A stretch of DNA of 64,000 bases from an uncultured Chloroflexia bacterium (GTDB lineage Bacteria > Chloroflexota > Limnocylindria > Limnocylindrales > CSP1-4). The DNA is taken from assembly GCA_963703155.1 (NCBI GenBank), contig OY969796.1, positions 3,509,875 through 3,573,874 on the forward strand, in the 5' to 3' direction. Position 1 is the first letter of the stretch. The number at the start of each line of letters is the position of its first letter. Below are positions 1 to 64,000 of this stretch, in pieces. The position numbers were made by a program, and so were the translations under genes. The notes beneath the pieces are model-generated. The model did no database searches and was not told where the DNA came from. It was given only the letters and a program-made list of their open reading frames with translations.

Positions 1-2852
1 GGATGATCGCCACCTCCACCACGAGGTCGTCGAGGTTCTGGGGGCGCGACTTGGGCAGCGTCTGCATCTGCGCCCGGCTCTCCACCTGGAAGACGCCCAC
101 GGTGTCGGCGGCCTGGAGCATCTCGAAGACCTCGGGGATCTCCTCGGGGATGCGGTCAAGGTCCACGCAGAGCGCGCAGTCGTGCTCGATGAGCTGGATC
201 GTCTCGTCGATGGCCGCGAGCATGCCCAGACCGAGCAAGTCGAGCTTGATCAGCTTCATCGTCTCGACATCGCGCTTGTCGTACTGCACGACCACGCGGT
301 CCTTCATGGTGGCGCGCTCGATCGGCGCGATGTCGATCAGCGGCGCCGCGGTCACGAGCATCCCGCCCGAGTGGATGCTGAGGTGGCGCGGGAAGCCGTC
401 GATGCGGGCGCACAGCTCGAGCCAGCGCTCCCAGTCCGAGAGGTGGGCGACCGAGCCGCGATGCTCCGGGCTCGCGCCGGCGGGCGGCACGGGCGGGTCG
501 AGGCGGGCGACGCTGCTGACGTGGTCGGTGCGGGCGCCGCGGGCGGCTCGTGCTTCGCCCTCGGCCTCCTCGCCCTCGCCATCGATCGGGCCATCACCGC
601 GGGGCGGGTCGAAGCGGCGGTCCTCCGCCAGCAAGATCCCGGTCTCCGGGTCGAGGCGTCGGGCGACGGCTTGGTCCAGCTCGCGCTTCGCCTCCCGGTA
701 CGGCGCCCATCGCTCGGTCCCCCGCGCGCGCGTCGTACCCGGTCCCGCGACCCGCCCGGAGCCAGGCGACGCTTGCTGGCGTGTCGCCAGGACCGCCCTT
801 GTCCCCGCCGGAGCCGCCGCTCCGAATGGCCGGCGCGGAGCCAGGCGCGCCGGCCCAGGTGCCGTTGCCTGCCAGGCCGTCGGCCTCCCGTCGCAGCGCC
901 GGTCGCGGTGTCGGCTCGGGCGATGCGGCAGCGGGCGCCGTCGCGACCTCGTCTGGCATCGACACCGACCCGCCCGGCGCCAGCAGACCGGTCCGGATCC
1001 GCCCACCGCGCGCGTGGTTCAGCTGCCCCATCGCGTCGGTGAGGCCGCGGGTCTCGGCGAGCGTGGCAACCGGACCGGGACCCAGCACGCCCGTGCGCCC
1101 GGGCTCGGAACTGGTGTCGGCGTCGGCTGACGCCCCGCCCTCGCCCGGCCGCGCGAAGAACTGCGCAAACCCGCCCTCGGTCTCGAGGTCGCGCCGGACC
1201 ATCACGCTGTCGTACGTCTCGAGCGCCTTCGCCACCCGGTCCACCAGCGGCCGCGGGAACCCCAGCGCGTACCCCACCTCGCGCACCGCCGACCGCGCCC
1301 GGTACGTGACCAGGTTGCAGACCATCCCCGTGTGCTCCGGCCCGTACTTGCGGTAGACGTACTGGATCACCTCCTCCCGGCGCTCGGAGCTGAAGTCGAT
1401 GTCGACGTCGGGGTAGGCCGTCCGCCCCTCGTTGATGAACCGCTCGAACAGCAGCTCGTGGCGGATCGGGTCAACCCGGGTGATCCCCAGCACGTACGCC
1501 ACGATCGAGTCCGCCGCCGACCCCCGGCCCTGCGCCGGGATCCGGCTGCGCTTCGCGAACTGCATCAGGTCCCAGCAGATCAGGAAGAACTCGGCGAGGC
1601 CCGTCTTCTCGATGACGTCGAGCTCGTGGGCCAGCTGGCGCATGACCTGGGGCGTGAACGGGTGGTAGCGGCGGCGCGCGCCCTCCCAGCACAGCCCAGA
1701 GAGGTGGCTGAACGGCGTCTCGCCCCTCGGCACCTCGAAGCCCGGGAAGCGGTACCGCTCGAAGGTCAGCGCCACGCGGCAGGCGCCGGCGATCTCGACC
1801 GAGTTCGCGATGCCCTCGCGCCAGCCCCGCGCCAGGACGGGGTCAGCGGCGGTGGTGGCCGGCTCGCCCGGCGGCAGGGCCAGCAGGTCGTCCGCGTCCT
1901 TGAGGTACGACTCGCCGTCTGGGCGGCGGAGCTCGCGCAGGTCGGCCAGCGTCCGGCCGTGGCGGACGGCGGTGAGGACGTCGTGGAGCTCGCGGCCGTC
2001 GGGTCGGGCGTAGTGGACGTCGTTGGTGACGAGGGTGGGCAGCCCCAGCTCGTCGGCCAGGCGCGCGGTCTCGGACGCGAGCCAGTCGTCATCGGGGAGC
2101 AGGTGGTGCGAGAGCTCGAGGACGAAGCCGGCCGCGGCCGCCGACGACGAGGGGCCCGAGGCCGATGAAGCCGAGCCCGATGAGCCGAACAGCAGTGCGT
2201 AGCGCTCGGCCGCCGCACGCGCCCCCTCGCGGTCGCCGGCCCGCAGGCGCCGCGCGATCTCCCCGTGCCGGCACCCGGACAGCGCCACCAGCCCCTCGGC
2301 GTTCGCCGCCAGCAGCTCGTGCGTGAACTTGGGGACCGCCTTGGTCCCGGCCAGGTTCGCCCGCGACACCATCCGGCACAGGCTCCGCCAGCCGGCCTCG
2401 TTCCGGGCCAGCAGCACCAGGTGAGGGCCGCGCTCCGCCTCGCCGATCCCCCGGTGGTCCTCTTTGCGCACCTCGCGGTGCCCGGGCAGCCGGGCACGCT
2501 CCGGCCGCGGCCGGACCGGACGTCCCTCGACCGGGAGCGGAAGCTCCGGCTGCGGCATCGGCCGGCGTTTTCCTGGGCGCCATGCCTGCCGCCCAGGCAC
2601 GGCGATCCCGCCCGGGTCCGGCACGCACGCGTCCAGCAGCTCGATCTCGATGCCGACGACCGGGTGGATCCCCGCGGCCTCCGCGGCGCTCGTGAAGCGG
2701 ACCGCGCCGTACAGCCCGTTGTGGTCGGTGACCGCCAGCCCGGCCAGACCCAGCTCGGCAGCCCGCTCGGCGATGTCGTCGGGAGCCGACGCCCCGTCCA
2801 GGAACGAGAAGTGGGTGTGGCAGTGCAGCTCGGCGAAGGGGATGGTGGCCAC
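1..2852 (-). CDS. dnaE2: Error-prone DNA polymerase III alpha subunit DnaE2/ImuC, 5' two-thirds; the gene continues past the window start. The reading frame changes between about nt 600 and 1260 (frameshift or low-complexity insertion)
   Basis: ORF 594..2852 starts MATIPFAELHCHTHFSFLDGAS...LAVTDHNGLYGAVRF (PHP domain, DnaE2-type N-terminus). The minus-strand frame ending at nt 2 encodes ...DGFPRHLSIHSGGMLV...GVFQVESRAQMQTLPKSRPQNLDDLVVEVAII (polymerase catalytic region), but in a different frame from 594..2852. A LexA box lies 30 nt upstream of the ATG at 2852. Confidence 0.85.
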
Positions 2853-2882
2853 GCGTCGGTCTCCGGGGGCGGAGGCGAATGC

Positions 2883-2898
2883 TAGAACAGATGTTCTG
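2883..2898. promoter_or_regulatory. LexA (SOS, Cheo-type) box TAGAACAGATGTTCTG in the divergent dnaE2 / gyrI-like intergenic region
   Basis: GAAC-N4-GTTC palindrome. An identical half-site architecture recurs at 9226-9241 upstream of imuA'-imuB. Confidence 0.65.
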
Positions 2899-2999
2899 TT
2901 TCAGCAAATGCCAAAGGCCTCTGGCAGGCGCCACGCGAGCCCTCGAGGATCACGCGAGCGGCGGTCGCCACGGGGTGCGACAGCCCGAGGAGGCGTGCG

Positions 3000-3482
3000 A
3001 TGGAGCACGAGATCCATGTCACGGACCGGCCCGCGCTGCGAGTCGTCTCGAAGCGCGTGTCAGTCGCAATCGAGCTCATCGGGCCGACGCTGGGCCAGGC
3101 GTTCGGCGAGGTGTATGCGCTCATCGGCGCCGCCGAGGCAGAGGCGGCCGGTCCGCCGTTCGTCATCTACCACGCAATGCCGGCGCCGGGTCAGCCGATG
3201 AACATCGAGATCTGCGCGCCGGTCAGCGGCTCGCTTGAGCCGCACGACCCGTGGCGCCTCGTGGACCTGCCGGCGGGCACGTTCGCGACCCTGAAGCACG
3301 TCGGTCCGTACGACACCGTCGAGGCGACCTACAGCGCTCTGACCGCCTGGATCCCGGACCACGGGCTCGCCATCGCGGGGCCGCCGCGCGAGGTGTACCT
3401 GAGCGAGCCGTCCACGCCGCCCGAGCTCATCGAGACCATCGTCGAGTTCCCGGTGATGAGGCTGCCGGTCGCGGTGGGCTGA
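3000..3482 (+). CDS. GyrI-like (SbmC / AraC effector-binding fold) small-molecule-binding protein
   Basis: 160 aa, ...PPFVIYHAMPAPGQPMNIEICAPVSG... is typical of the GyrI-like domain. Divergent from dnaE2 across the LexA box. Confidence 0.7.
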   Translation: MEHEIHVTDRPALRVVSKRVSVAIELIGPTLGQAFGEVYALIGAAEAEAAGPPFVIYHAMPAPGQPMNIEICAPVSGSLEPHDPWRLVDLPAGTFATLKHVGPYDTVEATYSALTAWIPDHGLAIAGPPREVYLSEPSTPPELIETIVEFPVMRLPVAVG

Positions 3483-3506
3483 AGGCGCGGTGGGCTGAAG
3501 GCGCGG

Positions 3507-4223
3507 TCAGGTCTGGCGGACCTTGATCCCGAGCTGGGCCGCCAGGAGGGGTGCGAGGCCGATCAGCTGCTCAGGCGTCACCGTGGCGCCGCGCAGGCCC
3601 TCAACGCCGCGGACCGAGCCGATCGAGGCACCGGTGAGGTCCGTGCGGAGAAGCCGCGCCCCGGTCACGTCGAGCAGCTCGATCTCGCAGCCCTCGAAGG
3701 AGAGGTCGCGGGCCTCGACGGTGCCCAGGTCCAGCTCGCCCATCACGCATCCGTCGAACGCGACGCCGGTGAGCTTGGCGCCGGAGAGGTCCACGAGGTC
3801 GAGACGTCCGCCGCGGACACGCACCGACGTCCACGAGCCGCCGGTCGAGAGCAGCGCTCCCACGCGCCGGACGGTGACCAGCGTGTCGCGCCAGACCGAG
3901 TCGGCGGCGTCGAGGCTGGCGGCGCCCAGCTCGTCGAGTCGGCACTCGGAGATCCGCGCCCGCCGCATCGACACTCCGTCCAGCGCGCACCGCTCGATGT
4001 GGCAGCCGAGGAACGCGGCGTCGTCGGCGGCCTGACCCGCGAAGTCGAGGCCGGCGAAGTGCACTGCGTCGTAGTCGCCGTTCGCCTCCAGGCCCAGCCC
4101 CGTGAAGGTGGTGATCGTGTCGGGCAGGGCCACGTCGCGCGGCGGCTCCTGCCTGGCCGTCGGCTTCGCCCTCGACGTGGTGGTCAGCGATCCGCCGCGC
4201 TTCGCGCCCTCCGCCGGACCCAC
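3507..4223 (-). CDS. Pentapeptide-repeat protein (MfpA/Qnr-like DNA-mimic family)
   Basis: A(D/N)LxG-type pentapeptide repeats run through the ORF (…LDFAGQAADDAAFLGCHIERCALDGVSMRRARISECRLDELG…). GTG start 1 nt after the stop of the upstream HAD gene. Confidence 0.8.
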   Translation of the reverse strand: MGPAEGAKRGGSLTTTSRAKPTARQEPPRDVALPDTITTFTGLGLEANGDYDAVHFAGLDFAGQAADDAAFLGCHIERCALDGVSMRRARISECRLDELGAASLDAADSVWRDTLVTVRRVGALLSTGGSWTSVRVRGGRLDLVDLSGAKLTGVAFDGCVMGELDLGTVEARDLSFEGCEIELLDVTGARLLRTDLTGASIGSVRGVEGLRGATVTPEQLIGLAPLLAAQLGIKVRQT

Positions 4224-4224
4224 C

Positions 4225-4887
4225 TCAGGCCGCCTCGACCACGACGTCCTCGAGCGAATCGATGAGCAGATCCGCCCCCGCGCTGATCAGTGCGGGCCCC
4301 ACGCCTGGCCGGTCGGGCACGCCCACGACGAACAGGCCGGCCGCCCGCGCCGCCCGGACGCCCACGGGCGAGTCCTCGAACGCGATGGCGTGCTCGGGGT
4401 CAGTCGAGAGCAGCCGGCAGCCCTCGAGGAACACGGCCGGGTCGGGCTTCCCGGCCCCGAGGTCTGATCCGGACGCCACGATCTCGAACGCGTCGAGGAG
4501 CCCCACGCCGCGGAGCGCGAGCTCAACCAGCGGCGTTGTGGTGGATGTGGCGACGCCCAGCCGCACGCGCCCCACCAGCGACCGGACCAGCTCCGCCGCC
4601 CCGCGGTGGAGCGGCGCGCCGGCGAGGTACTTGGCGCGCATCAGGTCGAGCAGCTCCGCCTCGATCATTGCGGGGTCCATCCCGCCGAGCCGCTTCGAGT
4701 AGGCGCGGGCGGAGTCGGGGAGGGCACGGCCGTGGCTGGCCTCGCGGTCGGCTTCGGTCAGGTGGTCGCCATGGCGGGCGAGCAGCTCGGCTTCAGCCTC
4801 GATCCAGAGGGGCTCGGAATCGAGCAGGAGGCCGTCCATGTCGAACAGGACGGCGCGAAAGCGGCGGGGCAGGACGAGCGCGGTCAC
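4225..4887 (-). CDS. HAD-superfamily hydrolase, subfamily IA (beta-phosphoglucomutase-like)
   Basis: Motifs LFDMDGLLLDSE ... GKPDP ... FEDSPVG. Proposed GTG start at 4887 with a TACAAT -10-like hexamer 7 nt upstream (leaderless). The ORF remains open to 4995. Confidence 0.7.
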   Translation of the reverse strand: MTALVLPRRFRAVLFDMDGLLLDSEPLWIEAEAELLARHGDHLTEADREASHGRALPDSARAYSKRLGGMDPAMIEAELLDLMRAKYLAGAPLHRGAAELVRSLVGRVRLGVATSTTTPLVELALRGVGLLDAFEIVASGSDLGAGKPDPAVFLEGCRLLSTDPEHAIAFEDSPVGVRAARAAGLFVVGVPDRPGVGPALISAGADLLIDSLEDVVVEAA

Positions 4888-5000
4888 GTCCGGGGATTGT
4901 AGCGGTGGTCTCTTGGGCCTCCGACAGGCCCGAGCCAACGTGCTTGGGCCAACAGAGGCGCGAGCGCCACCAACCGCGCGCCTTGCGCGTCTCACGCGGC

Positions 5001-5132
5001 GTGGTCACCCAGTTCCAGCAAATCCTCGCCCGCCGACCTGTCCTGGACCTCGTGTTTCGGGTGGTGGCGATTGCGCTGCTCGCGCTGCTGATCCTCGTGG
5101 TTCTCCCCGCTCTGGCGACCTTGGCCGGCTGA
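5001..5132 (+). CDS. Possible third copy of a small hydrophobic single-TM peptide (43 aa, GTG start, no SD)
   Basis: ...ILARRPVLDLVFRVVAIALLALLILVVLPALATLAG*. Same R-R-x-x-D + ~20 hydrophobic architecture as the peptides at 5899 and 6221. The coding strand is uncertain. Confidence 0.3.
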   Translation: MVTQFQQILARRPVLDLVFRVVAIALLALLILVVLPALATLAG

Positions 5133-5301
5133 GCCGGCGACCATCTCCACGATGACTTCCTCGCGGCGGCGGCCGCAGGCGATGGCGGCCGCCGACCTGG
5201 CCCGACCGGCCGTGGGCCGGCGGACCGTGACTCGGACCCCCGTTGACCCGTCAGCGGGGGTCCCTCCTTGCACGGCGCGGTGCGAGGGCTACGATGCGGT
5301 C

Positions 5302-5877
5302 ATGCGATCCGTCTTGCGCCCCGTCGTGCGCCCCGTCGTGCGCCCCGCAATGGCGCTCGCCCTCGCCCTTGCCCTCGGGGCGTGCTCCGGGTCGCCGGCC
5401 GCTTCGCCGGCTGCCGGGGCAGCCCAAACGCCCGCCGCCTCGACCGGCGCTCGCACGACGGAGTCCGGTGCGGACTCGCCCGCGCCGGACGCGAGCGCTA
5501 CGGCCCCGCCTGCGCCCGTCACGACACCGGTCAGCACCACGCAGACGCCGTGGGGCCGGATCGTCGACGCCGTGCCGGCCGCCTTCCCGGTCTTCCCGGG
5601 CGCCACGGTGGCCGACGCGCCGCCGGACGGCGCGGTCAGCGGGGCGTGGGTGTCGAAGGCGTCCGTGTCCGAGGTCGCGACCTGGTATCACGACGCGCTC
5701 CTGGCGGCGAAGTTCGCCAAGGTGGATGTCGGCAGTGCGCTCGAGGACGGATCGCGAGTGATTGACGTCCAGGGCGACCTTCCCGAGTGCAAGGCGCAGG
5801 TGACGGTCAAGCCGCAGAAGGATTTCACGATGATCAGCGTTCTGGTCGGCGCCGGGTGCGCTGGCGCGAGCGGTTGA
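5302..5877 (+). CDS. Lipoprotein (signal peptide + lipobox LALGAC), Ala/Pro/Thr-rich linker
   Basis: MRSVLRPVVRPVVRPAMALALALALGACSG.... The N-terminal 12-bp tandem repeat (5316-5346) encodes VRPVVRPVVRP. Confidence 0.7.
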   Translation: MRSVLRPVVRPVVRPAMALALALALGACSGSPAASPAAGAAQTPAASTGARTTESGADSPAPDASATAPPAPVTTPVSTTQTPWGRIVDAVPAAFPVFPGATVADAPPDGAVSGAWVSKASVSEVATWYHDALLAAKFAKVDVGSALEDGSRVIDVQGDLPECKAQVTVKPQKDFTMISVLVGAGCAGASG

Positions 5878-5898
5878 CGAGCCAGGAGGACGAAGTCG

Positions 5899-5997
5899 AT
5901 GGAAGTCCGCTCGCGCGACGTCGTCGCGGCCGGGGCGCTCACGGTGGTGCTGGTCGTGCTCGTGGTGATCCTGGTCGTGAGCTCGATCGGGCGCTGA
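5899..5997 (+). CDS. Small hydrophobic single-TM peptide, 32 aa: MEVRSRDVVAAGALTVVLVVLVVILVVSSIGR
   Basis: Strong SD AGGAGGA 8 nt upstream of the ATG, which sits immediately after the lipoprotein stop. Very high GC3. Its stop lies inside the GC hairpin at 5993-6013. Confidence 0.5.
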   Translation: MEVRSRDVVAAGALTVVLVVLVVILVVSSIGR

Positions 5998-6013
5998 CGC
6001 TCGACGCGTCAGC
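5993..6013 (+). terminator. GC-rich hairpin (8-bp stem GCTGACGC / GCGTCAGC, 5-nt loop) overlapping the stop of the 5899 peptide ORF; no U-tract
   Basis: Perfect inverted repeat read directly from the sequence. Confidence 0.4.
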
Positions 6014-6220
6014 CCCGCGAGCGATCTGGCGGGCTGTGGGGCGGCTGGAAGGCCGGGCCGGCGAGCGCCGGAAGACGTTCCGGCGATCAGGTCGCTCGGG
6101 GCGGCGAGCGACGGCCGCGGTGATTTGTCATGGCGCCGTTGCGATCTGACGCAACACGATCGCCCCAATCGGCGTCTGAGGTGCCGGCGACCGGCTGGAG
6201 CCGGTCCGGGGAGCGATGGG

Positions 6221-6337
6221 GTGGTGCCGGTGCAGACACGTCGACAGCGAGACCTGGGTGCGCTCGCACTCGTCCTCGCCGTCCTGCTCGTGCTGCTCGT
6301 CACCTCGATTGCGCTCGGGTCGCCCGCGATTCGCTGA
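6221..6337 (+). CDS. Small hydrophobic single-TM peptide, paralog of the 5899 ORF (~38 aa, GTG start): VPVQTRRQRDLGALALVLAVLLVLLVTSIALGSPAIR
   Basis: GGGGAG SD 8 nt upstream of the GTG at 6221. Shares the RxRD + poly-L/V/A + SI(G/A) architecture with the 5899 peptide. Confidence 0.45.
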   Translation: MVPVQTRRQRDLGALALVLAVLLVLLVTSIALGSPAIR

Positions 6338-6497
6338 CGGCCCCAACTGGCGTCCCGGATCGCACGCGCGACCCGGTCGACGACCGGCGTACCCCCTTTC
6401 GACCCTCGGCCCTCCGGACCGGTCGCCGCCATTCCTCCCGCGGACGCGCCGCGATGCCGACGCCGATGCGCCGTGGGGCAAAGGCCCAGCGAGAGGC

Positions 6498-6746
6498 TCA
6501 GTCGTACAGGCGCTCCAGGTGCCACGTCCCGGCGAGGCGGTCCAGGTACACCAGCGCGAGCCAGCTGCGGCCGACCACCTTGAAGTAGTCGCGGGCGATG
6601 GGCTCGCGCCACCACGCCTCCTCCACGCGCCAGCGGTTGCAGACCTCCACCGGCTCACGGCGCCCGTTCCAGGTGATCGCGACGAGATGGCCGGCGTCAT
6701 CGAGCTCGGCGTCCACGGCCGGGTGCTCGCGCAGGAGGCGGGTCAT
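6498..6746 (-). CDS. Small Trp-rich hypothetical protein (82 aa) translationally coupled to imuB
   Basis: MTRLLREHPAVDAELDDAGHLVAITWNGRREPVEVCNRWRVEEAWWREPIARDYFKVVGRSWLALVYLDRLAGTWHLERLYD. Its ATG overlaps the imuB stop in an ATGA arrangement. Confidence 0.55.
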   Translation of the reverse strand: MTRLLREHPAVDAELDDAGHLVAITWNGRREPVEVCNRWRVEEAWWREPIARDYFKVVGRSWLALVYLDRLAGTWHLERLYD

Positions 6747-8113
6747 CGGGCGAACCGTGCCTTGCGGGTATCGGCCGGCGCCATCGGAACGGCAGGGCGC
6801 GCGTCGGCCGGCGCCACTAGGCCAGCCCGAGCCTCGCCGGTCACCTCGACCCCCGCCACCGGCCGCCACGCCCAGCGCTCCTCGGCAAGCAGCGCCTCGG
6901 GATCGCCCACCTCCACGCGTCGCACCCGATCAGCCCCGAACGCGATCGCGAGCCTGGCCAGCTGCCACTCCAGCCGCGCTCCCCGAGCGGCCTGCGGCGT
7001 GAACAGCGGCAGTTGCTGGCCGCGGGCCGCATCGACCAGCCCGAGCTCGAGCTCGAGGCGCGCCACGGCAGCCGGCGGCGGTGACCCCTCGAGACGGGCG
7101 AACAGCAGCCGCTCGATCGCCTCGGCATCCGCGGTGGGCTCGGGAAAGCGCTGCTCGAAGCGGAGCTCGGACGGCGTCCCGCGCCGCGCGAACGCCAGAT
7201 CGTGGCTGATCGCAAGGCGCGCCAGCCCCGCCGCCTGGCCCCGCGCCGCCAGCTGGTCCGCGAGCGTGGCCGACAAGCGCCGGAGGACGAACCGCAGCGC
7301 GTCGAGCCCCTCGGCGGGCGGGTCCAGCGGCAGCGCCAGGGCCATCCGCTCGGCCGCATGGCGCGGGCGGAACCGCTCCGTCTCCTCGCCGCGCGCTCGG
7401 GCGTGGAGCCGCGCCCCCTCGTCGCCGAATCGTGCGACCAGCGCCGATCGCGGCAGCTCGGCCACCGAACCGATGGTCCGCAGCCCGAACCGCGCTAGGC
7501 GCGCCCGGATGTCCGGGTCCTTGGTCAGCAGCTTCGCCGGATAGGGGGCGAGGAACTGCTCGTCGTCGCCCGGCGGGACCAGCATCGGCGGGCCGCCCGG
7601 CTCCGCATACGCGGCGGCGACCCCGGCCGCGAACCCCGTCCCGGCGATCCCCGCATAGGACGGGCCGGGCAGCACCGGCGCCAGCGCCTCGACCATGCGC
7701 GCCACCAGCCGCTCCTCGACGCCCCACAGGCGCACCAGCCCATCGGCGTGGACGATCAGCCGGCCGAACGCCGGGTCCGACACGTCACTCGGCCCGGCGA
7801 TCCCGGGGCTGAACGTGGCGAGCCGCTCACAGGCGGCCTCGACCGCAGCCCGATCCTCGTCAGGCGCCGGGTCCAGGAAGACCGCCTCGGGCGCCATGCG
7901 GTGCGCCGACCCCAACGGGATCCCCCGCCGGACGCCGAGCGCCCGGGCGAGCGGATCTGCGTCGAGGACTGTCCCGTCCGTCCAGGGCTGCCCGCCAAGG
8001 ACGATCGGGCCGGTTGGCCACGAGCCGGAGATGGCGCCGCCCGCCTCGTGGCGAGCCCGGGCGAGGCGGAGTGGCAGGTGCGGCCAGAACAGGTAGAGCA
8101 GACGCATGGGCAT
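6743..8113 (-). CDS. imuB: ImuB, catalytically inactive Y-family polymerase-like mutasome subunit
   Basis: Starts MPMRLLYLFWPHLPLRLA.... The layout is Y-family/UmuC-like but lacks the catalytic acidic triad. Immediately downstream of imuA'. Confidence 0.8.
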   Translation of the reverse strand: MPMRLLYLFWPHLPLRLARARHEAGGAISGSWPTGPIVLGGQPWTDGTVLDADPLARALGVRRGIPLGSAHRMAPEAVFLDPAPDEDRAAVEAACERLATFSPGIAGPSDVSDPAFGRLIVHADGLVRLWGVEERLVARMVEALAPVLPGPSYAGIAGTGFAAGVAAAYAEPGGPPMLVPPGDDEQFLAPYPAKLLTKDPDIRARLARFGLRTIGSVAELPRSALVARFGDEGARLHARARGEETERFRPRHAAERMALALPLDPPAEGLDALRFVLRRLSATLADQLAARGQAAGLARLAISHDLAFARRGTPSELRFEQRFPEPTADAEAIERLLFARLEGSPPPAAVARLELELGLVDAARGQQLPLFTPQAARGARLEWQLARLAIAFGADRVRRVEVGDPEALLAEERWAWRPVAGVEVTGEARAGLVAPADARPAVPMAPADTRKARFAR

Positions 8114-8996
8114 CGATCGATGGGTGGGGGCCTTTCCGATCAGTAAGGGCGACGGGGCCGGGCGGGGCGGGCGGCTGGTGGGCGGGTGTCGCCGCAGACC
8201 CGGGCGGGGCCGACAGGGCGACGGGGCCGGGCGGGGAGGCAGGGCCCTCGAGCCCGGCGAGCAGCTCTGGGCGCCCGAGGCAGCCGTCCCGCGGGCCGCC
8301 CTCGGCGTAGAGGATGGCCAGCTCGGCGTCACGACCGGGCGGGCCATACCGGTTGCGCGCGACGGTGGCCCGGCACCGCTGCCCGACCACGTCCCGGCCC
8401 AGCCGGATCCAGCCTGAGCGGCGCAACTCGAGCCGCAGCCCGCTCGCCTCGTCCACCGCGGCCGCCAGCCCGCGACCCAACCCGTCGGGCGCCAGCACCA
8501 CGAGCAGCGTCCCCGCCCGCCGCGCCAGCGCCGCCAGCCGACCGAGCCGATCCCCCACCCGCGCCCCGGCGACCGCGGGGTCCCGGCCCTCGGGCAGGTC
8601 CAGCACCAGGAGGTCCACCGTGCGGGCGGCGAGCAGCGAGCCCGCCAGCCCCAGCGCCTCCTCGAGGTCCTGCGGTACGAGCACCACCAGCCACTCCGGG
8701 CGGACGCCGCGCGCCACCGCCTCCACGGGGTCGAACGCACGGGCGAGGTCAAGCCAGGCCACGATGGACCCGGCGGCCTGGGCCTCCGCCGCCACCCGCA
8801 GGGCGAGCGTGGTGCGTCCTGAGCTGGCACCTCCGCGGAGCGCCACGGTGGCCGAGCGCGGCAGCCCGCCCGTTCCCAGCACGGCGTCCAGCGCGGCGAA
8901 GCCCGTGGGGACCACCCGGCCGTCCTCGTGCGCGGCCACGCCCGGGCGTCCGGGCGCGAACGGGTTGCTGGGCGCTGGCGCCGGGGCGACAGGCAC
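7860..8996 (-). CDS. imuA: ImuA' (RecA/SulA-fold SOS mutasome subunit). The C-terminal ~110 codons are Pro/Ala-rich low complexity and overlap imuB
   Basis: ...VVPTGFAALDAVLGTGGLPRSATVALRGGASSGRTTLALRVAAEAQAAGSIVAWLDLARAFDP... resembles ImuA/SulA-like RecA-fold proteins. The first in-frame stop is at 7860. Confidence 0.7.
   Translation of the reverse strand: MPVAPAPAPSNPFAPGRPGVAAHEDGRVVPTGFAALDAVLGTGGLPRSATVALRGGASSGRTTLALRVAAEAQAAGSIVAWLDLARAFDPVEAVARGVRPEWLVVLVPQDLEEALGLAGSLLAARTVDLLVLDLPEGRDPAVAGARVGDRLGRLAALARRAGTLLVVLAPDGLGRGLAAAVDEASGLRLELRRSGWIRLGRDVVGQRCRATVARNRYGPPGRDAELAILYAEGGPRDGCLGRPELLAGLEGPASPPGPVALSAPPGSAATPAHQPPAPPGPVALTDRKGPHPSIDAHASALPVLAAPATPPRPGSPRGGRRHLRLVANRPDRPWRAALDGRDSPRRRSARPGARRPAGDPVGVGAPHGARGGLPGPGA
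8146..8235. repeat. 22-bp direct repeat AGGGCGACGGGGCCGGGCGGGG (8146-8167 and 8214-8235) inside the imuA' tail / imuB start region; encodes PPGPVAL twice
   Basis: Exact repeat seen in the sequence. Confidence 0.6.
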
Positions 8997-9225
8997 GAAG
9001 GCGGGAGAGGCGGAGGCGCGCGGGAGCCCAGCGTGACGGCCCCGCCCTCGGCTGCCATGGCTTCGGCCAGCTCGTCATCGATCGGCAGGGGCGCCACTGC
9101 GAGCGCGCCATCGACCACCGGCGCGGTGTCTCCCCAGCGGCGTGGAGCGGCCGCGCCCCAGCGTGCCTGGAGGGTGGCGAGGGCCTGGGAGACATCGGAT
9201 GCTCGGGTCATCGGACGTCTAATCA

Positions 9226-9241
9226 TAGAACGCATGTTCTA
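9226..9241. promoter_or_regulatory. LexA (SOS) box TAGAACGCATGTTCTA upstream of imuA'-imuB
   Basis: Same half-sites as the dnaE2 box (TAGAAC-N4-GTTCT). Overlaps the ATG of an alternative upstream ORF that starts at 9235. Confidence 0.65.
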
Positions 9242-9689
9242 TTCGTCAAGAGGTCGCCAGCCCTGCGCAGCCGGCGATCCGGGGTTCCTCACCGGAATTC
9301 CATGACACTCACCACATGGCTACCCGGCGGGTCGCGCGTCCATTGCACCCATCCCGCGAGTGCCAGAGCCGCCGGCCCTCCGGAACGCTTCCCCGCCCCG
9401 CGTGCACCCACCGGCCCTGTCGGCGCTTCCCCCGCCCGGCGGGCCGCCCCGTGCCGCGGATCGCGGGCCGCGCCGACGCCCGGGCGCACGTGCCGGCCGG
9501 CCCGGCGGTTCGCCCGCCAATAGAGCCGCTACGTGCACGGAGCGGCCGGAGGACCCGAGGCGGAGCCGGACCCCACACGCGCGCGCCGGATCGCGACCCC
9601 TGCGGATGGACACCTGCGGCGGATGGCCGACCGTCGCGTGCTACACTTCCCGGCCGGTCGCCCCGACACGCTCGGAGGCGTCGCCCCGT

Positions 9690-9765
9690 GGGGATGTAGC
9701 TCAGCTGGGAGAGCACCGCGTTCGCATCGCGGGGGTCAGGGGTTCGAGTCCCCTCATCTCCACCA
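9690..9765 (+). tRNA. tRNA-Ala (anticodon CGC)
   Basis: Cloverleaf folds by hand: acceptor GGGGATG/CATCTCC with the G3:U70 alanine identity pair, anticodon loop TTCGCAT, T-loop GGTTCGAGTCC, 3' ACCA. Confidence 0.9.
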
Positions 9766-9925
9766 CCCCACCGGTTTTCCTGCTGACGTCTCGGCGCGCG
9801 CCTGGCGGCGCCCCAGCGTCGGTGTGTTCCTGGCGGCATGTGCCGCCGGGCGCCGCGCGTTGCAGGCATGTGGCGGGAACGCGCGAGACGCTGACCGAGG
9901 GGGAGCCAATACCGCCGAGGAACGG

Positions 9926-11121
9926 CTAGCGCCGCGGACGCCCAGTCGCGGGGCTCGAGCCGGCCGGTGCCTCATGCTGGGCGCGCGACTCCGCAGGCTC
10001 CAAGCCCTCCATCGCCGGCGTCACCGGCTGCTCGCGGGCCTGCAGCCGCTCAAGGACCACCTCGAGGGCGGCCACGACCGGCACGGCGATGAACGCGCCG
10101 ACCAGCCCGCCAATGGCGCCGCCCGCCAGCAGGCTCGCGATCACGAGGAACGGCGAGATGCCCGCGGCATTGCCGACGACGAACGGCGCGAGGACGTTCC
10201 CCTCGATCGCGTGGATCACGAGGTAGGCGACGAACACGAACGGGAGGGCGTCGGGCTTGAGCGTGGCCGCCACGAGCAGAGCAGGGGCTGCGCCAAGCGC
10301 GGGGCCGACCAATGGGATCGCCTCGGCGACGCCCGCGATCAGCCCCAGCAGGACGGGCGACGGCAGGCCGAGCACCGCGCAGACCGACCCCACCATCACG
10401 CCCATCGCACCCATCAGCACGAGCTGTCCGCGGACCCAGCTGCCGAGCCTGAGCTCCACGCTGTTCCATGCCTCGTCGCACGCCGCGCCCGTCGATGCGC
10501 CGGGAGGTAGCTCAACGCGAACCGCTGGAGGCGCGCACGCTCGGTCATCCAGAAGAAGACCAGCGCGAGCACCGTGGCAAACGAGACGAAGGCGTCGGCC
10601 ACCGAATGGCCAGCCGCCAGGATCTCGGCCGCCGGCACGCCGTGGTTGCTCGACAGCGCGTTCTGCGCCGCGTCGATGAGCGCGACCAGCGCGGTGCCTA
10701 GAGCCCGCGGCGTCAGCGACGACGCCCATTCGCGAGCGTTCGTGAGCGCGGTCGGCACGGCGGCGCCGAGCTGGTCGGCTTGGGCGAGGGTGCCCGGCAC
10801 CACCAGCAGGACCAGGCCGGCGGCGACCGCGATGAACGTGATGTAGACGAGCAGGATCGCGAGGGCCCGCGGCAGGCCGAGGCGCCCGCGCAGGCTGCCC
10901 ACGAGGGGCTCGAGCGAGGCGCCCAGCAGCAGGGCGACGAACACGAGCAGGACCGCCCGGCCGGCTGCGACGAACCCCGCTGCGACGAGCAGGACCACCA
11001 GCGCGCCGAGCGCCGCGCCCGCGCCGCGCCGGAACCAGATGGCGAAGTCCGAGCGGGGCGAGGGGTCCTCGGGGCTGTCGGCGGCGATGGACGCGGGGTG
11101 GAGCGAGAGATCGGGGCGCAT
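9926..11121 (-). CDS. AI-2E family transporter (PerM/UPF0118), split by a frameshift near 10490-10500
   Basis: ORF 10414..11121 gives the N-terminal TM half (...FFWMTERARLQRFALSYLP). A different frame (9926..~10480) gives the conserved C-terminal half (...LGSWVRGQLVLMGAMG...GLIAGVAEAIPLVGPAL...). Confidence 0.75.
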
Positions 11122-11126
11122 GGCGG

Positions 11127-11537
11127 TCAGCGGCCTTCGCTGAGCGCCGCGAACTCCTCCTCGTGCTTCTCGAGCACCTCGTCCGTGGCGCGGTCCAGCG
11201 CGATGAACTCGTTCCTGGCCTCACCGATCGCGCGGATGATCTCGTCGAGCTTGAGCTGCGTGGCCTTGGCCTGGCGATTCGCGCTGGCCTGGATCACGAA
11301 CACCATCCAGAACGTGACGACGGTCGTCGTGGTGTTGATGAACAGCTGCCATGTGTCCGAGAAGTGGAACACCGGGCCTGTGAGCGCCCAGACGACTACC
11401 AGGGCGACGGAGCCCAGGAGGGCGGGGAGGGAGCCCAGCGCAACCGTGACGCGATCCGCGATCTGGTTGAACCACTCCCGCAGCGGCGTCTGCCGCGCAC
11501 CTGCAACGCCGGGCTCACCGGCTCTCACGCTTCTCAT
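11127..11537 (-). CDS. Small integral membrane protein (DUF1003-like), immediately upstream of the AI-2E gene
   Basis: ...WQLFINTTTTVVTFWMVFVIQASANRQAKATQLKLDE.... A 5-nt gap separates its stop from the AI-2E ATG. Confidence 0.5.
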   Translation of the reverse strand: MRSVRAGEPGVAGARQTPLREWFNQIADRVTVALGSLPALLGSVALVVVWALTGPVFHFSDTWQLFINTTTTVVTFWMVFVIQASANRQAKATQLKLDEIIRAIGEARNEFIALDRATDEVLEKHEEEFAALSEGR

Positions 11538-11634
11538 CCGTGCACGCCTCTAGGTTCGCAATATGGAGGAGGAGAGCCCAGCGGCCAGCCAGTGCGCCAT
11601 CCGCCCGCCAGGTGTGCGTTTGGCCGCCCGACGA

Positions 11635-11814
11635 TCAGCGCTTGGACTTCGGCCCCTTGGCAGCCTTGGTCTCCGCTGTCTCGGCTCGCTCCTTGTTGAC
11701 CGTCCGGGCGGCGATCTCCTCCGCGCGGTCCTCGGAGCGCCCCTGGTCCCGCTCGCTCTCCTTGATGTGGTCGTACTGCCGCTCCCGCTTGGGCGACCAG
11801 GCGTTGCTTGGCAT
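11635..11814 (-). CDS. Small charged hypothetical protein (59 aa)
   Basis: MPSNAWSPKRERQYDHIKESERDQGRSEDRAEEIAARTVNKERAETAETKAAKGPKSKR. GGAGGA SD 9 nt upstream. High GC3. Confidence 0.55.
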   Translation of the reverse strand: MPSNAWSPKRERQYDHIKESERDQGRSEDRAEEIAARTVNKERAETAETKAAKGPKSKR

Positions 11815-11838
11815 GCTCCGTCCTCCGTGCGTCGCGCC

Positions 11839-12304
11839 ATGCTCGCGTGGTTTCGTGTCGGCCGGCGTTGCCGCAGAGGCGGGACGTGTCGCGATTTCGT
11901 TGCGGCCGCCCAACACCACGTGAATGCCTATCTGCCGGAGGTCGCGGGTCCGGAGGCGACGGCGAAGACGTTCCGGACGTGGGCCGCGACGGTCCTCGCA
12001 TTCCGTCTGCTCGGGCAGGCCGATCCGCCGGCTGCGCCGACGCGCCTGTCCCGCCGTGCGGTCCGCGAGGCCGTGGAGGCGGTGGCACGACGCCTGGGCA
12101 ACACGCCGACGGTCGCCGCTCTGCCGACATCCACCCCGCCGTGCCCGAGGCGTGCCAGCGGGGCGCCCTGCAGCGGCTGCGACGAACCCGCCGCTGCCGG
12201 GACGCGGTCCTGCCTGGACCGAGGCCGACGAGTCGTCGACCCGCGAGCTCCTGCGCCGGTGGGCGGCAGAGCAGGCTGGGAGGCGGATGCAACGCCGCCC
12301 CTGA
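11839..12304 (+). pseudogene. C-terminal remnant of a type IB DNA topoisomerase, truncated at the 5' end and frameshifted near 12130
   Basis: ...PEATAKTFRTWAATVLAFRLL...AVREAVEAVARRLGNTPTVAA is the conserved TopIB catalytic-domain stretch, and another frame follows with ...SADIHPAVPEA... The N-terminal two-thirds is absent. No start codon. Confidence 0.45.
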
Positions 12305-12368
12305 GACCCGCAAGGTCAGCCACCAGCCGCCGGGGCGACAGTGGTTCCTCCCCAGAGGAGGACACTCG

Positions 12369-13856
12369 ATGCATCCAGCACGCGAGACGGCCGCAGGGCG
12401 GCCGGCGTCAGCGCGCCCCGCGACATCGGGCGAGGCCGCCGACCACGTCGCCACCACCAGCGTCCGGGACGGACGCAGCAAGGCGGCGACACGCCGGATC
12501 GCGATGATCAGCGAGCACGCCTCGCCGCTGGCGACCCTCGGCGGCATCGACGCCGGTGGCCAGAACGTCTACGTCGAGGCGGTTGCGCGGCGTCTCGCCA
12601 AGGCCGGGCACCGAGTCGACGTCTTCACGCGCCGCGATCGGCCCCGCGTGGCCGAGGTGGTGGAGTGGCGCCCGGGCGCCCGCACCTACCATGTGCCCGC
12701 GGGCGATCCCGTGGAGATGCCCAAGGAGGAACTGCTGCCGCTGATGCCCGCCTTCCGCGACTGGATGCTGGGGCACATGGCGCGCCAGAGGCACCCCTAC
12801 GACCTGATGCACGCGAATTTCTGGATGTCGGGCCTGGTGGCGGCGGACATCAAGGCGCGGACGGGCCTCCCGTATGTGGTCACCTTCCACGCCCTCGGGC
12901 GGGTGCGGCGCCAGTTCCAGGGTGGCGCCGACCGGTTCCCCGACGCGCGGTTCGAGATCGAGGAGCGCGTCGCGCGCGAGGCGGACCTGGTCATCGCGGA
13001 ATGCCCGCAGGACGCGCGCGACCTCGTGGACCTGTACGGCGCGGATCCGGAGCGCCTGCGCGTGGTGCCCTGCGGCTACGACCCCGCGCTGTTCCGGCCG
13101 ATCGACCGGCGGGAGGCCCGGTCGCGCCTCGGCCTTGACCCGGACGAGCGGATCGTCCTGCAGTTGGGGCGGCTGGTGCCGCGCAAGGGCGTGGACACCG
13201 TGATCTCCGCCATCGCGGTGCTTCGCGATCGGCACGACCTGTTCGTGCGGCTGCTGGTGGTGGGCGGGGCCGAGCGGACGCCGAACCCTGCCCACGACCC
13301 CGAGCTGGCGCGGCTGATGGACCTCGTGGACGCGCTGCGCCTGGGCGACCGAGTGACCTTCCTGGGCCGGCGCGATCGCAAGGAGCTCCGCGAGCTGTAC
13401 GGCGCGGCCGACATCTTCGTCAGCACGCCCTGGTACGAGCCGTTCGGGATCACCCCGGTCGAGGCGATGGCCTGCGGCGTGCCGGTCATCGGCTCCGCCG
13501 TCGGGGGCATCAAGTCCACAGTGGCCGACGGCGAGACCGGCTACCTCGTCCCGCCCCGGGACCCCGAGGCGCTCGCCGAGCGGATCGCCCGCTGCTACGA
13601 GCAGCCGGGGCTGCTGCCGGTGCTGGGACGACTCGCCGAGCGTCGCGCCAGCACGCTGTACACGTGGGACCGCGTGGCGAAGCTGCTCGAGGCCGTGTAC
13701 GACGAGGTGCTGGAGCCCGGGCGGTTGCGGTTCACCACCCACTCGCTCGGGACATCCCGCGGGCCGCTCCCCCAGCGCCGCTCGATCAGTCCGCGGGCGA
13801 TCGGGATCCCGGTGGATCCCGGCCTGTCGGTGCTGCGGGGTCGCGGTGGGGCCTGA
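12369..13856 (+). CDS. GT4-family glycosyltransferase (MshA / sucrose-phosphate-synthase-like)
   Basis: ...RRIAMISEHASPLATLGGIDAGGQNVYVEAVARRLAKAGHRVDVFTRR... with the GT-B C-terminal EX7E-type region (...FGITPVEAMACGVPVIGSAVGG...). GAGGAGG SD 7 nt upstream of the ATG at 12369. Confidence 0.8.
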   Translation: MHPARETAAGRPASARPATSGEAADHVATTSVRDGRSKAATRRIAMISEHASPLATLGGIDAGGQNVYVEAVARRLAKAGHRVDVFTRRDRPRVAEVVEWRPGARTYHVPAGDPVEMPKEELLPLMPAFRDWMLGHMARQRHPYDLMHANFWMSGLVAADIKARTGLPYVVTFHALGRVRRQFQGGADRFPDARFEIEERVAREADLVIAECPQDARDLVDLYGADPERLRVVPCGYDPALFRPIDRREARSRLGLDPDERIVLQLGRLVPRKGVDTVISAIAVLRDRHDLFVRLLVVGGAERTPNPAHDPELARLMDLVDALRLGDRVTFLGRRDRKELRELYGAADIFVSTPWYEPFGITPVEAMACGVPVIGSAVGGIKSTVADGETGYLVPPRDPEALAERIARCYEQPGLLPVLGRLAERRASTLYTWDRVAKLLEAVYDEVLEPGRLRFTTHSLGTSRGPLPQRRSISPRAIGIPVDPGLSVLRGRGGA

Positions 13857-14650
13857 CCGCGAGGCGGGGCGCCCGTTGGCTGACGGGTCGCTCCCTCCCT
13901 GGCCCACGATCCTGTTCGACAAGGACGGCACGCTCATCGAGGACGTGCCGTTCAACGTGGACCCCGCGCGGATCCGCCTCGCCGCCGGTGCCGGGGCGTC
14001 ACTGCGCCGCCTGGCAGCGGCCGGGTTTGCGGCGGCGGTCATCACCAACCAGCCCGGCGTGGCACATGGCTACTTCACCCTCCGCGACCTGGACGCGGTC
14101 CGCGACCGCATGGCGGAGCTGCTCGCCGAGCAGGGCATGGCCCTCCGTGCGTTCTACGCGTGTCCCCACTTGCCGATGGGCTCGGTGACCGAGTTCGCCC
14201 TCGCGTGCCGACTGCCGCAAGCCCGGCGGCGGGATGGTCCGCCGAGCGGTCGAGGAGCTCGGGCTGGTGGCGGCCGACACGTGGATGGTGGGCGACAGCT
14301 GGGCCGACGTGGCCGCGGGCCGAAGCGTGGGATGCCGGACGCTGCTCGTGGGCCACGAATGGCTGCTAGGCGCGCTGCTGCCGCCGGGGCGGCGCCCCGA
14401 GACGGTCGCGCCGGACCTCGCCGCGGGGATCGAGGCGATCCTCGAGGACCTGCGCGTCACCGAGGATAGGCGCGAGCGCGGTCGCGCACAGCCGCCGGAG
14501 CCCGGACAGAACGGATCCGGCGCGGACGACGGCGGTCGCCGGGACCGGGAGCGCGCGATCTCTCGACCCTGGCGGGCGGCTGCTCCCGAGCGGGCGACCC
14601 CAACCCGCCTCACGCGACCCGCGCGCCGAGCCGATCGCGCAGTGCCCTGA
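13846..14650 (+). CDS. HAD-IIIA phosphatase (GmhB / histidinol-phosphatase-like) with a +1 frameshift near 14217
   Basis: TILFDKDGTLIED...ITNQPGVAHGYF...FYACPHLP in the frame from 13846, then ADCRKPGGGMVRRAVEELGL...WMVGDSWADVAAG in the frame of ORF 14234..14650. There is an apparent extra C in gcgtgcCgactgccgcaag. The start overlaps the stop of the GT4 gene. Confidence 0.65.
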
Positions 14651-14738
14651 CGAGCTGCGGCAGGATGCCATCCAACTGCAAGGGAAAGCCGGGGGCACGC
14701 CGGGACGGCCGTGGGGCCGCGTCGGGTAGGGTGGAACC

Positions 14739-15260
14739 ATGACGACGATCTATCTCGACGCAGGGGCCCTGATGGTTGCCGGGGGTTCGGCCGCTCCTGG
14801 GTCCCGAAGCATGAACGCGGACGCCGCGCGCATGGTCAACCATCTGCTGGCCTTCGGCCACACCGTCGTGCTGCTGGGCGGACGCGACGAGCTGGACGCC
14901 GCTCGCGAGTCCCTCCCGTCCTCTCGTCGGGTGTCCGAGGTGGAGTCCAACGGCGATCTGGAGGGCGTCTCCAGCGACGCCGGGGGCTGGCTCGTCAGCG
15001 ACAGCGCCGACCTGTGCGCGGGAGCGCGCACGCACCGTCGGCTCAAGACCGTGCTGGTCGGAGCGGCCTCAAGCAGCGACTTGGCGCACCGGCCCGCCGA
15101 CCGCCTGGCGCGCTCGCTGTCGGACGCGGTGCTCGACATCCTGGCCACCGAGGCGATGCCCGAGCCGGTCCCGGCCCCGAGCAGCCACGATGGCGCGCTC
15201 GCGCAGGTGGAGCACCAGGCGGACCGCCCGCTCGTGGCCCCGGAGGTCGGCGGAGCATAG
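14739..15260 (+). CDS. Hypothetical protein, possibly a HAD-like phosphatase fold
   Basis: 173 aa, MTTIYLDAGALM...HLLAFGHTVVLLGGRDEL...TVLVG.... High GC3. The family assignment is weak. Confidence 0.45.
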   Translation: MTTIYLDAGALMVAGGSAAPGSRSMNADAARMVNHLLAFGHTVVLLGGRDELDAARESLPSSRRVSEVESNGDLEGVSSDAGGWLVSDSADLCAGARTHRRLKTVLVGAASSSDLAHRPADRLARSLSDAVLDILATEAMPEPVPAPSSHDGALAQVEHQADRPLVAPEVGGA

Positions 15261-15645
15261 ACGCTCGGGGCAAGGACGCGTTGCGGCGCGCGTGCATCGG
15301 GGCGCTGCAACGCCGGACCACGCATTCCTGCTGGGCCATCACGGGCCGGCCGACGAAGTGGGCCTGGCGACGCCCGGGGTGGCGCTGCGCGAGCGTCGCC
15401 CCCATCGACACCGCGCGTCCTGGCGGACGGGGTGCAAGGCGGATGCAAGCGTTCCGGGAGGTGTCGTGCGCGCTGGGGACCGGATCAGCGAGTAGGCTGG
15501 ACGGGAACCACAGCGGACGTGGGCTGCTGTGGGCTGCGGCGCGCGAGGGCGCTGCACGGGAGGCTCAGATGACCAGGTCCGCGCGTCCGACGACTTCGGC
15601 GCACCCCAGCCTGCTCCGGGGTGCGCACCTCTCGTGGCCACCCCG

Positions 15646-16891
15646 GTGACGGGCCTGCGAATCGCCCTCCTCGCGCCCCCGTCCGAACCGGTCCCGCCGC
15701 CCGGCTATGGCGGCACGGAGCGGATCATCGCGGAGCTCGCCGAGGGGCTGCTCCGGCGCGGCCACCATGTCACCACGTTCTGCTCCGGCGACTCGACCGT
15801 CGGGGGCGCACGCGTCGTCACGGTGCCGGAGGCGCTCCGGCCGAGCGGCAAGGTCGACAGCGAGCCATGGAAGATCGCCACGGCCACCATGGCGATCGAG
15901 CGCTCCCTGCGAGGCGAGTTCGACGTCATCCATGGGCACCTGGACTTGATGACGCTGCTGGTCGCCCCCGCCTGCCCGGTGCCCGTGATCGCCACGTTCC
16001 ACGGCCGGATCGACCACAAGGCGATCGGGATCGCGATGCACGGCTCAGCGGCCCACCTCGTCGCGATCAGCGCGCACCAGGCGGCGACCCGCCCCGAGGC
16101 CGACTGGGCCGCGATCATCCACAACGGGCTGACCCTCGACGGCGCCCCGTTCGAGCGCCGCCGCGACGACTCGCTGGTGTTCGCCGGACGGGTGGCGCCC
16201 GAGAAGGGGATCCTCGACGCCATCGAGGTCGCGAAGCTGTCCGGCCGCCCCCTTCGGATCATCGCCAAGGTGGGCACCCACGCGAGCGAGGCCGCCTACT
16301 ACCACGACGTGTTCGAGCCCGCCCTCGCGGCGGCCGGCGACAGCGTGGAGTTCTTGGGCGAGCTGACGAGTGCGGAGCGCGACCAGGTGGTCGCCTCGAG
16401 CTACGCGACGATCATGCCCAGCGCCTGGCCCGAGCCGTTCGGCCTGGTCGCCATCGAGTCGCTGGCGTGCGGCACGCCGGTCCTCACCCGCCGGGTGGGC
16501 GGCCTGCCGGAGATCGTCCGGCGAGGGCGTGGACGGCTTCTTCGGCGACGACGTGGTGCACCTCGCGAGCCTCGTGGAGCGCATCGGCGAGCTGGACCGC
16601 GAGGCGATCCGGGAGTCCGCGATCGACCGCTTCAGCGCCAACCGGATGGTCGAGGCCTACGAGTCGCTGATGCTCCGCCTGGTCACCGGAGAGGCCTCGG
16701 GCGATCCTCGCGGCGGCCGCCCCCAGCTGAGCGTGGCGGCATCGCGAACGCTGGCCCGCGCCGGGCTGGCCTCTCCGCCGGTGCACGCGCCTTCAACACC
16801 CGAATCCCAGCTCGAGGAGTCTGTGGACGAGAATCCGCCCAAGGAGCTGGGCTGGGGACCCGGCGAGGGATCGGCCGCAAGGCTGCCGTAA
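15646..16891 (+). CDS. GT1/GT4-family glycosyltransferase with a +1 frameshift near 16510
   Basis: ...IALLAPPSEPVPPPGYGGTERIIAELAEGLLRRGHHVTTF...ESLACGTPVLTRRVGGLPEIV in one frame, then GEGVDGFFGDDVVHLASLVERIGELDREAIRESAIDRFSANRMVEAYESL in the frame of ORF 16370..16891. Confidence 0.7.
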
Positions 16892-17066
16892 CGCTTTCGG
16901 CGATGGATCCGGCGCGTGGCCGCGAGGCGCGCCGGGCGATCCTCGCGGGGTCACTGCCTGTCAGCGGGATGTCTGCCCACCAGGAAGGGTTGGCGGCCCT
17001 CCACCGAGGACTGCGTCCATGCGGATCCGCGTCGTGCCCACCACCGGCATCGCCACGCCCAGCGGG

Positions 17067-17222
17067 CTACCGGATGAGCGAGACCAGCGCCACCACGAAC
17101 AGGACACTGCCGAGGGCGAGCAGTTCACCGATCTTGAGGGACTGTCCGTCGGGCGGCTGGATGAGCAAGAGCAGGGCCACGACGACCAGCACGAGGCCGG
17201 CGATGAGGACCTCGAGGGCGCG
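17067..17222 (-). CDS. Small two-TM membrane protein (52 aa) divergent from the sensor kinase
   Basis: MRALEVLIAGLVLVVVALLLLIQPPDGQSLKIGELLALGSVLFVVALVSLIR. Very high GC3, higher than the overlapping plus-strand frame. Confidence 0.45.
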   Translation of the reverse strand, partial: RALEVLIAGLVLVVVALLLLIQPPDGQSLKIGELLALGSVLFVVALVSLIR

Positions 17223-17462
17223 CATGGAGCGCTCGTCGAGCGGCGAGGCGGCGTCGGCCTGGTCGGCGGCAGCCCGGAGCCAGCGGCGAGATCGGCGCTC
17301 GGGACGGGCTATTCGCTCAGGCTGCATGCGACCCTCGGTTCAGCGGTTGACTGGGTCGTGAATCCTCTGGCCCGGCTGACAGCGGCGCCATCGCTCGCCT
17401 CCCCGGAGTCCTTGCGGAACCGTGACACCGGCTGGATCGACCGCCACCGCCGGGCAATCCGG

Positions 17463-19907
17463 ATGACGCTGACCGTCCTGATGACGCTCCTCGCACCGCT
17501 CGCGGCCACGCTGGTGACGCTCGATCTGATGCCCGTGCTCGGCGGTCGAACGGCCCTGCCGCTGGTGGCCGCGATCGTGATCGTCGCCTGGTTCGGCGGC
17601 CCGGTCCCCGGCGTGGTGTCCACGGCGCTGGCCGTCGGGATGGACGCGACGGTCCTCACCGTCCCCTACGGCGAGTTCAGCGTCGCCGACCTGTCGGATC
17701 GAATCGAGGTCGTGATGCTGGCGGGGACAGGACTGCTGATCGACGGCATCGCCGCGCTCAGGTCGCGTGCCGAGGGCCGCGCCAGCGACGCCCGCCGGCA
17801 CGCCAAGGGCATCCTCGAGCGCGCGGACATTGCTGCGCGGCGCCTCGAGGCGCTCCAGAGGCTCGCCGTGGACCTCGCCGATGCAGACACCGCGGATCGG
17901 ATCATCGATGTGCTGCTCGCCCGCTCGAGCGTCGCCCTCGAGACGGACCGGTGCGCCGTCGCACTCCTTGACGAGTCCGACCCGAGTGCGGCGAGGGAGG
18001 TGGCCTCGCTCGAGGGCTTCTCCGGTGACCCGGCGCCCCGCAGGTCGGCAGCTTCCGACGTCGTCGATCCCGAGCTTGCGGACGTGGCGCGCACCGGGCA
18101 GCCGCTGTTCGACGAGGGCCGCGCAATCGCGGGGTCGCCATCTCGCCGCGCCGTGGCGGCCGTGCCGATCCACATGCCGGCCGGGCCCGGCGTGCTGTCG
18201 TTCCACTGGAACCATCCGCATCCGCTGGCGCCCGATCGGCGGGCGTTCATCGCGGCGCTGGCGCGGGCTGGAACCGCTGCCCTCGACCGGCACCGGATGT
18301 TCGCAGCCGAGATCAGCGCGCTCCGCCGCGCCGAGGCCGCGACCGGCCACCTCAACATCCTCGCCGACGCCGGCGAGACACTGGGCGCCACGCTCGACTA
18401 CGAGGAGCTCCTCAGCTTCGTGCCGCGCCTCGGCATCCCACAGCTGGGAGACCTCGGGATCCTCGACATCGAGGAGAACCGGGCCGTCCGGCGCGTGGTG
18501 GCGAGCGGCGACCCCCAGCTCGACGAGCTGACTGAGGTCCTCGGGCGGCATCCCCTCACGATCGACAGGATGGACAAGGGCGTCGAGCCACTGCGGGCTG
18601 GACGGGCCTCCATGTTCCGCCTCGACGACGAGGTCATCGCCAGGCTCGACCGGAGTCCCGACGCCACCGAAGCCCTCAAGCGGATCGCGCCGGGGTGGCT
18701 GCTGCTCCTGCCGCTGACCATCCAGGGGGCGACGAGCGGCGTCCTGACCTTCATCCGCCGCTCCGACGAGCCCTTCGATGCGTCCGAGGTGGCCGTGGGC
18801 GAAGAGCTGGGCCGGCGCGCCGGCCGGGCGCTGGAGGCCGCCCGTCTCCATCGGCAGGTCGAGGGCCTGGCCGACCTCGAGCGGCGGCGGGCGGCGGAGC
18901 TGGCCGCGGTCCTGGGAGCGGTCGAGGAGGGGTTCCTGCTCGCCGACGCAAGCGGCTTGATTCGGGCATCCAACCGTGCCGCTGAGCGCCTCCTCGGCGG
19001 GCCCGTGACCACCCTCGACGAGCTGTACGCCGGGCTGATCGACAACTCCGGGCAGACGCCCAGGGCACTGTCCAGCCAGCCCGAGGAGCTGCGGCTGCGC
19101 AATCGGCCGAACGCATGGGTGGAATTCGCGAGCTACCCGGTGGCACCGTCGTCGGCCCTTGGATCACCGTCGGTGGTCATCGCCTGCCGGGACGTGACCG
19201 CGTTCCGGCGGGGACAGGCGCTGCGCGAGGCGTTCCTGGGGCTGCTCTCCCACGAGCTGCGGACGCCGGTGACGACCATCTACGCGGCGGCGGCAGTGCT
19301 CATGCGCCGCGGGCGCGAGCTCGACCCCGGCGTCGCGGACGAGATGCTGGGCGACATCGCCGGCGAGGCAGACCGCCTGTACCGCCTGGTCGAGGACCTG
19401 ATGGTCCTGGCCCGGTTCGACGAGGGGCTCGAGATCGGCGCACAGCCCGTGCTGCTGCAGCACCTCATCCCGGCCGCGGTCCACCAGGAGGCGAGCCGCT
19501 GGCCGGGCGTCAGCTTCGACTGCACCGTCGGCCCCGACCTCGAGACCGTGGCCGGTGACGAGACCGCGATCGCGCAGGTCCTGCGGAACCTGCTGTCGAA
19601 CGCCGCCAAGTACAGCCCGGTTGGTGGGCAGGTGGCGATCGCGCTCCACAAGGACCCGGAGGGGGTGGCCGTGGTCGTGCGCGACGAGGGACCGGGCATC
19701 GATCCGTCCGAGGGCGAGCGCATCTTCGACCCCTTCTACCGCTCGCCGTCCACGGCCGGGCTCGCCAGCGGCGCGGGGATCGGGCTCTATGTCTCCCGAC
19801 GGCTGGTGGACGCGATGGGCGGTCGGATCGCTGCGAGCGCCGCGGAGGGTGGCGGCAGCGAGTTCCGGTTCGTCCTGCCCGTCTACCGGGCCGACGAGGC
19901 CGACTGA
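17463..19907 (+). CDS. Sensor histidine kinase (N-terminal TM region, GAF/PAS-like sensory domains, HisKA + HATPase_c)
   Basis: ...FLGLLSHELRTPVTTIYAAAAVL (H-box) ... VLRNLLSNAAKYSPVGGQVAIAL...DEGPGIDPSEGERIFDPFYR...GAGIGLYVSRRLVDAMGGRI. Proposed start MTLTVLMTLLAPLAATLV at 17463. Confidence 0.85.
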   Translation: MTLTVLMTLLAPLAATLVTLDLMPVLGGRTALPLVAAIVIVAWFGGPVPGVVSTALAVGMDATVLTVPYGEFSVADLSDRIEVVMLAGTGLLIDGIAALRSRAEGRASDARRHAKGILERADIAARRLEALQRLAVDLADADTADRIIDVLLARSSVALETDRCAVALLDESDPSAAREVASLEGFSGDPAPRRSAASDVVDPELADVARTGQPLFDEGRAIAGSPSRRAVAAVPIHMPAGPGVLSFHWNHPHPLAPDRRAFIAALARAGTAALDRHRMFAAEISALRRAEAATGHLNILADAGETLGATLDYEELLSFVPRLGIPQLGDLGILDIEENRAVRRVVASGDPQLDELTEVLGRHPLTIDRMDKGVEPLRAGRASMFRLDDEVIARLDRSPDATEALKRIAPGWLLLLPLTIQGATSGVLTFIRRSDEPFDASEVAVGEELGRRAGRALEAARLHRQVEGLADLERRRAAELAAVLGAVEEGFLLADASGLIRASNRAAERLLGGPVTTLDELYAGLIDNSGQTPRALSSQPEELRLRNRPNAWVEFASYPVAPSSALGSPSVVIACRDVTAFRRGQALREAFLGLLSHELRTPVTTIYAAAAVLMRRGRELDPGVADEMLGDIAGEADRLYRLVEDLMVLARFDEGLEIGAQPVLLQHLIPAAVHQEASRWPGVSFDCTVGPDLETVAGDETAIAQVLRNLLSNAAKYSPVGGQVAIALHKDPEGVAVVVRDEGPGIDPSEGERIFDPFYRSPSTAGLASGAGIGLYVSRRLVDAMGGRIAASAAEGGGSEFRFVLPVYRADEAD

Positions 19908-20063
19908 CCGCTCAGGGACGCGCCTCGCCATGACAGCCCCCTGCAAGGAAACCCGCCGTGCGTGATGCGCGGGTGTCCGGACCCCGCCGGTAGGTTTGGC
20001 CGGTCGAAACCCGCACAGCGGGCCATCCCCAACGCCCTGTGGGCGTCCCAGTGCGAGACCTGC

Positions 20064-20285
20064 ATGAAGAGACTCATGATCCTGCTTGTGATCGCCGCGG
20101 CCAGTGCCGTGGCGGCTTGCACCCCGAGCAGCACCGGCAGCTCCCCGACGCTGCCGCTCGAGAGCACCGCGCCCAGCGTGGCCGCGCCGTCGTCCGAGGC
20201 GCCCTCGATGTCGACCGCGCCGTCGTCCGAGTCGCCGTCGATGTCGACGGCCCCGTCCTCGTCCGCGGCACCGAGCTCCTCGTAA
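20064..20285 (+). CDS. Small Ser/Pro-rich lipoprotein (73 aa) containing a 33-bp tandem repeat
   Basis: MKRLMILLVIAAASAVAACTPSS... with a lipobox. A hairpin GCGCAGGGC-tcc-GCCCTGCGC (20300-20320) follows the stop. Confidence 0.6.
   Translation: MKRLMILLVIAAASAVAACTPSSTGSSPTLPLESTAPSVAAPSSEAPSMSTAPSSESPSMSTAPSSSAAPSSS
20184..20264. repeat. 33-bp tandem repeat (~2.4 copies) encoding APSSE(A/S)PSMSTAPSS within the lipoprotein gene
   Basis: gcgccgtcgtccgag(g/t)cgcc(c/g)tcgatgtcgac(c/g), repeated. Confidence 0.6.
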
Positions 20286-20511
20286 TCCCAGAACACCGCG
20301 CGCAGGGCTCCGCCCTGCGCCATCCCCTCGTGGGAGGCGAGCCCAATGACGTACGAAGAACGTCGAACCACCGTCGAGCGGGACACCGGACAACCCGGCC
20401 GGCGACCCCTACTACCGCGCCGTTCCGCCCTCCGGGCAGGTCGTCGAGCAGCACGAGCGGACGGTCTACCGGACCTCCGGCGCCACACTGGCGGCCCGGA
20501 CGGTCATCGCC

Positions 20512-20778
20512 GTGCTCGGCATCATGGAGGCCCTCATCGCGATCCGGATCCTGCTGCTGCTCCTGGACGCCCAACGCAGCAACGGACTCGTGCAGGGGAT
20601 TCTCAACGCGAGCCAGCTGTTCGTGGGCCCGTTCGAGGGCATGTTCCGCACCGACGCCCTCGCGGCGGGGGGCTCGATCCTGGACATCGCCGCGATCACA
20701 GCCCTGATCGCGGTCGCGATCATCGAGCTGGTGGTCCTCGCGATCGTCCGCATTCCGAGGCGGACCGAGGACGTCTGA
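20512..20778 (+). CDS. YggT-family small membrane protein. It may be the frameshifted C-terminal part of a longer ORF that begins at the ATG at 20346
   Basis: ...IAIRILLLLLDAQRSNGLVQGILNASQLFVGPFEGMFRT...LDIAAITALIAVAIIELVVL is YggT-like. The upstream ATG at 20346 has a GGGAGG SD but lies in a different frame. Confidence 0.5.
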   Translation: MLGIMEALIAIRILLLLLDAQRSNGLVQGILNASQLFVGPFEGMFRTDALAAGGSILDIAAITALIAVAIIELVVLAIVRIPRRTEDV

Positions 20779-21111
20779 CAGCGGCAGGCCCAGTGCGTGG
20801 CGGCCTGCCGGGCGTCGTCTAGCAGCGGCTCCAAGCCCACGGCTCGTGGCCCTGCAGGGCCCACCGCGCATGTCCCCGAGCTCCCAAGACCACATGGCGC
20901 CGGCTCGCCGCGATCGCGCGAGCCGGCGTTGCCATGTCCGGGGACCGGCGGCCGGCTCGCCGAGCGCCGCGCAGACCGGCCCACGACGGCGCAATCCGGG
21001 CCTGCAAGACACGCGATAGGCCGCACCCGGCCCGCGTCCCGTAGCGCGCAAGGCCTCGGCCCCCATCCTCGGGGGCAGCCCCGCCACGGGGCGAGAAGAA
21101 GGAGGGTTGCC

Positions 21112-21378
21112 ATGGACGACTTGAAGCGCACTGGCCGCGAGGCGCGTGACGACGCCAAGAAGGCGTGGCGCGGCGCCGACGGCGAGGACCTGGGCGACAA
21201 GGCCGCCAATCTCGGCGACGACGTCCGCCGCAACGCCGCCAACGCCGGAGACGATCTCCGCCAGGCGGTGCGCGACACGAAGGACGAGGCCCATCACACC
21301 GGGCACGACATCGAGGACGACATCCATCGCGCCGGGCGCGACCCGGGCGATGTCCAGTCCTCGGACCTGCCCAAGTGA
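21112..21378 (+). CDS. Small hydrophilic stress-type protein (88 aa; Asp/Lys/Arg-rich)
   Basis: MDDLKRTGREARDDAKKAWRGADGEDLGDKAANLGDDVRRNAANAGDDLRQAVRDTKDEAHHTGHDIEDDIHRAGRDPGDVQSSDLPK. AGGAGG SD upstream. Confidence 0.55.
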   Translation: MDDLKRTGREARDDAKKAWRGADGEDLGDKAANLGDDVRRNAANAGDDLRQAVRDTKDEAHHTGHDIEDDIHRAGRDPGDVQSSDLPK

Positions 21379-21395
21379 GTGCGGGGCGGGAGTCG

Positions 21396-22200
21396 ATGGC
21401 GACGTCGGCTCCCGCCGTCGTCTCACTGGACGACGTCACCTGTCGGTACGACGATCTCGTCGCCGTAGACGGCGTCACCCTCCAGTTCCCCGCCGGCGTG
21501 CTCGTGGGGCTGGTGGGGCCGTCGGGCTCGCCCAAGACGACGACCGTCCGCACGATGCGCGGGGCCGTGGCCCCAGCCGACGGAACGGTCAAATTGTTCG
21601 GCAACGACCCGCGGTGGATGCCCCAGCGAGACCGCAAGCGGCTGGGCTACATGCCCCAGCACTTCTCGCTGTCTCCCGACCTGACCGCGGAAAAGAACGT
21701 TGACTTCGTGGCCAGCCTGTTCGGGCTGCTGTTCCCAAGTGACGGCGGCGCACCCGCGAGGTGCTGCGGGCCGTGGACCTGTGGGACGTCCGAGGTCGGC
21801 GCGCCGACCGCCTCTCCGGCGGAATGCAGCGACGCCTCCAGCTCGCCGCGACCATGGTCCACGATCCGGACCTGCTGCTCCTCGACGAGCCCACCGCCGG
21901 GCTGGATCCCCTTCTGCGAGCTCGTGTCTGGGAGGAAGCGCGCCGGTTGCGCGATGCCGGCCGGACGATGCTGGTCACCACGCAGTACGTCGGCGAGGCG
22001 GAGGAGTGCGACATGGTGGCGCTGATCGTGGAGGGACGTCTGGCGGCCATCGGAACCCCAGATCAGCTGCGGGCTGAGGCCGTGGGCGGGGACCTGCTGG
22101 TCGTGCAGACGTCTCGCGAGGTCAGGGACGACGAGTGGCGCAGTGTGCCCGAGGTCAGGGCCGTGCGACCCATCGGGCCACGGCGAGTGCGCCTCACCGT
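21396..22200 (+). pseudogene. ABC-2-type transporter ATP-binding subunit, frameshifted near 21745 and lacking its normal C-terminus
   Basis: Walker A (GLVGPSGSPKTTTVRTM) in frame 0. LSGGMQRRLQLAATMVHDPDLLLLDEPTAGLD (signature and Walker B) in another frame. Confidence 0.65.
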
Positions 22201-22202
22201 GA

Positions 22203-22364
22203 CATCCGCCGCGCGCGCGCTCCCGCAACATCGTGCTGCTCCAGAACGCGATGCTCCGCGGGCAGCCCCAGCCAAGCTGGGAGATCGCTGCGCTCGGCGT
22301 GATGTTCCTGGTGTTCAGCCTGGCGTCCTGGCGGCTGGTGCGCCGGACGATTGCCCTGGCCTGA
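22203..22364 (+). pseudogene. C-terminal ~50-codon remnant of an ABC-2 permease fused behind the ATPase pseudogene
   Basis: ...NIVLLQNAMLRGQPQPSWEIAALGVMFLVFSLASWRLVRRTIALA* matches the ABC-2 permease C-terminus. No upstream permease body is present. Confidence 0.4.
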
Positions 22365-22485
22365 CGCCAGCCGCAATGCCGCTGCAATGCGGCGCTCCCG
22401 TCCCGAGAGCGGGGCAATGAACACGCAGGTGCATGCTGTGCATCACTGGCTGCGTGCAGCGCGGCCATAGTGCGAGGAGGGGTCC

Positions 22486-23250
22486 ATGGGCGCACAACCG
22501 CTCATCCTTGTCGCGGACGATGAACCGCGCATCACGAAGCTCGTGTCGATCGCCCTGTCCGAAGAGGGCTTCCGGGTCGTCTCGGCGTCGACCGGGACGG
22601 AGGCCATGCGGCTCGCCGAGGAGTACCGGCCGGACGTCGTCCTGCTCGACATCGTCATGCCCGACATGGACGGCATCGAGGTCATGCGCCAGCTGCGCGA
22701 GACCCGCTCCGTGCCGGTGATCCTGGTGACGGCGAAGGGCTCCACCGCGGACAAGGCGAAGGGGCTCGACTTCGGCGCCGACGACTACATCTCCAAGCCC
22801 TTCCATCCCGACGAGATGGCCGCACGGGTGCGCGCCGTCCTTCGGCGGAGCGGCGGCGGCACACCCGTCACCGGCGTGCTGCGCTTCGACGACGTGGAGA
22901 TCGACCTCGAGCGGCGCATGGTCTTGCGCGGCGGCGAGCTGGTGCAGCTCTCGCGGACGGAGTGGCTGCTGCTCCAGCACCTCGCGCTCAACGCCGGCAA
23001 GGTGGTGCTCCACACGGAGCTGCTGACCAAGGTCTGGGGCCCCGAGTACCGCGACGACATCCAGTACCTGCGGGTCTGGATCTCTCGCGTCCGGCGCAAG
23101 CTGGGCGTGCGGCCGGGCGAGTCGGGCCGCATCCGGACGTTTCAGGGCATCGGCTACCTGCTGAACGTGGACGAGCCGTCCGCCGACGAGGCCGGCGCGA
23201 CGACGCCCCAGACCGCAACTCCCGCAGCGGCGGCAAGCCTCGTCGGCTAG
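22486..23250 (+). CDS. OmpR/PhoB-family response regulator (receiver + winged-helix)
   Basis: ...LILVADDEPRITKLVS...DVVLLDIVMPDMDGIEV...VILVTAKG... with the C-terminal motif ...LSRTEWLLLQHLALNAGKVV...GIGYLL. GAGGAGGGG SD. Confidence 0.9.
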   Translation: MGAQPLILVADDEPRITKLVSIALSEEGFRVVSASTGTEAMRLAEEYRPDVVLLDIVMPDMDGIEVMRQLRETRSVPVILVTAKGSTADKAKGLDFGADDYISKPFHPDEMAARVRAVLRRSGGGTPVTGVLRFDDVEIDLERRMVLRGGELVQLSRTEWLLLQHLALNAGKVVLHTELLTKVWGPEYRDDIQYLRVWISRVRRKLGVRPGESGRIRTFQGIGYLLNVDEPSADEAGATTPQTATPAAAASLVG

Positions 23251-23498
23251 GTCGCGAACGCGCGTCGCCTGCTCACGGCCGCCACCGCCCCGGCGCTGCG
23301 GAGGGCGGCTGGCGGGTGCCGCATCTTGGGCCGGGGAGCCTTTCCGGGCGTCCGGCGCAGCCCCGTGGTCCCGTGCGCATTGGCCGTTGTCAGCCCCCTG
23401 CAAGCGCCCATGCCGTGGCGTGGTGCCCACCTGTTGCCCGACCGATGGGAGGCTGCTGGTCAACCGACACCGCCCCCGAAGCGACGAGGAGTGAGAGC

Positions 23499-23996
23499 AT
23501 GGCCGTGATCGACCAGACCATCGACGTCAAGGTGCCGCTTCACACCGCGTACAACCAGTGGACCCAGTTCGAGGACTTCCCCCGCTTCATGGAGGCGGTC
23601 GAGCAGGTCCACCAGCTCAACGAGACCACGCTCGAGTGGCACGCGAAGGTCGCCGGCGTCGAGAAGTCGTGGCGGGCGCGCATCGTGGAGCAGGTCCCTG
23701 ACCAGCGGATCACGTGGGTCTCGACAGGCGGGGCGCGCAACGACGGCACCGTGTCCTTCAGCAGCCTCGGGCCCGAGGAGACCCGCGTGAACCTCCTGCT
23801 CGAGGTGGAGCCGGATGGCCCCGCCGAGCAGGCCGGAACCGCCCTTGGGGTCCTCCGGAGCCGAGTGAAGGGCGACCTCCAGCGGTTCCGCGACTTCATC
23901 GAGGCGCGCGGCGCCGAGAGCGGGGCCTGGCGCGGCGAGGTCCGCTCGGGCACCGAGACGTCGCCGGCCGGCGGCAGGAGCCGCACCGAACCCTGA
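23499..23996 (+). CDS. SRPBCC-superfamily protein (polyketide cyclase/dehydrase-like)
   Basis: MAVIDQTIDVKVPLHTAYNQWTQFEDFPRFMEAVEQV...ITWVSTGGARNDGTVSF.... GAGGAG SD. Confidence 0.7.
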   Translation: MAVIDQTIDVKVPLHTAYNQWTQFEDFPRFMEAVEQVHQLNETTLEWHAKVAGVEKSWRARIVEQVPDQRITWVSTGGARNDGTVSFSSLGPEETRVNLLLEVEPDGPAEQAGTALGVLRSRVKGDLQRFRDFIEARGAESGAWRGEVRSGTETSPAGGRSRTEP

Positions 23997-24312
23997 TCCG
24001 CGGGGTCTCGCGACGGACCCCGCCTCCCCGCCGATTCGCCTGGCGCCCCACCCGTCCCCCCTCCGGGTGGGGCGCATTCATGCCCGGCTGCCGTCCGAGC
24101 TCGGCCCGGGCGCTGACGCGACGACGGGCACCACGGGCTGATCCTGTCGCGCGGACGAAATCCCGGCCGGCCACCTCGCCTGGCGCGGCTGCAACAATCA
24201 GGGCGTACGCTTCGCGCGATGCGGTCAGTACACGTCCCGCTGTCTTGGCGCGCGGGCAGCAGCCAACTTGGTCGTGCCTGAGCGGCCCCCTGCCCCGCGG
24301 GAACTCCCGCCC

Positions 24313-26679
24313 ATGCCCCGGCACGTCATCAAGGCCACCGACCTCGGGGCCACGGCGGTCCTGCGGCTGGGCGCGCTGACCCTCGTGGCCGACCCCTTCG
24401 GCGACGTCCGCCCGGACACGCGGGGTCTCGGGCTGTACCTGGGCGACACGCGCGTCCTGTCCACGCTGGCGGTGCAGGTCGATGGCCGCCGCCCGACGCT
24501 CCTCGAGCCGGATCTCGGCGGGCAGGAGCACGGCGTCGTCCAGATGACCAACCCCGAGCTGCGCGACGACCCCACCCAGCGGGCGAACTCCCCGACGCTC
24601 GCCACGCAGTCGCTCGGCATCCGGCGCGACCGATCCCTCGCGCAGGACGGCCTCCACGAACGGCTGTCCATCTCGAACTACACGCTCGCCCACCAGGAGC
24701 TCACGGTGGACCTGCTGCTCGACGTGGACGGCGCCGACATCTTCGAGATCCGCGGCTACGCCCAGAGCGACCGCGGCGAGCTGCTGCCGATCGAGGTGAT
24801 CGACGCCGGCCTCGTGTTCACCTACGTTGGCCGCGACGGCCTGGCGCTGCGCACGACTGTCCACCTCGACCCGCCCCCGGACACGATCGGCCAGGCGCCC
24901 GGCGGCAGCGATGCCTCCGTGCGGGCCAGCTGGCGGGTCGTCATCGATCCCGGCGAGGCCGTGAACCTCGCCTGGCAGGTGGCGTCGGACTGGGAGGAGG
25001 TGCCCGGCGCGGCGGAGGCGCCACCGGTGCTCGAGCGACTCGAGGCGCGGCGCAGCCCCGACGGCGTGGAGGCGGCGATCCCCACGCGGTTCGAGTCCGA
25101 TGATGAGCTGGTCAACCTGATCTTCGCCCGCGGGCTGGCCGACATCCGCCTCCTCGAGACCGGCGGGCCGCACCCCGACGAATCGTTCATCGCCGCCGGC
25201 GTCCCGTGGTTCGCCACGCTGTTCGGGCGCGACGCGATCATCACCTCGATGTTCATGCTGCCGGTCCTGCCGGACATGGCCCGGTCGACCCTCGAGGTGC
25301 TGGCGAGGCGCCAGGCCGTGGTCCGCGACGACTGGCGGGACGCGGAGCCGGGCAAGATCCTCCACGAGCTGCGCACGGGCGAGTTGGCGCGGATCGGGGC
25401 GCTGCCCTTCACGCCGTACTACGGCACCGCTGACGCCACCTCCCTGTTCCTGATGCTCCTCGCCGAGACGCACGCGTGGACCGGCGACGACGCGCTCGTC
25501 GACCGCCTGTGGCCGAACGTCCTCGCGGCCCTCGAGTGGCTGCGCGGACCGGCGATGACGCGCGGCTTCGTCCGCTACGAGTGCCGCTCCGCGCGCGGGC
25601 TCCGGAACCAGGGCTGGAAGGACTCGCACGATTCGGTTCGCGACCGCTTTGGCGCGGTCGCCGAGCCCCCGATCGCGCTGATCGAGGTCCAGTGCTACAC
25701 GATCGCGGCGTTCCGGCTGATGGCGGTCCACGCCGCGCGGCGCGGCGAGCACGACCTGGCGACCGAGCTTGAGGCGGAGGCGAACGACCTCGCCGCCCGG
25801 CTCGAGGACGCCTTCTGGCTGCCGGATCTCCAGCGCTATGCGATGGCGCTCGACGGCGACGACCGCCCGGCAGACGCGCTTGCGAGCAACGTCGGGCACG
25901 GGCTCTGGACGGGGGCGCTCGACCCCAGCCGCTCCCCGGCCGTGGCCCGGGACCTGGCCGGGCCGCGGATGTCGTCGGGCTGGGGCCTCCGGACGCTGGC
26001 GCAGGGCCAGCCCGGATACAACCCGCTCGGCTACCACCTGGGGACGGTCTGGCCGCACGACACGGCGATCGCGGTCGCGGGGCTCAAGCGCTACGGGTTC
26101 GCCGCCGAGGCCGCGGAGCTGGCGACCGGGCTGCTCGACGCCGCGCGACACCTCCCGCTCTTCCGGTTCCCCGAGCTGTTCTGCGGGTTCCCGCGCGCCG
26201 AGACCGGCGTGCCGGTGACGTACCCGGTCGCGTGTGCGCCGCATGCCTGGGCCGCCGCCACGCCATTCATGCTCTTCCGGTCGCTGCTCGGTCTCGAGGC
26301 CGACGCGCCGCGCCGCGAGCTGCGGATCATCCGGCCCACGCTGCCCCACCCGCTGCGCAAGCTCGTGATCGCCGGGCTGCGCGTGGGCGACGCCGAGGTG
26401 GACCTGCTCTTCCAGTCCTGGCGCGGGACCACCGGGGCCGAAGTGCTCCGCCGGCGCGGGCGACCTCTCGATCGTGGTGCGCCTCTAGCCAGTTCGTCGG
26501 GCGCCGCGGCCGCGGCAACCGTACAGGGTTCTTGGCGCGACGCCGGGTGTCGGCCGCAAGCGGCTCGCAAGCAGCGTGAAAGCCCGCCGCCCGTTCTCGC
26601 TGGAGCGGCGGTAATGCCCCGCGGCGGAGGCTGGGGACCACACCGAACGTCGCCGGCCCTCTCGGCGGCCCATCGATGA
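24313..26679 (+). CDS. Glycogen-debranching-enzyme-like protein (amylo-alpha-1,6-glucosidase family, GDE_N + GDE_C)
   Basis: ~790 aa with ...FIAAGVPWFATLFGRDAIITS...GKILHELRTGELA...FTPYYGTADATSLFLMLLAETHAWTGD...GYHLGTVWPHDTAIAVAGL... The C-terminal end is uncertain (open to 26679). Confidence 0.8.
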   Translation: MPRHVIKATDLGATAVLRLGALTLVADPFGDVRPDTRGLGLYLGDTRVLSTLAVQVDGRRPTLLEPDLGGQEHGVVQMTNPELRDDPTQRANSPTLATQSLGIRRDRSLAQDGLHERLSISNYTLAHQELTVDLLLDVDGADIFEIRGYAQSDRGELLPIEVIDAGLVFTYVGRDGLALRTTVHLDPPPDTIGQAPGGSDASVRASWRVVIDPGEAVNLAWQVASDWEEVPGAAEAPPVLERLEARRSPDGVEAAIPTRFESDDELVNLIFARGLADIRLLETGGPHPDESFIAAGVPWFATLFGRDAIITSMFMLPVLPDMARSTLEVLARRQAVVRDDWRDAEPGKILHELRTGELARIGALPFTPYYGTADATSLFLMLLAETHAWTGDDALVDRLWPNVLAALEWLRGPAMTRGFVRYECRSARGLRNQGWKDSHDSVRDRFGAVAEPPIALIEVQCYTIAAFRLMAVHAARRGEHDLATELEAEANDLAARLEDAFWLPDLQRYAMALDGDDRPADALASNVGHGLWTGALDPSRSPAVARDLAGPRMSSGWGLRTLAQGQPGYNPLGYHLGTVWPHDTAIAVAGLKRYGFAAEAAELATGLLDAARHLPLFRFPELFCGFPRAETGVPVTYPVACAPHAWAAATPFMLFRSLLGLEADAPRRELRIIRPTLPHPLRKLVIAGLRVGDAEVDLLFQSWRGTTGAEVLRRRGRPLDRGAPLASSSGAAAAATVQGSWRDAGCRPQAARKQRESPPPVLAGAAVMPRGGGWGPHRTSPALSAAHR

Positions 26680-26688
26680 GGTGTCGCC

Positions 26689-27714
26689 ATGCTCTTCTTC
26701 ACCAGCGGCCGCACCCCGGTGCTCCGCCGCGCTCGCGGCAATCCGGGCCCCTGGTACTCCGCGGCTCCGTCGAAGGACGCCGACGCGGCGATGGAGGAGG
26801 CGATGGAGGAGGCCGGGGCCGCCTTGCGCCATGCCGGCAAGGACATCGCCGAGGCGGCTCGCCAGATCGGCGCCGCGGCGTCACGCCAGATCGGCGCCAA
26901 CGCGGCGGCTGCCGGCGAGGACCTCGCCGACGCAGCCCGCCAAATGGGCGCCGAGGCGTCGCGCCAGGCCCTGCGCAACGCCGCGGCGGCTCGCAAGGAG
27001 ACCGAGCACCAGGTCCGCAGGACCGCAGCCGCCGCGCGCAAGGAGGCGCAGCGCCAGATCCGGCGCACCGCCGCCGCTGCCCAGGCCGAGGCGAAGCGCG
27101 AGATCCGCCACAACGTCAAGGCCGTTCGCGCCAACGCCTCGGCCGTCGCCGATGACCTGCTCCCCGCGGGCCGCGACGCCGTCCGCAAGTCGATGGACAG
27201 GCTCGTCCCCGGACGCAGGAACCGGTCGCGGCGGAGCCCGCTGTTCCGCCTGCTGGCCGTGCTCGCGGTCACCGGGCTTGCCCTGCTCGGCGCGCAGCGG
27301 CTGATGCTGCGCCGGTCGAGCCGGTTGATGGATCGTCGGGACGGGGGCCGCAACCCGGGAAGATCCTCCACGACGGGAACGGCCGACGCGACAGCGGTGC
27401 CGGAGATGGCTGGCACCGTCGGCATCGCCGGCCGCAAGGGCGCTCCGGCGACCCGTGGGTCCGCCGCCCCAGCCGGCCTGGCGTCAGCCGCCACGACGGG
27501 CCTGCCGGAGGAGACGAGCCTCGCGAAGCCCGGCAGCTCCTCCCATCCCCGTTCCGCCGCTCAGCGCCGGCCGTCCGACCTGACGCCGGACGCGGCCACC
27601 GACCCGGTCACGTTCGACCGCGACGCGGGCATCCGCGCGGCGACGGAGGGCATGGAGGCGACCGAGTTGGAGGTTCAGGGCTTCTCCTCGGCGGAGATCA
27701 CCGACGGGGCGTAG
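26689..27714 (+). CDS. Ala-rich repeat protein with one TM segment (hypothetical)
   Basis: Amphipathic repeats ...AEAARQIGAAASRQIGANAAAAGEDLADAARQMGAEASRQALRNAAAARKE... then PLFRLLAVLAVTGLALLGAQ (TM). GAGGTG SD. The plus strand is chosen by operon context. Confidence 0.5.
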   Translation: MLFFTSGRTPVLRRARGNPGPWYSAAPSKDADAAMEEAMEEAGAALRHAGKDIAEAARQIGAAASRQIGANAAAAGEDLADAARQMGAEASRQALRNAAAARKETEHQVRRTAAAARKEAQRQIRRTAAAAQAEAKREIRHNVKAVRANASAVADDLLPAGRDAVRKSMDRLVPGRRNRSRRSPLFRLLAVLAVTGLALLGAQRLMLRRSSRLMDRRDGGRNPGRSSTTGTADATAVPEMAGTVGIAGRKGAPATRGSAAPAGLASAATTGLPEETSLAKPGSSSHPRSAAQRRPSDLTPDAATDPVTFDRDAGIRAATEGMEATELEVQGFSSAEITDGA

Positions 27715-27763
27715 TGGGCACGACGGCAGGGAGGCGCCACGCGCGCGAACGCGGAGGTCGACG

Positions 27764-28267
27764 ATGGACCGTGACGAGACGGCGATCGACGGGATCATCG
27801 TGCCGCCGTCCGAGGCGGACCGCGCCGGCGAACTGGCGAGCGGCACGATCCAGCGCGGCTTCGGCGGCGACACCGAGCGGCTTCGGCGGTTCGTCTCGGC
27901 GCTGGCCGCCGCCCTCCCGGCGGGCACCATGGTCGCCCTGCGCGGCAGCGCCGTAGTCGGCCGCTCCTTCAGGACCGGCGCGCCGTTCGATGCCCAGGGT
28001 CCGGGCACCAGCGACCTCGACATCGTGGTGCTGGGCGAGACCGTCCACGAGCTGTTCAGCGACGAGGCGCAGTACCTCGGCGGGATCAACACGGTCCCCG
28101 CATCCGACGCCGCTCCCTGGGCCGCCCCCACGCTGGAGGCGGCACGCCGGCAGGCCCAGGCGATCGCGCGCCGCCCGGTGAGCATCCAGGCGCAGGCCCC
28201 CTGGTTCCTGGAGCTGCGCGCCAGAATCCAGAACCAGCCCTATGTGATCCTGGCCCACGACAGGTGA
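27764..28267 (+). CDS. Minimal nucleotidyltransferase-fold protein (167 aa)
   Basis: GS...(D/E)hD motif: LRGSAVVGRSFRTGAPFDAQGPGTSDLDIVVLGE. GCGGAGG SD. Translationally coupled (GTGA) to the downstream EEP gene. Confidence 0.55.
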   Translation: MDRDETAIDGIIVPPSEADRAGELASGTIQRGFGGDTERLRRFVSALAAALPAGTMVALRGSAVVGRSFRTGAPFDAQGPGTSDLDIVVLGETVHELFSDEAQYLGGINTVPASDAAPWAAPTLEAARRQAQAIARRPVSIQAQAPWFLELRARIQNQPYVILAHDR

Positions 28268-29112
28268 CCCTCCGCCTCGTCAGCTACAACATCCGAAGGG
28301 GGGGCCGGCGGCGGAGCCGGCTGATCAGCGAGGTGCTCCGCCGGCTCGACCCCGACCTTGTCGTGCTCCAGGAGGCGATCGACCCCTGGGTTGTCGCCGA
28401 GGTCGGGCGCGAGATCGGCGCCGGCGTGATCCTGGCCGCGCCGGGGCGCTCGGTGGCGGTACTCAGCCGAATGGGCGAGCTCGAGGCGTCGTGGCACCGG
28501 GGCACGCACGGTCCCCGCTACGCCGAGGTCCAACTCCCGTCGATCGACGCCCGGCTGCTTGGCCTGCACCTCACCGCCGGGTTGTCAGGTCGCGGCGAAC
28601 GACGTCGGGCCCGGGAGGCGGAGCAGGTCCTCGCGACGGTTGCCGGTGGTTCCGGCGCGGCGGCCCGCGTCGTCCTCGCCGGCGACTTCAACGCGGTGGC
28701 GCCAGGCGACCTGCCTGCCGTGCGCCAGCTGCCCGCCTGGATCCGCATCCTGCTTCGGGTCGACGGGGGCATCTCGACCCGCGTCATGCAGCGGCTGCTG
28801 GGCGCCGGGTTCGTCGACGCGTTCCGCCTGCGGAACCCCGACACACCGGGTGCGACCGTGCCATCGGACGCACCCGCCGTCCGGCTCGACTACGTCCTCC
28901 TCGGCGCGAGCGTCGCGCCGCGCCTCATCGAATGCCGGGTCGTTGGCGCGGACCCCGTCCTCCTGGCCGCGGCGTCGGACCACCTGCCGATCCTCGTGGA
29001 GCTGGCGACGGAGCTGCCGAGCGACGCGCACGAGGACGCAACGGATCAGCAACGAGACGCCGGGGCGCACCGGCACACTCGCAACGAGGAGCGCGGGACC
29101 ATGCGCCCATGA
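28264..29112 (+). CDS. Endonuclease/exonuclease/phosphatase (EEP) family protein
   Basis: MTLRLVSYNIRRGG...DLVVLQEA...LAGDFNAV...SDHLPILVEL. The start overlaps the NTase stop (GTGA) and the stop overlaps the DoxX start (ATGA). Confidence 0.75.
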   Translation: MTLRLVSYNIRRGGRRRSRLISEVLRRLDPDLVVLQEAIDPWVVAEVGREIGAGVILAAPGRSVAVLSRMGELEASWHRGTHGPRYAEVQLPSIDARLLGLHLTAGLSGRGERRRAREAEQVLATVAGGSGAAARVVLAGDFNAVAPGDLPAVRQLPAWIRILLRVDGGISTRVMQRLLGAGFVDAFRLRNPDTPGATVPSDAPAVRLDYVLLGASVAPRLIECRVVGADPVLLAAASDHLPILVELATELPSDAHEDATDQQRDAGAHRHTRNEERGTMRP

Positions 29113-29693
29113 CCGCACTCGACGCCGGACTGCTGCTGCTCGGCATCGTGGCCGGGCTGACCCTCGCCGGGCACGGCGCCCAGAAGGCGTTCGGCTGGTT
29201 CGGCGGGCCCGGGATGCAGGGCTGGACGAGCGCCGTCGCCGGGTTGGGCTTCTACCCGGCCGCCCCCTTCGCCACGATCGCCATGCTCGCCGAGCTGTTG
29301 GGCGGGCTGGGGCTCGCGCTGGGATTCCTGACCTCGGTCGCTGCCGCGGTCATCGTCGCTCAGTCGGTCGTCATCGTCTTCCACGTCCACTGGAGGCATG
29401 GGTTCTGGAACACCGAGCGCGGGATCGAATATCCGCTCCTGATCGGCGTGGTGGCCGTATTCCTCGGCCTTGCCGGCCGGGGCATGCTCAGCGTTGACGG
29501 GCTCCTCTCGTCTCGGCTCTGGTTCCCAAGCGGAAGTCTGATGCCCGTGCACTCGGTGATGCCGCCCCTCACCGTGCGCGTCGCGCTGCTGCTGGTCGGT
29601 GCCATTGCCGGATCGGCGGCCCTGGCGGTGCCGCGGCTGGCGCGGGCGCTCCGGTCGACCGACAGCGTGGGCAAGCGCGGTGCCGCCCGGTGA
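29109..29693 (+). CDS. DoxX-family membrane protein
   Basis: ...LLLLGIVAGLTLAGHGAQKAFGWFGGPG... is a typical DoxX N-terminus, with four predicted TM segments. Confidence 0.75.
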   Translation: MTALDAGLLLLGIVAGLTLAGHGAQKAFGWFGGPGMQGWTSAVAGLGFYPAAPFATIAMLAELLGGLGLALGFLTSVAAAVIVAQSVVIVFHVHWRHGFWNTERGIEYPLLIGVVAVFLGLAGRGMLSVDGLLSSRLWFPSGSLMPVHSVMPPLTVRVALLLVGAIAGSAALAVPRLARALRSTDSVGKRGAAR

Positions 29694-30022
29694 GCCTCGG
29701 CGACCTGCGGATCGATCCCCACCTCGTCCGGGCCCTCGGCGGCGAGGAGGTGACCACCGGTGCCGAGCTCGACGAGGTGACCGTGGCGCTGACGCCGTCA
29801 CGGCTCGTGGTTGCCGACCCGCAGCGCCTCCGGCTGGACCTTCCCCTCGCCCAGCTGCACCGGGTCCAGCTCGTGGTCGAGAGCGACCGGCCCGGGCTGC
29901 TCACGTTCGTCCCGGTGAACGACCGGTATCCGGCCGTGCTCGTCAGCGTGCCGCGGGAGCAGTTCGAGGAGGCGGGCGAGGTGGTGATGGCCATCGGGCG
30001 TGTGGTGGCGAAGCGGCGATGA
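29690..30022 (+). CDS. Small hypothetical protein, possibly a bacterial PH-like fold
   Basis: 110 aa. The GTG start overlaps the DoxX stop (GTGA). ...LVVADPQRLRLDLPLAQLHRVQLVVESDRPGLLTFVP... Confidence 0.4.
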   Translation: MSLGDLRIDPHLVRALGGEEVTTGAELDEVTVALTPSRLVVADPQRLRLDLPLAQLHRVQLVVESDRPGLLTFVPVNDRYPAVLVSVPREQFEEAGEVVMAIGRVVAKRR

Positions 30023-30044
30023 CGACCTTCGAGGAGATCCGGCC

Positions 30045-30929
30045 ATGACCGTTCAGGACCAGCTCGCTCAAGTCGGCGGGATCATCGGCGACTTCGTGGG
30101 GTCGATCCTCCGCAATCCCGGCGTCCAGACCGGGCTGCGCCTCGCCGTCTGGGGCCTGATCGCGCTGTGGTTCGTGACCGTCTTCTGGGCCTTCCGGGAC
30201 GCCCGCGCCCGGACCCGTAACTGGCTTGTCGCTCTGGGAGCGCCCACCGGCATCGCCCTGGCGACACCGGTGGCGTTCCCCTTGGCGGTTGTCGTCTGGC
30301 GGATCCTGCGGCCGGAGGGGACGGTCGCCGAGGCACGCGAGCAGCAACTGACCATCGAGGCCCTCCGCGCCGCCGCTCAGCGGCCCACGTGCCTGGGCTG
30401 CGGGTCCACGGTGAATGCCGAGTGGCGGCGCTGCCCGTGGTGCCGCACCTGGCTGCAGGCCTCCTGTCCTCGCTGCCAGCGGCTGGTGGAGCTCGGTTCT
30501 GAGGTGTGCCCGTGGTGCGTCGTTGAGTTGGCGGCCGGCGCGCTTGTGCCGCAGGTGGGTTCACCAACGTTGGTGCCGGTGATGGCGGTCTCAGCGGCGC
30601 TGGCCTCCGTGTCGGAGCCCGCCGCCGTCGAGTCGCCGCAGGCCGCGTTGCCAGCTCGCCAGCCACGACGGGAGGAGGTCCGCCTGGTGCCGCCGGAGCC
30701 GGCCACCGCGTCGGCGGCATCCCCGAAGGTTGTCGCCGCGCCCGCCCGCGCCGCGTCGAGCGCGGCGTCCGCGGAGCCGCGCAGGTGCGGCGGACCTCCG
30801 CCGACAGGCCGAGGAGCCGACGCCCAGCAGCTCCGCGCTCTGGTAGGTCGGCCCGGCACTGGGAGCCCCAGCGCAAGGCCGGTGTCATCTGATCTCGTCT
30901 GCGGCTCGGTCGACCGCAACCGGGGCTGA
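30045..30929 (+). CDS. Membrane protein with a C-terminal double zinc ribbon and a Pro/Ala/Ser-rich tail
   Basis: TM helices (LRLAVWGLIALWFVTVFWAF; IALATPVAFPLAVVVW) followed by CLGCGS...CPWCRTW...CPRCQRL...CPWC. GAGGAG SD 8 nt upstream. Confidence 0.6.
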   Translation: MTVQDQLAQVGGIIGDFVGSILRNPGVQTGLRLAVWGLIALWFVTVFWAFRDARARTRNWLVALGAPTGIALATPVAFPLAVVVWRILRPEGTVAEAREQQLTIEALRAAAQRPTCLGCGSTVNAEWRRCPWCRTWLQASCPRCQRLVELGSEVCPWCVVELAAGALVPQVGSPTLVPVMAVSAALASVSEPAAVESPQAALPARQPRREEVRLVPPEPATASAASPKVVAAPARAASSAASAEPRRCGGPPPTGRGADAQQLRALVGRPGTGSPSARPVSSDLVCGSVDRNRG

Positions 30930-30971
30930 ACGAGACTGGGAGTCATCCACGAACCGCACGGAGGTCAGTCC

Positions 30972-31304
30972 ATGACCGAGTCGATGTCAGCTGGCGCCAC
31001 GTCCGCCAGCGGCCACCCGGGCGAGGACTTCGTCTGCCGCCATTGCGCCTGCGAGATCATGGTCAAGCACTGGGGCGAGCCGAGGTCCCACGCCGACAGC
31101 GGCGCGTTCGTCTGCCACTGCGGCCGCCAGATGGAGCCCGAGCACACCAGGCAGAGCGGCCAGATGGAGATGAGCCAGAGCCGCGCGCAGGGTGGCGATG
31201 CGTTCAACCAGGAGGACTTCCTGGGCCAGGGCGGGGGTGCTGGCGAGGCGACCGACATGGACCGCACGTCGTCCACCACCCCCAGCCCCGGCGGCGGGCG
31301 GTAG
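30972..31304 (+). CDS. Small Cys/His-rich hypothetical protein (putative metal-binding)
   Basis: ...FVCRHCACEIMVKHWGEPRSHADSGAFVCHCGRQMEPEH.... GGAGG SD. Confidence 0.5.
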   Translation: MTESMSAGATSASGHPGEDFVCRHCACEIMVKHWGEPRSHADSGAFVCHCGRQMEPEHTRQSGQMEMSQSRAQGGDAFNQEDFLGQGGGAGEATDMDRTSSTTPSPGGGR

Positions 31305-31319
31305 CGCTGGCAGGACCCC

Positions 31320-32083
31320 TTGCCCCTCCACGTCGGCACGTCGGGCTTCGACTATCCGGAGTGGGTCGGCCGGATCTACCCCCGGCGGCTCCCGGCGGGC
31401 GAGCGGCTGGCGTTCTATGCCACGCTGTTCCTGCGGTCGAGCTCAACGCCACCTTCTACCGGCTGCCAACGCGGAAGCAGTGCGAGCGGTGGGCGGCGCA
31501 GGTGCCGCCCGACTTCCGGTTCGCGGTCAAGGCCTCGCGCTACCTGACGCACGTGCTCCGGCTGCGGCAGCCCCACGAGGCCGTGGAGCGGATGCTCGAT
31601 CGCATCGAGCCGCTGGGCGACGCCTGGGCCCGTGCTCGTCCAGCTGCCGCCCGACTCCCCCTGGACGCCGAGGCGCTCGACGCCAGCTCGACGGCCTTCG
31701 ATGTCTTCGGCCCCGCCGGGCTGCGACGTCCGAAGTGCCGTGGAGCCGCGCCATGAGACCTGGTTCGTGCCCGAGGTCGAGGCGATCCTGCGGGACCACC
31801 GCGCCGCCCTCGTGCCGGGCGGACCGTCGCGGCCAGCGCTCCCCTGAGTGGCGCACGGCAGACTGGCGGTACATCAGGATGCACGAGGGCGTGGCGTCCC
31901 GGCGGGCTGCTACGACTCAAGGGACCTCACGCCCTCGCGACGCGGCTGTCGGAGGAGGGCACGGGCGCCACGGCCGACTGGGTCTTCTTCAACAACGACG
32001 GCCACGCCTGCGCGCCCGCCAACGCGCGCACGCTCAGCCGTCTCGCCGATCACGCCGGCTTCGAGGTCGTGGCGCCATCGTAG
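31320..32083 (+). pseudogene. DUF72 (UPF0759) family gene broken by at least four frameshifts
   Basis: Conserved DUF72 blocks lie in different frames: MPLHVGTSGFDYPEWVGRIYPRRLPAGERLAFYATLF | VELNATFYRLPTRKQCERWAAQVPPDFRFAVKASRYLTH | LVQLPPD...VEPRHETWFVPEVEAILRDHRAALV | SPEWRTADWRYIRMHEG | ...ATRLSEEGTGATADWVFFNNDGHACAPANARTLSRLA. Confidence 0.7.
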
Positions 32084-32534
32084 GCAGCCCCATCCTTCGC
32101 GCACGCGGCTCCGCGTGGGGGACCACCAATTCGCCGCCGGGAGGCGCGTATGGCCCCGGACAGCCCCGGATCTCCCCCGGCAGGCGGTATGGGGCTCGAA
32201 GGTTGCGGGATCGACCGATTCTCGCCGCGGGCAACGCCGAAGGGCCTCCCCGAGGCGAAATGGCGCCTCCGGTCCTCCCGCGGCGCGGGCAAGCAGGGAG
32301 CCGGGCGAGCAAGCGGGGTCGTCGCGCGGGCGAGGCTGCCGCACCCAGGCCCAGCGCGGCGAGGTCGATCCCAGCCCGGACCTCTGCTATCCTGCGGCCC
32401 GACGTCGGTCGCCGCACGCGGACCGCGCCGCCAGCCGGAGCCACCACGCTCACCTGAGGCCGTCGGCACGATCCCGCGGATGGCCCCAGCAACGGGGTCG
32501 TGGAGGCAGGTCCTTCCGGACCGACATCGATCGT

Positions 32535-32619
32535 GGGTCGGTCGGGCAGGTGGTGAGCCCAAGGGTCTGTAAAACCCTCGCCTTCGGCTGTGGCAGTTCG
32601 ATTCTGCCCCGGCCCACCA
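32535..32619 (+). tRNA. tRNA-Tyr (anticodon GTA) with a long variable arm
   Basis: Acceptor GGGTCGG/CCGGCCC, D-stem GGGC/GCCC, anticodon stem AGGGT/ACCCT with loop CTGTAAA, variable hairpin GCC-ttc-GGC, T-arm GGCAG-TTCGATT-CTGCC, ACCA. Confidence 0.85.
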
Positions 32620-33316
32620 GCACTCTCAGGGACAGCGTGTCCGTGACTCGGTGACCAGTCGCGCGCGCCTCGGCGGGCTACCATCGCGCCAAGAGCGATC
32701 CCGCGACCCGCGCTGCCGACCCCCTCCCCCGTCCCCGCAATGAGGGCGTGACCACCGCTGGATCCCGCTCGCCCATCCACCGCGGCGCCCTGCGCGTCGG
32801 TCTGGGGCTGATCGCCTGGCTGCTCGTGATCAGGGACTCCGCGCCAAGGTCACCCTGCGATACCGCGCGGACCTGTTGCCGTGCTTCGTGGTGCTGGCGA
32901 TGGCCGGGCGGTACCGAGCGGCTGCACACGGGCTAGCTCGTGATCTCGCTCTCGCTGCTGGCATGACACCGCATCATGCCGGGTTTCGGCCCCGCGGCGG
33001 CGGACGCGAAGGGGCCCCACCGCGATGGTGTCGCCCGCCTGATGGTGCGGCTCCGAGACCGCCTCCGGGTGAGCGCCTCCGTCCGCGCGGCGAGGCCCCA
33101 AGAACGCCGGACGGCCAGAGGTGAGCCGCCGGCAGGTCGACGACCCGGAACGCCCGGGCATCGCCGAGTGCTGGCTCCGGCGGCGCTGCCCGCCCGAGCC
33201 CGAAGTGGATCGCGGAACTGACGTTCATCGTCCGATCCCGGCCGGGCGCCAGCTGCAGCACCCTGATGATCGGGATCAGGCGGATCCGTCGCTGAGTCTC
33301 ACGCACTCCGCGGGCA

Positions 33317-33468
33317 CGTCATGACGGGACGTCATCCGCGGGCGGGGCCGGTCAGTCCATGGCGGCCCGGGCCCCCGACCCGAAGCCGCCCCAGCCGACG
33401 TCGCGAAGGTCGGGATGAACCGGCACCCGCAGCCGGCGGCAACCAGGTCATGACGGACGGTCATGACG
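33317..33468. promoter_or_regulatory. Cluster of CGTCATGACG palindromes (33317-33326, 33446-33455, 33459-33468, plus a half-site at 33329-33337) upstream of yceI
   Basis: The 8-10 bp perfect palindrome occurs three times within 150 bp in a ~960-bp non-coding stretch between tRNA-Tyr and the YceI gene. Confidence 0.4.
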
Positions 33469-33583
33469 CAGGGCTCCGAGCGGCCAAGACTTGCGACGGG
33501 TCACCCGAACCCCGCCCTTGCCGCGAGTCCCTGACACGGGACACGACCACTCGTCACAGGGGATCCGTCGACAAGGAGACACG

Positions 33584-34156
33584 ATGGCACCCTGGCAGCT
33601 CGATCCCGTCCACTCCACGATCCAGTTCTCCGGGCGCCACATGATGGTGTCGAACGTGCGCGGCAGCTTCCGCGACTTCAGCCTCGAGGTCGTGTTCGAC
33701 CCGGAGCATCCGGAGCTCGGCAGCGTCGTCGCGACTGTCCAGGCCGCATCAATCGACACCGGTCAGGCGCAGCGGGACGCGCACCTGCGCTCGGCGGACT
33801 TCCTCGACGCGGAGCAGTTCCCCACCCTGACCTTCCGGAGCACCGGCGTCGAGCCGCGCGGCGACGACGCGTTCGCGCTCAAGGGCGACCTCACGATGCA
33901 CGGCGTGACCCTGCCGGTGGTGTTCGACGCCGAGTACGTGGGCGAGGTCGCCAACCCGCAGGGCGGCCGCAGCGCGGGCCTCTCGGCGCGCGGCCGCATC
34001 AAGCGCCACGACTGGGGCCTGACATGGAACGTCGGTCTCGAGGCTGGCGGCCTGATGGTGGGCGACGAGATCAAGGTCGAGGTCGAGGTCGAGCTCACGC
34101 AGGCGGCGCCGGCCGAGAGCGCGGCGCCGGTCGCCGCAAGCGCAGGCGTCGCATGA
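33584..34156 (+). CDS. YceI-family periplasmic/polyisoprenoid-binding protein
   Basis: ...WQLDPVHSTIQFSGRHMMVSNVRGSFRDF...ASIDTGQAQRDAHLRSADFLDAEQFPTLTF.... AAGGAG SD. Confidence 0.85.
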   Translation: MAPWQLDPVHSTIQFSGRHMMVSNVRGSFRDFSLEVVFDPEHPELGSVVATVQAASIDTGQAQRDAHLRSADFLDAEQFPTLTFRSTGVEPRGDDAFALKGDLTMHGVTLPVVFDAEYVGEVANPQGGRSAGLSARGRIKRHDWGLTWNVGLEAGGLMVGDEIKVEVEVELTQAAPAESAAPVAASAGVA

Positions 34157-34542
34157 CCACCCCACGCGACCGCCCGATCGACGTCGCACGTGCGCGCCGG
34201 CTCGTCGCAGCCGAACGGTCCCGAATCGAGTCGTCGCTCGCCGACCTCGAGGGTGCGGTCCGGGCGGAGGGCGACCTCCAGAGCCAGCAGGCTGGCGACA
34301 CCTCTGAGTCGGGTACCGAGGTGGCCGCAGAAGGCGTCGCCATGGCCGTCGGGGACGGCCTGCGGGGTCGGCTGCTCGAGGCCGATCGGGCGGCGAAGCG
34401 GCTTGACGCCGGCACGTACGGACGCTCCGTCGAGAGCGGCGCCCCGATCCCGCCTGCCCGATTGGCGGCCGATCCGCTCGCGGAGCGCACGGTTGACGAG
34501 CAGACGGCTCTCGACCGCCGGGGCGGCGTGACGCCGAGGTAA
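34153..34542 (+). CDS. TraR/DksA-like protein (Cys-less variant)
   Basis: The ATG overlaps the yceI stop (ATGA). ...LEADRAAKRLDAGTYGRSVESGAPIPPARLAADPLAERTVDEQ resembles the DksA/TraR C-terminal region but without the C4 cysteines. Confidence 0.5.
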   Translation: MTTPRDRPIDVARARRLVAAERSRIESSLADLEGAVRAEGDLQSQQAGDTSESGTEVAAEGVAMAVGDGLRGRLLEADRAAKRLDAGTYGRSVESGAPIPPARLAADPLAERTVDEQTALDRRGGVTPR

Positions 34543-34841
34543 CCGCCGGGCGGTCGAGCCCGCGGGTACCGGCTCGCCGGCACGTGGCGGGCTGAGGCGG
34601 CCGTCGCGGAGTCTCACCCTCTCGGACGAGTGCGCTCGGCGGTCCGTGGACGCTGACGACCCGGCGAAGGATTTCGGATTCCTCACCGAGCGTTGGGTCG
34701 ATCCTTCACCTGCCCCCCATCACGCTGCGGGAACGCTCAGCGTTTTCCATTGCGAGGGCGACGTAGCCGTCGCCCAGCGGCAGGGTTTCCGGCGGTCGCC
34801 TGCCAACGCGTCCTCGTGCCGCCGCGGAGGGTTTCTACTAC

Positions 34842-35309
34842 ATGCGCAAGCTCTCGCTCGTCGCGGGCGTCCTGCTCACGCTCGCCGTCAGCGCGACCAC
34901 GATGGCGGCCACGCCCGCCGCTGCCACACGCACCGTCGCGCACAGGACGCCGGCCGTCACGACCACCACCCTGACGTGGAAGGCGGCCTACGCCAAGGCG
35001 GCGATCAGCGGGTCGGCAGTCATGAGCGGCACCTCGACCTACACCTCCGACAAGGTGGTGGCTCGGGCGACGGGGATCAAGAAGGGCGCCGCGGTGGTCC
35101 TCAGGTTGTTCTGGAAGTCCGGCACCCACGACCACACCTTCGCCACGACCGCGGTGGCAGCGACCCTCACCGCCTCCGGTCAGTTCGTGCGCACGTGGTC
35201 TCTCTCCTCGACGCAGCGCGCGGCGCTGAGGGCCGCAGAGGCGCACAAGTACGCCGTCTACTTCCGGCTGGTGGACGGCTCCACGATCGCGACGGGCCTG
35301 TTCAAGTAG
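34842..35309 (+). CDS. Secreted hypothetical protein (signal peptide)
   Basis: MRKLSLVAGVLLTLAVSATTMAATPAAA.... GGAGGG SD. Confidence 0.6.
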   Translation: MRKLSLVAGVLLTLAVSATTMAATPAAATRTVAHRTPAVTTTTLTWKAAYAKAAISGSAVMSGTSTYTSDKVVARATGIKKGAAVVLRLFWKSGTHDHTFATTAVAATLTASGQFVRTWSLSSTQRAALRAAEAHKYAVYFRLVDGSTIATGLFK

Positions 35310-35368
35310 GCCAGACCTCAGCCGCCGCGCTCCCGGGCTCGTCCCGCCCGGGAGCGCGGCCACGCGCC

Positions 35369-35995
35369 TTGCCGATCACCGGCACTCCCGCCGCCATCGA
35401 AGCGCCCGAGGCAGACCCAAGCCTCGAGCGCCTTGCTCTGTCAGCCCGAGACGGCGATGCGACCGCCTTCGCAGGCCTGTACGCCGCCTGCGCCCCAGCG
35501 GTGTTCCGCTATGGCTACGCGAGGAGCCGCAATCCTGCCGACGCCGAGGACCTGCTCCAGCAGACCTTCCTGCGAGTGGTCGAGGCGCTTCCCCGATACG
35601 AAGACCGCGGGCTGCCGTTCCGTGCCTGGCTGTTTCGCATCTGCCGCTCCGTGGCGGTCGACGCCCACCGCCGCCGGCGTCCCCAGGTGCCGCTTGACGA
35701 CGCCATCGAGCTCGTCGACGCGGGCGCGGGCCGTGGCGCCATCGGCTGGGGCAGGCTCGCGGAGGTCCTGGTCGCCATCGAAGGGCTCACCCTCGAGCAG
35801 CGCCAGGCCATCGAGCTGCGGTTCTTCGCCGACCTGTCAGCCCGTGACGCCGGGGTCGTGATGGGCCGCGACGAGGCCGCGGTCCGTGCGCTCCAGTCTC
35901 GCGCCATCGCGACGCTGCGGCGACGCCTGGGGGTCGAGCAGCCCGCCGCCGGGCAGCCGGCGGATCTGCTGTGGAGCGAACCAGCACCCTGGTGA
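35369..35995 (+). CDS. ECF-type RNA polymerase sigma-70 factor (TTG start proposed)
   Basis: ...ARDGDATAFAGLYAACAPAVFRYGYARSRNPADAEDLLQQTFLRVVEAL... (region 2) and ...LTLEQRQAIELRFFADLSARDAGVVMGRDEAAVRALQSRAIATLRR (region 4). Confidence 0.75.
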   Translation: MPITGTPAAIEAPEADPSLERLALSARDGDATAFAGLYAACAPAVFRYGYARSRNPADAEDLLQQTFLRVVEALPRYEDRGLPFRAWLFRICRSVAVDAHRRRRPQVPLDDAIELVDAGAGRGAIGWGRLAEVLVAIEGLTLEQRQAIELRFFADLSARDAGVVMGRDEAAVRALQSRAIATLRRRLGVEQPAAGQPADLLWSEPAPW

Positions 35996-36175
35996 GCCCA
36001 CCGGCCGGGCGGTCGCCGGCGCCACCTCGCGGACCCGGCGGCCTTCATCGTGTTCGAGGCGCCGCCAAAGATTTGGCGATGCTTCGTACAATTGCGGCGC
36101 GCGACAGTCCCGGCCCTCTGTGCCCACCGAGCGGCGGGCGGTCGGCGGGCGCTGTTCGGTTGACGGGGAGGCGGC

Positions 36176-37765
36176 GTGGCCGAGCGGTCCATCTCGATCC
36201 GGGGCACCAGCTATCCGGTGATCCTGCCCAAGCTGGGCGATGCCCGGCTGCACGTGGCGGCCGTCACGCTGTCCGTCCACCTGCTGGGCCAGGTGGGCCT
36301 GCACTTCCGCCTCTCGGTCCCGCAGATCCTGGCCGCCATCCTCACCTGCGCGGTGATCGAGCTCTCGGTCACCTTCTACCAGCAGCGCAAGTTCATCTGG
36401 CCCGCGAGCGCCCTGCTGACGGGGAGTGGCGTGGCGCTGATCCTGCGCGTGCCGGGAATGCCCGCAGACGACCCCTGGAACACCTCGTACCTGCTCCTGT
36501 ACGCGGGCGTCGCCGCCTTCGCCCTGGCCACCAAGTACGTGATCAAGTACCGGGGATCGCACGTGTTCAACCCGTCGAACCTCGGGCTCGTGGCGGCGTT
36601 CATCGTCCTGGGCAACAGCCGCGTCGAGCCGCTCGACCTCTGGTGGGCCCCGATGAGCAACCCCCTGATGGTGCTCGCCTACATCATCATCATCGGCGGC
36701 TCCACCGCCCTGCTCTGGCGCGTGCGGCTGCTCGCGATGTCGGTCGCGTACTACATCGTCCTCGCCCTCGGGATGACGATCCTCGCCCTCTCGGGCCACT
36801 GCATGACCGCGAACTGGGCGTTCGCCCCCGTGTGCGGCGCGGACTACTGGCGGATCGTGATGACCTCCCCCGAGATCCTCATCTACACCGCCTTCATGGT
36901 CACCGACCCGCGCGTCATCCCCAGGAGTGCGGTCGGCAAGGTCGTGTTCGGGGCCATCGTCGGCGTCCTGTGCACGCTGTTCATGGCACCCCAGACCGAC
37001 GAGTTCGGCACCAAGGTGGGCCTCCTCGCCGGCCTCGTGCCGCTGTGCGCCACGCGGTACCTGCTCGAGCGCTGGATGCCCGAGCCGCGATCGGCCGCAG
37101 ACTCGGTGCGCATCTTCGCGCGCCGCGTCCTCGCGGGCGGGGCCGGGGCGCGGCCGATGCGCCGCGTGCTGGGCGTGGGCGGGCTCGCCGTCGCCGTCCT
37201 GGTCTTCGGCACCGGCGTGGTGCTGGCCGGCACCCCGGCGCGCGGCGTCGTCACCGTCAACACCGCCGAGGCCCTCAACGGCTATGCGGTTCAGCTCGAT
37301 GCGTCCACGCTGCCCCCGCTGGACGTGACCCAGGGTGTCTGGGACTGGGACCAGTCCATCGCGAGCCAGGCGCCGCAGCTGCTCCTGACGCTCGCGCAGA
37401 ACCTGGAGATCGAGGACCAGGCGCTGCTCAAGCACGACCCGTCCGTCCTGACCGCCGTCGACCACGGTGCACGGCTGGACCAGATGCGCGCGGCCGTGAC
37501 GCCTGCCGGGACGCCCGTGACCGTGTCCCACTACACCTTCGCCGACGTCCGGGTTCGGCTCCTGGTCCCGTTCGGCGTGCAGTCCGGCCTGAGCCTCGGC
37601 TTCGACTGCAAGGGCACGGTGACGCAGCAGACGTACGATGCGTCCGGCAGCCTCGCGTCCCAGCAGGCCGTCCCGTTCGCGCAGACCTTCGCCCTCCGGG
37701 CGGCAACGGGCGGTCGCTGGCTCGTCGTGGCGGCACTGGACTACGGCACCACGCCCAAACCCTGA
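36176..37765 (+). CDS. Polytopic membrane protein with a C-terminal extracytoplasmic domain. Candidate anti-sigma or sensor partner of the ECF sigma factor
   Basis: 529 aa with at least 8 hydrophobic segments in the first 300 aa, then a soluble ~200-aa tail. GGGGAGG SD before the GTG. Directly downstream of the ECF sigma gene. Confidence 0.55.
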   Translation: MAERSISIRGTSYPVILPKLGDARLHVAAVTLSVHLLGQVGLHFRLSVPQILAAILTCAVIELSVTFYQQRKFIWPASALLTGSGVALILRVPGMPADDPWNTSYLLLYAGVAAFALATKYVIKYRGSHVFNPSNLGLVAAFIVLGNSRVEPLDLWWAPMSNPLMVLAYIIIIGGSTALLWRVRLLAMSVAYYIVLALGMTILALSGHCMTANWAFAPVCGADYWRIVMTSPEILIYTAFMVTDPRVIPRSAVGKVVFGAIVGVLCTLFMAPQTDEFGTKVGLLAGLVPLCATRYLLERWMPEPRSAADSVRIFARRVLAGGAGARPMRRVLGVGGLAVAVLVFGTGVVLAGTPARGVVTVNTAEALNGYAVQLDASTLPPLDVTQGVWDWDQSIASQAPQLLLTLAQNLEIEDQALLKHDPSVLTAVDHGARLDQMRAAVTPAGTPVTVSHYTFADVRVRLLVPFGVQSGLSLGFDCKGTVTQQTYDASGSLASQQAVPFAQTFALRAATGGRWLVVAALDYGTTPKP

Positions 37766-37802
37766 CGGCCGCCGTGGCGGCCCGCGCAGCAACGGAGCCG
37801 AC

Positions 37803-38393
37803 ATGGATCGCGACGACGAGCGCCACGCCCGTGCCCACGAGACCCCGATCGTGGGCGGCCTGCCCGAGGCGCCGGGGATCCGGGTGGCGATGCTCCTGAC
37901 GCCCGGCCTCGGAGTCCACTTGCGGGGCCTGGCGGACGAACTGCTGGTCAACGACTACCCGGGCGCCACGATCGACCGGGTGGACCGCGAGCTCATCGCC
38001 ACCGCCGTCTCCGCCGCGAACGACTGCTTCTTCTGCATGGACTCGCACGGCGCCCACGCCGCGGCGCTGATGGACCGCGACGGCGGCGACCTCCGGCTGC
38101 CGGCCATCGACGTCATCAAGACCGGTGGCTCCGAGGGACTCGACCCGAAGCTGGGCGCGCTCGTGAACATCGCCCGGACTGTCCGGCGCGCGCCCCGGGA
38201 GCTCACGCAGGCCGATGTCGAGGCGGCGATCGCGGCCGGTGCCACCGACGGCGACGTCCAGCTCGCCGTCCTCATCGCGGCTGGGTTCGCGATGTACAAC
38301 CGCATGGTCGACGGCCTCCGCGCCCGGACGCCCGCCACGCTCGAGCCCTACCTCGGGCGAGCGGCGGAGATTGCGGAGCGCGGGTACAGCTGA
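37803..38393 (+). CDS. Carboxymuconolactone decarboxylase (CMD/AhpD-like) family protein
   Basis: ...ELIATAVSAANDCFFCMDSHGAHAA... is the CMD-domain CxxxH motif. Confidence 0.8.
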   Translation: MDRDDERHARAHETPIVGGLPEAPGIRVAMLLTPGLGVHLRGLADELLVNDYPGATIDRVDRELIATAVSAANDCFFCMDSHGAHAAALMDRDGGDLRLPAIDVIKTGGSEGLDPKLGALVNIARTVRRAPRELTQADVEAAIAAGATDGDVQLAVLIAAGFAMYNRMVDGLRARTPATLEPYLGRAAEIAERGYS

Positions 38394-38458
38394 GCGGATG
38401 GCCCCTCGGAGGCCGAAAAGCGGGCGCGCGATGGCGCCGGGTTCTGTACGGTGTCGGC

Positions 38459-38797
38459 GTGACCGGCTCAGCCCTCTCGGTCCTTGCCGCGCTGCGGCTG
38501 CTCTCGCGGGACATCGCGGATGGGCGGCCGGTGCTCGAGGCGCGCCTGCTCGATGCCGGCGGGGAAGTCGAGGAGGTCACCATCGAGGCGCTCCGGCGGC
38601 TGGACCGGCTGGGCCTGCCGTTCCAGCTGGGCTTCTCGCAGATTGCCACCGAGCGCGGCGACTACTGGCTGCTGCTGCTCTCGGAAGTGGTGGGCCGGGT
38701 GCAGGCTGCGGAGACGCCCGAGTCTCTCGAGGCGGCAGCCTGGAGCGTGGAAACGCTGCTGCTGGCGGCCGAGCGGACGGTGCGCCAGCGATCGTGA
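38459..38797 (+). CDS. Hypothetical protein (112 aa)
   Basis: High GC3 ORF with a GTG start. No recognisable motif. Confidence 0.4.
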   Translation: MTGSALSVLAALRLLSRDIADGRPVLEARLLDAGGEVEEVTIEALRRLDRLGLPFQLGFSQIATERGDYWLLLLSEVVGRVQAAETPESLEAAAWSVETLLLAAERTVRQRS

Positions 38798-38836
38798 GGA
38801 AACCCCCAGCGTGGGCCGGCTCGACCGGAGGAGCCG

Positions 38837-39504
38837 TCAGACACCCCAGGGGAACGCCGTTGTCGTCGTCCAGGGGCCCAGCAGGAACGGCTCCGCCGGC
38901 CAGCCCGCCGTGGAACCGGTCACGCTGAGCGCGGTGGTCGTGTCGGTCCGGCTGATCTCGAGGACTAGGGTGCCGTTGCCATCGTGCGGCAAGACCACGC
39001 TCGCTGCCCGGACGCACACTGGCATCGCCACCGAGCAGATGCGGCCGGTCGCATCGCCCGCCTCCAGCCCGGCCAGCTCCTGGGGCTCGCCATCGACACC
39101 GTTCACCGTCTCGTTTGTGGTGATCACGGGCGCGACGTCGCCGGTCTCGACGGTCAGGGTCCAGCGCTCGGCCGTGCCGTCCATGCCCGCAACGCTCACA
39201 CGCCAGGCCCTCGCCGAGGGATCAGCCAGCGTGACGCGGATGGCAAGGGCGCTCACGGGCTCGATCGACAGGGCGGGCGTGACCGGAGCGTCCACATTGC
39301 CGCTGTCGGGGATCGCGGTGGCGGCGGGAATCGCCGGCGACGCGGCGGGGGTCGGGACGGGGGTGGCGGCCGATCCGGTGGCGACAGGCGTCGAGGTGGG
39401 CGAGGAAGCGGAGCGACCGGCGCGGCGGGCGCGGCGGGGATGCCCGAGCACGCGGCGACAGCGAGCGCGACGAGGAGGGCGGCGGGCGTCAGACGCGGGG
39501 ACAT
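38837..39504 (-). CDS. Lipoprotein with a frameshift in the Pro/Ala-rich linker near 39400-39440
   Basis: MSPRLTPAALLVALAVAACSG (lipobox) in one frame. The C-terminal domain ...GNVDAPVTPALSIEPVSALAIRVTLADPSARAWRVSVAGMDGTAERWTLTVETGDVAPVITTNETVNG... is in another frame. Confidence 0.55.
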
Positions 39505-39716
39505 GGGACCTCAGGAGCTCGTGCGCGACCGACCGGGCGCCGGCGCCCACCTGTGACGCGCGAGGACCGCCATTTGTGCCCGCCGTCGGCCGCGAGTCAT
39601 GGGTACCGCTGGGCCCCGGTCGTCGACAGGCTTGCGTGGCCACGCGCGACCCGGCGCGGCCTGCGACCCGTTCGCCGTGGGGCGCATTGCCGGCTGCTCC
39701 ACAGCCGCCGCGGCCG

Positions 39717-40508
39717 TCAGTCCAGCGCTGCGTGGAGCTCCGGGGCGTGGCGTCTGAGCCATCGCCGCCAGGTGGAGTAGTCGGGGACGCGGGTCTCGAG
39801 GAGCGCCCAGAACTTGGGTCCGTGGCCGAACACGCGCAGGTGGCACGCCTCGTGGGCCGCCACGGAGTCGAGCGCTCCGGGTGGCGCCAGCACAAGCCGC
39901 CACGAGAACGAGAGGGCGCCCTTGCGCGAGCAGCTCCCCCATCGGCTGGTGGTGTCGCGAATGGCGATCGAGGACGGCGTCACCGAAAGGGTTGCGGCGT
40001 GGCGCTCGACGGCGAGCGTCAGGGCGGCCCTTGCCCGTTCGCGAAACCACGCCTCCAGGATGTCGGCGGCGGCGCGCGTGTCGCGCGGGCCCACCTCGAC
40101 CAGCAGCTCGTCCCCCTCATCGCCGCCGACCCTCGAGACACGGCTGGCGCGAACCCGGGCCGGCGCCGCCACCAGGCGAACGCGGTGCGGGATGCCCAGG
40201 TATGGCACCAGCCGCCCGTCCTCGAGCGTCGGCCGCGCCTCGAGCCTCGCCTGGGTCACCGCCTGGTGGTCGAGGTGGCGGCGGAGCCATGGCTCCCGCT
40301 CGCCCAGGAACTCGCGGATGACACGGTCGGCGCCCCCGCGACCCAGCCGGGCCGCCGCGGGCAGCGTCACCACCACGCCGCGCTCCGGGTGGATGACCAC
40401 GCGCAGGCGACGGGCGCGGGGCGAGCGGCGGAGCGTGTACGGCAGGTCGCCGCCGGGAAGCCGGACGATCTCGTCAAATTCGATGGGCTGGGCGGCCACG
40501 CGCGACAT
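39717..40508 (-). CDS. DUF45/YgjP-family metal-dependent hydrolase (WLM/SprT-like HExxH)
   Basis: ...RWGSCSRKGALSFSWRLVLAPPGALDSVAAHEACHLRVFGHGPKFWALL... Confidence 0.8.
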   Translation of the reverse strand: MSRVAAQPIEFDEIVRLPGGDLPYTLRRSPRARRLRVVIHPERGVVVTLPAAARLGRGGADRVIREFLGEREPWLRRHLDHQAVTQARLEARPTLEDGRLVPYLGIPHRVRLVAAPARVRASRVSRVGGDEGDELLVEVGPRDTRAAADILEAWFRERARAALTLAVERHAATLSVTPSSIAIRDTTSRWGSCSRKGALSFSWRLVLAPPGALDSVAAHEACHLRVFGHGPKFWALLETRVPDYSTWRRWLRRHAPELHAALD

Positions 40509-40597
40509 GGCGGCAGCATAGGGTGTCGCGGGCGGCCGGCGGGTGCGTCACTTCGGCACGGCCTCGCTGAATTTGGGCCACCGCGGCGGGCTGGCGC

Positions 40598-42109
40598 TCA
40601 GACGGCGCGCCGCCGTGCGGCGTGGACCGCGTCGTGCATCTGGGCGGTCGTGGCAGCACGGTCGCGACGCGCCCGTGAGTCGCCCACGGCCTGCAGGGGC
40701 GGATGCCCGTGTGATTCGGGCGCCCATGGCACGCCGTTCGGGAACTGCTCCGCGAACACCTCGACGAGCTCGGGGTCGAACTGAATGCCCGCCATCCGGC
40801 GCAGTTCCTCGATCGCGGCCTCGTGGTCGATCGCCGCGCGATACGGACGGCCGCCGATCATGGCCTCGTAGGCGTCGCAGATCGCCACGATTCGCGCCCC
40901 GATGGGGATGTCCGCCCCTGCGAGGCCGTGCGGATAGCCGCGGCCGTCGAACCACTCGTGGTGGTGGAGCACGATCATCGCGGCGTCCCGCAGCGCTCCC
41001 GCCTGCTCGAGGACCACGTGGCCGATCTTCGGGTGCTCGGTGACCACCCGCCACTCGGCCGGACGCAGATCGTCAGGCTTCGCGAGGATCTCGTCGGGGA
41101 TCGCCAGCTTTCCCAGGTCATGCAGCAGGCTCGCTGTGTGGATCCGGTCAAGCTCGCCCGCGGGGAGGTCGATCGCGCGGGCCATCGCGATCGAGGCCTC
41201 GGCGATCAGCGTCGACGGCTTGCCCGCCCAACCCGGTCGGCCTTCGAGCGAGGCGAGGAGGGCGTCCTGTGCCGCCGCCATCGCCGCCCGGCCGACGTCG
41301 ATCGCTGCCGATCGCGCCTCCGGGCGGATGGGCGAGCGGTGGACCGTGGCCTCGTCGCCGTTCACGCGGTAGACGTACACCGTGTTCCGGCCCAGCGCCT
41401 TCGCTGAGTAGAGCGCGGCATCGGCGTCTCGGATGAGCGCGTCCGAATGGAGCAGCTCGCCCGGCCCACCGGCGACCCCCGCCGAAACCGTCACCGTCGC
41501 CTCGTGCCCGTCCGGCAGCCGAATGGGCGTCCCGGCGACGGCGCGGCGGAGCTTCTCCGCTAGGGAGGCCGCCGCGTCGGCGTCCGTCTCGGGCAGGACC
41601 AGGAGGAACTCCTCGCCGCCGAACCGGCCAACCAAGTCGACCGACCGGATGTTCTCGGCGAGCCGTCGAGCCACCTGCCGCAGCGCAATGTCGCCTGCGA
41701 CGTGCCCGTAGGTGTCGTTGAGGCGCTTGAAGTGGTCGAGGTCGAACATCACGACCGCGAGCGGGCGCTTGTACCTCGAAGCGCGGGCCAGCTCCTCGTC
41801 CACGCGGCTCAGCACTGCCTGGCGGTTCGGGATCGCGGTCAGCGGGTCGACAGTGGCCAGCTGCCACGTAGCCGCCACCCGCTCGGCTAGCAGCTCGAAT
41901 GCCCGGCGGAGATGGGGATCCTGAATCTGCCCGGAATCAGCCGCCACCAGCTCCGCCTCGTCGGCGGCCGTGGCCAGTCGCCCAGCGAGCCTCGCGATTC
42001 GCCGCATCTGCCGGCGCACGACCAGGGCAGAGAAGCCGGCCGTTCCCGCGAGCGCGCCGACGAGCGCCACGAGCAGGCCGCTTGTGATGGCGATGGTCAA
42101 CGCGTCCAT
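40598..42109 (-). CDS. GGDEF diguanylate cyclase fused to an HD-GYP phosphodiesterase domain, with an N-terminal TM helix
   Basis: RFGGEEFLLVL (GGDEF) and ...HHHEWFDGRGYPHGL (HD-GYP). Confidence 0.85.
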   Translation of the reverse strand: MDALTIAITSGLLVALVGALAGTAGFSALVVRRQMRRIARLAGRLATAADEAELVAADSGQIQDPHLRRAFELLAERVAATWQLATVDPLTAIPNRQAVLSRVDEELARASRYKRPLAVVMFDLDHFKRLNDTYGHVAGDIALRQVARRLAENIRSVDLVGRFGGEEFLLVLPETDADAAASLAEKLRRAVAGTPIRLPDGHEATVTVSAGVAGGPGELLHSDALIRDADAALYSAKALGRNTVYVYRVNGDEATVHRSPIRPEARSAAIDVGRAAMAAAQDALLASLEGRPGWAGKPSTLIAEASIAMARAIDLPAGELDRIHTASLLHDLGKLAIPDEILAKPDDLRPAEWRVVTEHPKIGHVVLEQAGALRDAAMIVLHHHEWFDGRGYPHGLAGADIPIGARIVAICDAYEAMIGGRPYRAAIDHEAAIEELRRMAGIQFDPELVEVFAEQFPNGVPWAPESHGHPPLQAVGDSRARRDRAATTAQMHDAVHAARRRAV

Positions 42110-42173
42110 CCGGAACCGGACCTCGTCTTGCGCGCCCCGATCTCTCCCCAGGACGCCGCGGGACCCAGCCTAG

Positions 42174-42197
42174 TCATGGTGCGCTGAATCACCATGA
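42174..42197. promoter_or_regulatory. Inverted repeat TCATGGTG-N8-CACCATGA about 65 nt upstream of the GGDEF/HD-GYP gene start
   Basis: Perfect 8-bp arms. Overlaps a second small IR, GACCA-aa-TGGTC. Confidence 0.35.
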
Positions 42198-42420
42198 CCA
42201 AATGGTCCTACTGCAATCACGGCGGCATGGTCGCCTCGAGGGCGGCTCGCCCTTGCCCGGCGCCGACACGGCTCAGCGCCACAGGCAGCTGTTTCGTGAG
42301 CCTCTCGCGGCGGGCGCTCGCCGCCAGTCGCCGGCTGTCCGGCCGCAGTGGCCAGACTCGTGGCGTTCACCCCGGCCGTTTCGGCCGTCGAGGTCGTGCG
42401 CTATACTGCCGCTCCGGCGT

Positions 42421-42495
42421 GGGGCTATAGCTCAGCTGGGAGAGCGTCTGAATGGCATTCAGAAGGTCAAGGGTTCGAATCCCTTTAGCTCCACC
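42421..42495 (+). tRNA. tRNA-Ala (anticodon GGC)
   Basis: GGGCTAT acceptor with G3:U70, anticodon loop ATGGCAT, T-arm AAGGG-TTCGAAT-CCCTT, ACCA. TATACT -10-like hexamer ~19 nt upstream. Confidence 0.9.
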
Positions 42496-42582
42496 AACAC
42501 CCCGCTAACGCCGACAACCTGACCCCTCGCCGGGACCGGCGGGGGGTCTCGTGTATCGAAGAGGACGGAGAGGGTCCAGGAC

Positions 42583-45135
42583 GTGACGACGACCGGCGAA
42601 GCCCGCGCTCGCGCCGAGCGCTACGAGCCCCAAGCGTTCGAGCCCAAGTGGCAGGCGCGCTGGGCGGAGCTTCGCCTGCACGACACGGACCTCGACGACA
42701 CCTCTCGCCCCCGCTACTACCTGCTGACCATGTACCCGTACCCGTCGGGTGCGCTCCACATCGGCCACTGGTACATCGTCACGCCCACCGACGCGATCGC
42801 CCGCTATCGGCGGATGCACGGCGACAACGTGTTCCTGCCCATCGGCTTCGACGCCTTCGGCCTGCCCGCCGAGAACGCCGCGATCAAGAACCGCATCAAC
42901 CCGCGCGACTGGACCGGGGAGAACATGGACAACATGCGCCGGCAGTTCCGGAGCATGGGCGCCACGTTCGCGTGGGACAACGAGGTCGTGACCTGCGAGC
43001 CCGAGTACTACCGCTGGAACCAGTGGATGTTCACCAAGTTCCTGGAGAACGGGCTGGCGTACCGCTCGGTCTCCCCGGTGGACTGGTGCCCCAACGACGG
43101 CACGCTGGCGCGGGAGCAGGTCGAGGGCGCGGACCGGCACTGCTGGCGCTGCGGCGCGAAGGTGGAGAAGCGCGAGCTGCCGCAGTGGTACCTGCGGATC
43201 ACCGACTACGCGGACGAGCTGCTCAACTTCGAGGGCATCGACTGGCCCGAGCCCATCCGGATCATGCAGACGAACTGGATCGGCAGATCGACGGGCGCCG
43301 AGGTGGTGTTCAAGACGGCTCCATCGGCGCACCACGCGGGCGGCGAGGACGTGCGGGTGTTCACGACCCGCCCGGACACGCTGTTCGGCGCAACGTTCAT
43401 GGTGCTCGCACCCGAGCACCCGCTCGTGGCCGCGATCACCTCGCCTGAGCGGCGTGCCGAGGTTGACGCCTACGTGGCCGCAGCAGCCACGAAGTCCGAG
43501 ATCGATCGGCTCTCGGCCGACCGCGAGAAGACCGGCGTCTACACCGGCGGCGACGCGATCAACCCCGTGAACGGCGAGCGCATCCCGGTGTACGTGGCGG
43601 ACTACGTCCTGGGCGGCTACGGGACCGGCGCCATCATGGCGGTGCCCGCTCACGACGAGCGTGACTTCGCGTTCGCGAAGAAGTACGACCTGCCCATCAT
43701 CAACGTCGTCATGCCCCGCGACGCCGATGCGGACGCGACCCTGGACCAGGCCTTCACGGAGCACACCGTGGACGAGGTCATGGTCAACTCCGGCGAGTTC
43801 ACGGGTCGCCCGGCGGCTGACGCCTGGCACGAGATCGTCGGCTGGCTGCGCGACCAGGGACTGGGGGACAACGCCGTCACCTACCGCCTCCGCGACTGGC
43901 TGATCAGCCGCCAGCGCTACTGGGGCACGCCGATCCCGGTCATCCACTGCGAGGACGACGGCCCGGTGCCCGTCCCCGAGGGCGACCTGCCGGTGCTCCT
44001 GCCCGACACCGTGGACTACCGCGGCTCGGGCGACAACCCGCTCAACCACGACGAGGCGTTCCTGGCCGTCGACTGCCCGCGCTGCGGCAAGCCCGCCCGG
44101 CGCGAGACCGACACGATGGACACCTTCATCGACAGCTCCTGGTACTGGTTCCGCTACCTCTCGCCGCACAACGAGGAGGGCCCCGTCGACCCGACGCTGG
44201 TTGAGCAGTGGACGCCCGTGGTCCAGTACACCGGCGGCGCCGAGCACGCGGTGATGCACCTGCTGTACAGCCGGTTCTTCACCAAGGCGATGCGCGACCT
44301 GGGCCTGGTGGACCAGAGCGAGCCGTTCCGCCGGCTCTTCAACCAGGGCCAGATCCTGGGCGCCGACGGCGAGCGCATGTCGAAGTCGCGCGGCAACGTG
44401 GTCGACCCGGACGACCTGGTCGCGCGCTATGGGGCCGACACCATCCGCCTGTTCCTCATGTTCATGGGCCCCTGGGACCAGGGCGGGCCCTGGAGCCCCA
44501 CGGGAATCGGCGGGGTGTCGAAGTTCCTGGGCCGCGTCTGGGCCATCGCCACCGACCCCCACGGGCGCGAGGCCTCCGACCCATCGGCCGGCTCGCTGCC
44601 GGCGGGCGAGAGCGAGTCCGACGCGCGCGACAGGATGCGGGCTGCGGCCCACCGGACCCTGCGCGACGTGACGGTGGACTACGACGGCTTCCGCTGGAAC
44701 ACGATGGTCGCCAAGCTGATGGAGCTGTCCAACGTGCTCTGGCGGTACCGCGGCACGTCCGTGGCGGGCCTGCCCGAGTGGGACGAGGCGGTCCGGCTGC
44801 TGCTCCTGATGCTGGCGCCGGCCGCGCCGCACATCACCGAGGAGATCTGGTCGCGCCAGGCCGAGGCTCGCGGGGAGGCGTGGACCTCCATCCACGCGCA
44901 GCGCTGGCCCGCCGTCGACGAGTCCGCCGTGGTCGAGGCGACCCGCGAGGTCCCCATCCAGGTCAACGGCAAGCTCCGCGACAAGGTCACCGTTGCGACC
45001 GGGATCAGCCAGCTCGAGCTCGAGCAGATCGTCCTGTCGCGCGACAAGGTGACCGCGGCCATCGGCGACGCGCAGATCGGGCGGATCATCCACGCTGGCG
45101 GCGGCAAGCTGGTCAACATCGTCCTGCGGGGATAG
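42583..45135 (+). CDS. leuS: Leucyl-tRNA synthetase
   Basis: 850 aa. ...YYLLTMYPYPSGALHIGHWYIVTPTDAIARYRRMHG... (HIGH), ...GERMSKSRGN (KMSKS), and the editing and anticodon-binding domains are intact. Confidence 0.95.
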   Translation: MTTTGEARARAERYEPQAFEPKWQARWAELRLHDTDLDDTSRPRYYLLTMYPYPSGALHIGHWYIVTPTDAIARYRRMHGDNVFLPIGFDAFGLPAENAAIKNRINPRDWTGENMDNMRRQFRSMGATFAWDNEVVTCEPEYYRWNQWMFTKFLENGLAYRSVSPVDWCPNDGTLAREQVEGADRHCWRCGAKVEKRELPQWYLRITDYADELLNFEGIDWPEPIRIMQTNWIGRSTGAEVVFKTAPSAHHAGGEDVRVFTTRPDTLFGATFMVLAPEHPLVAAITSPERRAEVDAYVAAAATKSEIDRLSADREKTGVYTGGDAINPVNGERIPVYVADYVLGGYGTGAIMAVPAHDERDFAFAKKYDLPIINVVMPRDADADATLDQAFTEHTVDEVMVNSGEFTGRPAADAWHEIVGWLRDQGLGDNAVTYRLRDWLISRQRYWGTPIPVIHCEDDGPVPVPEGDLPVLLPDTVDYRGSGDNPLNHDEAFLAVDCPRCGKPARRETDTMDTFIDSSWYWFRYLSPHNEEGPVDPTLVEQWTPVVQYTGGAEHAVMHLLYSRFFTKAMRDLGLVDQSEPFRRLFNQGQILGADGERMSKSRGNVVDPDDLVARYGADTIRLFLMFMGPWDQGGPWSPTGIGGVSKFLGRVWAIATDPHGREASDPSAGSLPAGESESDARDRMRAAAHRTLRDVTVDYDGFRWNTMVAKLMELSNVLWRYRGTSVAGLPEWDEAVRLLLLMLAPAAPHITEEIWSRQAEARGEAWTSIHAQRWPAVDESAVVEATREVPIQVNGKLRDKVTVATGISQLELEQIVLSRDKVTAAIGDAQIGRIIHAGGGKLVNIVLRG

Positions 45136-45192
45136 CGGAGCCGGCCTCGGCGGCTGGACCCGGGCACGGGGCGCGGAGCGAGCCCGCCAGGC

Positions 45193-45861
45193 TCAGGCGG
45201 TTCGCGTGCCGGCCGCCTCGAACGACATGGCTCGCTGGAGCGCCGCCGCCCGCATCGACTCGGGGATTGCCACGGGTCCGCCCACGGCGCGCGCGTTGAT
45301 CGCCGCCTGCGCGGCCTCCTCGACCACCCCCAGCGCAAGCACCACCAAGTCGATGCTCCGGTGGAAGACCAGCACGCCGTGGTTCGCGAGCAGCACAGCG
45401 GGATTTCCCGGCAGCACCGCCTGCCGGATGTTGGCCACGGACGCTTCTGAGCCGCGCGGGGCGTACTGGGCGATCGGCACGCCGTCGGGCAGGCCGAACA
45501 TCGCGAGCGCCTCGATCCAGCAGTCGATGCGCTGGTTTGCGACCGCGAACGCCGTCGCGAACGGCGCATGCGTGTGGGCCACGCAGCCCACCTCGCGGTT
45601 GTCCGCGTACATCGCGGTGTGCATCGCGACCACCGCGCCCTGGATTGGCGGCAGGTTGCCCTCGCGGAGCGTCCCGTCGAGCCCCACGCGTGCGATCCCC
45701 TGCGGCGTCAGCCCGCGCAGGGACGGTGCCGACGTGAAGTACATCTCGTCTTCGCCCGGCACGCGGAGGCTGACGTTGCCGTGGCCGTTGTGAGAGATCG
45801 CGCCACCGGCGAGCACGGCCGCCGCGGCCGCCAGGATCTGGTCAACAATCGCGCTGTCCAT
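45193..45861 (-). CDS. Class II aldolase/adducin-family protein (L-fuculose-phosphate-aldolase-like)
   Basis: ...ISHNGHGNVSLRV...CVAHTHAPFATAF.... AGGAG SD 11 nt upstream of the ATG at 45861. The ORF is open further upstream. Confidence 0.8.
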   Translation of the reverse strand: MDSAIVDQILAAAAAVLAGGAISHNGHGNVSLRVPGEDEMYFTSAPSLRGLTPQGIARVGLDGTLREGNLPPIQGAVVAMHTAMYADNREVGCVAHTHAPFATAFAVANQRIDCWIEALAMFGLPDGVPIAQYAPRGSEASVANIRQAVLPGNPAVLLANHGVLVFHRSIDLVVLALGVVEEAAQAAINARAVGGPVAIPESMRAAALQRAMSFEAAGTRTA

Positions 45862-46037
45862 GAGGGGGACGCTCCTGTCTGCGCAGCCGCGGGCGACACG
45901 CCCGGTCGGGAAATGGTGGCATGTTGCTCCAATGCCGTCGCGCGGGCCGGATCGCTGCCGTCGCGGCTCGAGCCACGACCCTTCCATGACCTGCGGATGG
46001 GCCGCCGACCGCGAGGGCTGCCCCGGAGATGGGCCCG

Positions 46038-46547
46038 CTACAGCCGCCGGATCTCCTCGCTGATGCCGGACAATGCCCGGGACAGGCCGACGTAGGCGTC
46101 CTTCCGCGCGGTCAGTGCGGCGTGGACGCGTCCCATCGCCTGGGCACCGTCCACCTCCCCGCTCTCCTCGAGGAGCGGGGGCCTCGCGGCATCTTCACGG
46201 TGGAACTGGGCGAGATCGGCGACGCGGTTCTGGTACCGCCGGATCTGGTCGCGGACCTGCGGGCTGGCGATCCGGTTTCGCGCTTCCGCCACCCGGTGGT
46301 CGAGGTCGAGGTAGCGCTCATAGGCCATGGCGTCGCCAGCCGATTCCGCGGCCTTCTGGAGCTCCGGGAGCAGCTGTGGGAGCTCCTGGAGCAGTTGCCG
46401 CTGGTCGGCGCGCCGCCGTGAGGCCAGCCGCTTGGCCCGAGCCGACACGACGCGACTGACTGGTCGGGTGGCCAGCCCGGCGACATAGGCGAGCGCGACC
46501 AGGCCGCCAATGGCCACGACGAGCAGCCACCTGTCTAGATCGGACAA
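46038..46547 (-). CDS. Hypothetical membrane-anchored coiled-coil protein
   Basis: N-terminal TM (WLLVVAIGGLVALAYVAGLA) then a charged helical region. High GC3. The start is uncertain (TTG/GTG). Confidence 0.45.
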   Translation of the reverse strand: MSDLDRWLLVVAIGGLVALAYVAGLATRPVSRVVSARAKRLASRRRADQRQLLQELPQLLPELQKAAESAGDAMAYERYLDLDHRVAEARNRIASPQVRDQIRRYQNRVADLAQFHREDAARPPLLEESGEVDGAQAMGRVHAALTARKDAYVGLSRALSGISEEIRRL

Positions 46548-46662
46548 CCCGCCACCTGTCTCAGATGCCTGTGAGCCGGTTCCCCAGCCGGCCGCTGCGC
46601 GTCAATGATCCCACCGTGACCGCGGACGCGAGGGGCGCTCTCGACTGTCCCGGCCACCCATC

Positions 46663-46917
46663 ATGGGATACTGCGGCGCGGACCTCGGGATCTTCACCTG
46701 CGACCGCGGGCTGCAGCCCTTCTACGAGTCCGCGGGCTGGAGCCATCTGCCGGGATCGGTCCTTGTCGGCGGCAGCCCCGAGGCCCCCTTTGCGAGCGAC
46801 CAGTTCGACAAGGTCACGATGGCCTCGTTCTTCACGGAGCGCGCCGTGGCGGCGGCCCCCGGCTTCGTCGGGGCCCGGATCGAGCTCTACCCGGGCGACA
46901 TCGACAGGCTGTGGTGA
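46663..46917 (+). pseudogene. Possible C-terminal fragment of a GNAT acetyltransferase (N-terminal half absent)
   Basis: ...GYCGADLGIFTCDRGLQPFYESAGW... resembles GNAT motif B. An in-frame stop 57 nt upstream leaves no room for the rest of the domain. Confidence 0.35.
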
Positions 46918-46949
46918 CAGGACGCAGGACGGACAGCGAGGAGGGCACG

Positions 46950-47294
46950 ATGGGCGATGAGCAGGTGGCGCCGCAAACCAGGGGCGTCACGGTGGAGCTT
47001 CTTGCGACGGTCGACCTCACCGGCGAGATCGAGGGCATGGCAGGCCGGCAACTTCGGATGCGCATGGTGACCATCGAGCCTGGCGGCGTCTTCGGCCCGG
47101 TCCACGACCACAAGGGCAGGCCGGGGACCGTGTACATCCTGCAGGGGACGATCACCGACCACCGGGACGGGATCGACACGGACTACGGGCCTGGCGTGGG
47201 CTGGCCCGAGGACCGGAACACGAACCACTGGCTGGAGAACCGGGGAGCGATCCCGGCGGTGGAGGTCTCGGTCGATATCGTCCGGCAGGAGTGA
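46950..47294 (+). CDS. Cupin-domain protein
   Basis: ...MVTIEPGGVFGPVHDHKGRPGTVYILQGTITDH.... GAGGAGGG SD. Confidence 0.65.
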   Translation: MGDEQVAPQTRGVTVELLATVDLTGEIEGMAGRQLRMRMVTIEPGGVFGPVHDHKGRPGTVYILQGTITDHRDGIDTDYGPGVGWPEDRNTNHWLENRGAIPAVEVSVDIVRQE

Positions 47295-47297
47295 GGG

Positions 47298-48257
47298 CTA
47301 CAACTCGATACCGGAGTTTTGCAGGAAGTCGACGAGCCCGCTGAAGTAGACCTCCTGGTCGTCGTACATCGCAAGGTGGCTCCCGTTCGGGCAGTACAGG
47401 TACCGGCCCCTCGGGAGTCGGCCCGCCATGGTGGCCATGAACGCCGGATCCATCGTGTCGTGGCGGGCGCCGATCACGAGCGTCGGCACCCCGATGCGCC
47501 CGAGATCAGCAGTGCGGTCCCAGTCGAGCAGGCTTCCGCTCAGCCCGAGCTCGCTGGGTCCCTGCATCGAGACGTAGATGGCCTGGTTGATCTTGGCGAA
47601 CATCCGGGCGACGGGTTCGGGCCACTCGGCCACCGGCATGCGCAGCACGTGCTCGACGTAGTGGTGCTCCAGGAGCAGCTGCATGTACCGGGGATTGGCG
47701 GTGTCCCCTCGCGCCTCGAGGCCCTTGATCTCCGCCAGCGCGGCCTGGTCCATCGCCGGCATGAGCACGCTCTCGGCGTACGCGTTGTAGGCGCGGCAGC
47801 TCGACATCATGTTCGAGATGACGAGTCCGCTGAGCGCGTCCCCGTGGTGCAGGGCGTACTCCATGGCGAGGATGCCGCCCCAGCTGTGGCCGAGCAGGAA
47901 GAAGTTCGAGCGGTCGAGGCCCAGGGCGATCCGGACCTGCTCGACCTCGTCGACGAAGCGGTCGAGCTCCCACAGGTCGGGGTCGTCGGGCTGGTCGCTG
48001 TACGCCGAGCCCAGCTGGTCGTAGTAGTAGTACTCGATGCCGGCGGCGGGCAGGTAGCTGTCGAAGGCCTCGAACGCCTCGTGCGTTCCGCCCGGGCCGC
48101 CGTGGAGCAGCAGCAGCTTCACGCTCGGGTTGTTGCCGACCCGCTTGGTCCACACCCGGAAGGTGCCCTTGGGCGTCGTGATGGGGATCATCGTCGCCCC
48201 GCCGCTCAGCCGGTCAGGCCGACCCGAATAGTCGAGATAGGGGTTCGTCGTGGGCAT
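47298..48257 (-). CDS. pip: Proline iminopeptidase (alpha/beta-hydrolase, S33)
   Basis: ...LLLLHGGPGGTHE...LLGHSWGGILAMEYAL... (GxSxG nucleophile). GGGAG SD before the ATG at 48257. Confidence 0.85.
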   Translation of the reverse strand: MPTTNPYLDYSGRPDRLSGGATMIPITTPKGTFRVWTKRVGNNPSVKLLLLHGGPGGTHEAFEAFDSYLPAAGIEYYYYDQLGSAYSDQPDDPDLWELDRFVDEVEQVRIALGLDRSNFFLLGHSWGGILAMEYALHHGDALSGLVISNMMSSCRAYNAYAESVLMPAMDQAALAEIKGLEARGDTANPRYMQLLLEHHYVEHVLRMPVAEWPEPVARMFAKINQAIYVSMQGPSELGLSGSLLDWDRTADLGRIGVPTLVIGARHDTMDPAFMATMAGRLPRGRYLYCPNGSHLAMYDDQEVYFSGLVDFLQNSGIEL

Positions 48258-48371
48258 GGCAGCCGCTCCCGTCGAGCTACTCCGGATCGCGCCCGATTCT
48301 CGCATGGGCCGGTGGCGGAGCGCGAGGACGATCGGGCACAGGACCATCAACCCTTGACGGACTGGCCGCCC

Positions 48372-48602
48372 ATGCCGACGCTGCGGTGGAAGTTCCGTGG
48401 ACGTTGTGGGGGTCGTCGCGTGGTCAAGGTCGCTCGCAGGGTCGGGATTGCCTTCGGCTCGTTCGTGATCGCGTGGCTTGCGGTGTCGCTCGTGGCGGGC
48501 GTGCTCTTCGGATCCGGGAACGTCCTCGTCTGGGTGATCGCCGCCGTCATCGGTGCCGGCGTCTACCTCGACATCCTGCGGCGCGACCGGCGCGTGCCAT
48601 AG
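48372..48602 (+). CDS. Small two-TM membrane protein (76 aa)
   Basis: ...IAFGSFVIAWLAVSLVAGVLFGSGNVLVWVIAAVIGAGVYL.... It is the tail of a long plus-strand ORF otherwise antisense to pip. Moderate GC3. Confidence 0.35.
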   Translation: MPTLRWKFRGRCGGRRVVKVARRVGIAFGSFVIAWLAVSLVAGVLFGSGNVLVWVIAAVIGAGVYLDILRRDRRVP

Positions 48603-48642
48603 GGTGTCTGGGTCGTTCTTCGAACGGCCATAGACTGGGTCC

Positions 48643-49581
48643 ATGACAGACATCAAGATCGGCGCCCTCTGCTGGAACCAGTACACCGAGTGGCCGAAGC
48701 TGCTCCAGGCCGGCATCCGGGCCGATGAACTCGGCTACGACACCCTTTGGACGTGGGACCACCTCTACCCGATTGTCGGCGACTCGAATGGGCCCAACTA
48801 CGAGGGCTGGCTGACGATCACCGCGTGGGCGCAGGCCACCAAACGCGTCCGAGTGGGCCTCATGGTCGGCGCGAACACCTTCCGAGAGCCGGCCCTGACA
48901 GCCAAGATGGCAACGACGCTCGACCACATCAGCAACGGGCGGGCGATCCTCGGCATCGGCGGGGCGTGGTTCGGGGAGGAGCACGAGGCGTTCGGGCTCG
49001 AGTTCGGGTCGGGCTTCCCCGAGCGGCTTCGCTGGCTGGGCGAGGCCCTCCCGGTGATGCGCGGGATGCTCGACGGGACCCAGCCGTCGGCCGCCGGCGA
49101 CCACTACCACGCGAAGAAGGTGCGGAACCTGCCCGGGCCGGTCCAGGCGCACCTGCCGATCTGCATCGGCGGCGCGGGCGAGCAGGTGACGCTCAAGCTG
49201 GTGGCGAAGTACGGCGACATGTGCAACTTCGGCGGCACGGTCGAGGAGATGGCCCGCAAGGAGGAGATCCTGCTGCGCCACTGCGAGACCGTCGGCCGCG
49301 ACCCGGCGACCATCGAGCGCACCACCGGCATCGGGACCGTCTTCATCCGCGACGACCCGGCAGAGGCGCAGCGCCTGTTCGAGGCCGCCTTCGCCCGCAA
49401 CCGCGTCTCGCGGCTGTGGACCGAGCAGCCGGTCGGCACGGTGGAGCAGGTGGTCGAGAAGCTGGCGCCCAAGGTGCGGCTCGGCTACCGCCACCTTGTC
49501 GCCGGGATCCCGGCCGACTACGACGAGGAGTCGATGACGAGGTTCGCCACGGAGGTCAGGCCGCTGCTCGAGCAGGTCTAG
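48643..49581 (+). CDS. LLM-class F420-dependent / luciferase-like flavin oxidoreductase
   Basis: ...GYDTLWTWDHLYP...RVRVGLMVGANTFREPALTAKMATTLDHISNGRAILGIGGAW... Confidence 0.85.
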   Translation: MTDIKIGALCWNQYTEWPKLLQAGIRADELGYDTLWTWDHLYPIVGDSNGPNYEGWLTITAWAQATKRVRVGLMVGANTFREPALTAKMATTLDHISNGRAILGIGGAWFGEEHEAFGLEFGSGFPERLRWLGEALPVMRGMLDGTQPSAAGDHYHAKKVRNLPGPVQAHLPICIGGAGEQVTLKLVAKYGDMCNFGGTVEEMARKEEILLRHCETVGRDPATIERTTGIGTVFIRDDPAEAQRLFEAAFARNRVSRLWTEQPVGTVEQVVEKLAPKVRLGYRHLVAGIPADYDEESMTRFATEVRPLLEQV

Positions 49582-50220
49582 TCACGCGCCGAGCCCGCTC
49601 GACCCCTCGGCCGCGCGCTCGGCATCGCCCGCCGCCTCCCTGTGCCGCGCCCGGTAGCGGCGCGCCTTCGCGACGTTCCCGCACGAGGTCATCTCGCACC
49701 AGCGTCGTCGGCCAGCGCGCGACGTGTCCTCGAACGCCCACCGGCAGTCGTCGTTCGCGCAGATCCGCAGGCGCTCGGTCGTCCCGGCTGCAACCGCGGC
49801 CAAGAACGGCTCGACGAGGCGCGCCAGGGCCTCGCCCGTGGCGTCGTTGTCCGTATGCCGGTGGCCGACGCCGCAGCGGCCCTCGCCCATCACGAACTCG
49901 ATCCGCGGAGCCTCGCGGAGGACCGCGTTGACGGCGTCGATCGCCGCCGCGTCAGGCTCACGGTGTCCCACCTCAGCGTCCCAGAGCGCCCGGAGCGCGC
50001 CGCGGACGAGGCGGACGCGCTCGAGCCACGGCTGCGCGCCGGCTCGCACCGCCTGTGCGCGGAGAGCGGGCTCGTGGGCGAGTCCGCGCCCGGCCAGGAA
50101 CGCGATGGCGTCGTCCGCCGTCGTGAGGCGCTCGACCGTGGCCCCCTCATCGATCGAGAGGGTGTTGAGGAAGTCGGCCGTCGCGTCGATGCCGACGCCA
50201 TGCGTGTGCTCAGCGGTCAT
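49582..50220 (-). CDS. CGNR zinc-finger (ABATE-domain) putative regulator
   Basis: C-terminal ...RLRICANDDCRWAFEDTSRAGRRRWCEMTSCGNVAKARRYRAR. Confidence 0.8.
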   Translation of the reverse strand: MTAEHTHGVGIDATADFLNTLSIDEGATVERLTTADDAIAFLAGRGLAHEPALRAQAVRAGAQPWLERVRLVRGALRALWDAEVGHREPDAAAIDAVNAVLREAPRIEFVMGEGRCGVGHRHTDNDATGEALARLVEPFLAAVAAGTTERLRICANDDCRWAFEDTSRAGRRRWCEMTSCGNVAKARRYRARHREAAGDAERAAEGSSGLGA

Positions 50221-50241
50221 TGCGTAACCACCTTATCGCAG

Positions 50242-50270
50242 TTGACAGGTTACGCGCAAGCAGGTAGAGT
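50242..50270 (+). promoter_or_regulatory. Sigma-70-like promoter TTGACA-17 nt-TAGAGT embedded in GCGTAACC / GGTTACGC inverted repeats
   Basis: -35 at 50242-47 and -10 at 50265-70. IR arms at 50222-29 and 50248-55, with a further GGTTACGC at 50296-50303. Lies between the CGNR gene start (50220) and the 50440 ORF. Confidence 0.5.
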
Positions 50271-50439
50271 CATAACCGTTCAGATCGATTAGTCCGGTTA
50301 CGCAACGGACCAGCGGAGCCAGTGCCTTGGATCCTCTCAGCGCCCTCGCGCTCCTCGTCCTGCTTGCGCTTGTCGGCCTCGGCGCGGTCGCCGAGAGTCG
50401 TCACATCGATCCCTCCGACCGCCGTTGGGAGCACCACAC

Positions 50440-50679
50440 GTGATGTACCTGCCCATCGCCTTCGAACTCGCCCGCGAGCGCACCCGTGAACTGGAGCGTC
50501 TGGCACAAGCTCGGGAGGCTGCCGAGGTCGCGATGACAGCCAACCCGCGCGGGCCGCGATGGCCGAACCGGGCGCGGCACGCGCTCGCCCGCCCCGTCCG
50601 CGCGTTGAGCGGCGCCTCGCACGCGCTGTCCGAAGCCGCCTGCACGGCCGCGGCGCGCATCGAGGGCACGGCGCCCTAG
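50440..50679 (+). CDS. Small hypothetical protein (79 aa, GTG start)
   Basis: VMYLPIAFELARERTRELERLAQAREAAEV.... High GC3. Confidence 0.35.
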   Translation: MMYLPIAFELARERTRELERLAQAREAAEVAMTANPRGPRWPNRARHALARPVRALSGASHALSEAACTAAARIEGTAP

Positions 50680-50858
50680 CAGGTCGTTTCCACACTCCGT
50701 TGGCCGGTGCCCCCTTGGGCCACCGGCCTTCGTGGCTCGCCGCCCGCTCCCGTGGACATAAGCCGGCGTTACTGGGGCCCGCCCGACCTCGTTATCAGGC
50801 GTCTATCCGCACGAAGCCGTATTGGCGTCCGACCCACCAATGGTTGCGGCTCGCCGTC

Positions 50859-51140
50859 CTAGCGAGCTGCCGCGCCACGCCGGCGCCATGCTCGGGCGAG
50901 GATCGCGAGACCGATCCCGACCAGCCAGATGAGCGGGACGCCGAAGAACGCGAACGTGAGTCGAGCAACTGCGGGGTCATCACTCGCCGGGCACGGAACC
51001 GCCGGATAGTTGAAGAAACAGGCCTGCTGGCCGTCGTAGAGCCTGAGCATGGCTTGTGCCGCCAGGAGAACGGCGATCGCGAGCATGAGGATCGTCCAGA
51101 CCACAGCAACCCGGAGAAGTCTGCCGCGCCGCCCGCGCAT
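50859..51140 (-). CDS. Small two-TM membrane protein (93 aa)
   Basis: MRGRRGRLLRVAVVWTILMLAIAVLLAAQAML...FAFFGVPLIWLVGIGLAIL.... GGGGGA SD 7 nt upstream. Confidence 0.4.
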   Translation of the reverse strand: MRGRRGRLLRVAVVWTILMLAIAVLLAAQAMLRLYDGQQACFFNYPAVPCPASDDPAVARLTFAFFGVPLIWLVGIGLAILARAWRRRGAAAR

Positions 51141-51444
51141 CTCGTGTCCCCCAGGGTCATCCTGACAGAGCGCCATGGTGCGCCAGCCTCCGCATGTGCA
51201 CAAGGGCATCCGCGCCCGTCGCGACGTACCGACCGTCTGGAGCACGGCCGCAGAGACCGCATAACCCACGCGTTGGTGGGTGCGGCGATCGCTGCACACC
51301 CACCAACGATCCGGCGCCGCATAAGCCGGCGATAAGTCGGGGCGCCTAGCATCCACCTCAGGACGGTCGACACCTCGGACGTGCCCCCGATGCGTCGATC
51401 GTCCGGTTGAGCCGCCCGCCACCCCCGCCGGGGAGCCGCCCACT

Positions 51445-52134
51445 GTGGAGCCCTCCAGCGCGCCGTGGCGCGCCATCGACAGCATCGAGCCGTCATCTCC
51501 GCCCGACGAAGAGCGTCGCGGTCGGCCCTGGCTGGCCGTCGCGGCCGTTCTGGCCGCCGTCGCGGTCGCCGTCGGGGCGCTGCTGGTCGCCGCGAAGCCA
51601 GGGCCGAGCGGGGACGGCGGGGGGATCGCGATCACGGAGGCCGGGGTCGCGGACAAGGGGGGATCATCGTCCGCGACCCCGGCATCCTCGTCCCGCCTCC
51701 TCGTCGTGGAGGTGAGCGGCGCCGTGGCGCGGCCGGGCGTGTTCCGGCTGCCGGCGGGCTCGCGGGTGGCCGATGCGATCGACGCTGCCGGCGGCTACGG
51801 GCCGAGGGTGGACGTGCGCGCGGCCGACCGAGCGCTGAACCTGGCCGCGCCACTCGAGGACGGCCAGAAGGTCCACGTCCCCGATCGTGACGAGGCCGGT
51901 GAGCCGTCGGCCGGGGGTGGATCGTCGGGACCCAAGGCAACTGTCGGCGGACCCGTCGACCTGAACCGCGCCACCGAGGCCGAGCTCGACGCACTGCCGG
52001 GGGTGGGTCCAGCCACCGCCGCGAAGATCATCGCCGGTCGGCCCTACGCCTCGCTCGATGACCTCGCGAGTCGCAAGGTGGTCGGGGCGGCGACCCTCTG
52101 CGAAGATCCGCGCGCTCGTCACGGTGGGAGGCTG
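51445..52134 (+). CDS. comEA: ComEA-like DNA receptor (TM anchor, SLBB and helix-hairpin-helix). No stop codon before the comEC ATG (in-frame read-through)
   Basis: ...LLVVEVSGAVARPGVFRLPAGSRVADAIDAAGG...VDLNRATEAELDALPGVGPATAAKIIAGRPYASLDDL.... GTG start with a GGGGAG SD. Confidence 0.75.
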
Positions 52135-54897
52135 ATGCACGGCGCGGGGATCCCCCGGAGTGCCTGGCTCGCGGTCGGGGTGGCTGCCGGCGCGGTGGCC
52201 GCGTCGATCGGGGCCGGGCCTGCCCCCACGCTCGTCGCCGGGCTCCTCGGGCTGGCGCTCGGCGCCCTGCCGATCAGCGACCGACGCCGGATTGTCCCGC
52301 GCGCGGTCACGCCGGCGAGCGTCGGCGCGATGCTGGTGGCCCTCCGCCTGCTGATCGGTCCGCCCGGGAGCGCCGTGCCCGAGCTGGACGGCCTCGGCAG
52401 TCCCCCGTGGACCGCCGAGGTCGTCTCCGTCGGGTCGCCGAAGGACGGGAGCCAGCTGGTCCGCCTCGCGATCCGCACAGACGGCGCGCCGGTGGTGGTG
52501 GCGGCGACGCTGCCCGCGTTCCCGGCGGTTGCGGCCGGTGCCGTCGTTGCGGTGGACGGTCGGCTGGAGCCCCCGCCCGACGACGACCCGTATGGCGAAT
52601 ACCTCCGGCGGACCGGCGCGTCGGGCAGCCTCCGCGCGACGAGCGTGCGGGTCGTGCGCGCTCCGCCGTGGCCGTCCGTGCAAGCCCTGCGCGACGGTGC
52701 CGGCGACGCGCTTCAGCTGTCCCTTCCAGAACCCGAGGCTGGCCTTGCCGCCGGCATCCTGATCGGCCTCCGGGAGCGCGTCGATCGCGCCCTGGCGGCC
52801 GACTTCGCCACCGCGGGCGTCAGCCACGTCGTGGCGATCTCCGGCTGGAACATCGCCATCGTCGCCGCGCTCGTGGCCGCCATGCTCCGTGGCCGGTCGC
52901 GTCGCACGGCCGGCCTGGTGACAGGCGGCGTGATCGTGGGGTACGTCATCGCTGCCGGCGCTTCACCGTCAGTTGTCCGCGCTGGCGTGATGGCCGGCGT
53001 CGTGCTGCTCGCACGGGGGTCGGGCCGCGCCGTCAGGGCGCCGGCGGCGCTCTCGCTCGCGGCGGCGGGGCTGCTCCTCCTGGACCCGGGCCTGGTCGGT
53101 GACGCCGGGTTCCGTTTGTCCGTGCTCGCGACCGCAGGCCTGCTCGCCTGGGCGACGCCGCTGGGCGCGTGGCTCGGGGGGCTCTGGGGCGGCCGAGTCC
53201 CGGGCTGGCTCGCCGAGGGGCTCGGGATCACGCTCGCGGCCCAGGCCGCCACGCTCCCCGATGTGCTCGCGACGTTCGGCCGCCTGTCGGTCGTCGCGCC
53301 GGCGGTCAACCTGCTCGTCGTGCCCATCGTGCCCGCGGCGATGGCGGGCGGAGCCGTGGCGCTCGTCGGTGGATGGCTGGTCCAGCTTGGACTGCCGGGA
53401 CCGCTCGGCATCCTCGTCGGGCTGCCGGGCTGGCTGCTGCTTCGCGTCATCGTGGCCGTGGTTCGGTCCGCGGCCGGGCTGCCCTTCGCCGCGATTGCCC
53501 TCCCGCCGGACCTCACGATCCCCGCCGCGATCGCGGCGCTTGCGCTCGTCGCGGGCGTGCTCCTGGCGGTCCGCTGGCGCCGCCAAGCCCGCGCGCGAGG
53601 ACGCGCCGCGCGAACGCCAACGCGGCGACGGGCGGGCCCCGCGCCGGCTGCCCCGCGCCCGCACATCCGCCCGCCGACTCGCCTCGAGCGCCTCGTGCTG
53701 GCCGGCTCCGCTCTGGTCGTCGCGGTGACGCTCCTGGCCGCTGCCGACGTGGTGGGGCGAGCGGACCGGATCGTCATGCTCGATGTGGGCCAGGGCGACG
53801 CGATCCTCGTGGAGAGCCGCGACGGCGCGCGGATGCTCGTCGACGGCGGGCCGGACCCGGACCGCGTCCTCGCCGAGCTCGACGCCACGCTGCCGCCCTG
53901 GGATCGGCGCCTCGACATCATCGTGCTCACGCACCCCCACGAGGATCACGTCGCGGGGCTGGTGCGGGTGCTCGAGCGCTACCGGGTGGGGCGCGTGTTC
54001 GAGCCGGGGATGCACGGGTCAGGGCCCGGCTGGGCGGCGTGGGACAAGGCGCTCGGGCACGGCCCGCCGCGGGGGATCCTGGCCGCGGGGGCTCGGCTCA
54101 GCCTGGGCGACATCTCGCTCGAGGTCCTCTGGCCGCGGCCCGGAACGGTGCCGGTGGCGCTCGCATCCACGGGCACGGGCATCAACAACACCTCGATCGT
54201 CCTGCTGGGCACGGCGTCGGGCCGCCACTTCCTGCTCACGGGCGACGCGGAGCAGGGCGTGGACCCCGAACTCGTCGTCGCGGGGCTCCCCCGCCTTGAC
54301 GTCCTCAAGGTCGCCCACCACGGCAGCGCCACCGCCACGACCGCTGCCCTGCTCGAGGCCACACGCCCCGCCTACGCGCTCATCTCGGTCGGCGCCGACA
54401 ACGACTTCGGCCATCCCGCGCCGTCAACCCTCGCCAGGCTCCGCGCCGGGGGGGCGCGGGTCCTGCGCACCGACAACGACGGCCGCCTCGAGGCGGTGCT
54501 TCGACCCGACGGCGTCGAGGTCCACGCGGCAGGCGCCAAGCGCACCGCCGCAACCCCCGACACCGGATACGATCGGTCGCATGACCGTCCCGGCGCGCCG
54601 CGAGGCCGCCCGCCTGCTGTTCTCGCTCCATCCACCCGCATGGGCCCTGCGCCACGCCTGCGCCGTGGCCGACGTCGCAGCGTGGCTGGCCGCCCGGGCC
54701 GCCGAACGCGGCGTGCCGTTGGATCGCCATGCCGTGGAGGCGGCAGCCCTGCTGCACGACGTGGACAAGCTGCCTTTGTCGGGCGCGGACCGCCGACTCC
54801 GCCACGGCGAGGGGTCGGCGGCCTGGCTCGCGGCGCGCGGGCTCGACGAGCTGGCGCCACTGGTCCGCGACCACCCGGTCACGTGCCTCTCCGATGA
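52135..54897 (+). CDS. comEC: ComEC/Rec2 DNA internalisation channel with a C-terminal metallo-beta-lactamase domain. The 3' end is uncertain (no stop until 54897, overlapping the next gene by ~300 nt)
   Basis: Polytopic competence domain, then ...IVMLDVGQGDAILVE...IIVLTHPHEDHVAGL...LKVAHHGSATAT.... GGGAGG SD 5 nt before the ATG at 52135. Confidence 0.8.
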   Translation: MHGAGIPRSAWLAVGVAAGAVAASIGAGPAPTLVAGLLGLALGALPISDRRRIVPRAVTPASVGAMLVALRLLIGPPGSAVPELDGLGSPPWTAEVVSVGSPKDGSQLVRLAIRTDGAPVVVAATLPAFPAVAAGAVVAVDGRLEPPPDDDPYGEYLRRTGASGSLRATSVRVVRAPPWPSVQALRDGAGDALQLSLPEPEAGLAAGILIGLRERVDRALAADFATAGVSHVVAISGWNIAIVAALVAAMLRGRSRRTAGLVTGGVIVGYVIAAGASPSVVRAGVMAGVVLLARGSGRAVRAPAALSLAAAGLLLLDPGLVGDAGFRLSVLATAGLLAWATPLGAWLGGLWGGRVPGWLAEGLGITLAAQAATLPDVLATFGRLSVVAPAVNLLVVPIVPAAMAGGAVALVGGWLVQLGLPGPLGILVGLPGWLLLRVIVAVVRSAAGLPFAAIALPPDLTIPAAIAALALVAGVLLAVRWRRQARARGRAARTPTRRRAGPAPAAPRPHIRPPTRLERLVLAGSALVVAVTLLAAADVVGRADRIVMLDVGQGDAILVESRDGARMLVDGGPDPDRVLAELDATLPPWDRRLDIIVLTHPHEDHVAGLVRVLERYRVGRVFEPGMHGSGPGWAAWDKALGHGPPRGILAAGARLSLGDISLEVLWPRPGTVPVALASTGTGINNTSIVLLGTASGRHFLLTGDAEQGVDPELVVAGLPRLDVLKVAHHGSATATTAALLEATRPAYALISVGADNDFGHPAPSTLARLRAGGARVLRTDNDGRLEAVLRPDGVEVHAAGAKRTAATPDTGYDRSHDRPGAPRGRPPAVLAPSTRMGPAPRLRRGRRRSVAGRPGRRTRRAVGSPCRGGGSPAARRGQAAFVGRGPPTPPRRGVGGLARGARARRAGATGPRPPGHVPLR

Positions 54898-55282
54898 CGG
54901 GTTGGCGGCGCGCCTGGCGGCAGCACCGCTCGAGGCCCGCCTCGTCGCGTACGCGGACAAGCGCGCCGGCCAGAGACTGGAGTCAATGGACGAGCGCTTC
55001 GGATCCTGGCGTCGCCGCTACCCCTCGGGGATGGGCGAGCAGGCGAGGCCCGGGAGCGGCGGACCGACGGGAGCCGGCTGGGGCGACGACGTCGCGGCTG
55101 TCGTGGTGGGGCGGGCGCGCGAGCTCGAGCGGTCAGTGTGCGTGGAGCTGGGCATCGCGCCCGAGGACGTCGGGCGGCTGCGCTGGTCGAGGCGCGCGCT
55201 TCGCGGGGCCGCGACGGACGGTGGGGACGAGGCGCCCGCGCGGCCGGGTGCTGCTCGCCGGGTCGCAGGAGCAGGACGGTGA
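54581..55282 (+). CDS. HD-domain hydrolase (YqeK-like)
   Basis: ...ALRHACAVADVAAWLA...AALLHDVDKLP...VAYADKRAG.... Its stop overlaps the holA GTG (GTGA). Confidence 0.65.
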   Translation: MTVPARREAARLLFSLHPPAWALRHACAVADVAAWLAARAAERGVPLDRHAVEAAALLHDVDKLPLSGADRRLRHGEGSAAWLAARGLDELAPLVRDHPVTCLSDDGLAARLAAAPLEARLVAYADKRAGQRLESMDERFGSWRRRYPSGMGEQARPGSGGPTGAGWGDDVAAVVVGRARELERSVCVELGIAPEDVGRLRWSRRALRGAATDGGDEAPARPGAARRVAGAGR

Positions 55283-56352
55283 GCGCCGCGGACCGCCCGC
55301 AGGTCGTGTACCTCTGGGGAGACGACGAGTGGGCGATGGAACGCGTGGTCGGGTCGATCTCAGACGAGCTGGCGCGCGACACGGGCGCCCCGCCGGACCG
55401 CTGGCGGGTCGTGGGGCAGGAGTCCAGCCCCGACGCGATCGCGCAGCGGGTCTCGATCGCCCCGATGTTCGGCGGTGGCACGGTGGCGGTGGTGGCCAAC
55501 CCGACACAGCTCGTCCGCTCCAAGGCCCTGCGTGAGGCGCTCGACCGGGTCATCGCGTCGGTCGCACCCGGCAACGCGCTCGTCTTCCTCGAGTTCGACA
55601 CCTCCGACGGCCGCAAACGCCCGAAATCGCTGACCGACCTCGAGGCGGCGGTGATCAGGGCCGGCGGCAGTGTCCGGCCCTGCCGCGCGCCCAGCGCTGG
55701 CGAGATGCCCTCATGGATCGGCGGCCGCGCCAAGGAGCTCGGCGTCGAGCTGGGACCGGACGCAGCGAAGGAGATCGCCCGCCGGATCGGCGCGTTCGCG
55801 ACCGAGGGCGACGTGGACCGCCGCCAGATGGGCGCCATGGCCGTCGGCGAGCTCCAGAAGCTCGCGCTCTACCGCGGAACGGCAGCGGTCAGCGTCGAGG
55901 ACGTGAAGGCGCTCGTCGGCGAGGTGATCCCCGACTCGCTGTGGTCCCTGTCCGACGCGGTTGCCCTCCGCCGAGCGGAGCGCGCTGGCCCGGCCCTGGA
56001 CCACGCCCTCGAATCGCAGCCCGAGCAGGTCCTGCTCGTCCTCCTCCACCGCCGACTGCGGGAGCTCCTGATTGCGGCCGACGCCCGAGCGATGGGAGCC
56101 AAGCCGGCCGAGCTGGTGAAGCTGATCGGCGGCAACCCCTACGTGGTCCAGCGGCGGGCGGAGCAGGCCTCGGCCTGGACGGTCGCGGAGCTCGAGGCGG
56201 CCCTCGAGGGGCTGCTCGAGCTCGATCGGATGGCCAAGCACGCCGACGTCGAGGGCAGCACCGACGGACAGCGCCGGATGGCATGGGTGGCGTGGGTCGC
56301 CGAGCGGGTGGCGCCCCGGGCGCAGGGGCAGCAGGCGCCGCTGCGCCGCTAG
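55279..56352 (+). CDS. holA: DNA polymerase III delta subunit
   Basis: ...VVYLWGDDEWAMERVVGSISDEL...ALVFLEFDTSDGRK.... Conserved position after comEC. Confidence 0.8.
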   Translation: MSAADRPQVVYLWGDDEWAMERVVGSISDELARDTGAPPDRWRVVGQESSPDAIAQRVSIAPMFGGGTVAVVANPTQLVRSKALREALDRVIASVAPGNALVFLEFDTSDGRKRPKSLTDLEAAVIRAGGSVRPCRAPSAGEMPSWIGGRAKELGVELGPDAAKEIARRIGAFATEGDVDRRQMGAMAVGELQKLALYRGTAAVSVEDVKALVGEVIPDSLWSLSDAVALRRAERAGPALDHALESQPEQVLLVLLHRRLRELLIAADARAMGAKPAELVKLIGGNPYVVQRRAEQASAWTVAELEAALEGLLELDRMAKHADVEGSTDGQRRMAWVAWVAERVAPRAQGQQAPLRR

Positions 56353-56487
56353 GAGGAGCCCGTCCTGCGACAGGCGCGCGTCAACGCGGCGGCACACGAC
56401 GTGGAGGTGGGGCCGGGACAGCCGATGCAGCCCGGACGAGCGAGAGGGAGGGCGAAAGAGGCGCCCGAGGCGTCGCTCGGGAGGCGA

Positions 56488-56742
56488 TCAGTCAGCGGAC
56501 GACCAGGCCTGCTCCTGGAGCACGATGTCGCTCTCGATCGCGAAGACGCAGCGGCCCTCGCCCAGTTCGAGCAGCTCGATCAGCTCGGGATCGATGTAGA
56601 GCTGATGGCAGTCCTCGCAGAGGCCGCCGGGAATGCCGAAGCACAGCCGCTCGTTCCGGTCAGGCAGCCGGAACGTCGTGTCGAAGCGGGTGATGATGAG
56701 GCGCCGGCTGCAGCTGGGGCAGCGATCTCGCAGGCCCGACAT
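56488..56742 (-). CDS. Small zinc-ribbon protein (84 aa)
   Basis: MSGLRDRCPSCSRRLI...LCFGIPGGLCEDCHQLYIDPELIELLELG.... GGAGAAG SD. High GC3. Confidence 0.55.
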   Translation of the reverse strand: MSGLRDRCPSCSRRLIITRFDTTFRLPDRNERLCFGIPGGLCEDCHQLYIDPELIELLELGEGRCVFAIESDIVLQEQAWSSAD

Positions 56743-56874
56743 CGGGGCTTCTCCGGTGGCGCCAGCCCCATCGGCTGACGACCTGCAACGGATGCTAGGC
56801 ACCCCGGACCCGACTGCACATGACCCAGCCGTACGGGCCAGAACGGTACCCCCACGAAACGGGTGGGCCCCGCC

Positions 56875-57294
56875 TTACTGGACCCGGACGACCACGCGCG
56901 CCGCCGACCAGTACTTCTCGAGCCCGTAGTAGTCGCGCTCGGGGGGCGTGAAGACGTGGACGACCACGGAGCCGAAGTCGACCAGCACCCAGTGCGATGC
57001 CGGCGTCCCCTCCCGGCCGATCGGGCGGACGCCCTCCTCGCGCAGGGCCTCGACGATCCCGTCCGCGATCGCGGCGATCTGCCGCTCGGACCCACCGGAA
57101 CAGATCACGAACGCGTCCGCGAGCGTGGTCAGATCAGCCAGGTCCAGGAGCACGATGTCCGCGGCCTTCTTGTCCTCCGCGAGCTCAACGATCCGGCGGG
57201 CCAGGTCGATCGGTTCGCGGTCGGACGCGGGCGGCGCCCCGTCGCGATGCGGGAGGCCGTCCGGGCTGGGAGCGGTCGCGGTGGGTTCAGTCAC
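56875..57294 (-). CDS. rsfS: Ribosomal silencing factor RsfS (Iojap)
   Basis: ...AEDKKAADIVLLDLADLTTLADAFVICSGGSERQIAAIADGIVEALRE...VLVDFGSVVVHVF.... GTG at 57294 with a GGAGGA SD. The ORF remains open to 57357. Confidence 0.8.
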   Translation of the reverse strand: MTEPTATAPSPDGLPHRDGAPPASDREPIDLARRIVELAEDKKAADIVLLDLADLTTLADAFVICSGGSERQIAAIADGIVEALREEGVRPIGREGTPASHWVLVDFGSVVVHVFTPPERDYYGLEKYWSAARVVVRVQ

Positions 57295-57319
57295 GATGGT
57301 CGGGGTCCTCCGGGTGGGG

Positions 57320-57967
57320 TCAGGCGTACAGGCGGTGCTGGGCGATGTAGGCGGCAACGGCGTCGGGGACGAGGTACCGCACCGACCGCCCGGCGGCCGC
57401 CCTGCGTCGCACCACGCTACCTGAGATGGGCAAGAGGGGTCCCGCGAGGAAGGCGACCCTGTTCGAGGCGCCCGGGAAGCGAGCTTCCACCCACGCCGGC
57501 CCGAGCGGGTCGAAGCCGCCCCTCGGCACGACGGCGATCCGCGCGAGCCCCAGGATCCGGACCGGCTCGCGCCACGCCGGCAGCCCGGCCAGCGCCTCCG
57601 TGGAGAGGATCAGCCAGGGGTCCACGAGCCCGTCAGCACGGAGGGCCTCGAGCGTGTCCACCGTGTACGACGCCCCGCCGCGGGCGACCTCGAGGTCGCT
57701 CACCTCGAAGGCCGGGTTGCCCGCCACGGCGAGCCGGACCATCGCGAGTCGGTGTTCGGGCGATGTGACGTCACGCCCAGGCTTGTGCGGCGGCGTGGAC
57801 GCGGGCATGAACACCACGCGCTCCAGCCCCAGCGCCTCGCGCGCCTCCTCGGCGATCGCGAGGTGGCCGTTGTGGATGGGGTCGAACGTGCCGCCGAGGA
57901 TCCCCACGGAGCCGAGCTGCACAGGCGCCGGAGGCTCGATGGGATCGCCCTGGGCAGCCTCGGTCAC
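57320..57967 (-). CDS. nadD: Nicotinate-nucleotide adenylyltransferase
   Basis: ...VGILGGTFDPIHNGHLAIAEEA... (HxGH motif). Its start overlaps the obg stop. Confidence 0.9.
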   Translation of the reverse strand: MTEAAQGDPIEPPAPVQLGSVGILGGTFDPIHNGHLAIAEEAREALGLERVVFMPASTPPHKPGRDVTSPEHRLAMVRLAVAGNPAFEVSDLEVARGGASYTVDTLEALRADGLVDPWLILSTEALAGLPAWREPVRILGLARIAVVPRGGFDPLGPAWVEARFPGASNRVAFLAGPLLPISGSVVRRRAAAGRSVRYLVPDAVAAYIAQHRLYA

Positions 57968-59262
57968 TCGCCCTCCTCGGGCGGCTCCCAGGCGAGCACG
58001 ACCTCACCGATGCGGACGTCGTCGCCCGGGCGCACGCCGGCCTTCCGGAGCGCCCCGTCGATGCCCAGGCGCAGGAGCTCCCGCTGGAACCGCTCGGCGG
58101 ACTCCTCGTTGTCGAAGTTGGTCTGGACGGCCAGCCGCTCGATCCGCTTGCCGTGGACGACGTAGCCCTCCTCGTGGCGCTCGATCGTGAAGCCGTCCCC
58201 GGCGGCCTCGAGGCGGTGCACCACCACGCCAGCGGGGTCCGGCGGCTCGGCCATCGCTTCGGCGTCCGGCAGCATCGCGCCCACCGCGACGCGCAGGGCG
58301 TCGAGCCCCTCGCCGGTGTCCGCGGAGATGGCCACGACATCGCGGCCCGCCGCCCGCTGCGTCGCCTCGAACTCGGGCCATGCGGACTGGGCGTCGGGCA
58401 GGTCGAGCTTGTTGAACACCACGAGCATCGGCTTGGCGAGCAGCGCGGGGTCATGCGCCCCAAGCTCGTCGCGGATCGTGTCGTGGTCCCACTGCGGGTC
58501 CTTCGCCGCGCCGTCCACCATGTGCAGCAGGACGCGCGTCCGTTCCACGTGGCGGAGGAACGCGTGCCCCAGGCCAGCGCCGGCCGAGGCGCCCTCGATC
58601 AGCCCTGGCACGTCCGCGATCGTCGGGCGCCGCCCGTCCTCCTCGCCCAGCTCGAGCACGCCCAGGTTGGGCTCGAGCGTCGTGAACGGGTACGCGGCGA
58701 TCTTCGGCCGGGCCGACGTGAGGGCGGCCAGCAGGGTGGACTTGCCCGCATTGGGGAGCCCAACCAGGCCCACATCGGCGATGAGCCGCAGCTCGAGGCG
58801 CAGGCCCTTCTCCTCGCCTGGCTCGCCGCGCTGCGCGTGGCGTGGCGCCTGGTGGGTGGAGGTGGCGAAGTGCACGTTGCCCAGGCCGCCGCGGCCGCCG
58901 CGGGCGACCATCGCCTCCTGCCCCACCGCGACCAGGTCCGCGAGCAGCCCGCCGGTCACCTCGTCGATGACCGCGGTCCCGGGCGGGACCGGGAGGTACA
59001 GGTCGTCGCCGGCCTTGCCGTGGCGCTTCTGGCGCTCCCCCGAGCCGCCCGGCGTGGCCGAGAAGTTGTGCTTGTACCGGAAGTCGCGCAGCGTGGTCTG
59101 GCCGGCGTCCACGCGCAGGTACACCGAACCGCCGCGGCCGCCGTCGCCGCCGTCGGGGCCGCCCCGGGGCACATGAGCTTCGCGGCGCATCGTGGACGCT
59201 CCGTCGCCGCCGGCACCGGCGCGCACGACGATGCGGACCTCGTCAAGGAACATGCTGGGCAT
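57964..59262 (-). CDS. obg: GTPase Obg/CgtA
   Basis: MPSMFLDEVRIVVRAGAGGDG... (Obg fold) and ...ADVGLVGLPNAGKSTLL...DVPGLIEGAS...VFNKLD... (G1/G3/G4). Confidence 0.9.
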   Translation of the reverse strand: MPSMFLDEVRIVVRAGAGGDGASTMRREAHVPRGGPDGGDGGRGGSVYLRVDAGQTTLRDFRYKHNFSATPGGSGERQKRHGKAGDDLYLPVPPGTAVIDEVTGGLLADLVAVGQEAMVARGGRGGLGNVHFATSTHQAPRHAQRGEPGEEKGLRLELRLIADVGLVGLPNAGKSTLLAALTSARPKIAAYPFTTLEPNLGVLELGEEDGRRPTIADVPGLIEGASAGAGLGHAFLRHVERTRVLLHMVDGAAKDPQWDHDTIRDELGAHDPALLAKPMLVVFNKLDLPDAQSAWPEFEATQRAAGRDVVAISADTGEGLDALRVAVGAMLPDAEAMAEPPDPAGVVVHRLEAAGDGFTIERHEEGYVVHGKRIERLAVQTNFDNEESAERFQRELLRLGIDGALRKAGVRPGDDVRIGEVVLAWEPPEEGE

Positions 59263-59291
59263 TCTCGCACGGGAGCCTCGGCCAAACGCTG

Positions 59292-59315
59292 ACGCCCCCG
59301 GCGAACCGGGGGCGT
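59292..59315 (-). terminator. Intrinsic-terminator-like hairpin (10-bp GC stem, tetraloop) 25 nt after the M23 peptidase stop, followed by a weak U-run
   Basis: ACGCCCCCGG-cgaa-CCGGGGGCGT. On the minus strand the loop reads UUCG. Confidence 0.55.
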
Positions 59316-59339
59316 TCGGCTGTCCGCGGCGGACTGTGG

Positions 59340-60689
59340 CTAGAGGTAGTTGAGGGGGTTCATCCGCTGGCCGCCATTCCAGATGGGGCCAATCCACACC
59401 TCGAAGTGGAGGTGGGGCCCGGTGGCGTCGCCGCTCTGCCCGATCCGGCCGACCTGCTGTCCCCGGCTGACGGTCTCGCCGGTGCCCACGGTGAGGGCTG
59501 ACATGTGGTTGTAGGTGGTGTACATGTCGCCGCCGTGGGAGATCCAGACTTGCCACCCGCCGCCGTTGCCCTTCCAGCCGGCGAAGATCACCGTGCCGCT
59601 GGCGGCCGCGACAACGGTGGAGCCGTAGTCGGCGGCGATGTCGATCGCCCAGTGGCCGTAGTGGTAGTACTGGCTGATGTAGTTGTTGCCGCCGATGACC
59701 GGCCACGAGAGCCTGCCGCCCGTGTAGCTGCCGCCCACCCCGGAGGTGGTCCCTCCGCTGGTGCGATGGGTCGTGGTGGTTGTCGGGTGCGAAACGGCCT
59801 GCGGCTTGACCGGCTTCGGCGTGGGGATGGGCGCCCCCAGCGCCCCGGGGACGATCAGGACCTGGCCCACGACGAGCGTCGGGTCGGTCAACTGGTTGAT
59901 GTCGATGATCGCCTGCTTGTTGACGCTGTACTTCGCGGCGATGCCGTCGAGCGTGTCGGTCACCCCGACCGTGATCACGAGGCCATTGGCCGGTGGGACG
60001 CGCAGCAGCTGCCCGATGTGGAGGTCAGTCAGGGACTTCATCGTGCCCTTGTTCGCCCACCACAGCGTCATCGTGGAGATCTTGAAGGTGGACGAGATCC
60101 CCGAGAGCGTGTCGCCCTTCTTGACCTTGTAGAGCTGGATCAGCGACGAGCCGTCCTCAACCGTCGTCTCGGGCGCGTAGCCGGTGATGAGCGTGCCGTC
60201 CGCGGTCACGTTGCCCGTGTCCGGCGAGGGCTGCTCGGCCGACGGGAGGGTCGTGACGTCTGCGGGGACGGTGACCGGCTGGAAGCTCGTGTCCGACTTC
60301 CGCGCGTCGAGGCTGGTGAGCCCGAGGCCGTCCGTGCTGTCGAGGTAGCGGACCCCGCCATTGACGGCAAGCCGAGGGTTGGGGCTGCTGCCCTGGGCGG
60401 CGCCGGCCGCGCCACCGGGCGTGCTCGGCATCAGGGCGAGCATCGAGGCGATGGCGACGATCGCCGCAACGGCGACCGGGAGTGCACGCTCGGCCGTGGT
60501 GAACGGGCGAACCGCCGACGCGAGCGTCCCGCTCAGCATGCCGGCTGGAGCGGTGCGGCCGCGGAGCCATGACCCGAACGCCAGCAAGAGGGCGATGGAT
60601 CCGTGGCGGGCGCGGCTGGCCTGTGACACGCGGCGGGCAGGGCGCAGGCGATTGGGCCGGCGACCCACGCCGTCGGTGGACTTCTGCAA
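59340..60689 (-). CDS. LysM-domain M23-family peptidoglycan endopeptidase
   Basis: Two LysM repeats (YKVKKGDTLSGISSTFKI..., YSVNKQAIIDINQL...) and a C-terminal M23 domain (...HWAIDIAADYGSTVVAAASGTVIFAG...GPHLHFEVW). The start is uncertain (TTG at 60689 or ATG at 60539). Confidence 0.8.
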   Translation of the reverse strand: MQKSTDGVGRRPNRLRPARRVSQASRARHGSIALLLAFGSWLRGRTAPAGMLSGTLASAVRPFTTAERALPVAVAAIVAIASMLALMPSTPGGAAGAAQGSSPNPRLAVNGGVRYLDSTDGLGLTSLDARKSDTSFQPVTVPADVTTLPSAEQPSPDTGNVTADGTLITGYAPETTVEDGSSLIQLYKVKKGDTLSGISSTFKISTMTLWWANKGTMKSLTDLHIGQLLRVPPANGLVITVGVTDTLDGIAAKYSVNKQAIIDINQLTDPTLVVGQVLIVPGALGAPIPTPKPVKPQAVSHPTTTTTHRTSGGTTSGVGGSYTGGRLSWPVIGGNNYISQYYHYGHWAIDIAADYGSTVVAAASGTVIFAGWKGNGGGWQVWISHGGDMYTTYNHMSALTVGTGETVSRGQQVGRIGQSGDATGPHLHFEVWIGPIWNGGQRMNPLNYL

Positions 60690-60857
60690 TACGGCCTCCT
60701 GGGGGGAGGATCGAGCGACGGGAGCACTCCCGGGCGCCTGTGCCGATCCCCTCTCGGGGTGTTGGTCGTGCGGTGGAGTGGCCCGAAATTGCGTCCCTCG
60801 GCCAGCTCCGATTTCAGGACCCTAACAGACCGCGGAACCGTAGGTCAAACGACGCAT

Positions 60858-60915
60858 CCCAGATCTGGGGGTGTCGGGAGGCCCTTTTACCCGGTCTGGA
60901 AGTCCCAAATCTGGG
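60858..60915. promoter_or_regulatory. Pair of 12-bp palindromes, CCCAGATCTGGG (60858-69, perfect) and CCCAAATCTGGG (60904-15), in the lower-GC intergenic region between rho and the M23 peptidase gene
   Basis: Read directly from the sequence. They sit upstream of the peptidase gene on the minus strand. Confidence 0.35.
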
Positions 60916-61040
60916 CATTGCTGACCGAGATTGAGAAGACGCAACGAATTCGCAGCCTGGAAAGGCGTCACAGCGTCGCGGGTGTTGCGCGTCGCGGACC
61001 GGCATCGCGGCCCAGTCTGGCGTCTCGGACCGACTCGGGG

Positions 61041-62417
61041 TCAGTCCAGCGGCTTGTTGAGCGAACCCAGGAACTGGACGTTGTTCTCGGTCTTCGCGAT
61101 CCGGTTGAGGAGGAGCTCGATGCCCTCGTTCGAGCCGACCGCGGACAGCATCCGGCGCATCGTCCAGACCATCTTGAGGGTGCCCTCCTCGAGGAGCAGC
61201 TCCTCGCGGCGGGTCCCGGACCGCTGGACGTCGATCGCCGGGAAGATGCGCTTCTCGGCGAGCTTGCGGTCGAGGATGAGCTCCGAGTTGCCGGTGCCCT
61301 TGAACTCCTCGTAGATCACGTCGTCCATGCGCGAGCCCGTGTCGACGAGGCAGGTCCCGATGATCGTCAGCGAGCCGCCCTCCTCGATCTTGCGGGCGGC
61401 GCCGAAGAACCGCTTGGGCGGGTACAGCGCGATCGGGTCGATGCCGCCGGAGAGGGTTCGGCCGGAGGGGGGCAGCGCGAGGTTGTACGCGCGCGCGAGG
61501 CGGGTGATGGAGTCGAGCAGGATCACCACGTCGCGCCCGGTCTCCACCTGGCGCTTCGCGATCTCGAGCGCCATCTCGGCGACGTGCGTGTGGTTCTCGG
61601 TGGGCTCGTCGAAGGTGGAGCTGATGACCTCGCCGTGGACCGAGCGGCGCATGTCCGTGACCTCCTCCGGGCGCTCGCCGATGAGGGCGACCATCAGGAG
61701 GATGTCGGGGTAGTTGGCCGTGATCCCGTTCGCGATCGCCTTGAGCAGCATCGTCTTGCCGGCCTTCGGCGGCGACACGATCAGCGCGCGCTGGCCCTTG
61801 CCCAGCGGGTTGACAAGGTTCACGAGCCGCTGGGAGAGGTTCTTCGGGTCCGACTCGAGGTTGATCAGCTCGATCGGGTGGATCGGCGTCAGGTCGTTGA
61901 AGAACGGCCGGCGGCGGGCGGCCTCGGTGTCCACACCGTTGACGGTGTCGACGCGGATCAGGCCCCAGTACTTCTCGCCCTCGCGCGGCGCTCGGACAGC
62001 GCCGACGACGCGGTCGCCCACCCGCAGGCCGAAGCGGCGGACCTGGCTGGAGCTGACGTAGACGTCCTCGGCGCTCGGCAGCAGGCCGTGGCGGCGCATG
62101 AAGCCGTAGCCCTCGTCCACGACGTCGAGGATGCCGAAGGCGAAGTCCAGGCCGGCCCGCTCGGTCTGCGCCTGCAGGATGGCGTCAACCAGGTCCTCGC
62201 GGCGGTCCGCCCCGGTGTCGATCTCCAGACTCTTGCCGACGTCGCGCAGCTCCTTGACCGACATCTCGCTGAGGTCGCGGATGTCGAGGTCGTTCCGCCC
62301 GCGCGCGGCTTCGAGCTCTGCGACTTCATCCTGCTCGGTGACCGGCAGGCGGTTCGTCTGGGAGCGGCGGCGCGAGCGGCGGTTGCGGCTCGGGCGCTGG
62401 TCGGGGCCATTCGGCAT
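61041..62417 (-). CDS. rho: Transcription termination factor Rho (with an Arg-rich N-terminal extension)
   Basis: ...GFGFLR-like RNA-binding region, Walker A (SPPKAGKTMLLKAIANGI), Q-/R-loops, ...IFPAIDVQRSGTRREELL. Confidence 0.95.
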   Translation of the reverse strand: MPNGPDQRPSRNRRSRRRSQTNRLPVTEQDEVAELEAARGRNDLDIRDLSEMSVKELRDVGKSLEIDTGADRREDLVDAILQAQTERAGLDFAFGILDVVDEGYGFMRRHGLLPSAEDVYVSSSQVRRFGLRVGDRVVGAVRAPREGEKYWGLIRVDTVNGVDTEAARRRPFFNDLTPIHPIELINLESDPKNLSQRLVNLVNPLGKGQRALIVSPPKAGKTMLLKAIANGITANYPDILLMVALIGERPEEVTDMRRSVHGEVISSTFDEPTENHTHVAEMALEIAKRQVETGRDVVILLDSITRLARAYNLALPPSGRTLSGGIDPIALYPPKRFFGAARKIEEGGSLTIIGTCLVDTGSRMDDVIYEEFKGTGNSELILDRKLAEKRIFPAIDVQRSGTRREELLLEEGTLKMVWTMRRMLSAVGSNEGIELLLNRIAKTENNVQFLGSLNKPLD

Positions 62418-62953
62418 GGAGGGGGCTGTCCTCGGGGTGAGTGCGACTCGGGTCTGAACCGGTCGGGATTGGGCGCGCCACGGGCCGTGCTTCGCGCGGA
62501 ATCACTCGTACGTCGCGCGCGACCGGTGGGGGTGCCCCGATCATATTGGACCGTGGGCCGTGCCGTCAACGATTCGGTCGCCTCGCGGGCGCAGATTGAT
62601 TCCCCGCTGCGCGACAGCGTGGTCGCCGGAGCTCTCGCTGGCGTGCTGGCCGTGTCGGTCGCGGGTCTGCAGGCCGGGGCCCAGCGCTGTGGTGGCAGTG
62701 GCCATCGGGCTTGTGCAGCTCGCCCTCCAAGTCGCCTGGGTGCGGCGCAGCATCAACCGTCTTCACAGGGGCGCGAGCCCGCGCTCCCCAGGTCCCGATC
62801 CGTCCGGCTGACGGGGGACGTGCGCGCAGCGAGGAGATGGCGCGGGACTCCGTCCTGGCGGTCGGCTTCTTCGCGGTCGCGTCCGCCGCGGCACGGGCAG
62901 CCTTCCCGTGGCCACGGCATCCGGGCGGGTCGCGGCAGGACGCCGGGGCTGCG

Positions 62954-64000
62954 TCAGGACGCGGGGGCAGCCTCGGCGGCGCGATCGTCCTCGGGCTGCT
63001 GGCCAACGGCCGTGAGGACCGGCTGGGTCCCATCGCGCAGGGCGAGCGCCGTGGCGACGAAGCCGTGGAACAGCGGGTGCGGGCGTTCCGGCCGCGACTT
63101 GAACTCGGGGTGGAACTGGCTTGCGACAAACCACGGGTGGTCGCGCAGCTCGACGATCTCCACCAGGCGGCCGTCGGGCGAGGTGCCCGAGAGGAGCATC
63201 CCGGCGCCCTCGAGGACAGCTCGATACCGGTTGTTGACCTCGAAGCGGTGCCGGTGCCGCTCGTAGATGACCTCGGTGCCGTAGACCGCACGGGCCTTCG
63301 ACCCGGGCGCGAGCTTGGCCGGATAGAGGCCCAGCCGCATCGTGCCGCCCTTGTCCTCGACGTCCCGCTGGTCGGGCATGAAGTCGATGACCGGGTTCGA
63401 GGTGAACATGTCGAACTCGGTGGAGTTGACGTCGGTGGTCTGCATGACCTCGCGCGCGAACTCGATCACGGCGCACTGGAGGCCCAGGCACAGGCCAAGG
63501 TACGGCTTGCCCTGCTTGCGCGCCCAGTGTGCGGCGAGCACCTTGCCCTCGATCCCGCGGTGGCCGAAGCCTCCCGGAACCAGCACCGCGGCGGCGCCGG
63601 CGAGGCGCTCGTCGACGTTGTCCTTGTCCAGGCGCTCGCTGTCCACCCAGCGGACCTTCGCGTCCACGCCGTTCGCCCACGCCGCGTGGCGCAGCGCCTC
63701 GGTGACCGAGAGATAGGCGTCGGGCAGCTCGATGTACTTGCCCACGAGCGCGATCTCGAGCGTGGGCTTGGGGGCCTTGATCCGCTCGACCAGCGCGCGC
63801 CAGCCGTCGAGGTTCGGCACGGCGTCGGGATCACCCAGCCCCAGCTCACGCACGACGAGCCGCCCGAAGCCGAACGACTCGAACTGGAGCGGGACCTCGT
63901 AGATCGTGGACGCGGTGGGAGCCGGGATCACGGCGTCGACGTCGACATCGGTGAACAGGGCGATCTTCTCGCGGATCTCGTCCGGGACGTCGCTGTCCGA
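62954..64000 (-). CDS. pyrG: CTP synthase, C-terminal glutamine-amidotransferase part; the gene start lies beyond the window end
   Basis: ...KPYLGLCLGLQCAVIEFAR... (GATase catalytic Cys) ...HRHRFEVN.... The frame stays open through nt 64000. Confidence 0.9.
   Translation of the reverse strand, partial: SDSDVPDEIREKIALFTDVDVDAVIPAPTASTIYEVPLQFESFGFGRLVVRELGLGDPDAVPNLDGWRALVERIKAPKPTLEIALVGKYIELPDAYLSVTEALRHAAWANGVDAKVRWVDSERLDKDNVDERLAGAAAVLVPGGFGHRGIEGKVLAAHWARKQGKPYLGLCLGLQCAVIEFAREVMQTTDVNSTEFDMFTSNPVIDFMPDQRDVEDKGGTMRLGLYPAKLAPGSKARAVYGTEVIYERHRHRFEVNNRYRAVLEGAGMLLSGTSPDGRLVEIVELRDHPWFVASQFHPEFKSRPERPHPLFHGFVATALALRDGTQPVLTAVGQQPEDDRAAEAAPAS

Follow-up and report, generated by a model that had tools for sequence, protein, structure and literature searches.

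The DnaE2/ImuC mutasome has, to our knowledge, not been studied outside Proteobacteria and Actinobacteria. In a survey of DnaE2 proteins, Timinskas et al. (2014; PMC3919608) reported a variation in length that is linked to GC content, with extra sequence in the thumb and PHP domains in GC-rich genomes. With regard to the genomes in which relatives of the gene described here are found, the Microflora Danica (MFD) MAGs were obtained exclusively from Nanopore reads, assembled with Flye and subjected to one Medaka polishing round (PMC12313526).

In the present work, we analyzed a 64,000-nt stretch of DNA (the window), which begins within an error-prone DNA polymerase gene of the dnaE2/imuC type. 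The coordinates of this gene, of its surroundings and of other interrupted genes are compiled in Table 1.

Table 1. Features of the window; positions are given in nucleotides from its first base.
Feature	Position	Strand	Remarks
dnaE2/imuC-type error-prone DNA polymerase gene	2..2852	-	Pfam PHP, DNA_pol3_alpha, DNA_pol3_finger; NCBIfam NF004225
Conserved N-terminal part, frame A	1161..2852	-	PHP, palm with DVDIDF aspartates, first half of thumb
Hypervariable lineage-specific thumb insertion	463..1160	-	697 nt as assembled; 232 codons after removal of one base
C5 run (G5 on coding strand) with one surplus base	719..723	-	Removal of one base opens the frame
Stop codon closing the out-of-frame tail of frame A	594..596	-	Not the true gene end
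Conserved post-insertion part, frame B	2..462	-	End of thumb, second palm segment (FPRHLSIHSGG, KLDLLGLG), start of fingers
LexA-box-like palindrome GAACAGATGTTC	2885..2896	.	33 nt upstream of dnaE2 start
imuA-like gene (RecA fold, ORF 7860-8996) and imuB-like gene (Y-family fold, ~6743-8070)	6743..8996	-	Pfam RecA (partial), IMS; approximate boundaries
AI-2E transporter gene, break	~10480		Profile positions 6-180 and 179-325 in separate frames
gmhB-like HAD phosphatase gene, break	~14205		N and C parts in separate frames
ABC ATPase gene, break	~21745		Frame differs between profile positions 2-80 and 84-137
DUF72 gene, two or three breaks	31590-31950		Profile 16-81, 83-138 and 196-216 in alternating frames

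The gene is an SOS-type mutasome polymerase gene of the dnaE2/imuC type. Its translation starts with a GTG at 2852 and is truncated by the window edge after approximately 950 codons, compared to about 1500 in orthologues, and the GC content of the region (positions 1-6000) is 65-79% in 300-nt windows. The Pfam profiles PF02811, PF07733 and PF17657 follow each other over two reading frames in the order PHP, Pol III alpha core and finger domain. For either piece of the gene, NF004225 (error-prone DNA polymerase) ranked first or close to first among the models; since the gene is split and edge-truncated, the pieces reached 393.9 and 197.6 bits for a cut-off of 939. The closest relative, a full-length orthologue of 1513 aa (L001) which is 94% identical across the N-terminal 564 residues, scored 1054.7 bits on the same model and remained under the cut-offs of the replicative DnaE models. 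The N-terminal part could be aligned to E. coli alpha until residue 482-487 and to Taq alpha until approximately residue 525. The C-terminal third of the protein lies beyond the window edge; in a relative of 1463 aa that shares the insertion described below (P0128), HHH_6 and an OB fold were found.

Regarding the surroundings of the gene, the palindrome GAACN4GTTC was present at most 200 nt upstream of dnaE2 in 55 of 59 relatives. A second such box (9228-9239) heads the pair of imuA-like and imuB-like genes, which is encoded on the same strand as dnaE2 and 4-6 kb upstream of it. Both products scored under the cut-offs of the NCBIfam ImuA, RecA and DinB-type models, and dnaE2 is associated here with imuA-like and imuB-like genes whose family assignment comes from fold and context only. 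The cassette is not contiguous, with three unrelated genes keeping the imuB-like gene and dnaE2 apart. A third GAACN4GTTC box, at 33215 and upstream of a YceI-like gene, was discarded as a probable chance match.

A preliminary description of the window, made from its sequence, had stated that dnaE2 cannot be read in a single frame as assembled. This was borne out: frame A runs from 2852 to 594 and frame B is open from 1018 to 2. As had also been described, the frame A ORF (594..2852, minus strand; 752 aa) carries the DnaE2 N-terminus, with PHP and positions 2-185 of the DNA_pol3_alpha profile; frame B continues this profile (positions 183-260) and adds the beginning of the finger domain. All three catalytic palm aspartates, which we take to be the counterparts of E. 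coli D401, D403 and D555, were recovered in the motifs YPDVDIDF (frame A) and LIKLDLLGLG (frame B), aligned with those of the E. coli and Taq proteins. Thus, the frame break divides the active site between two frames. The assignment of the catalytic motifs to the second frame had been correct for FPRHLSIHSGGMLV and for GVFQVESRAQM; of the catalytic aspartates, that of KLDLLGLG is in the second frame as well, but the DVDIDF pair belongs to frame A. The motif IIRPG, also listed in that description, is absent from the window, where frame B ends with ...VVEVAII at nt 2; RPG was seen only in relatives.

The position of the break could be narrowed considerably. The distance from one conserved flank to the other is 697 nt (463-1160), a number not divisible by three, and both frames are simultaneously open only at 594-1018; a length of about 650 nt had first been given for the frame-ambiguous stretch. 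Within this stretch, the switch is confined to approximately 25 nt around 719-745, across which the codon-position GC goes from the frame A to the frame B pattern. The translation is ...WLRAGRGTGYDARAG in frame A and TERWAPYREAKRELDQAVARRLDPETGILL... in frame B; in relatives both motifs are found in one frame. When the C5 run at 719-723 was shortened by one base, 950 stop-free codons were obtained, reading ...GRGTGYDARAGTERWAPYRE..., and the family motif (H)GTERWAPYRE was recreated; any one-base removal between about 719 and 745 would restore the frame, too. On the coding strand, the switch is situated in TAC GAC GCG CGC GCG GGG G/AC CGA GCG ATG G (slash, switch), where the G5 run is preceded by (GC)n. 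In all four independent JGI metagenome contigs bearing both flanking motifs, the spacer was divisible by three (87-96 nt), and the stretch from GTGY to TERW comprised 4-14 codons among relatives. The break is a single-base indel at 719-723 inside a real insertion. A continuous frame matching the orthologues after a one-base correction had been named beforehand as the outcome that speaks against a truly unreadable gene, and it is the one obtained. The roughly 200 codons of G/P/A/R-rich text noted in frame A are present, but about 145 of them are genuine insert, and the out-of-frame part is limited to the final 43 codons or so (723 to 597).

A scan of species-representative genomes returned 80 related loci. 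Every one of these comes from a Chloroflexota MAG with the label Limnocylindria, Limnocylindrales or 'Chloroflexia'; both conserved flanks were present in 71 of the loci. The unusually long loop insertion that had been put forward as one of the possible reasons for the ambiguous stretch is real and, judging from these 71 relatives, typical of the lineage. Its size ranges from 68 to 575 codons (flank spacer, 204-1725 nt). It is placed at the equivalent of E. coli alpha residues 483-493 and, approximately, of Taq alpha residues 526-540, in a thumb helix-loop-helix whose loop comprises approximately 11 positions in the NCBIfam error-prone polymerase profile and approximately 11 residues in E. coli alpha.

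The comparison of these sequences supports an insertion that is real, in all likelihood translated and lineage-typical, because its length is mostly divisible by three (66 of 71 relatives, binomial p = 6e-26), because one motif is universal, because its codon-position GC follows the pattern of coding sequence and because its repeats are mostly in frame (period divisible by three in 79 of 92 arrays). All but one of the 66 in-frame inserts were stop-free, and every one of the 66 contained GGPGD(S/T/E) followed by S-x-x-W-L/I (motif GGPGD(S/T)PxSVxWLR). GLTDxMGQL was detected in 59 of the 66, and subsets carried GRGTGY, ERWAPYRE, DPESGxLxPxxRRxD and SSVARxEP. The corresponding motifs of the insert in the window are RGLTDAMGQLNHARGG, GTWAGAPGSAPAIRSGG..GGPGDTPASVAWLRAGRGTGY, TERWAPYRE, RRLDPETGILL and SSVARLDP. 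With regard to composition, Gly, Ala, Pro and Arg together account for 53% of the insert vs. 38% of the protein body, hydrophobic residues for 16% vs. 32%, and cysteine for 0.1% vs. 1.2%.

Since a large insertion at a fixed site within a polymerase is also what an intein or another mobile element would produce, the 650-700-nt stretch could be read in that way, and an intein search had been suggested in the preliminary description. This reading is scarcely credible. Matches to Hint, intein or endonuclease domains were absent in both frames, inserts at the same site range from 68 to 575 aa, the sequence is hypervariable, cysteine is scarce and hydrophobic residues are half as frequent as in the protein body, and the conserved motifs are short linear peptides rather than intein blocks A, B, F and G. 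An intein was rejected on the absent Hint domain, the hypervariable sequence, the minimum insert size of 68 aa and the scarcity of cysteine.

There is evidence for evolution of the insert by in-frame slippage of short GC-rich repeats. Tandem repeats were detected in 54 of 72 inserts vs. 6 of 72 control segments of equal length from the gene body; unlike most relatives, the insert in the window showed no tandem repeats above threshold. With the 5' half of the insert as the query, phmmer returned only 37 matches among 1.84 billion representative proteins. Ten of these hits were scanned for domains; the seven longer than 600 aa proved to be Pol III alpha proteins that carry the motif in the identical loop, and no Pfam match was found for the three short ones. 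An AlphaFold2 model of a 490-aa insert-bearing fragment (P0001; 33-sequence alignment) was too poor for use (mean pLDDT, 53.7; pTM, 0.27); local confidence peaks occurred only at the conserved motifs.

In the reading that we favour, the gene is an intact LexA-controlled dnaE2/imuC which, as do its orthologues in Limnocylindria, bears a long, probably disordered and hypervariable insertion at the tip of the thumb domain. This takes the place of the loop of about 11 residues and changes its size through in-frame slippage of short GC-rich repeats, and the conserved peptides might serve to dock a partner protein or DNA. As a tentative proposal, which we consider possible though rather doubtful, the insert could be a lineage-specific mutasome interaction module in which the universal acidic-GGPGD(S/T)PxSVxWLR motif and, with it, GLTDxMGQL, DPESGxLxPxxRRxD and SSVARxEP represent candidate docking sites. 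The partners may be the clamp, ImuB, the RecA-like ImuA or SSB, and a disordered tether, adjusted in length through in-frame repeat slippage, may present the sites. In a bolder version of this proposal, the repeat-prone tract may also serve as an on-off switch of the polymerase gene, operated by indels of a length not divisible by three.

As to the origin of the surplus base, the proteins of the window are encoded on one contig of 4,153,430 bp, and a single contig of this size implies long reads. We infer from this size and from the pattern of errors that the contig was sequenced with a long-read technology. The surplus base at 719-723 is, with high probability, a consensus indel error of such a long-read assembly and not a property of the organism; dnaE2 would then be broken only in appearance, by one surplus base of presumably technical origin in the coding-strand G5 run. 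This reading is favoured over a pseudogene because other genes of the window are broken as well, because breaks in the insert are associated with sequencing technology, because selection appears to be purifying after the break and because the LexA-type box is intact.

Concerning the first of these points, besides dnaE2, at least four conserved genes of the 64-kb window are frame-split within one Pfam profile (Table 1). A window-wide GC3 frame plot proved too noisy on its own, and candidate breaks were confirmed via the split Pfam profiles; most adjacent ORF pairs tested as candidate breaks turned out to be ordinary neighbouring genes. In the DUF72 gene, the breaks exceed the number expected from a uniform error rate, and some breaks in the genome may be real.

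Secondly, breaks in the insert were present in 6 of 37 Nanopore-only MFD MAGs vs. none of 34 others, mostly short-read (Fisher p = 0.016), an association that is based on small numbers. Some MFD MAGs were also broken in conserved parts of dnaE2 (L015, L042 and, twice, L032), and two short-read MAGs (L056 and L064) showed breaks elsewhere in dnaE2 and none in the insert. Further, several database proteins from long ENA contigs finish in out-of-frame text.

Thirdly, the codons after the break differ from those of L001 by 23 synonymous and 2 non-synonymous changes in 153 codons, which suggests purifying selection downstream of the break, with no sign of decay and with the LexA-type box intact. 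The relaxed selection or further lesions downstream that characterize a pseudogene were not observed, the one defect being the only one in 950 codons.

The opposite possibility is that the extra base is real, i.e. a recent +1 inactivation in a mutable, repeat-prone insert, in which case the gene would be a young pseudogene or the strain would have lost its mutasome polymerase. The spacer between the flanking motifs differs by indels among relatives, the source record annotates the frame A ORF as a 752-aa protein, the DUF72 gene of the same window looks heavily broken, and dnaE2 is also broken in the short-read MAGs L056 and L064. Nevertheless, we regard this explanation as unlikely, given the single defect, the predominance of synonymous changes after it, the intact LexA-type box and the presence of imuA-like and imuB-like genes, as well as the unrelated conserved genes broken within the same 64 kb and the restriction of insert breaks among relatives to Nanopore-only MAGs. 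The preliminary description had left an indel error and a pseudogene side by side; the former is now favoured and the latter disfavoured.

Some observations run against an assembly error. For a Nanopore error, a homopolymer of five G is short, and the GTGY-TERW stretch varies naturally in length, so a real indel of a size not divisible by three could arise there. Searches in other data gave little additional material. The strain-specific pattern across the break had no match in the JGI metagenomes, and a near-identical read-through fragment was not found among the proteins listed, all of which were shorter than 565 aa and did not include the ORF of the window itself. A search for contigs encoding the 752-aa ORF returned none, and for the neighbouring gene only a Logan contig of 1450 nt was retrieved, which belongs to run ERR11594405 and encodes the identical 160-aa protein.

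It could also be argued that the break is bypassed or exploited in the cell, by a programmed +1 ribosomal frameshift, by transcriptional slippage or by slipped-strand phase variation of the mutasome polymerase. The site is a G5 run after (GC)n, the nine unpaired breaks of the Nanopore relatives all share the +1 sense, for which we have no explanation, and breaks are about eight times denser per base in the insert than in the rest of dnaE2. A mechanism of this type is nonetheless very improbable, since the breaks of relatives occur at non-homologous positions and no shared slippery motif was found, since 66 of 71 relatives and the four metagenome contigs require no shift, and since insert breaks are absent from the short-read MAGs. 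A G5 run is, moreover, too short for efficient phase variation. Programmed ribosomal frameshifting was rejected because a homologous conserved shift site was not found in relatives, the broken ones breaking at differing places.

With a one-base consensus error as the most likely reason for the unreadable mutasome polymerase, the frame break in itself holds no biological lesson. The 752-aa protein on record for the contig would be an artefact, to be replaced by one DnaE2 of approximately 1450 residues, and the contig needs indel correction before claims are made on pseudogenes or completeness. What the comparison does offer is an SOS-controlled error-prone polymerase in which, throughout one class of soil Chloroflexota, the tip of the thumb shows a repeat-driven, motif-bearing expansion of 68-575 residues. 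The invariant GGPGD peptide provides a testable candidate for a partner-binding site.

When compared to indel errors of Nanopore-only MAGs assembled with Flye and Medaka (PMC12313526, PMC9262707), the window shows the same scattered single-base breaks in conserved genes of a multi-megabase contig, with similar breaks in the Nanopore MAGs of relatives. It differs in that several of its breaks are outside long homopolymers and in the uniform +1 sense of the breaks in relatives. With dnaX, in which programmed frameshifting gives rise to Pol III tau and gamma, dnaE2 has in common that a replication-related gene is distributed over two frames; however, neither a conserved slippery site nor a stimulatory structure is present here, and relatives are in frame.

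The DnaE2/ImuC mutasome is the system to which the locus corresponds most closely, with PHP, polymerase core and fingers in the same order, a close orthologue over the family cut-off, imuA-like and imuB-like genes nearby on the same strand and a LexA-type box upstream. In contrast, the thumb loop, of about 11 profile positions in that family, comprises 232 residues in the window and between 68 and 575 across the lineage; further, the cassette is interrupted and the imuA-like and imuB-like products do not reach the NCBIfam cut-offs. Finally, the gene resembles those of the earlier survey (PMC3919608) in belonging to a GC-rich genome and in having extra sequence in the thumb and the PHP domain, whereas a hypervariable, repeat-driven insert with conserved short motifs was not described there, a size of up to 575 residues is extreme, and the survey predates the availability of Chloroflexota of this class. 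The insert is an extreme, motif-bearing case of the known GC-linked length variation of DnaE2, which earlier surveys noted but did not explain.

Among the related loci from Chloroflexota MAGs (Limnocylindria), unpaired frame breaks in dnaE2 were found in several Nanopore-only assemblies (L015, L029, L032, L036, L042, L043 and L068). All nine of these breaks were mended by the removal of one base and none by an addition. Three of the breaks in this set of relatives fell within a single locus, L032. Several of the nine lay outside homopolymers: L043, for instance, has gained an A, and L032 shows a difference of 13 nt.

Further split genes were detected in the window, and their coordinates are collected below together with those of the other features.

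Frame-split genes, palindromes and the imuA-like/imuB-like pair in the window
Feature	Position	Strand	Remark
gmhB-like HAD phosphatase	13900-14647	+	break near 14205; motifs in two frames
AI-2E family transporter	9929-11293	-	break near 10480; Pfam PF01594 in two frames
ABC transporter ATPase	21400-22417	+	break near 21735-21755; PF00005 in two frames
DUF72 gene	31430-32080	+	alternating frames; profile positions 16-81, 83-138, 196-216
RecA-fold imuA-like ORF and Y-family-fold imuB-like ORF	6743-9235, approximate	-	
GAACN4GTTC palindrome, LexA-box-like	2885-2896		directly upstream of dnaE2
GAACN4GTTC palindrome, LexA-box-like	9228-9239		directly upstream of imuA-like/imuB-like pair
Third GAACN4GTTC match	33215-33226		upstream of YceI-like gene

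In the phosphatase, the first frame reads LFDKDGTLIED...ITNQPGVAHGYF...YACPHLP and the next DCRKPGGGM...MVGDSWADV; the break appears to reflect a surplus C in TGC[C]GAC. The two transporter genes carry breaks of the -1 kind. For the AI-2E transporter, profile positions 6-180 were assigned to ORF 10417-11220 and positions 179-325 to ORF 9929-11293, while in the ABC ATPase one frame holds positions 2-80 (the Walker A half) and another positions 84-137 (the signature and Walker B half). At least two to three breaks were counted within approximately 450 nt of the DUF72 gene, a density above that seen elsewhere; this gene may be a real pseudogene or may lie in a locally poor stretch of the assembly.

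With regard to the LexA-box-like palindromes, the one upstream of dnaE2 is conserved: of 59 relatives, 55 have it, at about position 4800-5010 of loci L001-L080. The third match is probably due to chance. The imuA-like and imuB-like ORFs overlap by several hundred bases in different frames, where a further frame break may be involved, and the start ATG of an 830-codon ORF in this region is located inside the LexA-like box.

A sub-clade of the thumb-loop inserts of dnaE2 contained a further conserved peptide, GQLNTRxPLVGKVPPWRQPPKPxDPxAPRPFAWL, carried by loci L040, L068 and L077 and by seven proteins (P0001, P0002, P0005, P0010, P0013, P0017 and P0028). It occurs alongside the GQLNHARGG version in L040 and L077, and replaces that version in the seven proteins.

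A second lineage-typical extra segment was noted in the PHP domain of DnaE2, at residues about 71-130 (window about 2430-2640, minus strand), and a Ser/Ala-rich stretch, GSSGSASSASGPSSSAAAAG, lies beyond it in the same domain. The extra segment of the window DnaE2 comprises approximately 50 Pro/Arg-rich residues, for which Taq alpha has no counterpart.

Follow-up and report, generated by a model that had tools for sequence, protein, structure and literature searches.

The 64,000-nucleotide stretch of DNA analysed here (the window) carries a LexA-type palindrome between dnaE2 and a divergent gene for a GyrI-like protein, and the question raised by this locus is whether one site controls both genes. 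The first-pass annotation had read it in this way, with an adjacent pentapeptide-repeat protein (PRP) completing an SOS-linked gyrase-protection module. An actinobacterial host had also been suggested; the host proved to be a high-GC Chloroflexota of the class Limnocylindria. The palindrome, TAGAACAGATGTTCTG, was confirmed at 2883-2898; its distance is 30 nt to the start codon of dnaE2 and 101 nt to the divergent GyrI-like gene. The features of the locus are as follows.

1-2852, minus strand: dnaE2 (imuC), N-terminal ~950 codons, truncated by the window start; Pfam PHP 3.7e-37 and DNA_pol3_alpha 1.2e-56
2879-2884, minus strand: predicted dnaE2 -10 hexamer TAGCAT; column-conserved as GTTC-TA(t/g)nAT in 85 aligned promoters
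2883-2898, unstranded: LexA (SOS) box, probable operator of the dnaE2 promoter; reads CAGAACATCTGTTCTA in the dnaE2 orientation
2902-2907, minus strand: predicted dnaE2 -35 hexamer TTGCTG; cTTGcc / CTGGnc conserved there in the aligned loci
2911-2950, plus strand: putative promoter block of the GyrI-like gene itself; same block in ~40 homologous loci
3000-3482, plus strand: GyrI-like single-domain protein, 160 aa, CTR107-type; PF06445 9.9e-22 over the full length
3507-4223, minus strand: PRP, 238 aa; second gene of the HAD-PRP operon
4225-4887, minus strand: HAD-IA hydrolase (beta-phosphoglucomutase / sugar-phosphatase-like), 4.5e-24; first gene of that operon
5152-5877, plus strand: lipoprotein-like ORF without family assignment; in 48 of 73 related loci
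6743-8113, minus strand: imuB, Y-family-like polymerase; Pfam IMS 8.2e-09, syntenic orthologues 72-92% identical
7860-9211, minus strand: imuA' (RecA-like); Pfam RecA 8.7e-28
9226-9241, unstranded: second LexA box, TAGAACGCATGTTCTA, probable operator of the imuA'-imuB promoter; a box precedes imuA' in virtually all loci extending that far

The start codon of dnaE2 is a GTG at 2852 (minus strand), and the gene reads MATIPFAELHCH from there. Its reading frame changes between 735 and 715, an apparent frameshift; the continuous 1513-aa ORF of locus L001 is 94% identical to the DnaE2 of the window. The imuA' frame also appears to change, between 9041 and 8966, and the ORF is unbroken in L001.

The box motif was more frequent within the 64 kb than chance would give. 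GAAC-N4-GTTC occurred three times against 0.48 expected, and TAGAAC-N4-GTTCTA, with up to two mismatches, occurred twice (2883-2898 and 9226-9241) against 0.11 expected. The box matches GAAC-N4-GTTC, which is reported from Firmicutes and Actinobacteria, and Chloroflexi are reported to show variations of it (PMC4951493). The box was located 14-91 nt, mostly ~45 nt, before dnaE2 in 78 of the 79 GTDB species-representative loci with a placeable dnaE2 start, and in 84 of 85 when all distinct aligned loci were counted. In these 84 loci, T[AC]GAAC-N4-GTTCTA fills the spacer between the -35 and -10 of dnaE2 and extends into the -10, independently of which gene lies beyond. The half nearer to dnaE2, GTTCTA, was almost invariant in the 85 aligned loci, and the GTTC-TAtnAT motif was invariant across the aligned dnaE2 loci, with a -35-like element 17 nt upstream. 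In the window, the predicted -35 and -10 are separated by 17 nt, the box fills this spacer, and its last two bases are the first two of TAGCAT. Loci that reach imuA' carry exactly two consensus boxes each, before imuA' and before dnaE2; none of these loci has a consensus box before the HAD, PRP or lipoprotein-like gene. The palindrome is, as first proposed, a bona fide LexA-type box of the GAAC-N4-GTTC class; it is non-random, sits on the dnaE2 promoter and lies beside a boxed imuA'-imuB operon.

Because 84 of 85 loci carry the box and a second box precedes imuA', we read it as the operator for dnaE2 in a mutasome that is split into imuA'-imuB and dnaE2. Positions, conservation, synteny and family assignments were observed directly; LexA binding at the box, the promoter hexamers, the transcription starts and the absence of SOS control over the neighbours are what we infer. 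LexA on the box would block RNA polymerase at the dnaE2 promoter, because the box fills the 17-nt spacer and overlaps the -10 by two bases, and RecA-stimulated self-cleavage of LexA would lift this repression. Together, the operators at 2883-2898 and 9226-9241 would subject the translesion mutasome, split into ImuA'-ImuB and DnaE2, to SOS regulation; in known systems, ImuB has no catalytic function. The two-operator arrangement is common to the whole class Limnocylindria.

The GyrI-like gene appears to have a promoter block of its own, upstream of its Shine-Dalgarno sequence GAGGAGG (2987-2993). The block starts with the conserved CCAAAGGCCTCTGGC (2911-2925), has a -35-like CTGGCA at 2921-2926 and ends, after a non-conserved spacer of 18-19 nt, with a -10-like GAGGAT (2945-2950). 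CTGGCA and GAGGAT, deduced from conservation, match the sigma-70 consensus weakly, and a simple promoter scan of the GyrI-like upstream region found no promoter. In ~40 homologous loci, whether or not they carry a LexA box, the block stands at -78 to -83 relative to the ATG, and among the loci examined it was seen solely upstream of GyrI-like genes. About 30 of the ~40 have no LexA box and still keep it, and GyrI-like homologues of 51-64% identity, in unrelated contexts and without a box, keep it at the same distance. The LexA box of the window is ~23 bp upstream of the predicted -35 of the GyrI-like gene and centred at ~-67 relative to its predicted promoter, outside the core; it is probably not a repressor site of this gene.

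The GyrI-like protein resembles the small-molecule-binding proteins of the CTR107 type, as judged from profile searches and a structural model. The PDB profile search gave 1e-20 to 4e-22 for CTR107/Rho-tag and 0.085 for SbmC, and the model (pLDDT 90) had a TM-score of 0.85-0.89 to CTR107. The multidrug-binding GyrI-like proteins CTR107 of Chlorobium tepidum and SAV2435 (PDB 5KAX, 9RTL, 9RTM) were the best sequence and structural matches, alike in size and single-domain architecture, although only 24-25% identical. Rhodamines and other planar cations are ligands of CTR107 (PMC12814168). E. coli SbmC/GyrI (PDB 1JYH), an SOS-induced protein that binds gyrase, was rejected as an orthologue by the profile search (E = 0.085) and by its structural rank of 19 at 14% identity. 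The two share the GyrI-like fold with a duplicated beta-alpha-beta-beta unit, a stand-alone length of ~157-160 aa and a gene physically near a LexA box. However, there is no significant sequence match, the E = 0.085 alignment being partial and out of register; the box of the window is outside the predicted GyrI-like promoter, and most members of the GyrI-like family are boxless.

The protein classes initially named for the three neighbours (GyrI-like, PRP and HAD) were supported by domain matches and models. The suggested coupling of the PRP to the HAD hydrolase was also sustained: a gap of 1 nt separates the end of HAD from the start codon of the PRP gene, tight junctions recur in loci L081 and L084 (1-4 nt, conserved), and the PRP would be translationally coupled to HAD. 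One correction to the first reading is that the PRP gene does not flank the box; it is on the same strand as dnaE2 and convergent with the GyrI-like gene. Upstream of HAD, no degenerate LexA box was found, even at 4/12 mismatches. In the AlphaFold model of the PRP (pLDDT 91), the N-terminus is disordered, residues 50-205 form a beta-helix and residues 217-230 a C-terminal helix; the core is acidic (pI 4.7). The architecture is of the Qnr/MfpA type, but the protein fell far below every family cut-off (NCBIfam 17-28 bits vs 240-500). The top structural matches were PRPs of topoisomerase-poison resistance, which likewise have an acidic core. With MfpA, Qnr, EfsQnr, AlbG and McbG it shares a ~190-residue right-handed beta-helix and a C-terminal helix, ending in the PRP in ...QLxxLAPLLAAxLGIxV. 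It differs from the MfpA/Qnr type in its 16-21% identity, in an extra disordered N-terminal tail of ~45 residues and in belonging to a narrow family almost restricted to Limnocylindria. Its partner gene codes for a HAD hydrolase and not for the MfpB GTPase, and unlike qnrB it has no LexA box. PRP homologues of 47-55% identity sit in unrelated contexts.

What lies between imuB and dnaE2 varies, and we treat this gap as a variable slot. Among the 73 loci whose upstream sequence extends for 2.5 kb or more, it held the lipoprotein-like gene in 48, HAD in 21, PRP in 6 and the GyrI-like gene in 3. Orthologous loci do not generally keep the GyrI-like and PRP genes beside dnaE2; this grouping was limited to a single small clade. 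In the window, the slot contains the lipoprotein-like gene, the two-gene HAD-PRP operon and the GyrI-like gene, and each slot gene in this clade would use its own transcription signals. In loci without the GyrI-like gene, the divergent neighbour is an unrelated lipoprotein-like gene, 81-339 nt away. All GyrI-positive loci fall in one clade of the neighbour-joining tree of DnaE2, which points to a single acquisition in a small clade followed by three losses, in L042, L005 and L002, the last retaining a 26-aa remnant. The gene would have landed once, back-to-back with the dnaE2 promoter, carrying its own block (CTCTGGC, 19 nt, nAnnAT).

It is unlikely that LexA represses both dnaE2 and the GyrI-like gene via one shared box, with the PRP completing a gyrase-protection module. 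Conserved divergent gene pairs are often co-regulated, and a single SOS box common to divergent genes has a precedent in E. coli uvrA-ssb. Ten of the 11 distinct GyrI-like loci with at least 61% identity adjoin dnaE2, and in all dnaE2-adjacent ones (61-100% protein identity) the box-to-ATG distance is constant at 112-119 nt. In exactly these copies, an ancestral TTCG-N3-CGAA palindrome that precedes the GyrI promoter has lost its left half to dnaE2 promoter sequence, and this could reflect a switch to another regulator. LexA regulates E. coli sbmC and plasmid qnrB, and the closest structural relatives include the gyrase-poison binders CtaZ (closthioamide) and STM3175 (albicidin) for the GyrI-like protein and the gyrase-protecting EfsQnr, AlbG, QnrB1 and MfpA for the PRP. 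However, the box centre is ~67 bp upstream of the predicted GyrI-like transcription start, outside the -35/-10, and the identical block occurs without any box in ~30 loci. The PRP is in a separate, convergent, boxless operon, box and dnaE2 were retained through the three GyrI-like losses, and SbmC was rejected as an orthologue of the GyrI-like protein. One box serving both genes was not upheld, as the box-dnaE2 unit is class-wide and the GyrI-like family has its own block. The module likewise lacked support, with HAD-PRP boxless, the grouping in one small clade and the PRP below the Qnr/MfpA thresholds. Since the neighbours appear to be lineage-specific passengers with their own promoters, SOS control common to them and dnaE2 is unlikely.

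A second reading, which we regard as rather unlikely, takes the slot as a selected landing place for genes against genotoxic or topoisomerase-targeting xenobiotics, each with its own promoter and linked by co-selection and not by chance. The roles would then be a drug-sequestering GyrI-like protein, a Qnr-like PRP and a HAD phosphatase. HAD recurs in the slot (21/73), PRP in 6/73 plus metagenomic loci and GyrI-like in one clade; HAD and PRP keep a junction of 1-4 nt, and resistance proteins are structural neighbours. However, an unrelated lipoprotein-like gene is the commonest occupant, an ArsR/cation-efflux pair is among the other cargo, and elsewhere the homologues of the PRP and of the GyrI-like protein have unrelated gene contexts. 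It is very improbable that the conserved block ahead of the GyrI-like gene forms part of a structured, riboswitch-like leader RNA and is not a promoter, with the true promoter further upstream and overlapping the LexA box in this clade. The block is conserved beyond a normal -35 and moves with the gene at a constant ATG distance, its GCCUCU could pair with the Shine-Dalgarno GGAGGC, and many leaders have a hairpin directly before the Shine-Dalgarno. However, RNAalifold returned that 5-pair interaction alone, with no covariation (-0.88 kcal/mol), leader folding energies were not better than those of shuffles (mean z ~0), and an Rfam search of the block matched no family. A non-conserved spacer of constant length (19 nt) with nAnnAT after it is typical of a promoter, and dnaE2-adjacent copies have no conserved -10-like element between box and block.

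We therefore favour, with good but not full confidence, the reading of the box as a LexA operator on the promoter of dnaE2, with the genes of the imuB-dnaE2 slot as passengers that have their own transcription signals. A LexA-regulated dnaE2 is an already known kind of system. Among the nearest known systems, the LexA-regulated mutagenesis cassette of Actinobacteria (e.g. Rv3395c-Rv3394c and dnaE2 of M. tuberculosis) likewise comprises a RecA-like ImuA', a Y-family-like ImuB and a DnaE2 that carries PHP and pol III alpha domains, in two transcription units with a box each and the same core operator motif (PMC4951493). The window differs in its host, a Chloroflexota of the class Limnocylindria, in which the consensus is T[AC]GAAC-N4-GTTCTA and the promoter-proximal TA also begins the -10. 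The Limnocylindria DnaE2 has a hypervariable insert of 300-600 aa, and the two units lie just 2-6 kb apart, with the variable slot between them.

The gene content of the locus and the palindrome between dnaE2 and the GyrI-like gene were as described in the first-pass annotation, and the box TAGAACAGATGTTCTG was confirmed at its position. The features are listed below; the promoter elements of dnaE2 and the GyrI-like gene were predicted from comparative conservation.

Features of the imuA'-imuB-dnaE2 locus (window positions)
2852 (GTG start), minus strand: dnaE2 (MATIPFAELHCH...; Pfam PHP 3.7e-37, DNA_pol3_alpha 1.2e-56)
2879-2884, minus strand: predicted dnaE2 -10, TAGCAT; the 17-nt spacer to the -35 contains the box
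2883-2898: putative LexA box TAGAACAGATGTTCTG, a palindrome of the GAAC-N4-GTTC class
2902-2907, minus strand: predicted dnaE2 -35, TTGCTG
2921-2926, plus strand: predicted GyrI-like -35, CTGGCA
2945-2950, plus strand: predicted GyrI-like -10, GAGGAT, with transcription starting near 2957
3000-3482, plus strand: GyrI-like ORF, 160 aa (PF06445 9.9e-22, full length), GAGGAGG ahead of the start
3507-4223, minus strand: pentapeptide-repeat protein (PRP) ORF, 238 aa, with pentapeptide repeats
4225-4887, minus strand: HAD-IA hydrolase gene, stop codon 1 nt from the PRP start
5152-5877, plus strand: lipoprotein-like ORF, on the strand opposite to dnaE2
6743-8113, minus strand: imuB (Pfam IMS 8.2e-09)
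about 7860-9211, minus strand: imuA', RecA-like (Pfam RecA 8.7e-28)
9226-9241: second putative LexA box, perfect, TAGAACGCATGTTCTA, in the imuA' promoter

The PRP gene had been described as flanking dnaE2. It shares its strand with dnaE2, is convergent with the GyrI-like gene and does not adjoin the box; the locus therefore has three or more transcription units instead of forming one operon. At 3470-3507, a 16-bp sequence is repeated exactly in tandem (CGCGGTGGGCTGAAGG, 2.4 copies); the repeat includes the GyrI-like stop codon and takes up all 24 nt between it and the convergent PRP stop, where relatives have just 7-9 nt.

The GAAC-N4-GTTC core occurs at three sites in the 64-kb window against 0.48 expected, and the extended consensus, with at most two mismatches, has two sites, in the dnaE2 and imuA' promoters, where 0.11 would be expected. 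The motif is thus not of random frequency in the window. The third core (CGGAACTGACGTTCAT, 33215-33226) has no flanking consensus, promoter context or clear downstream gene, and it was set aside as probably due to chance. Firmicutes and Actinobacteria have GAAC-N4-GTTC as their LexA motif, with variants reported in Chloroflexi (PMC4951493); for the Chloroflexi motif, that article refers to the work of Fernandez de Henestrosa 2002 with Dehalococcoides.

When dnaE2 was compared across the genome collection, the 80 closest loci all lay in metagenome-assembled genomes of Chloroflexota, class Limnocylindria, with a top identity of 94%, and an actinobacterial origin of the window was rejected on that basis. 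Among the 79 species-representative loci with a placeable dnaE2 start, 78 have the box 5' of dnaE2, mostly about 45 nt from the start codon; for all distinct aligned loci the count is 84 of 85. Promoters aligned on the box display a near-invariant GTTC-TA(t/g)nAT and a -35-like cTTGcc or CTGGnc 17 nt upstream, and the final TA of the box is the opening TA of the TAnnAT -10 hexamer. This overlap would explain why the box half nearest dnaE2 is invariant and the far half drifts (TAGAAC, TCGAAC, CAGAAC, GCGAAC). Between 2750 and 5250, simple scans for sigma-70 promoters and terminators gave no matches, and hence the promoter assignments rest on comparative conservation. A box in the spacer that also overlaps the -10 would have the classic repressor geometry for LexA acting on dnaE2. 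The assignment of TAGAACAGATGTTCTG as the putative LexA operator of dnaE2 is strongly supported by its conservation, its place in the spacer and its overlap with the -10, and this part of the earlier proposal held.

Loci reaching imuA' carry exactly two consensus boxes each, ahead of imuA' and dnaE2 respectively, and no consensus box precedes any gene between imuA'-imuB and dnaE2 in these loci. Many loci without the HAD, PRP and GyrI-like genes have a lipoprotein-like gene as the divergent dnaE2 neighbor, at a variable 81-339 nt from the box. Since such other divergent neighbors are common, a divergent gene beside the box is the rule and is uninformative by itself.

For the GyrI-like gene, upstream regions were compared in about 45 distinct loci with 51-100% protein identity. 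A metagenome scan with the single protein as query resulted in 0 loci, and the alignment as query resulted in 66. Most GyrI-like loci carry the block TTCG-N3-CGAAGGnCTCTGGC, whose CTCTGG is positioned at -78 to -83 relative to the ATG. It is followed by a spacer of about 19 nt (18-20), fixed in length and non-conserved in sequence, then by nAnnAT (CACGAT, CACCAT, GAGGAT, CAGGAT, TAGCAT and others), and in most loci by a leader of about 45 nt and GAGGAGG. The block was found in the window (2911-2950) and in the related loci L085, L089-L091 and L095-L131, in unrelated contexts across Chloroflexota. It accompanies CTR107-like GyrI genes at constant spacing from the start codon, and its conservation exceeds that of an ordinary -35. 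The block is probably a -35 region with an operator-like palindrome for a regulatory factor upstream, and the -10 follows. CTGGnC-type -35 elements are also present in many dnaE2 promoters of Limnocylindria. The block was considered as a regulon motif and rejected: among 157 loci it occurs once per locus and only 5' of GyrI-like genes, and no convincing second copy was found in the window. As an element upstream of CTR107-like genes, it offers a minor new lead toward a regulator in Chloroflexota.

Other readings of this region were discarded or given a low probability. A structured-RNA or riboswitch leader is of low probability, as Rfam gave 0 matches and the leader folding energy equals that of shuffles (mean z about 0); the one interaction that RNAalifold returned for the GyrI-like leaders, 5 pairs between CUCU and the Shine-Dalgarno sequence, shows no covariation. 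The long spacer (18-20 nt) had prompted a MerR-type reading, which was dropped, as a spacer of non-conserved sequence holds no operator dyad. A sigma-54 or ECF-type promoter for CTCTGGC...CACGAT was dismissed as the -12 GC and CGT elements are not conserved.

About 30 GyrI-like loci lie in unrelated contexts, with transporters, ferredoxins, an aminotransferase or an integrase as neighbors, and none has GAAC-N4-GTTC within 200 nt. A LexA box near the gene is found only in the dnaE2-adjacent copies, always 112-119 nt before the ATG. Centered about -67 from the predicted GyrI-like start, the box falls outside the predicted core promoter, with about 23 bp between it and the downstream -35. In these dnaE2-adjacent copies, the left half of the ancestral palindrome, TTCG, is replaced by GCAAGAG or GCAAAT, the dnaE2 -35 in reverse complement; thus, the dnaE2 and GyrI-like promoters are fused back to back. 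The replaced half could be a mere insertion scar, or it could mark the loss of an ancestral regulator site.

The protein encoded here is a stand-alone GyrI-like fold (AlphaFold model, pLDDT 90) for which there is no NCBIfam family. In sequence, the solved proteins nearest to it are CTR107 and engineered derivatives of CTR107 (1e-20 to 4e-22), followed in the profile search by the EcmrR effector domain, CtaZ and lin2189. Foldseek likewise placed CTR107 first (TM-score 0.85-0.89, rmsd about 2 A), then EcmrR-CTD, and then closthioamide-bound CtaZ and STM3175, an albicidin resistance protein. With SbmC/GyrI it has in common a GyrI-like fold as a stand-alone protein of about 157-160 aa, but phmmer, profile and structural comparisons did not indicate orthology: phmmer gave no match at E <= 1, the profile match was partial and out of register (E = 0.085, query 96-151 against SbmC 14-72), and Foldseek ranked SbmC 19th at 14% identity. 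The class assignment was retained on the full-length PF06445 match, and orthology to SbmC was dropped. The CTR107/SAV2435 multidrug binders are closest in both sequence and structure, with a single domain of about 160 aa in both. CTR107 itself binds multiple drugs and rhodamine (PMC12814168). Certain GyrI-like proteins hydrolyze DNA-alkylating cyclopropanoids, which requires two glutamates (lin2189 E157 and E185) and an aromatic cage, features absent from SbmC, BmrR and Rob (PMC5684135). The match to lin2189, of the YtkR7/lin2189 cyclopropanoid cyclopropyl hydrolases, is weak (5e-5) and covers the C-terminal half only, with a TM-score of 0.65-0.70 at 13-14% identity. The invariant E131-x-Y133 probably corresponds to E185-x-Y187, that is, to one of the two catalytic glutamates. 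The best-supported predicted role is sequestration of a small xenobiotic, or possibly its turnover; direct gyrase binding is predicted to be less likely than sequestration.

The PRP model (pLDDT 91) comprises a disordered N-terminal tail, a beta-helix (50-205) and a C-terminal helix (217-230), with an acidic core (pI 4.7) and a C-terminus, ...LRGATVTPEQLIGLAPLLAAQLGIKV, conserved within the family. The top PDB structural matches are EfsQnr, AlbG, QnrB1 and MfpA, which suggests a Qnr/MfpA-like architecture; in the model, the right-handed quadrilateral beta-helix (about 8-9 coils), the C-terminal helix, which serves dimerization in that family, and the acidic surface are shared with those proteins. 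The earlier MfpA/Qnr-like label thus stood for the predicted architecture but not for the family, as the NCBIfam Qnr/MfpA models scored 17-28 bits at best against cut-offs of 240-500. The family holds 78 proteins, is essentially Limnocylindria-specific, and includes homologues at 47-55% identity in unrelated contexts without HAD or dnaE2. The coupling of the PRP gene to a HAD hydrolase gene was borne out by the single nucleotide between stop and start and by a conserved junction of 1-4 nt. The PRP partner is thus a HAD hydrolase, whereas that of MfpA is the mfpB GTPase, and the HAD-PRP operon has no LexA box, unlike qnrB; not even a degenerate box was found upstream of it at up to four mismatches. 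In the related locus L159 (2589-6675), a PRP homologue at 49% identity lies directly 3' of three genes, two of them with weak GTPase matches (MMR_HSR1/dynamin-like), an arrangement loosely recalling the mycobacterial mfpB-mfpA pairing.

The gene content of the imuB-dnaE2 interval, hereafter the slot, was counted in the 73 loci whose upstream sequence reached 2.5 kb or more. The census resulted in imuB in 66/73, the lipoprotein-like gene in 48/73, HAD in 21/73, PRP in 6/73 and the GyrI-like gene in 3/73. Further dnaE2-adjacent GyrI-like copies (61-73% identity) occur on the metagenomic contigs L081-84, L086-87 and L092-94, with no PRP in L086 and L092. In a neighbor-joining tree of the DnaE2 N-terminal region, all GyrI-positive loci fall within one clade, inside which the gene was lost in L042 (HAD-PRP only), L005 (HAD only) and L002 (a 26-aa GyrI remnant and a degenerate promoter block). 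The tree thus indicates one gain and three losses of the GyrI-like gene, with the box and dnaE2 retained throughout. Contigs L081-L084 hold an ArsR-family regulator and a cation-diffusion-facilitator efflux gene in the slot (about 8.3-10.1 kb, locus coordinates), which indicates that it accepts diverse cargo.

The first-pass annotation had proposed that the one box serves the GyrI-like gene as well as dnaE2. SOS boxes common to two genes do exist, as between uvrA and ssb, and sbmC and qnrB are themselves under SOS control. The fixed junction in all dnaE2-adjacent GyrI-like copies and the loss of the half-palindrome there also argue for shared control. However, the box lies outside the predicted GyrI-like core promoter, the predicted family promoter is also present in loci without the box, and the box and dnaE2 stay while the GyrI-like gene is lost. 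Position, promoter and evolutionary stability thus leave the claim unsupported, and direct LexA control of the GyrI-like gene is unlikely. Where the box-promoter unit is conserved regardless of the neighbor, a LexA box near a divergent gene is no evidence that the gene belongs to the regulon.

A coherent SOS-linked gyrase-protection module at the dnaE2 locus is very improbable. Equally improbable is the reading in which the CTR107-like gene, inserted beside the dnaE2 promoter in one Limnocylindria clade, was rewired from another regulator to LexA through loss of the TTCG half and forms, with the PRP, an SOS-linked defense against gyrase or DNA poisons. If true, this would be the first SOS-linked module of such a kind outside Proteobacteria and Actinobacteria and a case of regulon capture by promoter fusion, with a resistance gene drawn into the SOS regulon. 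A softer idea, that the slot may gather genes countering genotoxic xenobiotics, would agree with the structural neighbors of the slot proteins. Most often, however, the slot holds an unrelated lipoprotein-like gene, and the ArsR/cation-efflux pair occurs in some loci. Until shown otherwise, the GyrI-like, PRP and HAD neighbors are ordinary lineage-specific cargo.

The genes of the ImuA'-ImuB-DnaE2 set lie together; ImuA' is RecA-like, ImuB is Y-family-like, and DnaE2 has both the PHP and the pol III alpha domain. The complete mutasome domain set is also present in the homologous locus L001. LexA-regulated dnaE2 beside imuA'-imuB is already known, and the Limnocylindria case with its precise operator-promoter overlap, in which the box lies in the spacer and has two bases in common with the -10, is new. 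On sequence grounds, the known range of the SOS-controlled mutasome and of the Gram-positive-type LexA box now includes Limnocylindria, an uncultured Chloroflexota class abundant in soil and freshwater. The window has frame changes in dnaE2 (735-715) and imuA' (9041-8966), both within GC-rich low-complexity linkers, and the L001 orthologues are continuous ORFs (DnaE2 of 1513 aa). The changes could stem from misassembly or a homopolymer error in the 4.15-Mb source contig, or from incipient mutasome decay.

The predicted imuA' promoter (9209-9241) consists of TTGACG, 16 nt and TATGAT, with the LexA box inside the spacer. The imuA' mRNA may be leaderless, as the likely ATG (9211) is about 4 nt after the predicted transcription start. 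The imuA' frame extends about 130-250 nt beyond the imuB start (MPMRLLYLFWPHLPL...) in the window (7860-8113), L001 and L081, which suggests a long conserved gene overlap, or else a mis-set imuA' stop or imuB start. Limnocylindria DnaE2 proteins (dnaE2 at window about 600-1200, L001:10001-14539 and L081:1487-5857) range from 1363 to 1689 aa and contain a hypervariable Gly/Pro/Ala/Arg-rich insert of 300-600 aa. The insert splits Pfam DNA_pol3_alpha into profile positions 1-181 and the remainder, and a second stretch enlarges the HHH_6 region.

Follow-up and report, generated by a model that had tools for sequence, protein, structure and literature searches.

Small single-pass membrane proteins, a lipoprotein and a structured RNA in a probable envelope module of Limnocylindrales

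The locus lies in a 64-kb stretch of DNA (hereafter the window) from an uncultured Chloroflexota (Limnocylindrales) bacterium. It comprises three short open reading frames, orf3, orf1 and orf2, and a lipoprotein gene, all on the plus strand, together with a structured RNA and several candidate regulatory sites (Table 1). The ORFs reported in a preliminary description (5001-5132, 5899-5997 and 6221-6337) are all present, and the window holds one copy of each. A 6-kb stretch of this DNA contains 59 ORFs of at least 25 aa; at 72% GC chance ORFs are abundant, so that presence alone is weak evidence. It is the comparison with relatives, where starts, stops, lengths, order and motifs are kept across dozens of species-level genomes, that lifts orf1, orf2 and orf3 above chance.

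Table 1. Genes, RNA elements and predicted regulatory sites of the locus, in window coordinates
Feature	Position	Strand	Description
Predicted ECF-sigma-type promoter of orf3	4968-4991	+	-10 CGTC at 4988-4991; -35 CAC/ACC, off consensus (AAC)
orf3	5001-5132	+	GTG start, 43 aa, leaderless, predicted single-helix membrane protein, fM-VTQFQQILARRPVLDLVFRVVAIALLALLILVVLPALATLAG
Structured RNA (predicted)	5144-5269	+	Directly 3' of orf3; about 130 nt, four hairpins
RNA hairpins in the window copy	H2 5165-5197, H3 5204-5226, H4 5234-5263	+	H1 lost in the window copy
-10-like TACGAT	5290-5295	+	6 nt ahead of the ATG of the lipoprotein gene; leaderless arrangement
Lipoprotein gene	5302-5877	+	191 aa; lipobox LGAC
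orf1 ribosome-binding site AGGAGGA	5884-5890	+	8 nt before the ATG
orf1	5899-5997	+	ATG start, 32 aa, MEVRSRDVVAAGALTVVLVVLVVILVVSSIGR; predicted single-helix membrane protein
Hairpin over the orf1 stop	5993-6013	+	Perfect 8-bp GC stem, GCTGACGC/GCGTCAGC
Predicted ECF-sigma-type promoter of orf2	6153-6176	+	AAC at 6153-6155, 17-nt spacer, CGTC at 6173-6176
orf2 5' hairpin	6189-6206	+	GACCGGCT-GG-AGCCGGTC; predicted 5' end of the orf2 mRNA
orf2	6230-6337	+	35 aa; alternative start GTG at 6221 gives 38 aa; predicted single-helix membrane protein
Conserved element GACCGGTCGCCGCC	6417-6430	+	Lies in the gap between orf2 and the convergent 82-aa gene; shared by the window and about 17 close loci

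The comparison covered 80 loci from species-level genomes, ascertained via the neighbouring 82-aa gene. Intact ORFs in the same order and on the same strand were found in these related Limnocylindrales genomes for orf1 (43 of 80), orf2 (58 of 80) and orf3 (61 of 80). The order orf3-lipoprotein-orf1-orf2 is unchanged in 25 loci, and is identical minus orf1 in a further 18. The contrary outcome foreseen in the preliminary description was conservation of the DNA and not of the reading frames; in the relatives the ORFs themselves are conserved. Within the subclade of the window itself, erosion of the module is under way: one locus is devoid of the lipoprotein gene and orf1 (L007), one of the lipoprotein gene (L004), and two of orf1 and the RNA (L001 and L010). 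Limnocylindrales are represented here by metagenome-assembled genomes only.

The halves of an SOS mutasome, dnaE2 and imuA-imuB-82aa, flank the module on the opposite strand in nearly all of the 80 loci, and both carry a perfect LexA box. The box GAAC-N4-GTTC occurs in the window at positions 2885, 9228 and 33215 only; none was found between 2896 and 9228, and the promoters of orf3, the lipoprotein gene and orf2 are free of overlapping boxes. With no box nearby, regulation of the small genes by LexA was rejected. The dnaE2 box of relatives is about 30 nt from the dnaE2 start and precedes the orf3 -35 element by 13-70 nt; the window's clade has three unrelated genes between this box and orf3. 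The orf2 gene is convergent with the imuA-imuB-82aa operon, and their stop codons are 1-25 nt apart in eight loci. The position inside the mutasome cluster is conserved, and the module promoters are not LexA-like in appearance.

The orf1 family has the consensus MEPRxRDxxGAGLLxLVLxxLVxLxVxAALPx. HMM matches were found in 43 of the 80 loci; ATG is the start codon in 41 of 41 sequences, and every ORF is intact. The gene follows the lipoprotein stop codon at a distance of 13-30 nt, and a GGAG/GAGG-type ribosome-binding site precedes the ATG by 6-11 nt in 40 of 40 loci. The orf1 stop codon (5995-5997) does lie inside the perfect 8-bp stem noticed earlier. Many relatives have some hairpin in this region, conserved in neither sequence nor position, and it was dropped as a family feature for this reason.

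The orf2 family has the consensus MQTARPRDLGALALVVGLFLVLLVVSIALGSPAVR. Judged by the relatives, GTG 6230 is the conserved start: a start codon is found there in 59 of 59 sequences, and the ORF is intact in 58 of these. A GGGGGA-type ribosome-binding site precedes it by about 8 nt in relatives. Identity across relatives is 60-86%, compared with 36-52% for the lipoprotein. A library of 1.84 billion proteins contains 52 orf2 clusters, nearly all of small proteins that match over the C-terminal 35 aa or so, and all 17 clusters inspected have the same build. The 5' hairpin, specified by hand, has 90% of its cells paired and five of seven pairs changed on both sides (0 of 500 shuffles). RNAalifold predicted no structure from a MAFFT alignment of the 5' UTR, in which the loops were misaligned. 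The variable loop length speaks for an RNA hairpin rather than an operator bound by a protein. Downstream of the gene, a perfect 10-nt complement of 6185-6194 in the orf2 5' UTR is found within the conserved element, at 6419-6428; no informative covariation between the two was found in the window and about 17 close loci.

The orf3 family, with HMM matches in 61 of the 80 loci, varies in length from 39 to 53 aa, mostly 41-43, and starts 8-12 nt after the -10 element. A motif LLILxLLPA...AAQAA and a hydrophobic helix are conserved in 56-61 loci. The expectation that automated annotation misses such genes holds only in part. In the source genome orf2 is apparently uncalled, but an identical metagenome contig in IMG has it as a called gene; orf1 is annotated there as a hypothetical protein, and orf3 is called with an over-long start as a 75-aa protein.

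All three products are strongly hydrophobic, their best 19-aa hydropathy windows scoring 3.0-3.25. The preliminary description, which proposed small membrane peptides with one helix, an N-terminus rich in Arg and an RxRD motif, is borne out by the relatives, where R7 and D8 of orf2 and D7 and G10 of orf1 are at least 90% conserved. The GC content at codon positions 1, 2 and 3 has the profile of coding DNA, with 0.76, 0.39 and 0.94 in orf1, 0.82, 0.46 and 0.77 in orf2, and 0.80, 0.36 and 0.82 in orf3. Substitutions in orf1 and orf2 follow a coding pattern with position 2 most constrained and position 3 free (per-codon entropies at positions 1, 2 and 3 of 0.94, 0.66 and 1.17 for orf1; 0.95, 0.44 and 1.20 for orf2), and even the codons of invariant Gly, Pro and Arg carry 1.2-1.9 bits at the wobble position. 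As wobble positions vary freely, no overlapping antisense constraint is visible inside the ORFs. The annotated frame has the lowest pN/pS among the six frames. Crude dN/dS is 0.60 for orf1, 0.41 for orf2 and a weak 0.79 for orf3, against 0.65 for the well-folded lipoprotein domain at equal saturation, the comparison used for orf1 and orf2; saturation at synonymous sites (pS about 0.5) and a constrained GC3 compress these values, which serve relative to neighbours only. As judged from these alignments, the comparative data show protein-level purifying selection on orf1, orf2 and orf3.

The proposal that orf1 and orf2 belong to one family received weak support: hhalign aligned them with a probability of 33% (E 4.5e-4), the orf1 HMM matches the window orf2 at E 0.025, and an RPRD-Gly motif by the membrane helix is common to both. 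They are plausibly paralogues. The suggested third, weaker copy did not hold up, as the hhalign probability for orf1 versus orf3 is 4%; orf3 was rejected as a member and represents a separate conserved family. Searches of Pfam, NCBIfam, PADLOC and PDB sequences returned no match for the three families, and a literature search on Limnocylindria small proteins found nothing. Membership in a defence system was rejected, with no significant PADLOC match. The three families are labelled only 'hypothetical' and are named by no library searched.

The lipoprotein has a signal peptide MRSVLRP...LALALALGAC-SG, whose lipobox Cys is kept in homologues, followed by a disordered Pro/Ala/Thr/Ser linker and a C-terminal alpha+beta domain of about 105 aa with two invariant Cys. 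The lipoproteins of relatives carry PF27226, for which a literature search found nothing. The fold resembles those of the envelope lipoproteins DcrB, PA1624, Flpp3/DUF3568 and BamC, which have small alpha+beta domains; since these matches are generic, at 7-16% sequence identity, no function is carried over and no activity is suggested. A TA[CG]NNT hexamer is found 6-8 nt before the in-frame lipoprotein start in 32 of 48 loci.

With a covariance model derived from 16 loci, the RNA was detected in 51 loci and in the window, where it scores 40.1 bits (E 5e-5); every match is on the strand of orf3. In the alignment 95.3% of cells are paired and 37 of 39 pairs are changed on both sides, which none of 500 shuffles reached; folds of single sequences reproduce the identical four hairpins. 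The RNA has G-rich loops (CUGGGG, CUGGGCAG and UUGCGAUGG). In 42 loci orf3 and the RNA adjoin, and in most of these 1-10 nt separate the orf3 stop codon from the RNA. The RNA directly follows an orf3-type promoter, with no ORF, in four lineages, and stands alone, with no downstream gene, in two loci (L071 and L075). Downstream of H4 the T content is 20%, against a background of 13.5%, with no U-tract. H4 was rejected as a classical intrinsic terminator since its tail is not U-rich, and termination at H4 is hence uncertain. No conserved structure was found on the opposite strand of the RNA except palindromic H4. The window region 4000-8000 and four canonical loci gave no Rfam 15 match at E up to 1. 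The element is a well-supported predicted structured RNA, undescribed and absent from Rfam.

Upstream of orf3, 56 of 61 loci have the pattern A[AC]C-N16-18-CGTC with an in-frame start 8-12 nt beyond it. The orf2 pattern AAC-N17-CGTC is present in the window and in 27 of 58 related loci, and the other loci have -10 boxes of the TACACT/TATGAT type. A promoter PWM scores 25.1 at orf2, the best site in the window, and 19.9 at orf3; these are the sole matches above 14 in 64 kb, while two of 20 shuffles reached 15.2 and 19.4. Neither an ECF sigma gene nor a further copy of the motif was found in the 64-kb window. A simple sigma-70 and terminator scan of either strand gave no promoter-like site and one weak terminator-like site (6101-6118). 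The experimentally mapped targets of sigma-E in S. coelicolor have an AAC -35 element, 17-nt spacing and a CGTCT -10 element, and about half of them encode envelope proteins, lipoproteins among them (PMC6767563). The same AAC, 17-nt spacer and CGTCT recur at orf2 and orf3, although in another phylum and as a likeness to the consensus only. From these signals we infer three transcription units. The first would run from an ECF-sigma-type promoter (AAC-N17-CGTCT) through leaderless orf3 into the four-hairpin RNA. In the putative second unit a TACGAT -10 element precedes the leaderless lipoprotein gene, which is followed by a strong ribosome-binding site and orf1. The predicted third consists of an ECF-type promoter, the covarying 5' hairpin and orf2.

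Several other readings of the locus were considered. The ORFs might be chance frames in GC-rich intergenic DNA, where L/V-rich frames arise easily and ORFs are as dense as noted above, and the conservation might stem from DNA or RNA elements only. The coding-type substitution pattern, conserved start and stop codons and ribosome-binding sites, the lowest pN/pS in the annotated frame and the better conservation of orf2 than of the neighbouring lipoprotein leave this reading hardly any credence, and the comparative data effectively refute it. Another reading makes at least one of the peptides, with orf2 and orf3 the most plausible candidates, a type I toxin, which would depolarise the membrane and whose mRNA would be restrained by RNA structure or antisense RNA. 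The sizes, at 32, 35 and 43 aa below a limit of 60 aa, and the hydrophobicity fit, orf3 is attached to a structured RNA, and the predicted orf2 mRNA would begin with a conserved hairpin. Toxin mRNAs of the hok/aapA1 type have long-range 5'-3' pairing, for which the complementarity across orf2 offers a counterpart, and transcripts of orf2 and the convergent operon could overlap as antisense where their stops nearly meet. However, the 3' element does not covary with the orf2 5' UTR, the polar motifs are conserved while free wobble positions speak against antisense pairing within the ORFs, and the opposite strand has neither conserved structure, palindromic H4 apart, nor promoter-like sites in the simple scan. 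Also against a toxin, orf1 lies close behind the lipoprotein gene and has a strong and exposed ribosome-binding site. Type I toxins are patchily distributed and often multi-copy; these genes are single-copy per genome region and occupy a fixed syntenic place in 43-61 of the 80 genomes (58-61 for orf2 and orf3). We consider a toxin unlikely, and the resemblance pointed out in the preliminary description gained no positive evidence.

For orf3 only, a role as a translated leader (upstream ORF) or as the 5' part of the RNA, influencing how the RNA folds, its stability or read-through and the downstream lipoprotein operon, is unlikely. The short distance between its stop codon and the RNA, the lineages in which the promoter leads directly into the RNA, the weakest dN/dS of the three, and a hairpin H4 without a U-tail, which might allow read-through into the lipoprotein gene, are consistent with such a role. 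On the other hand, a spacer would not need the conserved length, helix and motif, the lipoprotein gene has a -10 element and leaderless start of its own in the 32 loci mentioned, and the two loci with the RNA alone argue that it is not simply a leader. The placement of the module between LexA-boxed dnaE2 and imuA-imuB-82aa, with the dnaE2 box of relatives close to the orf3 promoter, raises the idea that the peptides could be checkpoint factors of division or the envelope that are linked to DNA damage and were recruited into the mutasome cluster. They would be similar to SidA and DidA, which are small single-helix proteins of like kind (PMC4211646). The promoters are of ECF rather than SOS type with no LexA box overlapping them, three genes intervene in the window's clade, and the linkage may be mere inherited gene order; we find this idea doubtful. 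Equally doubtful is its extension to a checkpoint device wired into the SOS mutasome, which would tune envelope growth or division during error-prone polymerase activity. Its actors would be an ECF-driven dual-function RNA (orf3 with the four-hairpin RNA) and two RPRD-motif mini-proteins; convergent LexA-controlled transcription of imuA-imuB-82aa might silence orf2 by antisense overlap, and the complementary 5' and 3' elements might gate orf2 translation.

The locus is probably best explained as a conserved Limnocylindrales-specific envelope module made up of three small single-pass membrane proteins (orf1, orf2 and orf3), a lipoprotein and a structured RNA. As far as sequence evidence goes, orf1, orf2 and orf3 are most likely small membrane proteins of this lineage-specific module, and the module is possibly one for envelope stress. 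Regulators or subunits of membrane complexes are a better candidate general class for the peptides than type I toxins. At their length the peptides could not be targeted co-translationally and would be inserted post-translationally; the positive-inside rule would put the RxRD end in the cytoplasm, with only 4-8 residues outside. In the proposed scheme orf1, and probably its likely paralogue orf2, would sit in the membrane as a partner or modulator, either of the co-expressed lipoprotein or of a membrane enzyme or sensor encoded elsewhere, with the conserved juxtamembrane RPRD-G motif and the C-terminal GSP/LP motif as candidate contact points. The link between peptides and lipoprotein is their co-location. 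Given their AAC-N17-CGTCT promoters, orf3-RNA and orf2 may both answer to a single ECF sigma factor, and the module would then be an envelope-stress regulon; orf3 and the RNA may share one short transcript in the manner of a dual-function small RNA.

Genome annotation serves small membrane proteins poorly, and hardly anything is known of those in uncultured Chloroflexota. The locus yields three protein families with clear motifs and a structured RNA outside Rfam, and the promoter motif may serve to delimit an envelope-stress regulon in Limnocylindrales. With its constant place in the split imuA-imuB / dnaE2 cassette, the module offers a locus for asking whether envelope control is coupled to SOS mutagenesis.

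Among known systems, the type I toxins TisB, Hok, Fst and AapA1 are similar in size, hydrophobicity, the structured 5' end of the orf2 mRNA and the possible 5'-3' complementarity. In contrast to them, the genes described here are vertically inherited and single-copy, with conserved polar motifs, free wobble positions and no evident antisense RNA. SidA (29 aa, SOS-induced, FtsW-binding) and DidA are small DNA-damage-induced membrane inhibitors of division in Caulobacter (PMC4211646). The module resembles them in its tiny single-helix proteins and its position among SOS genes, but its promoters are of the ECF type and have no LexA box. Dual-function small RNAs include SgrS/SgrT, RNAIII/delta-haemolysin and AzuCR/AzuC, and MicA, RybB and MicL are sigma-E-dependent small RNAs. 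The orf3-RNA unit differs from both in having no Rfam match, inferred transcript ends and an H4 lacking a U-tract; it is like them in its predicted short transcript, which would combine a small membrane-directed ORF and a structured RNA behind an ECF-type promoter, and in the RNA-only form seen in some lineages (four loci). MgrB, AcrZ, KdpF, CydX and Prli42 are small single-pass membrane proteins that serve as accessory or regulatory subunits. They have no sequence relationship to the proteins described here, of which there are three genes per module. Both sets are 30-45 aa long and have a single helix whose boundary residues are conserved and whose cytoplasmic end is short and charged; in both, the gene adjoins or is co-expressed with that of a larger envelope protein.

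The three small ORFs around the lipoprotein gene (orf1, orf2 and orf3) were all found where the preliminary description had placed them, as was the 8-bp hairpin that it reported across the orf1 stop codon. The hydrophobic stretch and Arg-containing N-terminus described there are likewise present in all three peptides, the best 19-residue Kyte-Doolittle window scoring 3.0-3.25 in each. GC content by codon position is coding-like in each ORF. Since ORFs are cheap in GC-rich DNA (the GC content of the window is 72%, and 59 ORFs of at least 25 aa occur within the 6 kb examined), gene status was decided by comparison with relatives.

Features of the small-ORF module and its surroundings (window positions)
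Feature	Position	Strand	Remarks
dnaE2	start 2852, left of module	minus	N-terminus AELHCHTHFSFLDGAS
LexA box, dnaE2 side	2884-2897		AGAAC-N4-GTTCT, perfect; 33 nt upstream of dnaE2
GyrI-like gene	3000-3482	+	LexA box 2884-2897 ~100 nt upstream
TACAAT	4893-4898	minus	6 nt upstream of likely GTG start (4887) of HAD hydrolase
orf3 promoter, window copy	CGTC 4988-4991, GTG 5001	+	-35 off-consensus
orf3	5001-5132	+	GTG start, 43 aa
Structured RNA	5144-5269	+	covariance model, 40.1 bits, E 5e-5; directly 3' of orf3
Lipoprotein-gene hexamer	5290-5295, ATG 5302	+	TACGAT/TAGGAT type
orf1	5899-5997	+	ATG start, 32 aa, AGGAGGA 8 nt upstream
Hairpin across orf1 stop	5993-6013		8 bp
Terminator-like site	6101-6118	+	GCGGC...GCCGC then GGTGATTTGT; between orf1 and orf2 promoter
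orf2 promoter, window copy	AAC 6153-6155, CGTC 6173-6176	+	same motif as orf3
orf2 5' hairpin	6189-6206	+	downstream of orf2 promoter, compensatory changes
orf2	6221-6337	+	GTG start, 38 aa
Conserved element	6417-6430		GACCGGTCGCCGCC; downstream of orf2
82-aa gene	6498-6746	minus	Trp-rich product; downstream of imuB
imuA-like RecA-fold, imuB-like Y-family polymerase, 82-aa genes	right of module	minus	
LexA box, imuA side	9227-9240		AGAAC-N4-GTTCT, perfect

With the highly conserved 82-aa gene, convergent with orf2, as bait, 80 loci were fetched from species-representative genomes, every one assembled from metagenomes and assigned to Chloroflexota or Limnocylindrales. The conservation check by tblastn that had been proposed came out in favor of the ORFs: all three peptides matched in syntenic position on the expected strand and are intact as ORFs. 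Identity to relatives is 60-86% for orf2 versus 36-52% for the lipoprotein between orf3 and orf1. Profile HMMs detected orf1 in 43, orf2 in 58 and orf3 in 61 of the loci, and one copy of each family in the 64-kb window. The gene order is invariably orf3, lipoprotein, orf1, orf2; all four genes are present in 25 loci, and orf1 alone is absent in 18. Two orf1 or two orf2 HMM matches in some loci (L032, L056, L064 and L053) suggest local duplication; L056 also carries a ~15-nt tandem repeat after orf1. The extracted orf1 sequences are intact and start with ATG in 41/41 cases. In 40/40 loci orf1 has a ribosome-binding site of the GGAG type, and it lies 13-30 nt past the lipoprotein stop. The orf2 start corresponding to window position 6230 is GTG, ATG or TTG in all 59 sequences, 58 of which are intact (L044 has a frameshift). 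Close relatives read ATG-GGG-GTG-GTG-CCG-GTG (MGVVPV...) across 6216-6232 up to this start; the G-run of the window is one G shorter, so that this ATG is no longer in frame and the candidate starts are GTG 6221, 6224 or 6230.

Entropy per codon position 1/2/3 is 0.95/0.44/1.20 bits in orf2 and 0.94/0.66/1.17 bits in orf1. The wobble bases of invariant Gly, Pro and Arg codons vary freely (1.2-1.9 bits): selection acts at the protein level, without overlapping nucleotide constraint. Crude dN/dS, with synonymous sites saturated at ~0.5, is 0.41 for orf2, 0.60 for orf1 and 0.79 for orf3; for comparison, the confidently modelled domain of the lipoprotein gives 0.65 and the 82-aa protein 0.16.

The preliminary description regarded orf1 and orf2 as a look-alike family, with orf3 as a weaker third copy. 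This may hold for the first two: orf1 (consensus MEPRxRDxxGAGLLxLVLxxLVxLxVxAALPx) and orf2 (consensus MQTARPRDLGALALVVGLFLVLLVVSIALGSPAVR; Q2, R7, D8, L12 and G30 conserved in at least 90%) have in common an RPRD-G juxtamembrane motif, with weak statistics (hhalign probability 33%, E 4.5e-4; BLASTP aligns only RPRD). The third peptide, orf3 (..RRxALELLLRAxAIALxxLLILGLLPAIAEAA), is unrelated, an hhalign probability of 4% ruling it out as a member. Pfam, NCBIfam, PADLOC and PDB-sequence searches gave no match for the small proteins. A profile was searched against 1.84 billion cluster representatives, giving 52 clusters at E <= 1e-3. Nearly all hold small proteins that align through their C-terminal ~35 aa; the few long ones resemble low-complexity noise. 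A 34-36-aa core is common to all 17 cluster proteins read, and the source name, where given, is 'hypothetical protein'. The expectation that annotation misses such genes is borne out only for orf2, apparently uncalled in the source genome; an identical 38-aa ORF was called by IMG on a 1.5-kb metagenome contig. Both orf1 and orf3, the latter as 75 aa from an upstream start, are annotated there.

Orf3 and the lipoprotein gene are separated by a spacer that contains four hairpins (H1-H4) with variable stems in an alignment of ~30 loci and conserved loops, CCUGGGGGC, UUGCGAUGGC, CUGGGCAG or CUGGUGAGCG, and CUGGGG. Single-sequence folds give the same hairpins in nearly all loci. A covariance model trained on 16 sequences of one subgroup found full-length matches in 51 loci, many of them divergent and outside the training set, and all on the orf3 strand (for example, L015:5389-5533 and L071:4266-4413, both minus). 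In its alignment, which as a model-fitted one leans towards structure, 95.3% of cells pair and 37/39 pairs change on both sides; 0/500 shuffles reach these values, and slid controls pair at <=50%. A MAFFT-based RNAalifold run gave compensatory changes in 15/23 pairs. Many U-G pairs indicate transcription from the orf3 strand. Searches against Rfam 15 matched the RNA neither in the window nor at four canonical loci. The RNA begins just past the orf3 stop in 42 loci, mostly after 1-10 nt; in L070, L071, L072 and L075 it abuts an ECF-type promoter without an ORF, and L071 and L075 have no lipoprotein downstream, so the RNA is a unit in its own right. Together, orf3 and the RNA look like a dual-function transcript. 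The GC hairpin H4 has 13-15 bp; its tail is not U-rich, so it is a putative terminator only. H1 is lost from the window copy.

The lipoprotein has a lipobox LGAC, a disordered Pro/Ala/Thr/Ser tether of ~55 residues, and a 105-residue alpha+beta C-terminal domain with two invariant cysteines (pLDDT >90 across residues 80-185). Fold searches hit generic domains of envelope lipoproteins or of the periplasm, with sequence identities of 7-16%, and precomputed annotation assigns PF27226 to some relatives. The module is eroding in the window and its nearest relatives: the lipoprotein is missing from L007 and L004, orf1 from L007, L001 and L010, and the RNA from L001 and L010. Besides the loss of H1 and the off-consensus orf3 -35 in the window, a TAnnnT box in front of orf2 has decayed to TGAGGT.

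Upstream of orf3, A[AC]C-N16-18-CGTC occurs in 56/61 loci, with an in-frame GTG or ATG 8-12 nt (mostly 8 nt) beyond it, the geometry of a leaderless mRNA. The same motif precedes orf2 in the window and in 27/58 related loci, the others having TACACT/TATGAT-type -10 boxes. A PWM built from both upstream sets scored only two sites >14 over the window, orf2 (25.1) and orf3 (19.9). As two of 20 shuffles of the window scored 15.2 and 19.4, orf2 alone has a site whose score clearly exceeds chance. The orf2 5' hairpin (90% of cells paired, both-sides change in 5/7 pairs, 0/500 shuffles equal) is followed by a GGGGGA-type ribosome-binding site. In 32/48 loci a TACGAT/TAGGAT hexamer precedes the start of the lipoprotein gene by 6-8 nt. 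From conservation we infer transcription units around orf3, the lipoprotein gene and orf2, with predicted boundaries. The only terminator-like site in a simple scan could be the true end of the lipoprotein-orf1 transcript. The conserved element downstream of orf2, which in relatives adjoins the stop of the 82-aa gene, shows perfect complementarity over ten bases to the orf2 5' UTR (6185-6194), a candidate long-range pairing.

With dnaE2 on the left and imuA-imuB-82aa on the right, the module is nested on the opposite strand in a split SOS mutasome cassette. The imuA-imuB-82aa promoter, TTGACG-AGAACATGCGTTCT-ATGAT, has its LexA box between -35 and -10. A third GAAC-N4-GTTC lies at 33215. In most relatives the orf3 promoter follows the dnaE2-side box after 13-70 nt; in the subclade of the window three genes (GyrI-like, pentapeptide-repeat, HAD hydrolase) are inserted between them. 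The E. coli sbmC/gyrI gene is SOS-induced, and the LexA box and GyrI-like gene of the window are similarly arranged. TACAAT before the HAD hydrolase is probably another leaderless-type promoter; where relatives have the same neighbor, they conserve it as ATTGTA[CG]. The 82-aa protein is extremely conserved, with 273 members in its 90%-identity cluster and sequences 77-93% identical in the 80 species genomes. It has no match in Pfam or NCBIfam and may be an uncharacterised mutasome component.

Chance ORFs are effectively excluded by the coding-type entropy pattern, the conserved starts and a pN/pS lowest in the annotated frame of six; orf1, orf2 and orf3 are almost certainly real small membrane proteins. 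A leader-only role, considered for orf3 alone beside its adjoining RNA, is unlikely. The type I toxin reading, raised in the preliminary description along with a regulatory one for such hydrophobic peptides, is similarly unlikely. About as improbable is a SidA-like DNA-damage checkpoint: despite the mutasome setting, the module's own promoters appear not to be SOS-type.

We rather favor a lineage-specific envelope module of the three ORFs, lipoprotein and RNA, at least partly driven by an ECF-type sigma factor. Within it orf1, and probably also its likely paralogue orf2, would serve as partners or modulators in the form of a membrane-embedded helix. The orf3/orf2 promoter motif has the form and spacing of mapped target promoters of the Streptomyces coelicolor ECF factor sigma-E, such as GGCAACC-N16-CGTCTT; about half of the sigma-E targets are cell-envelope proteins, lipoproteins included (PMC6767563).
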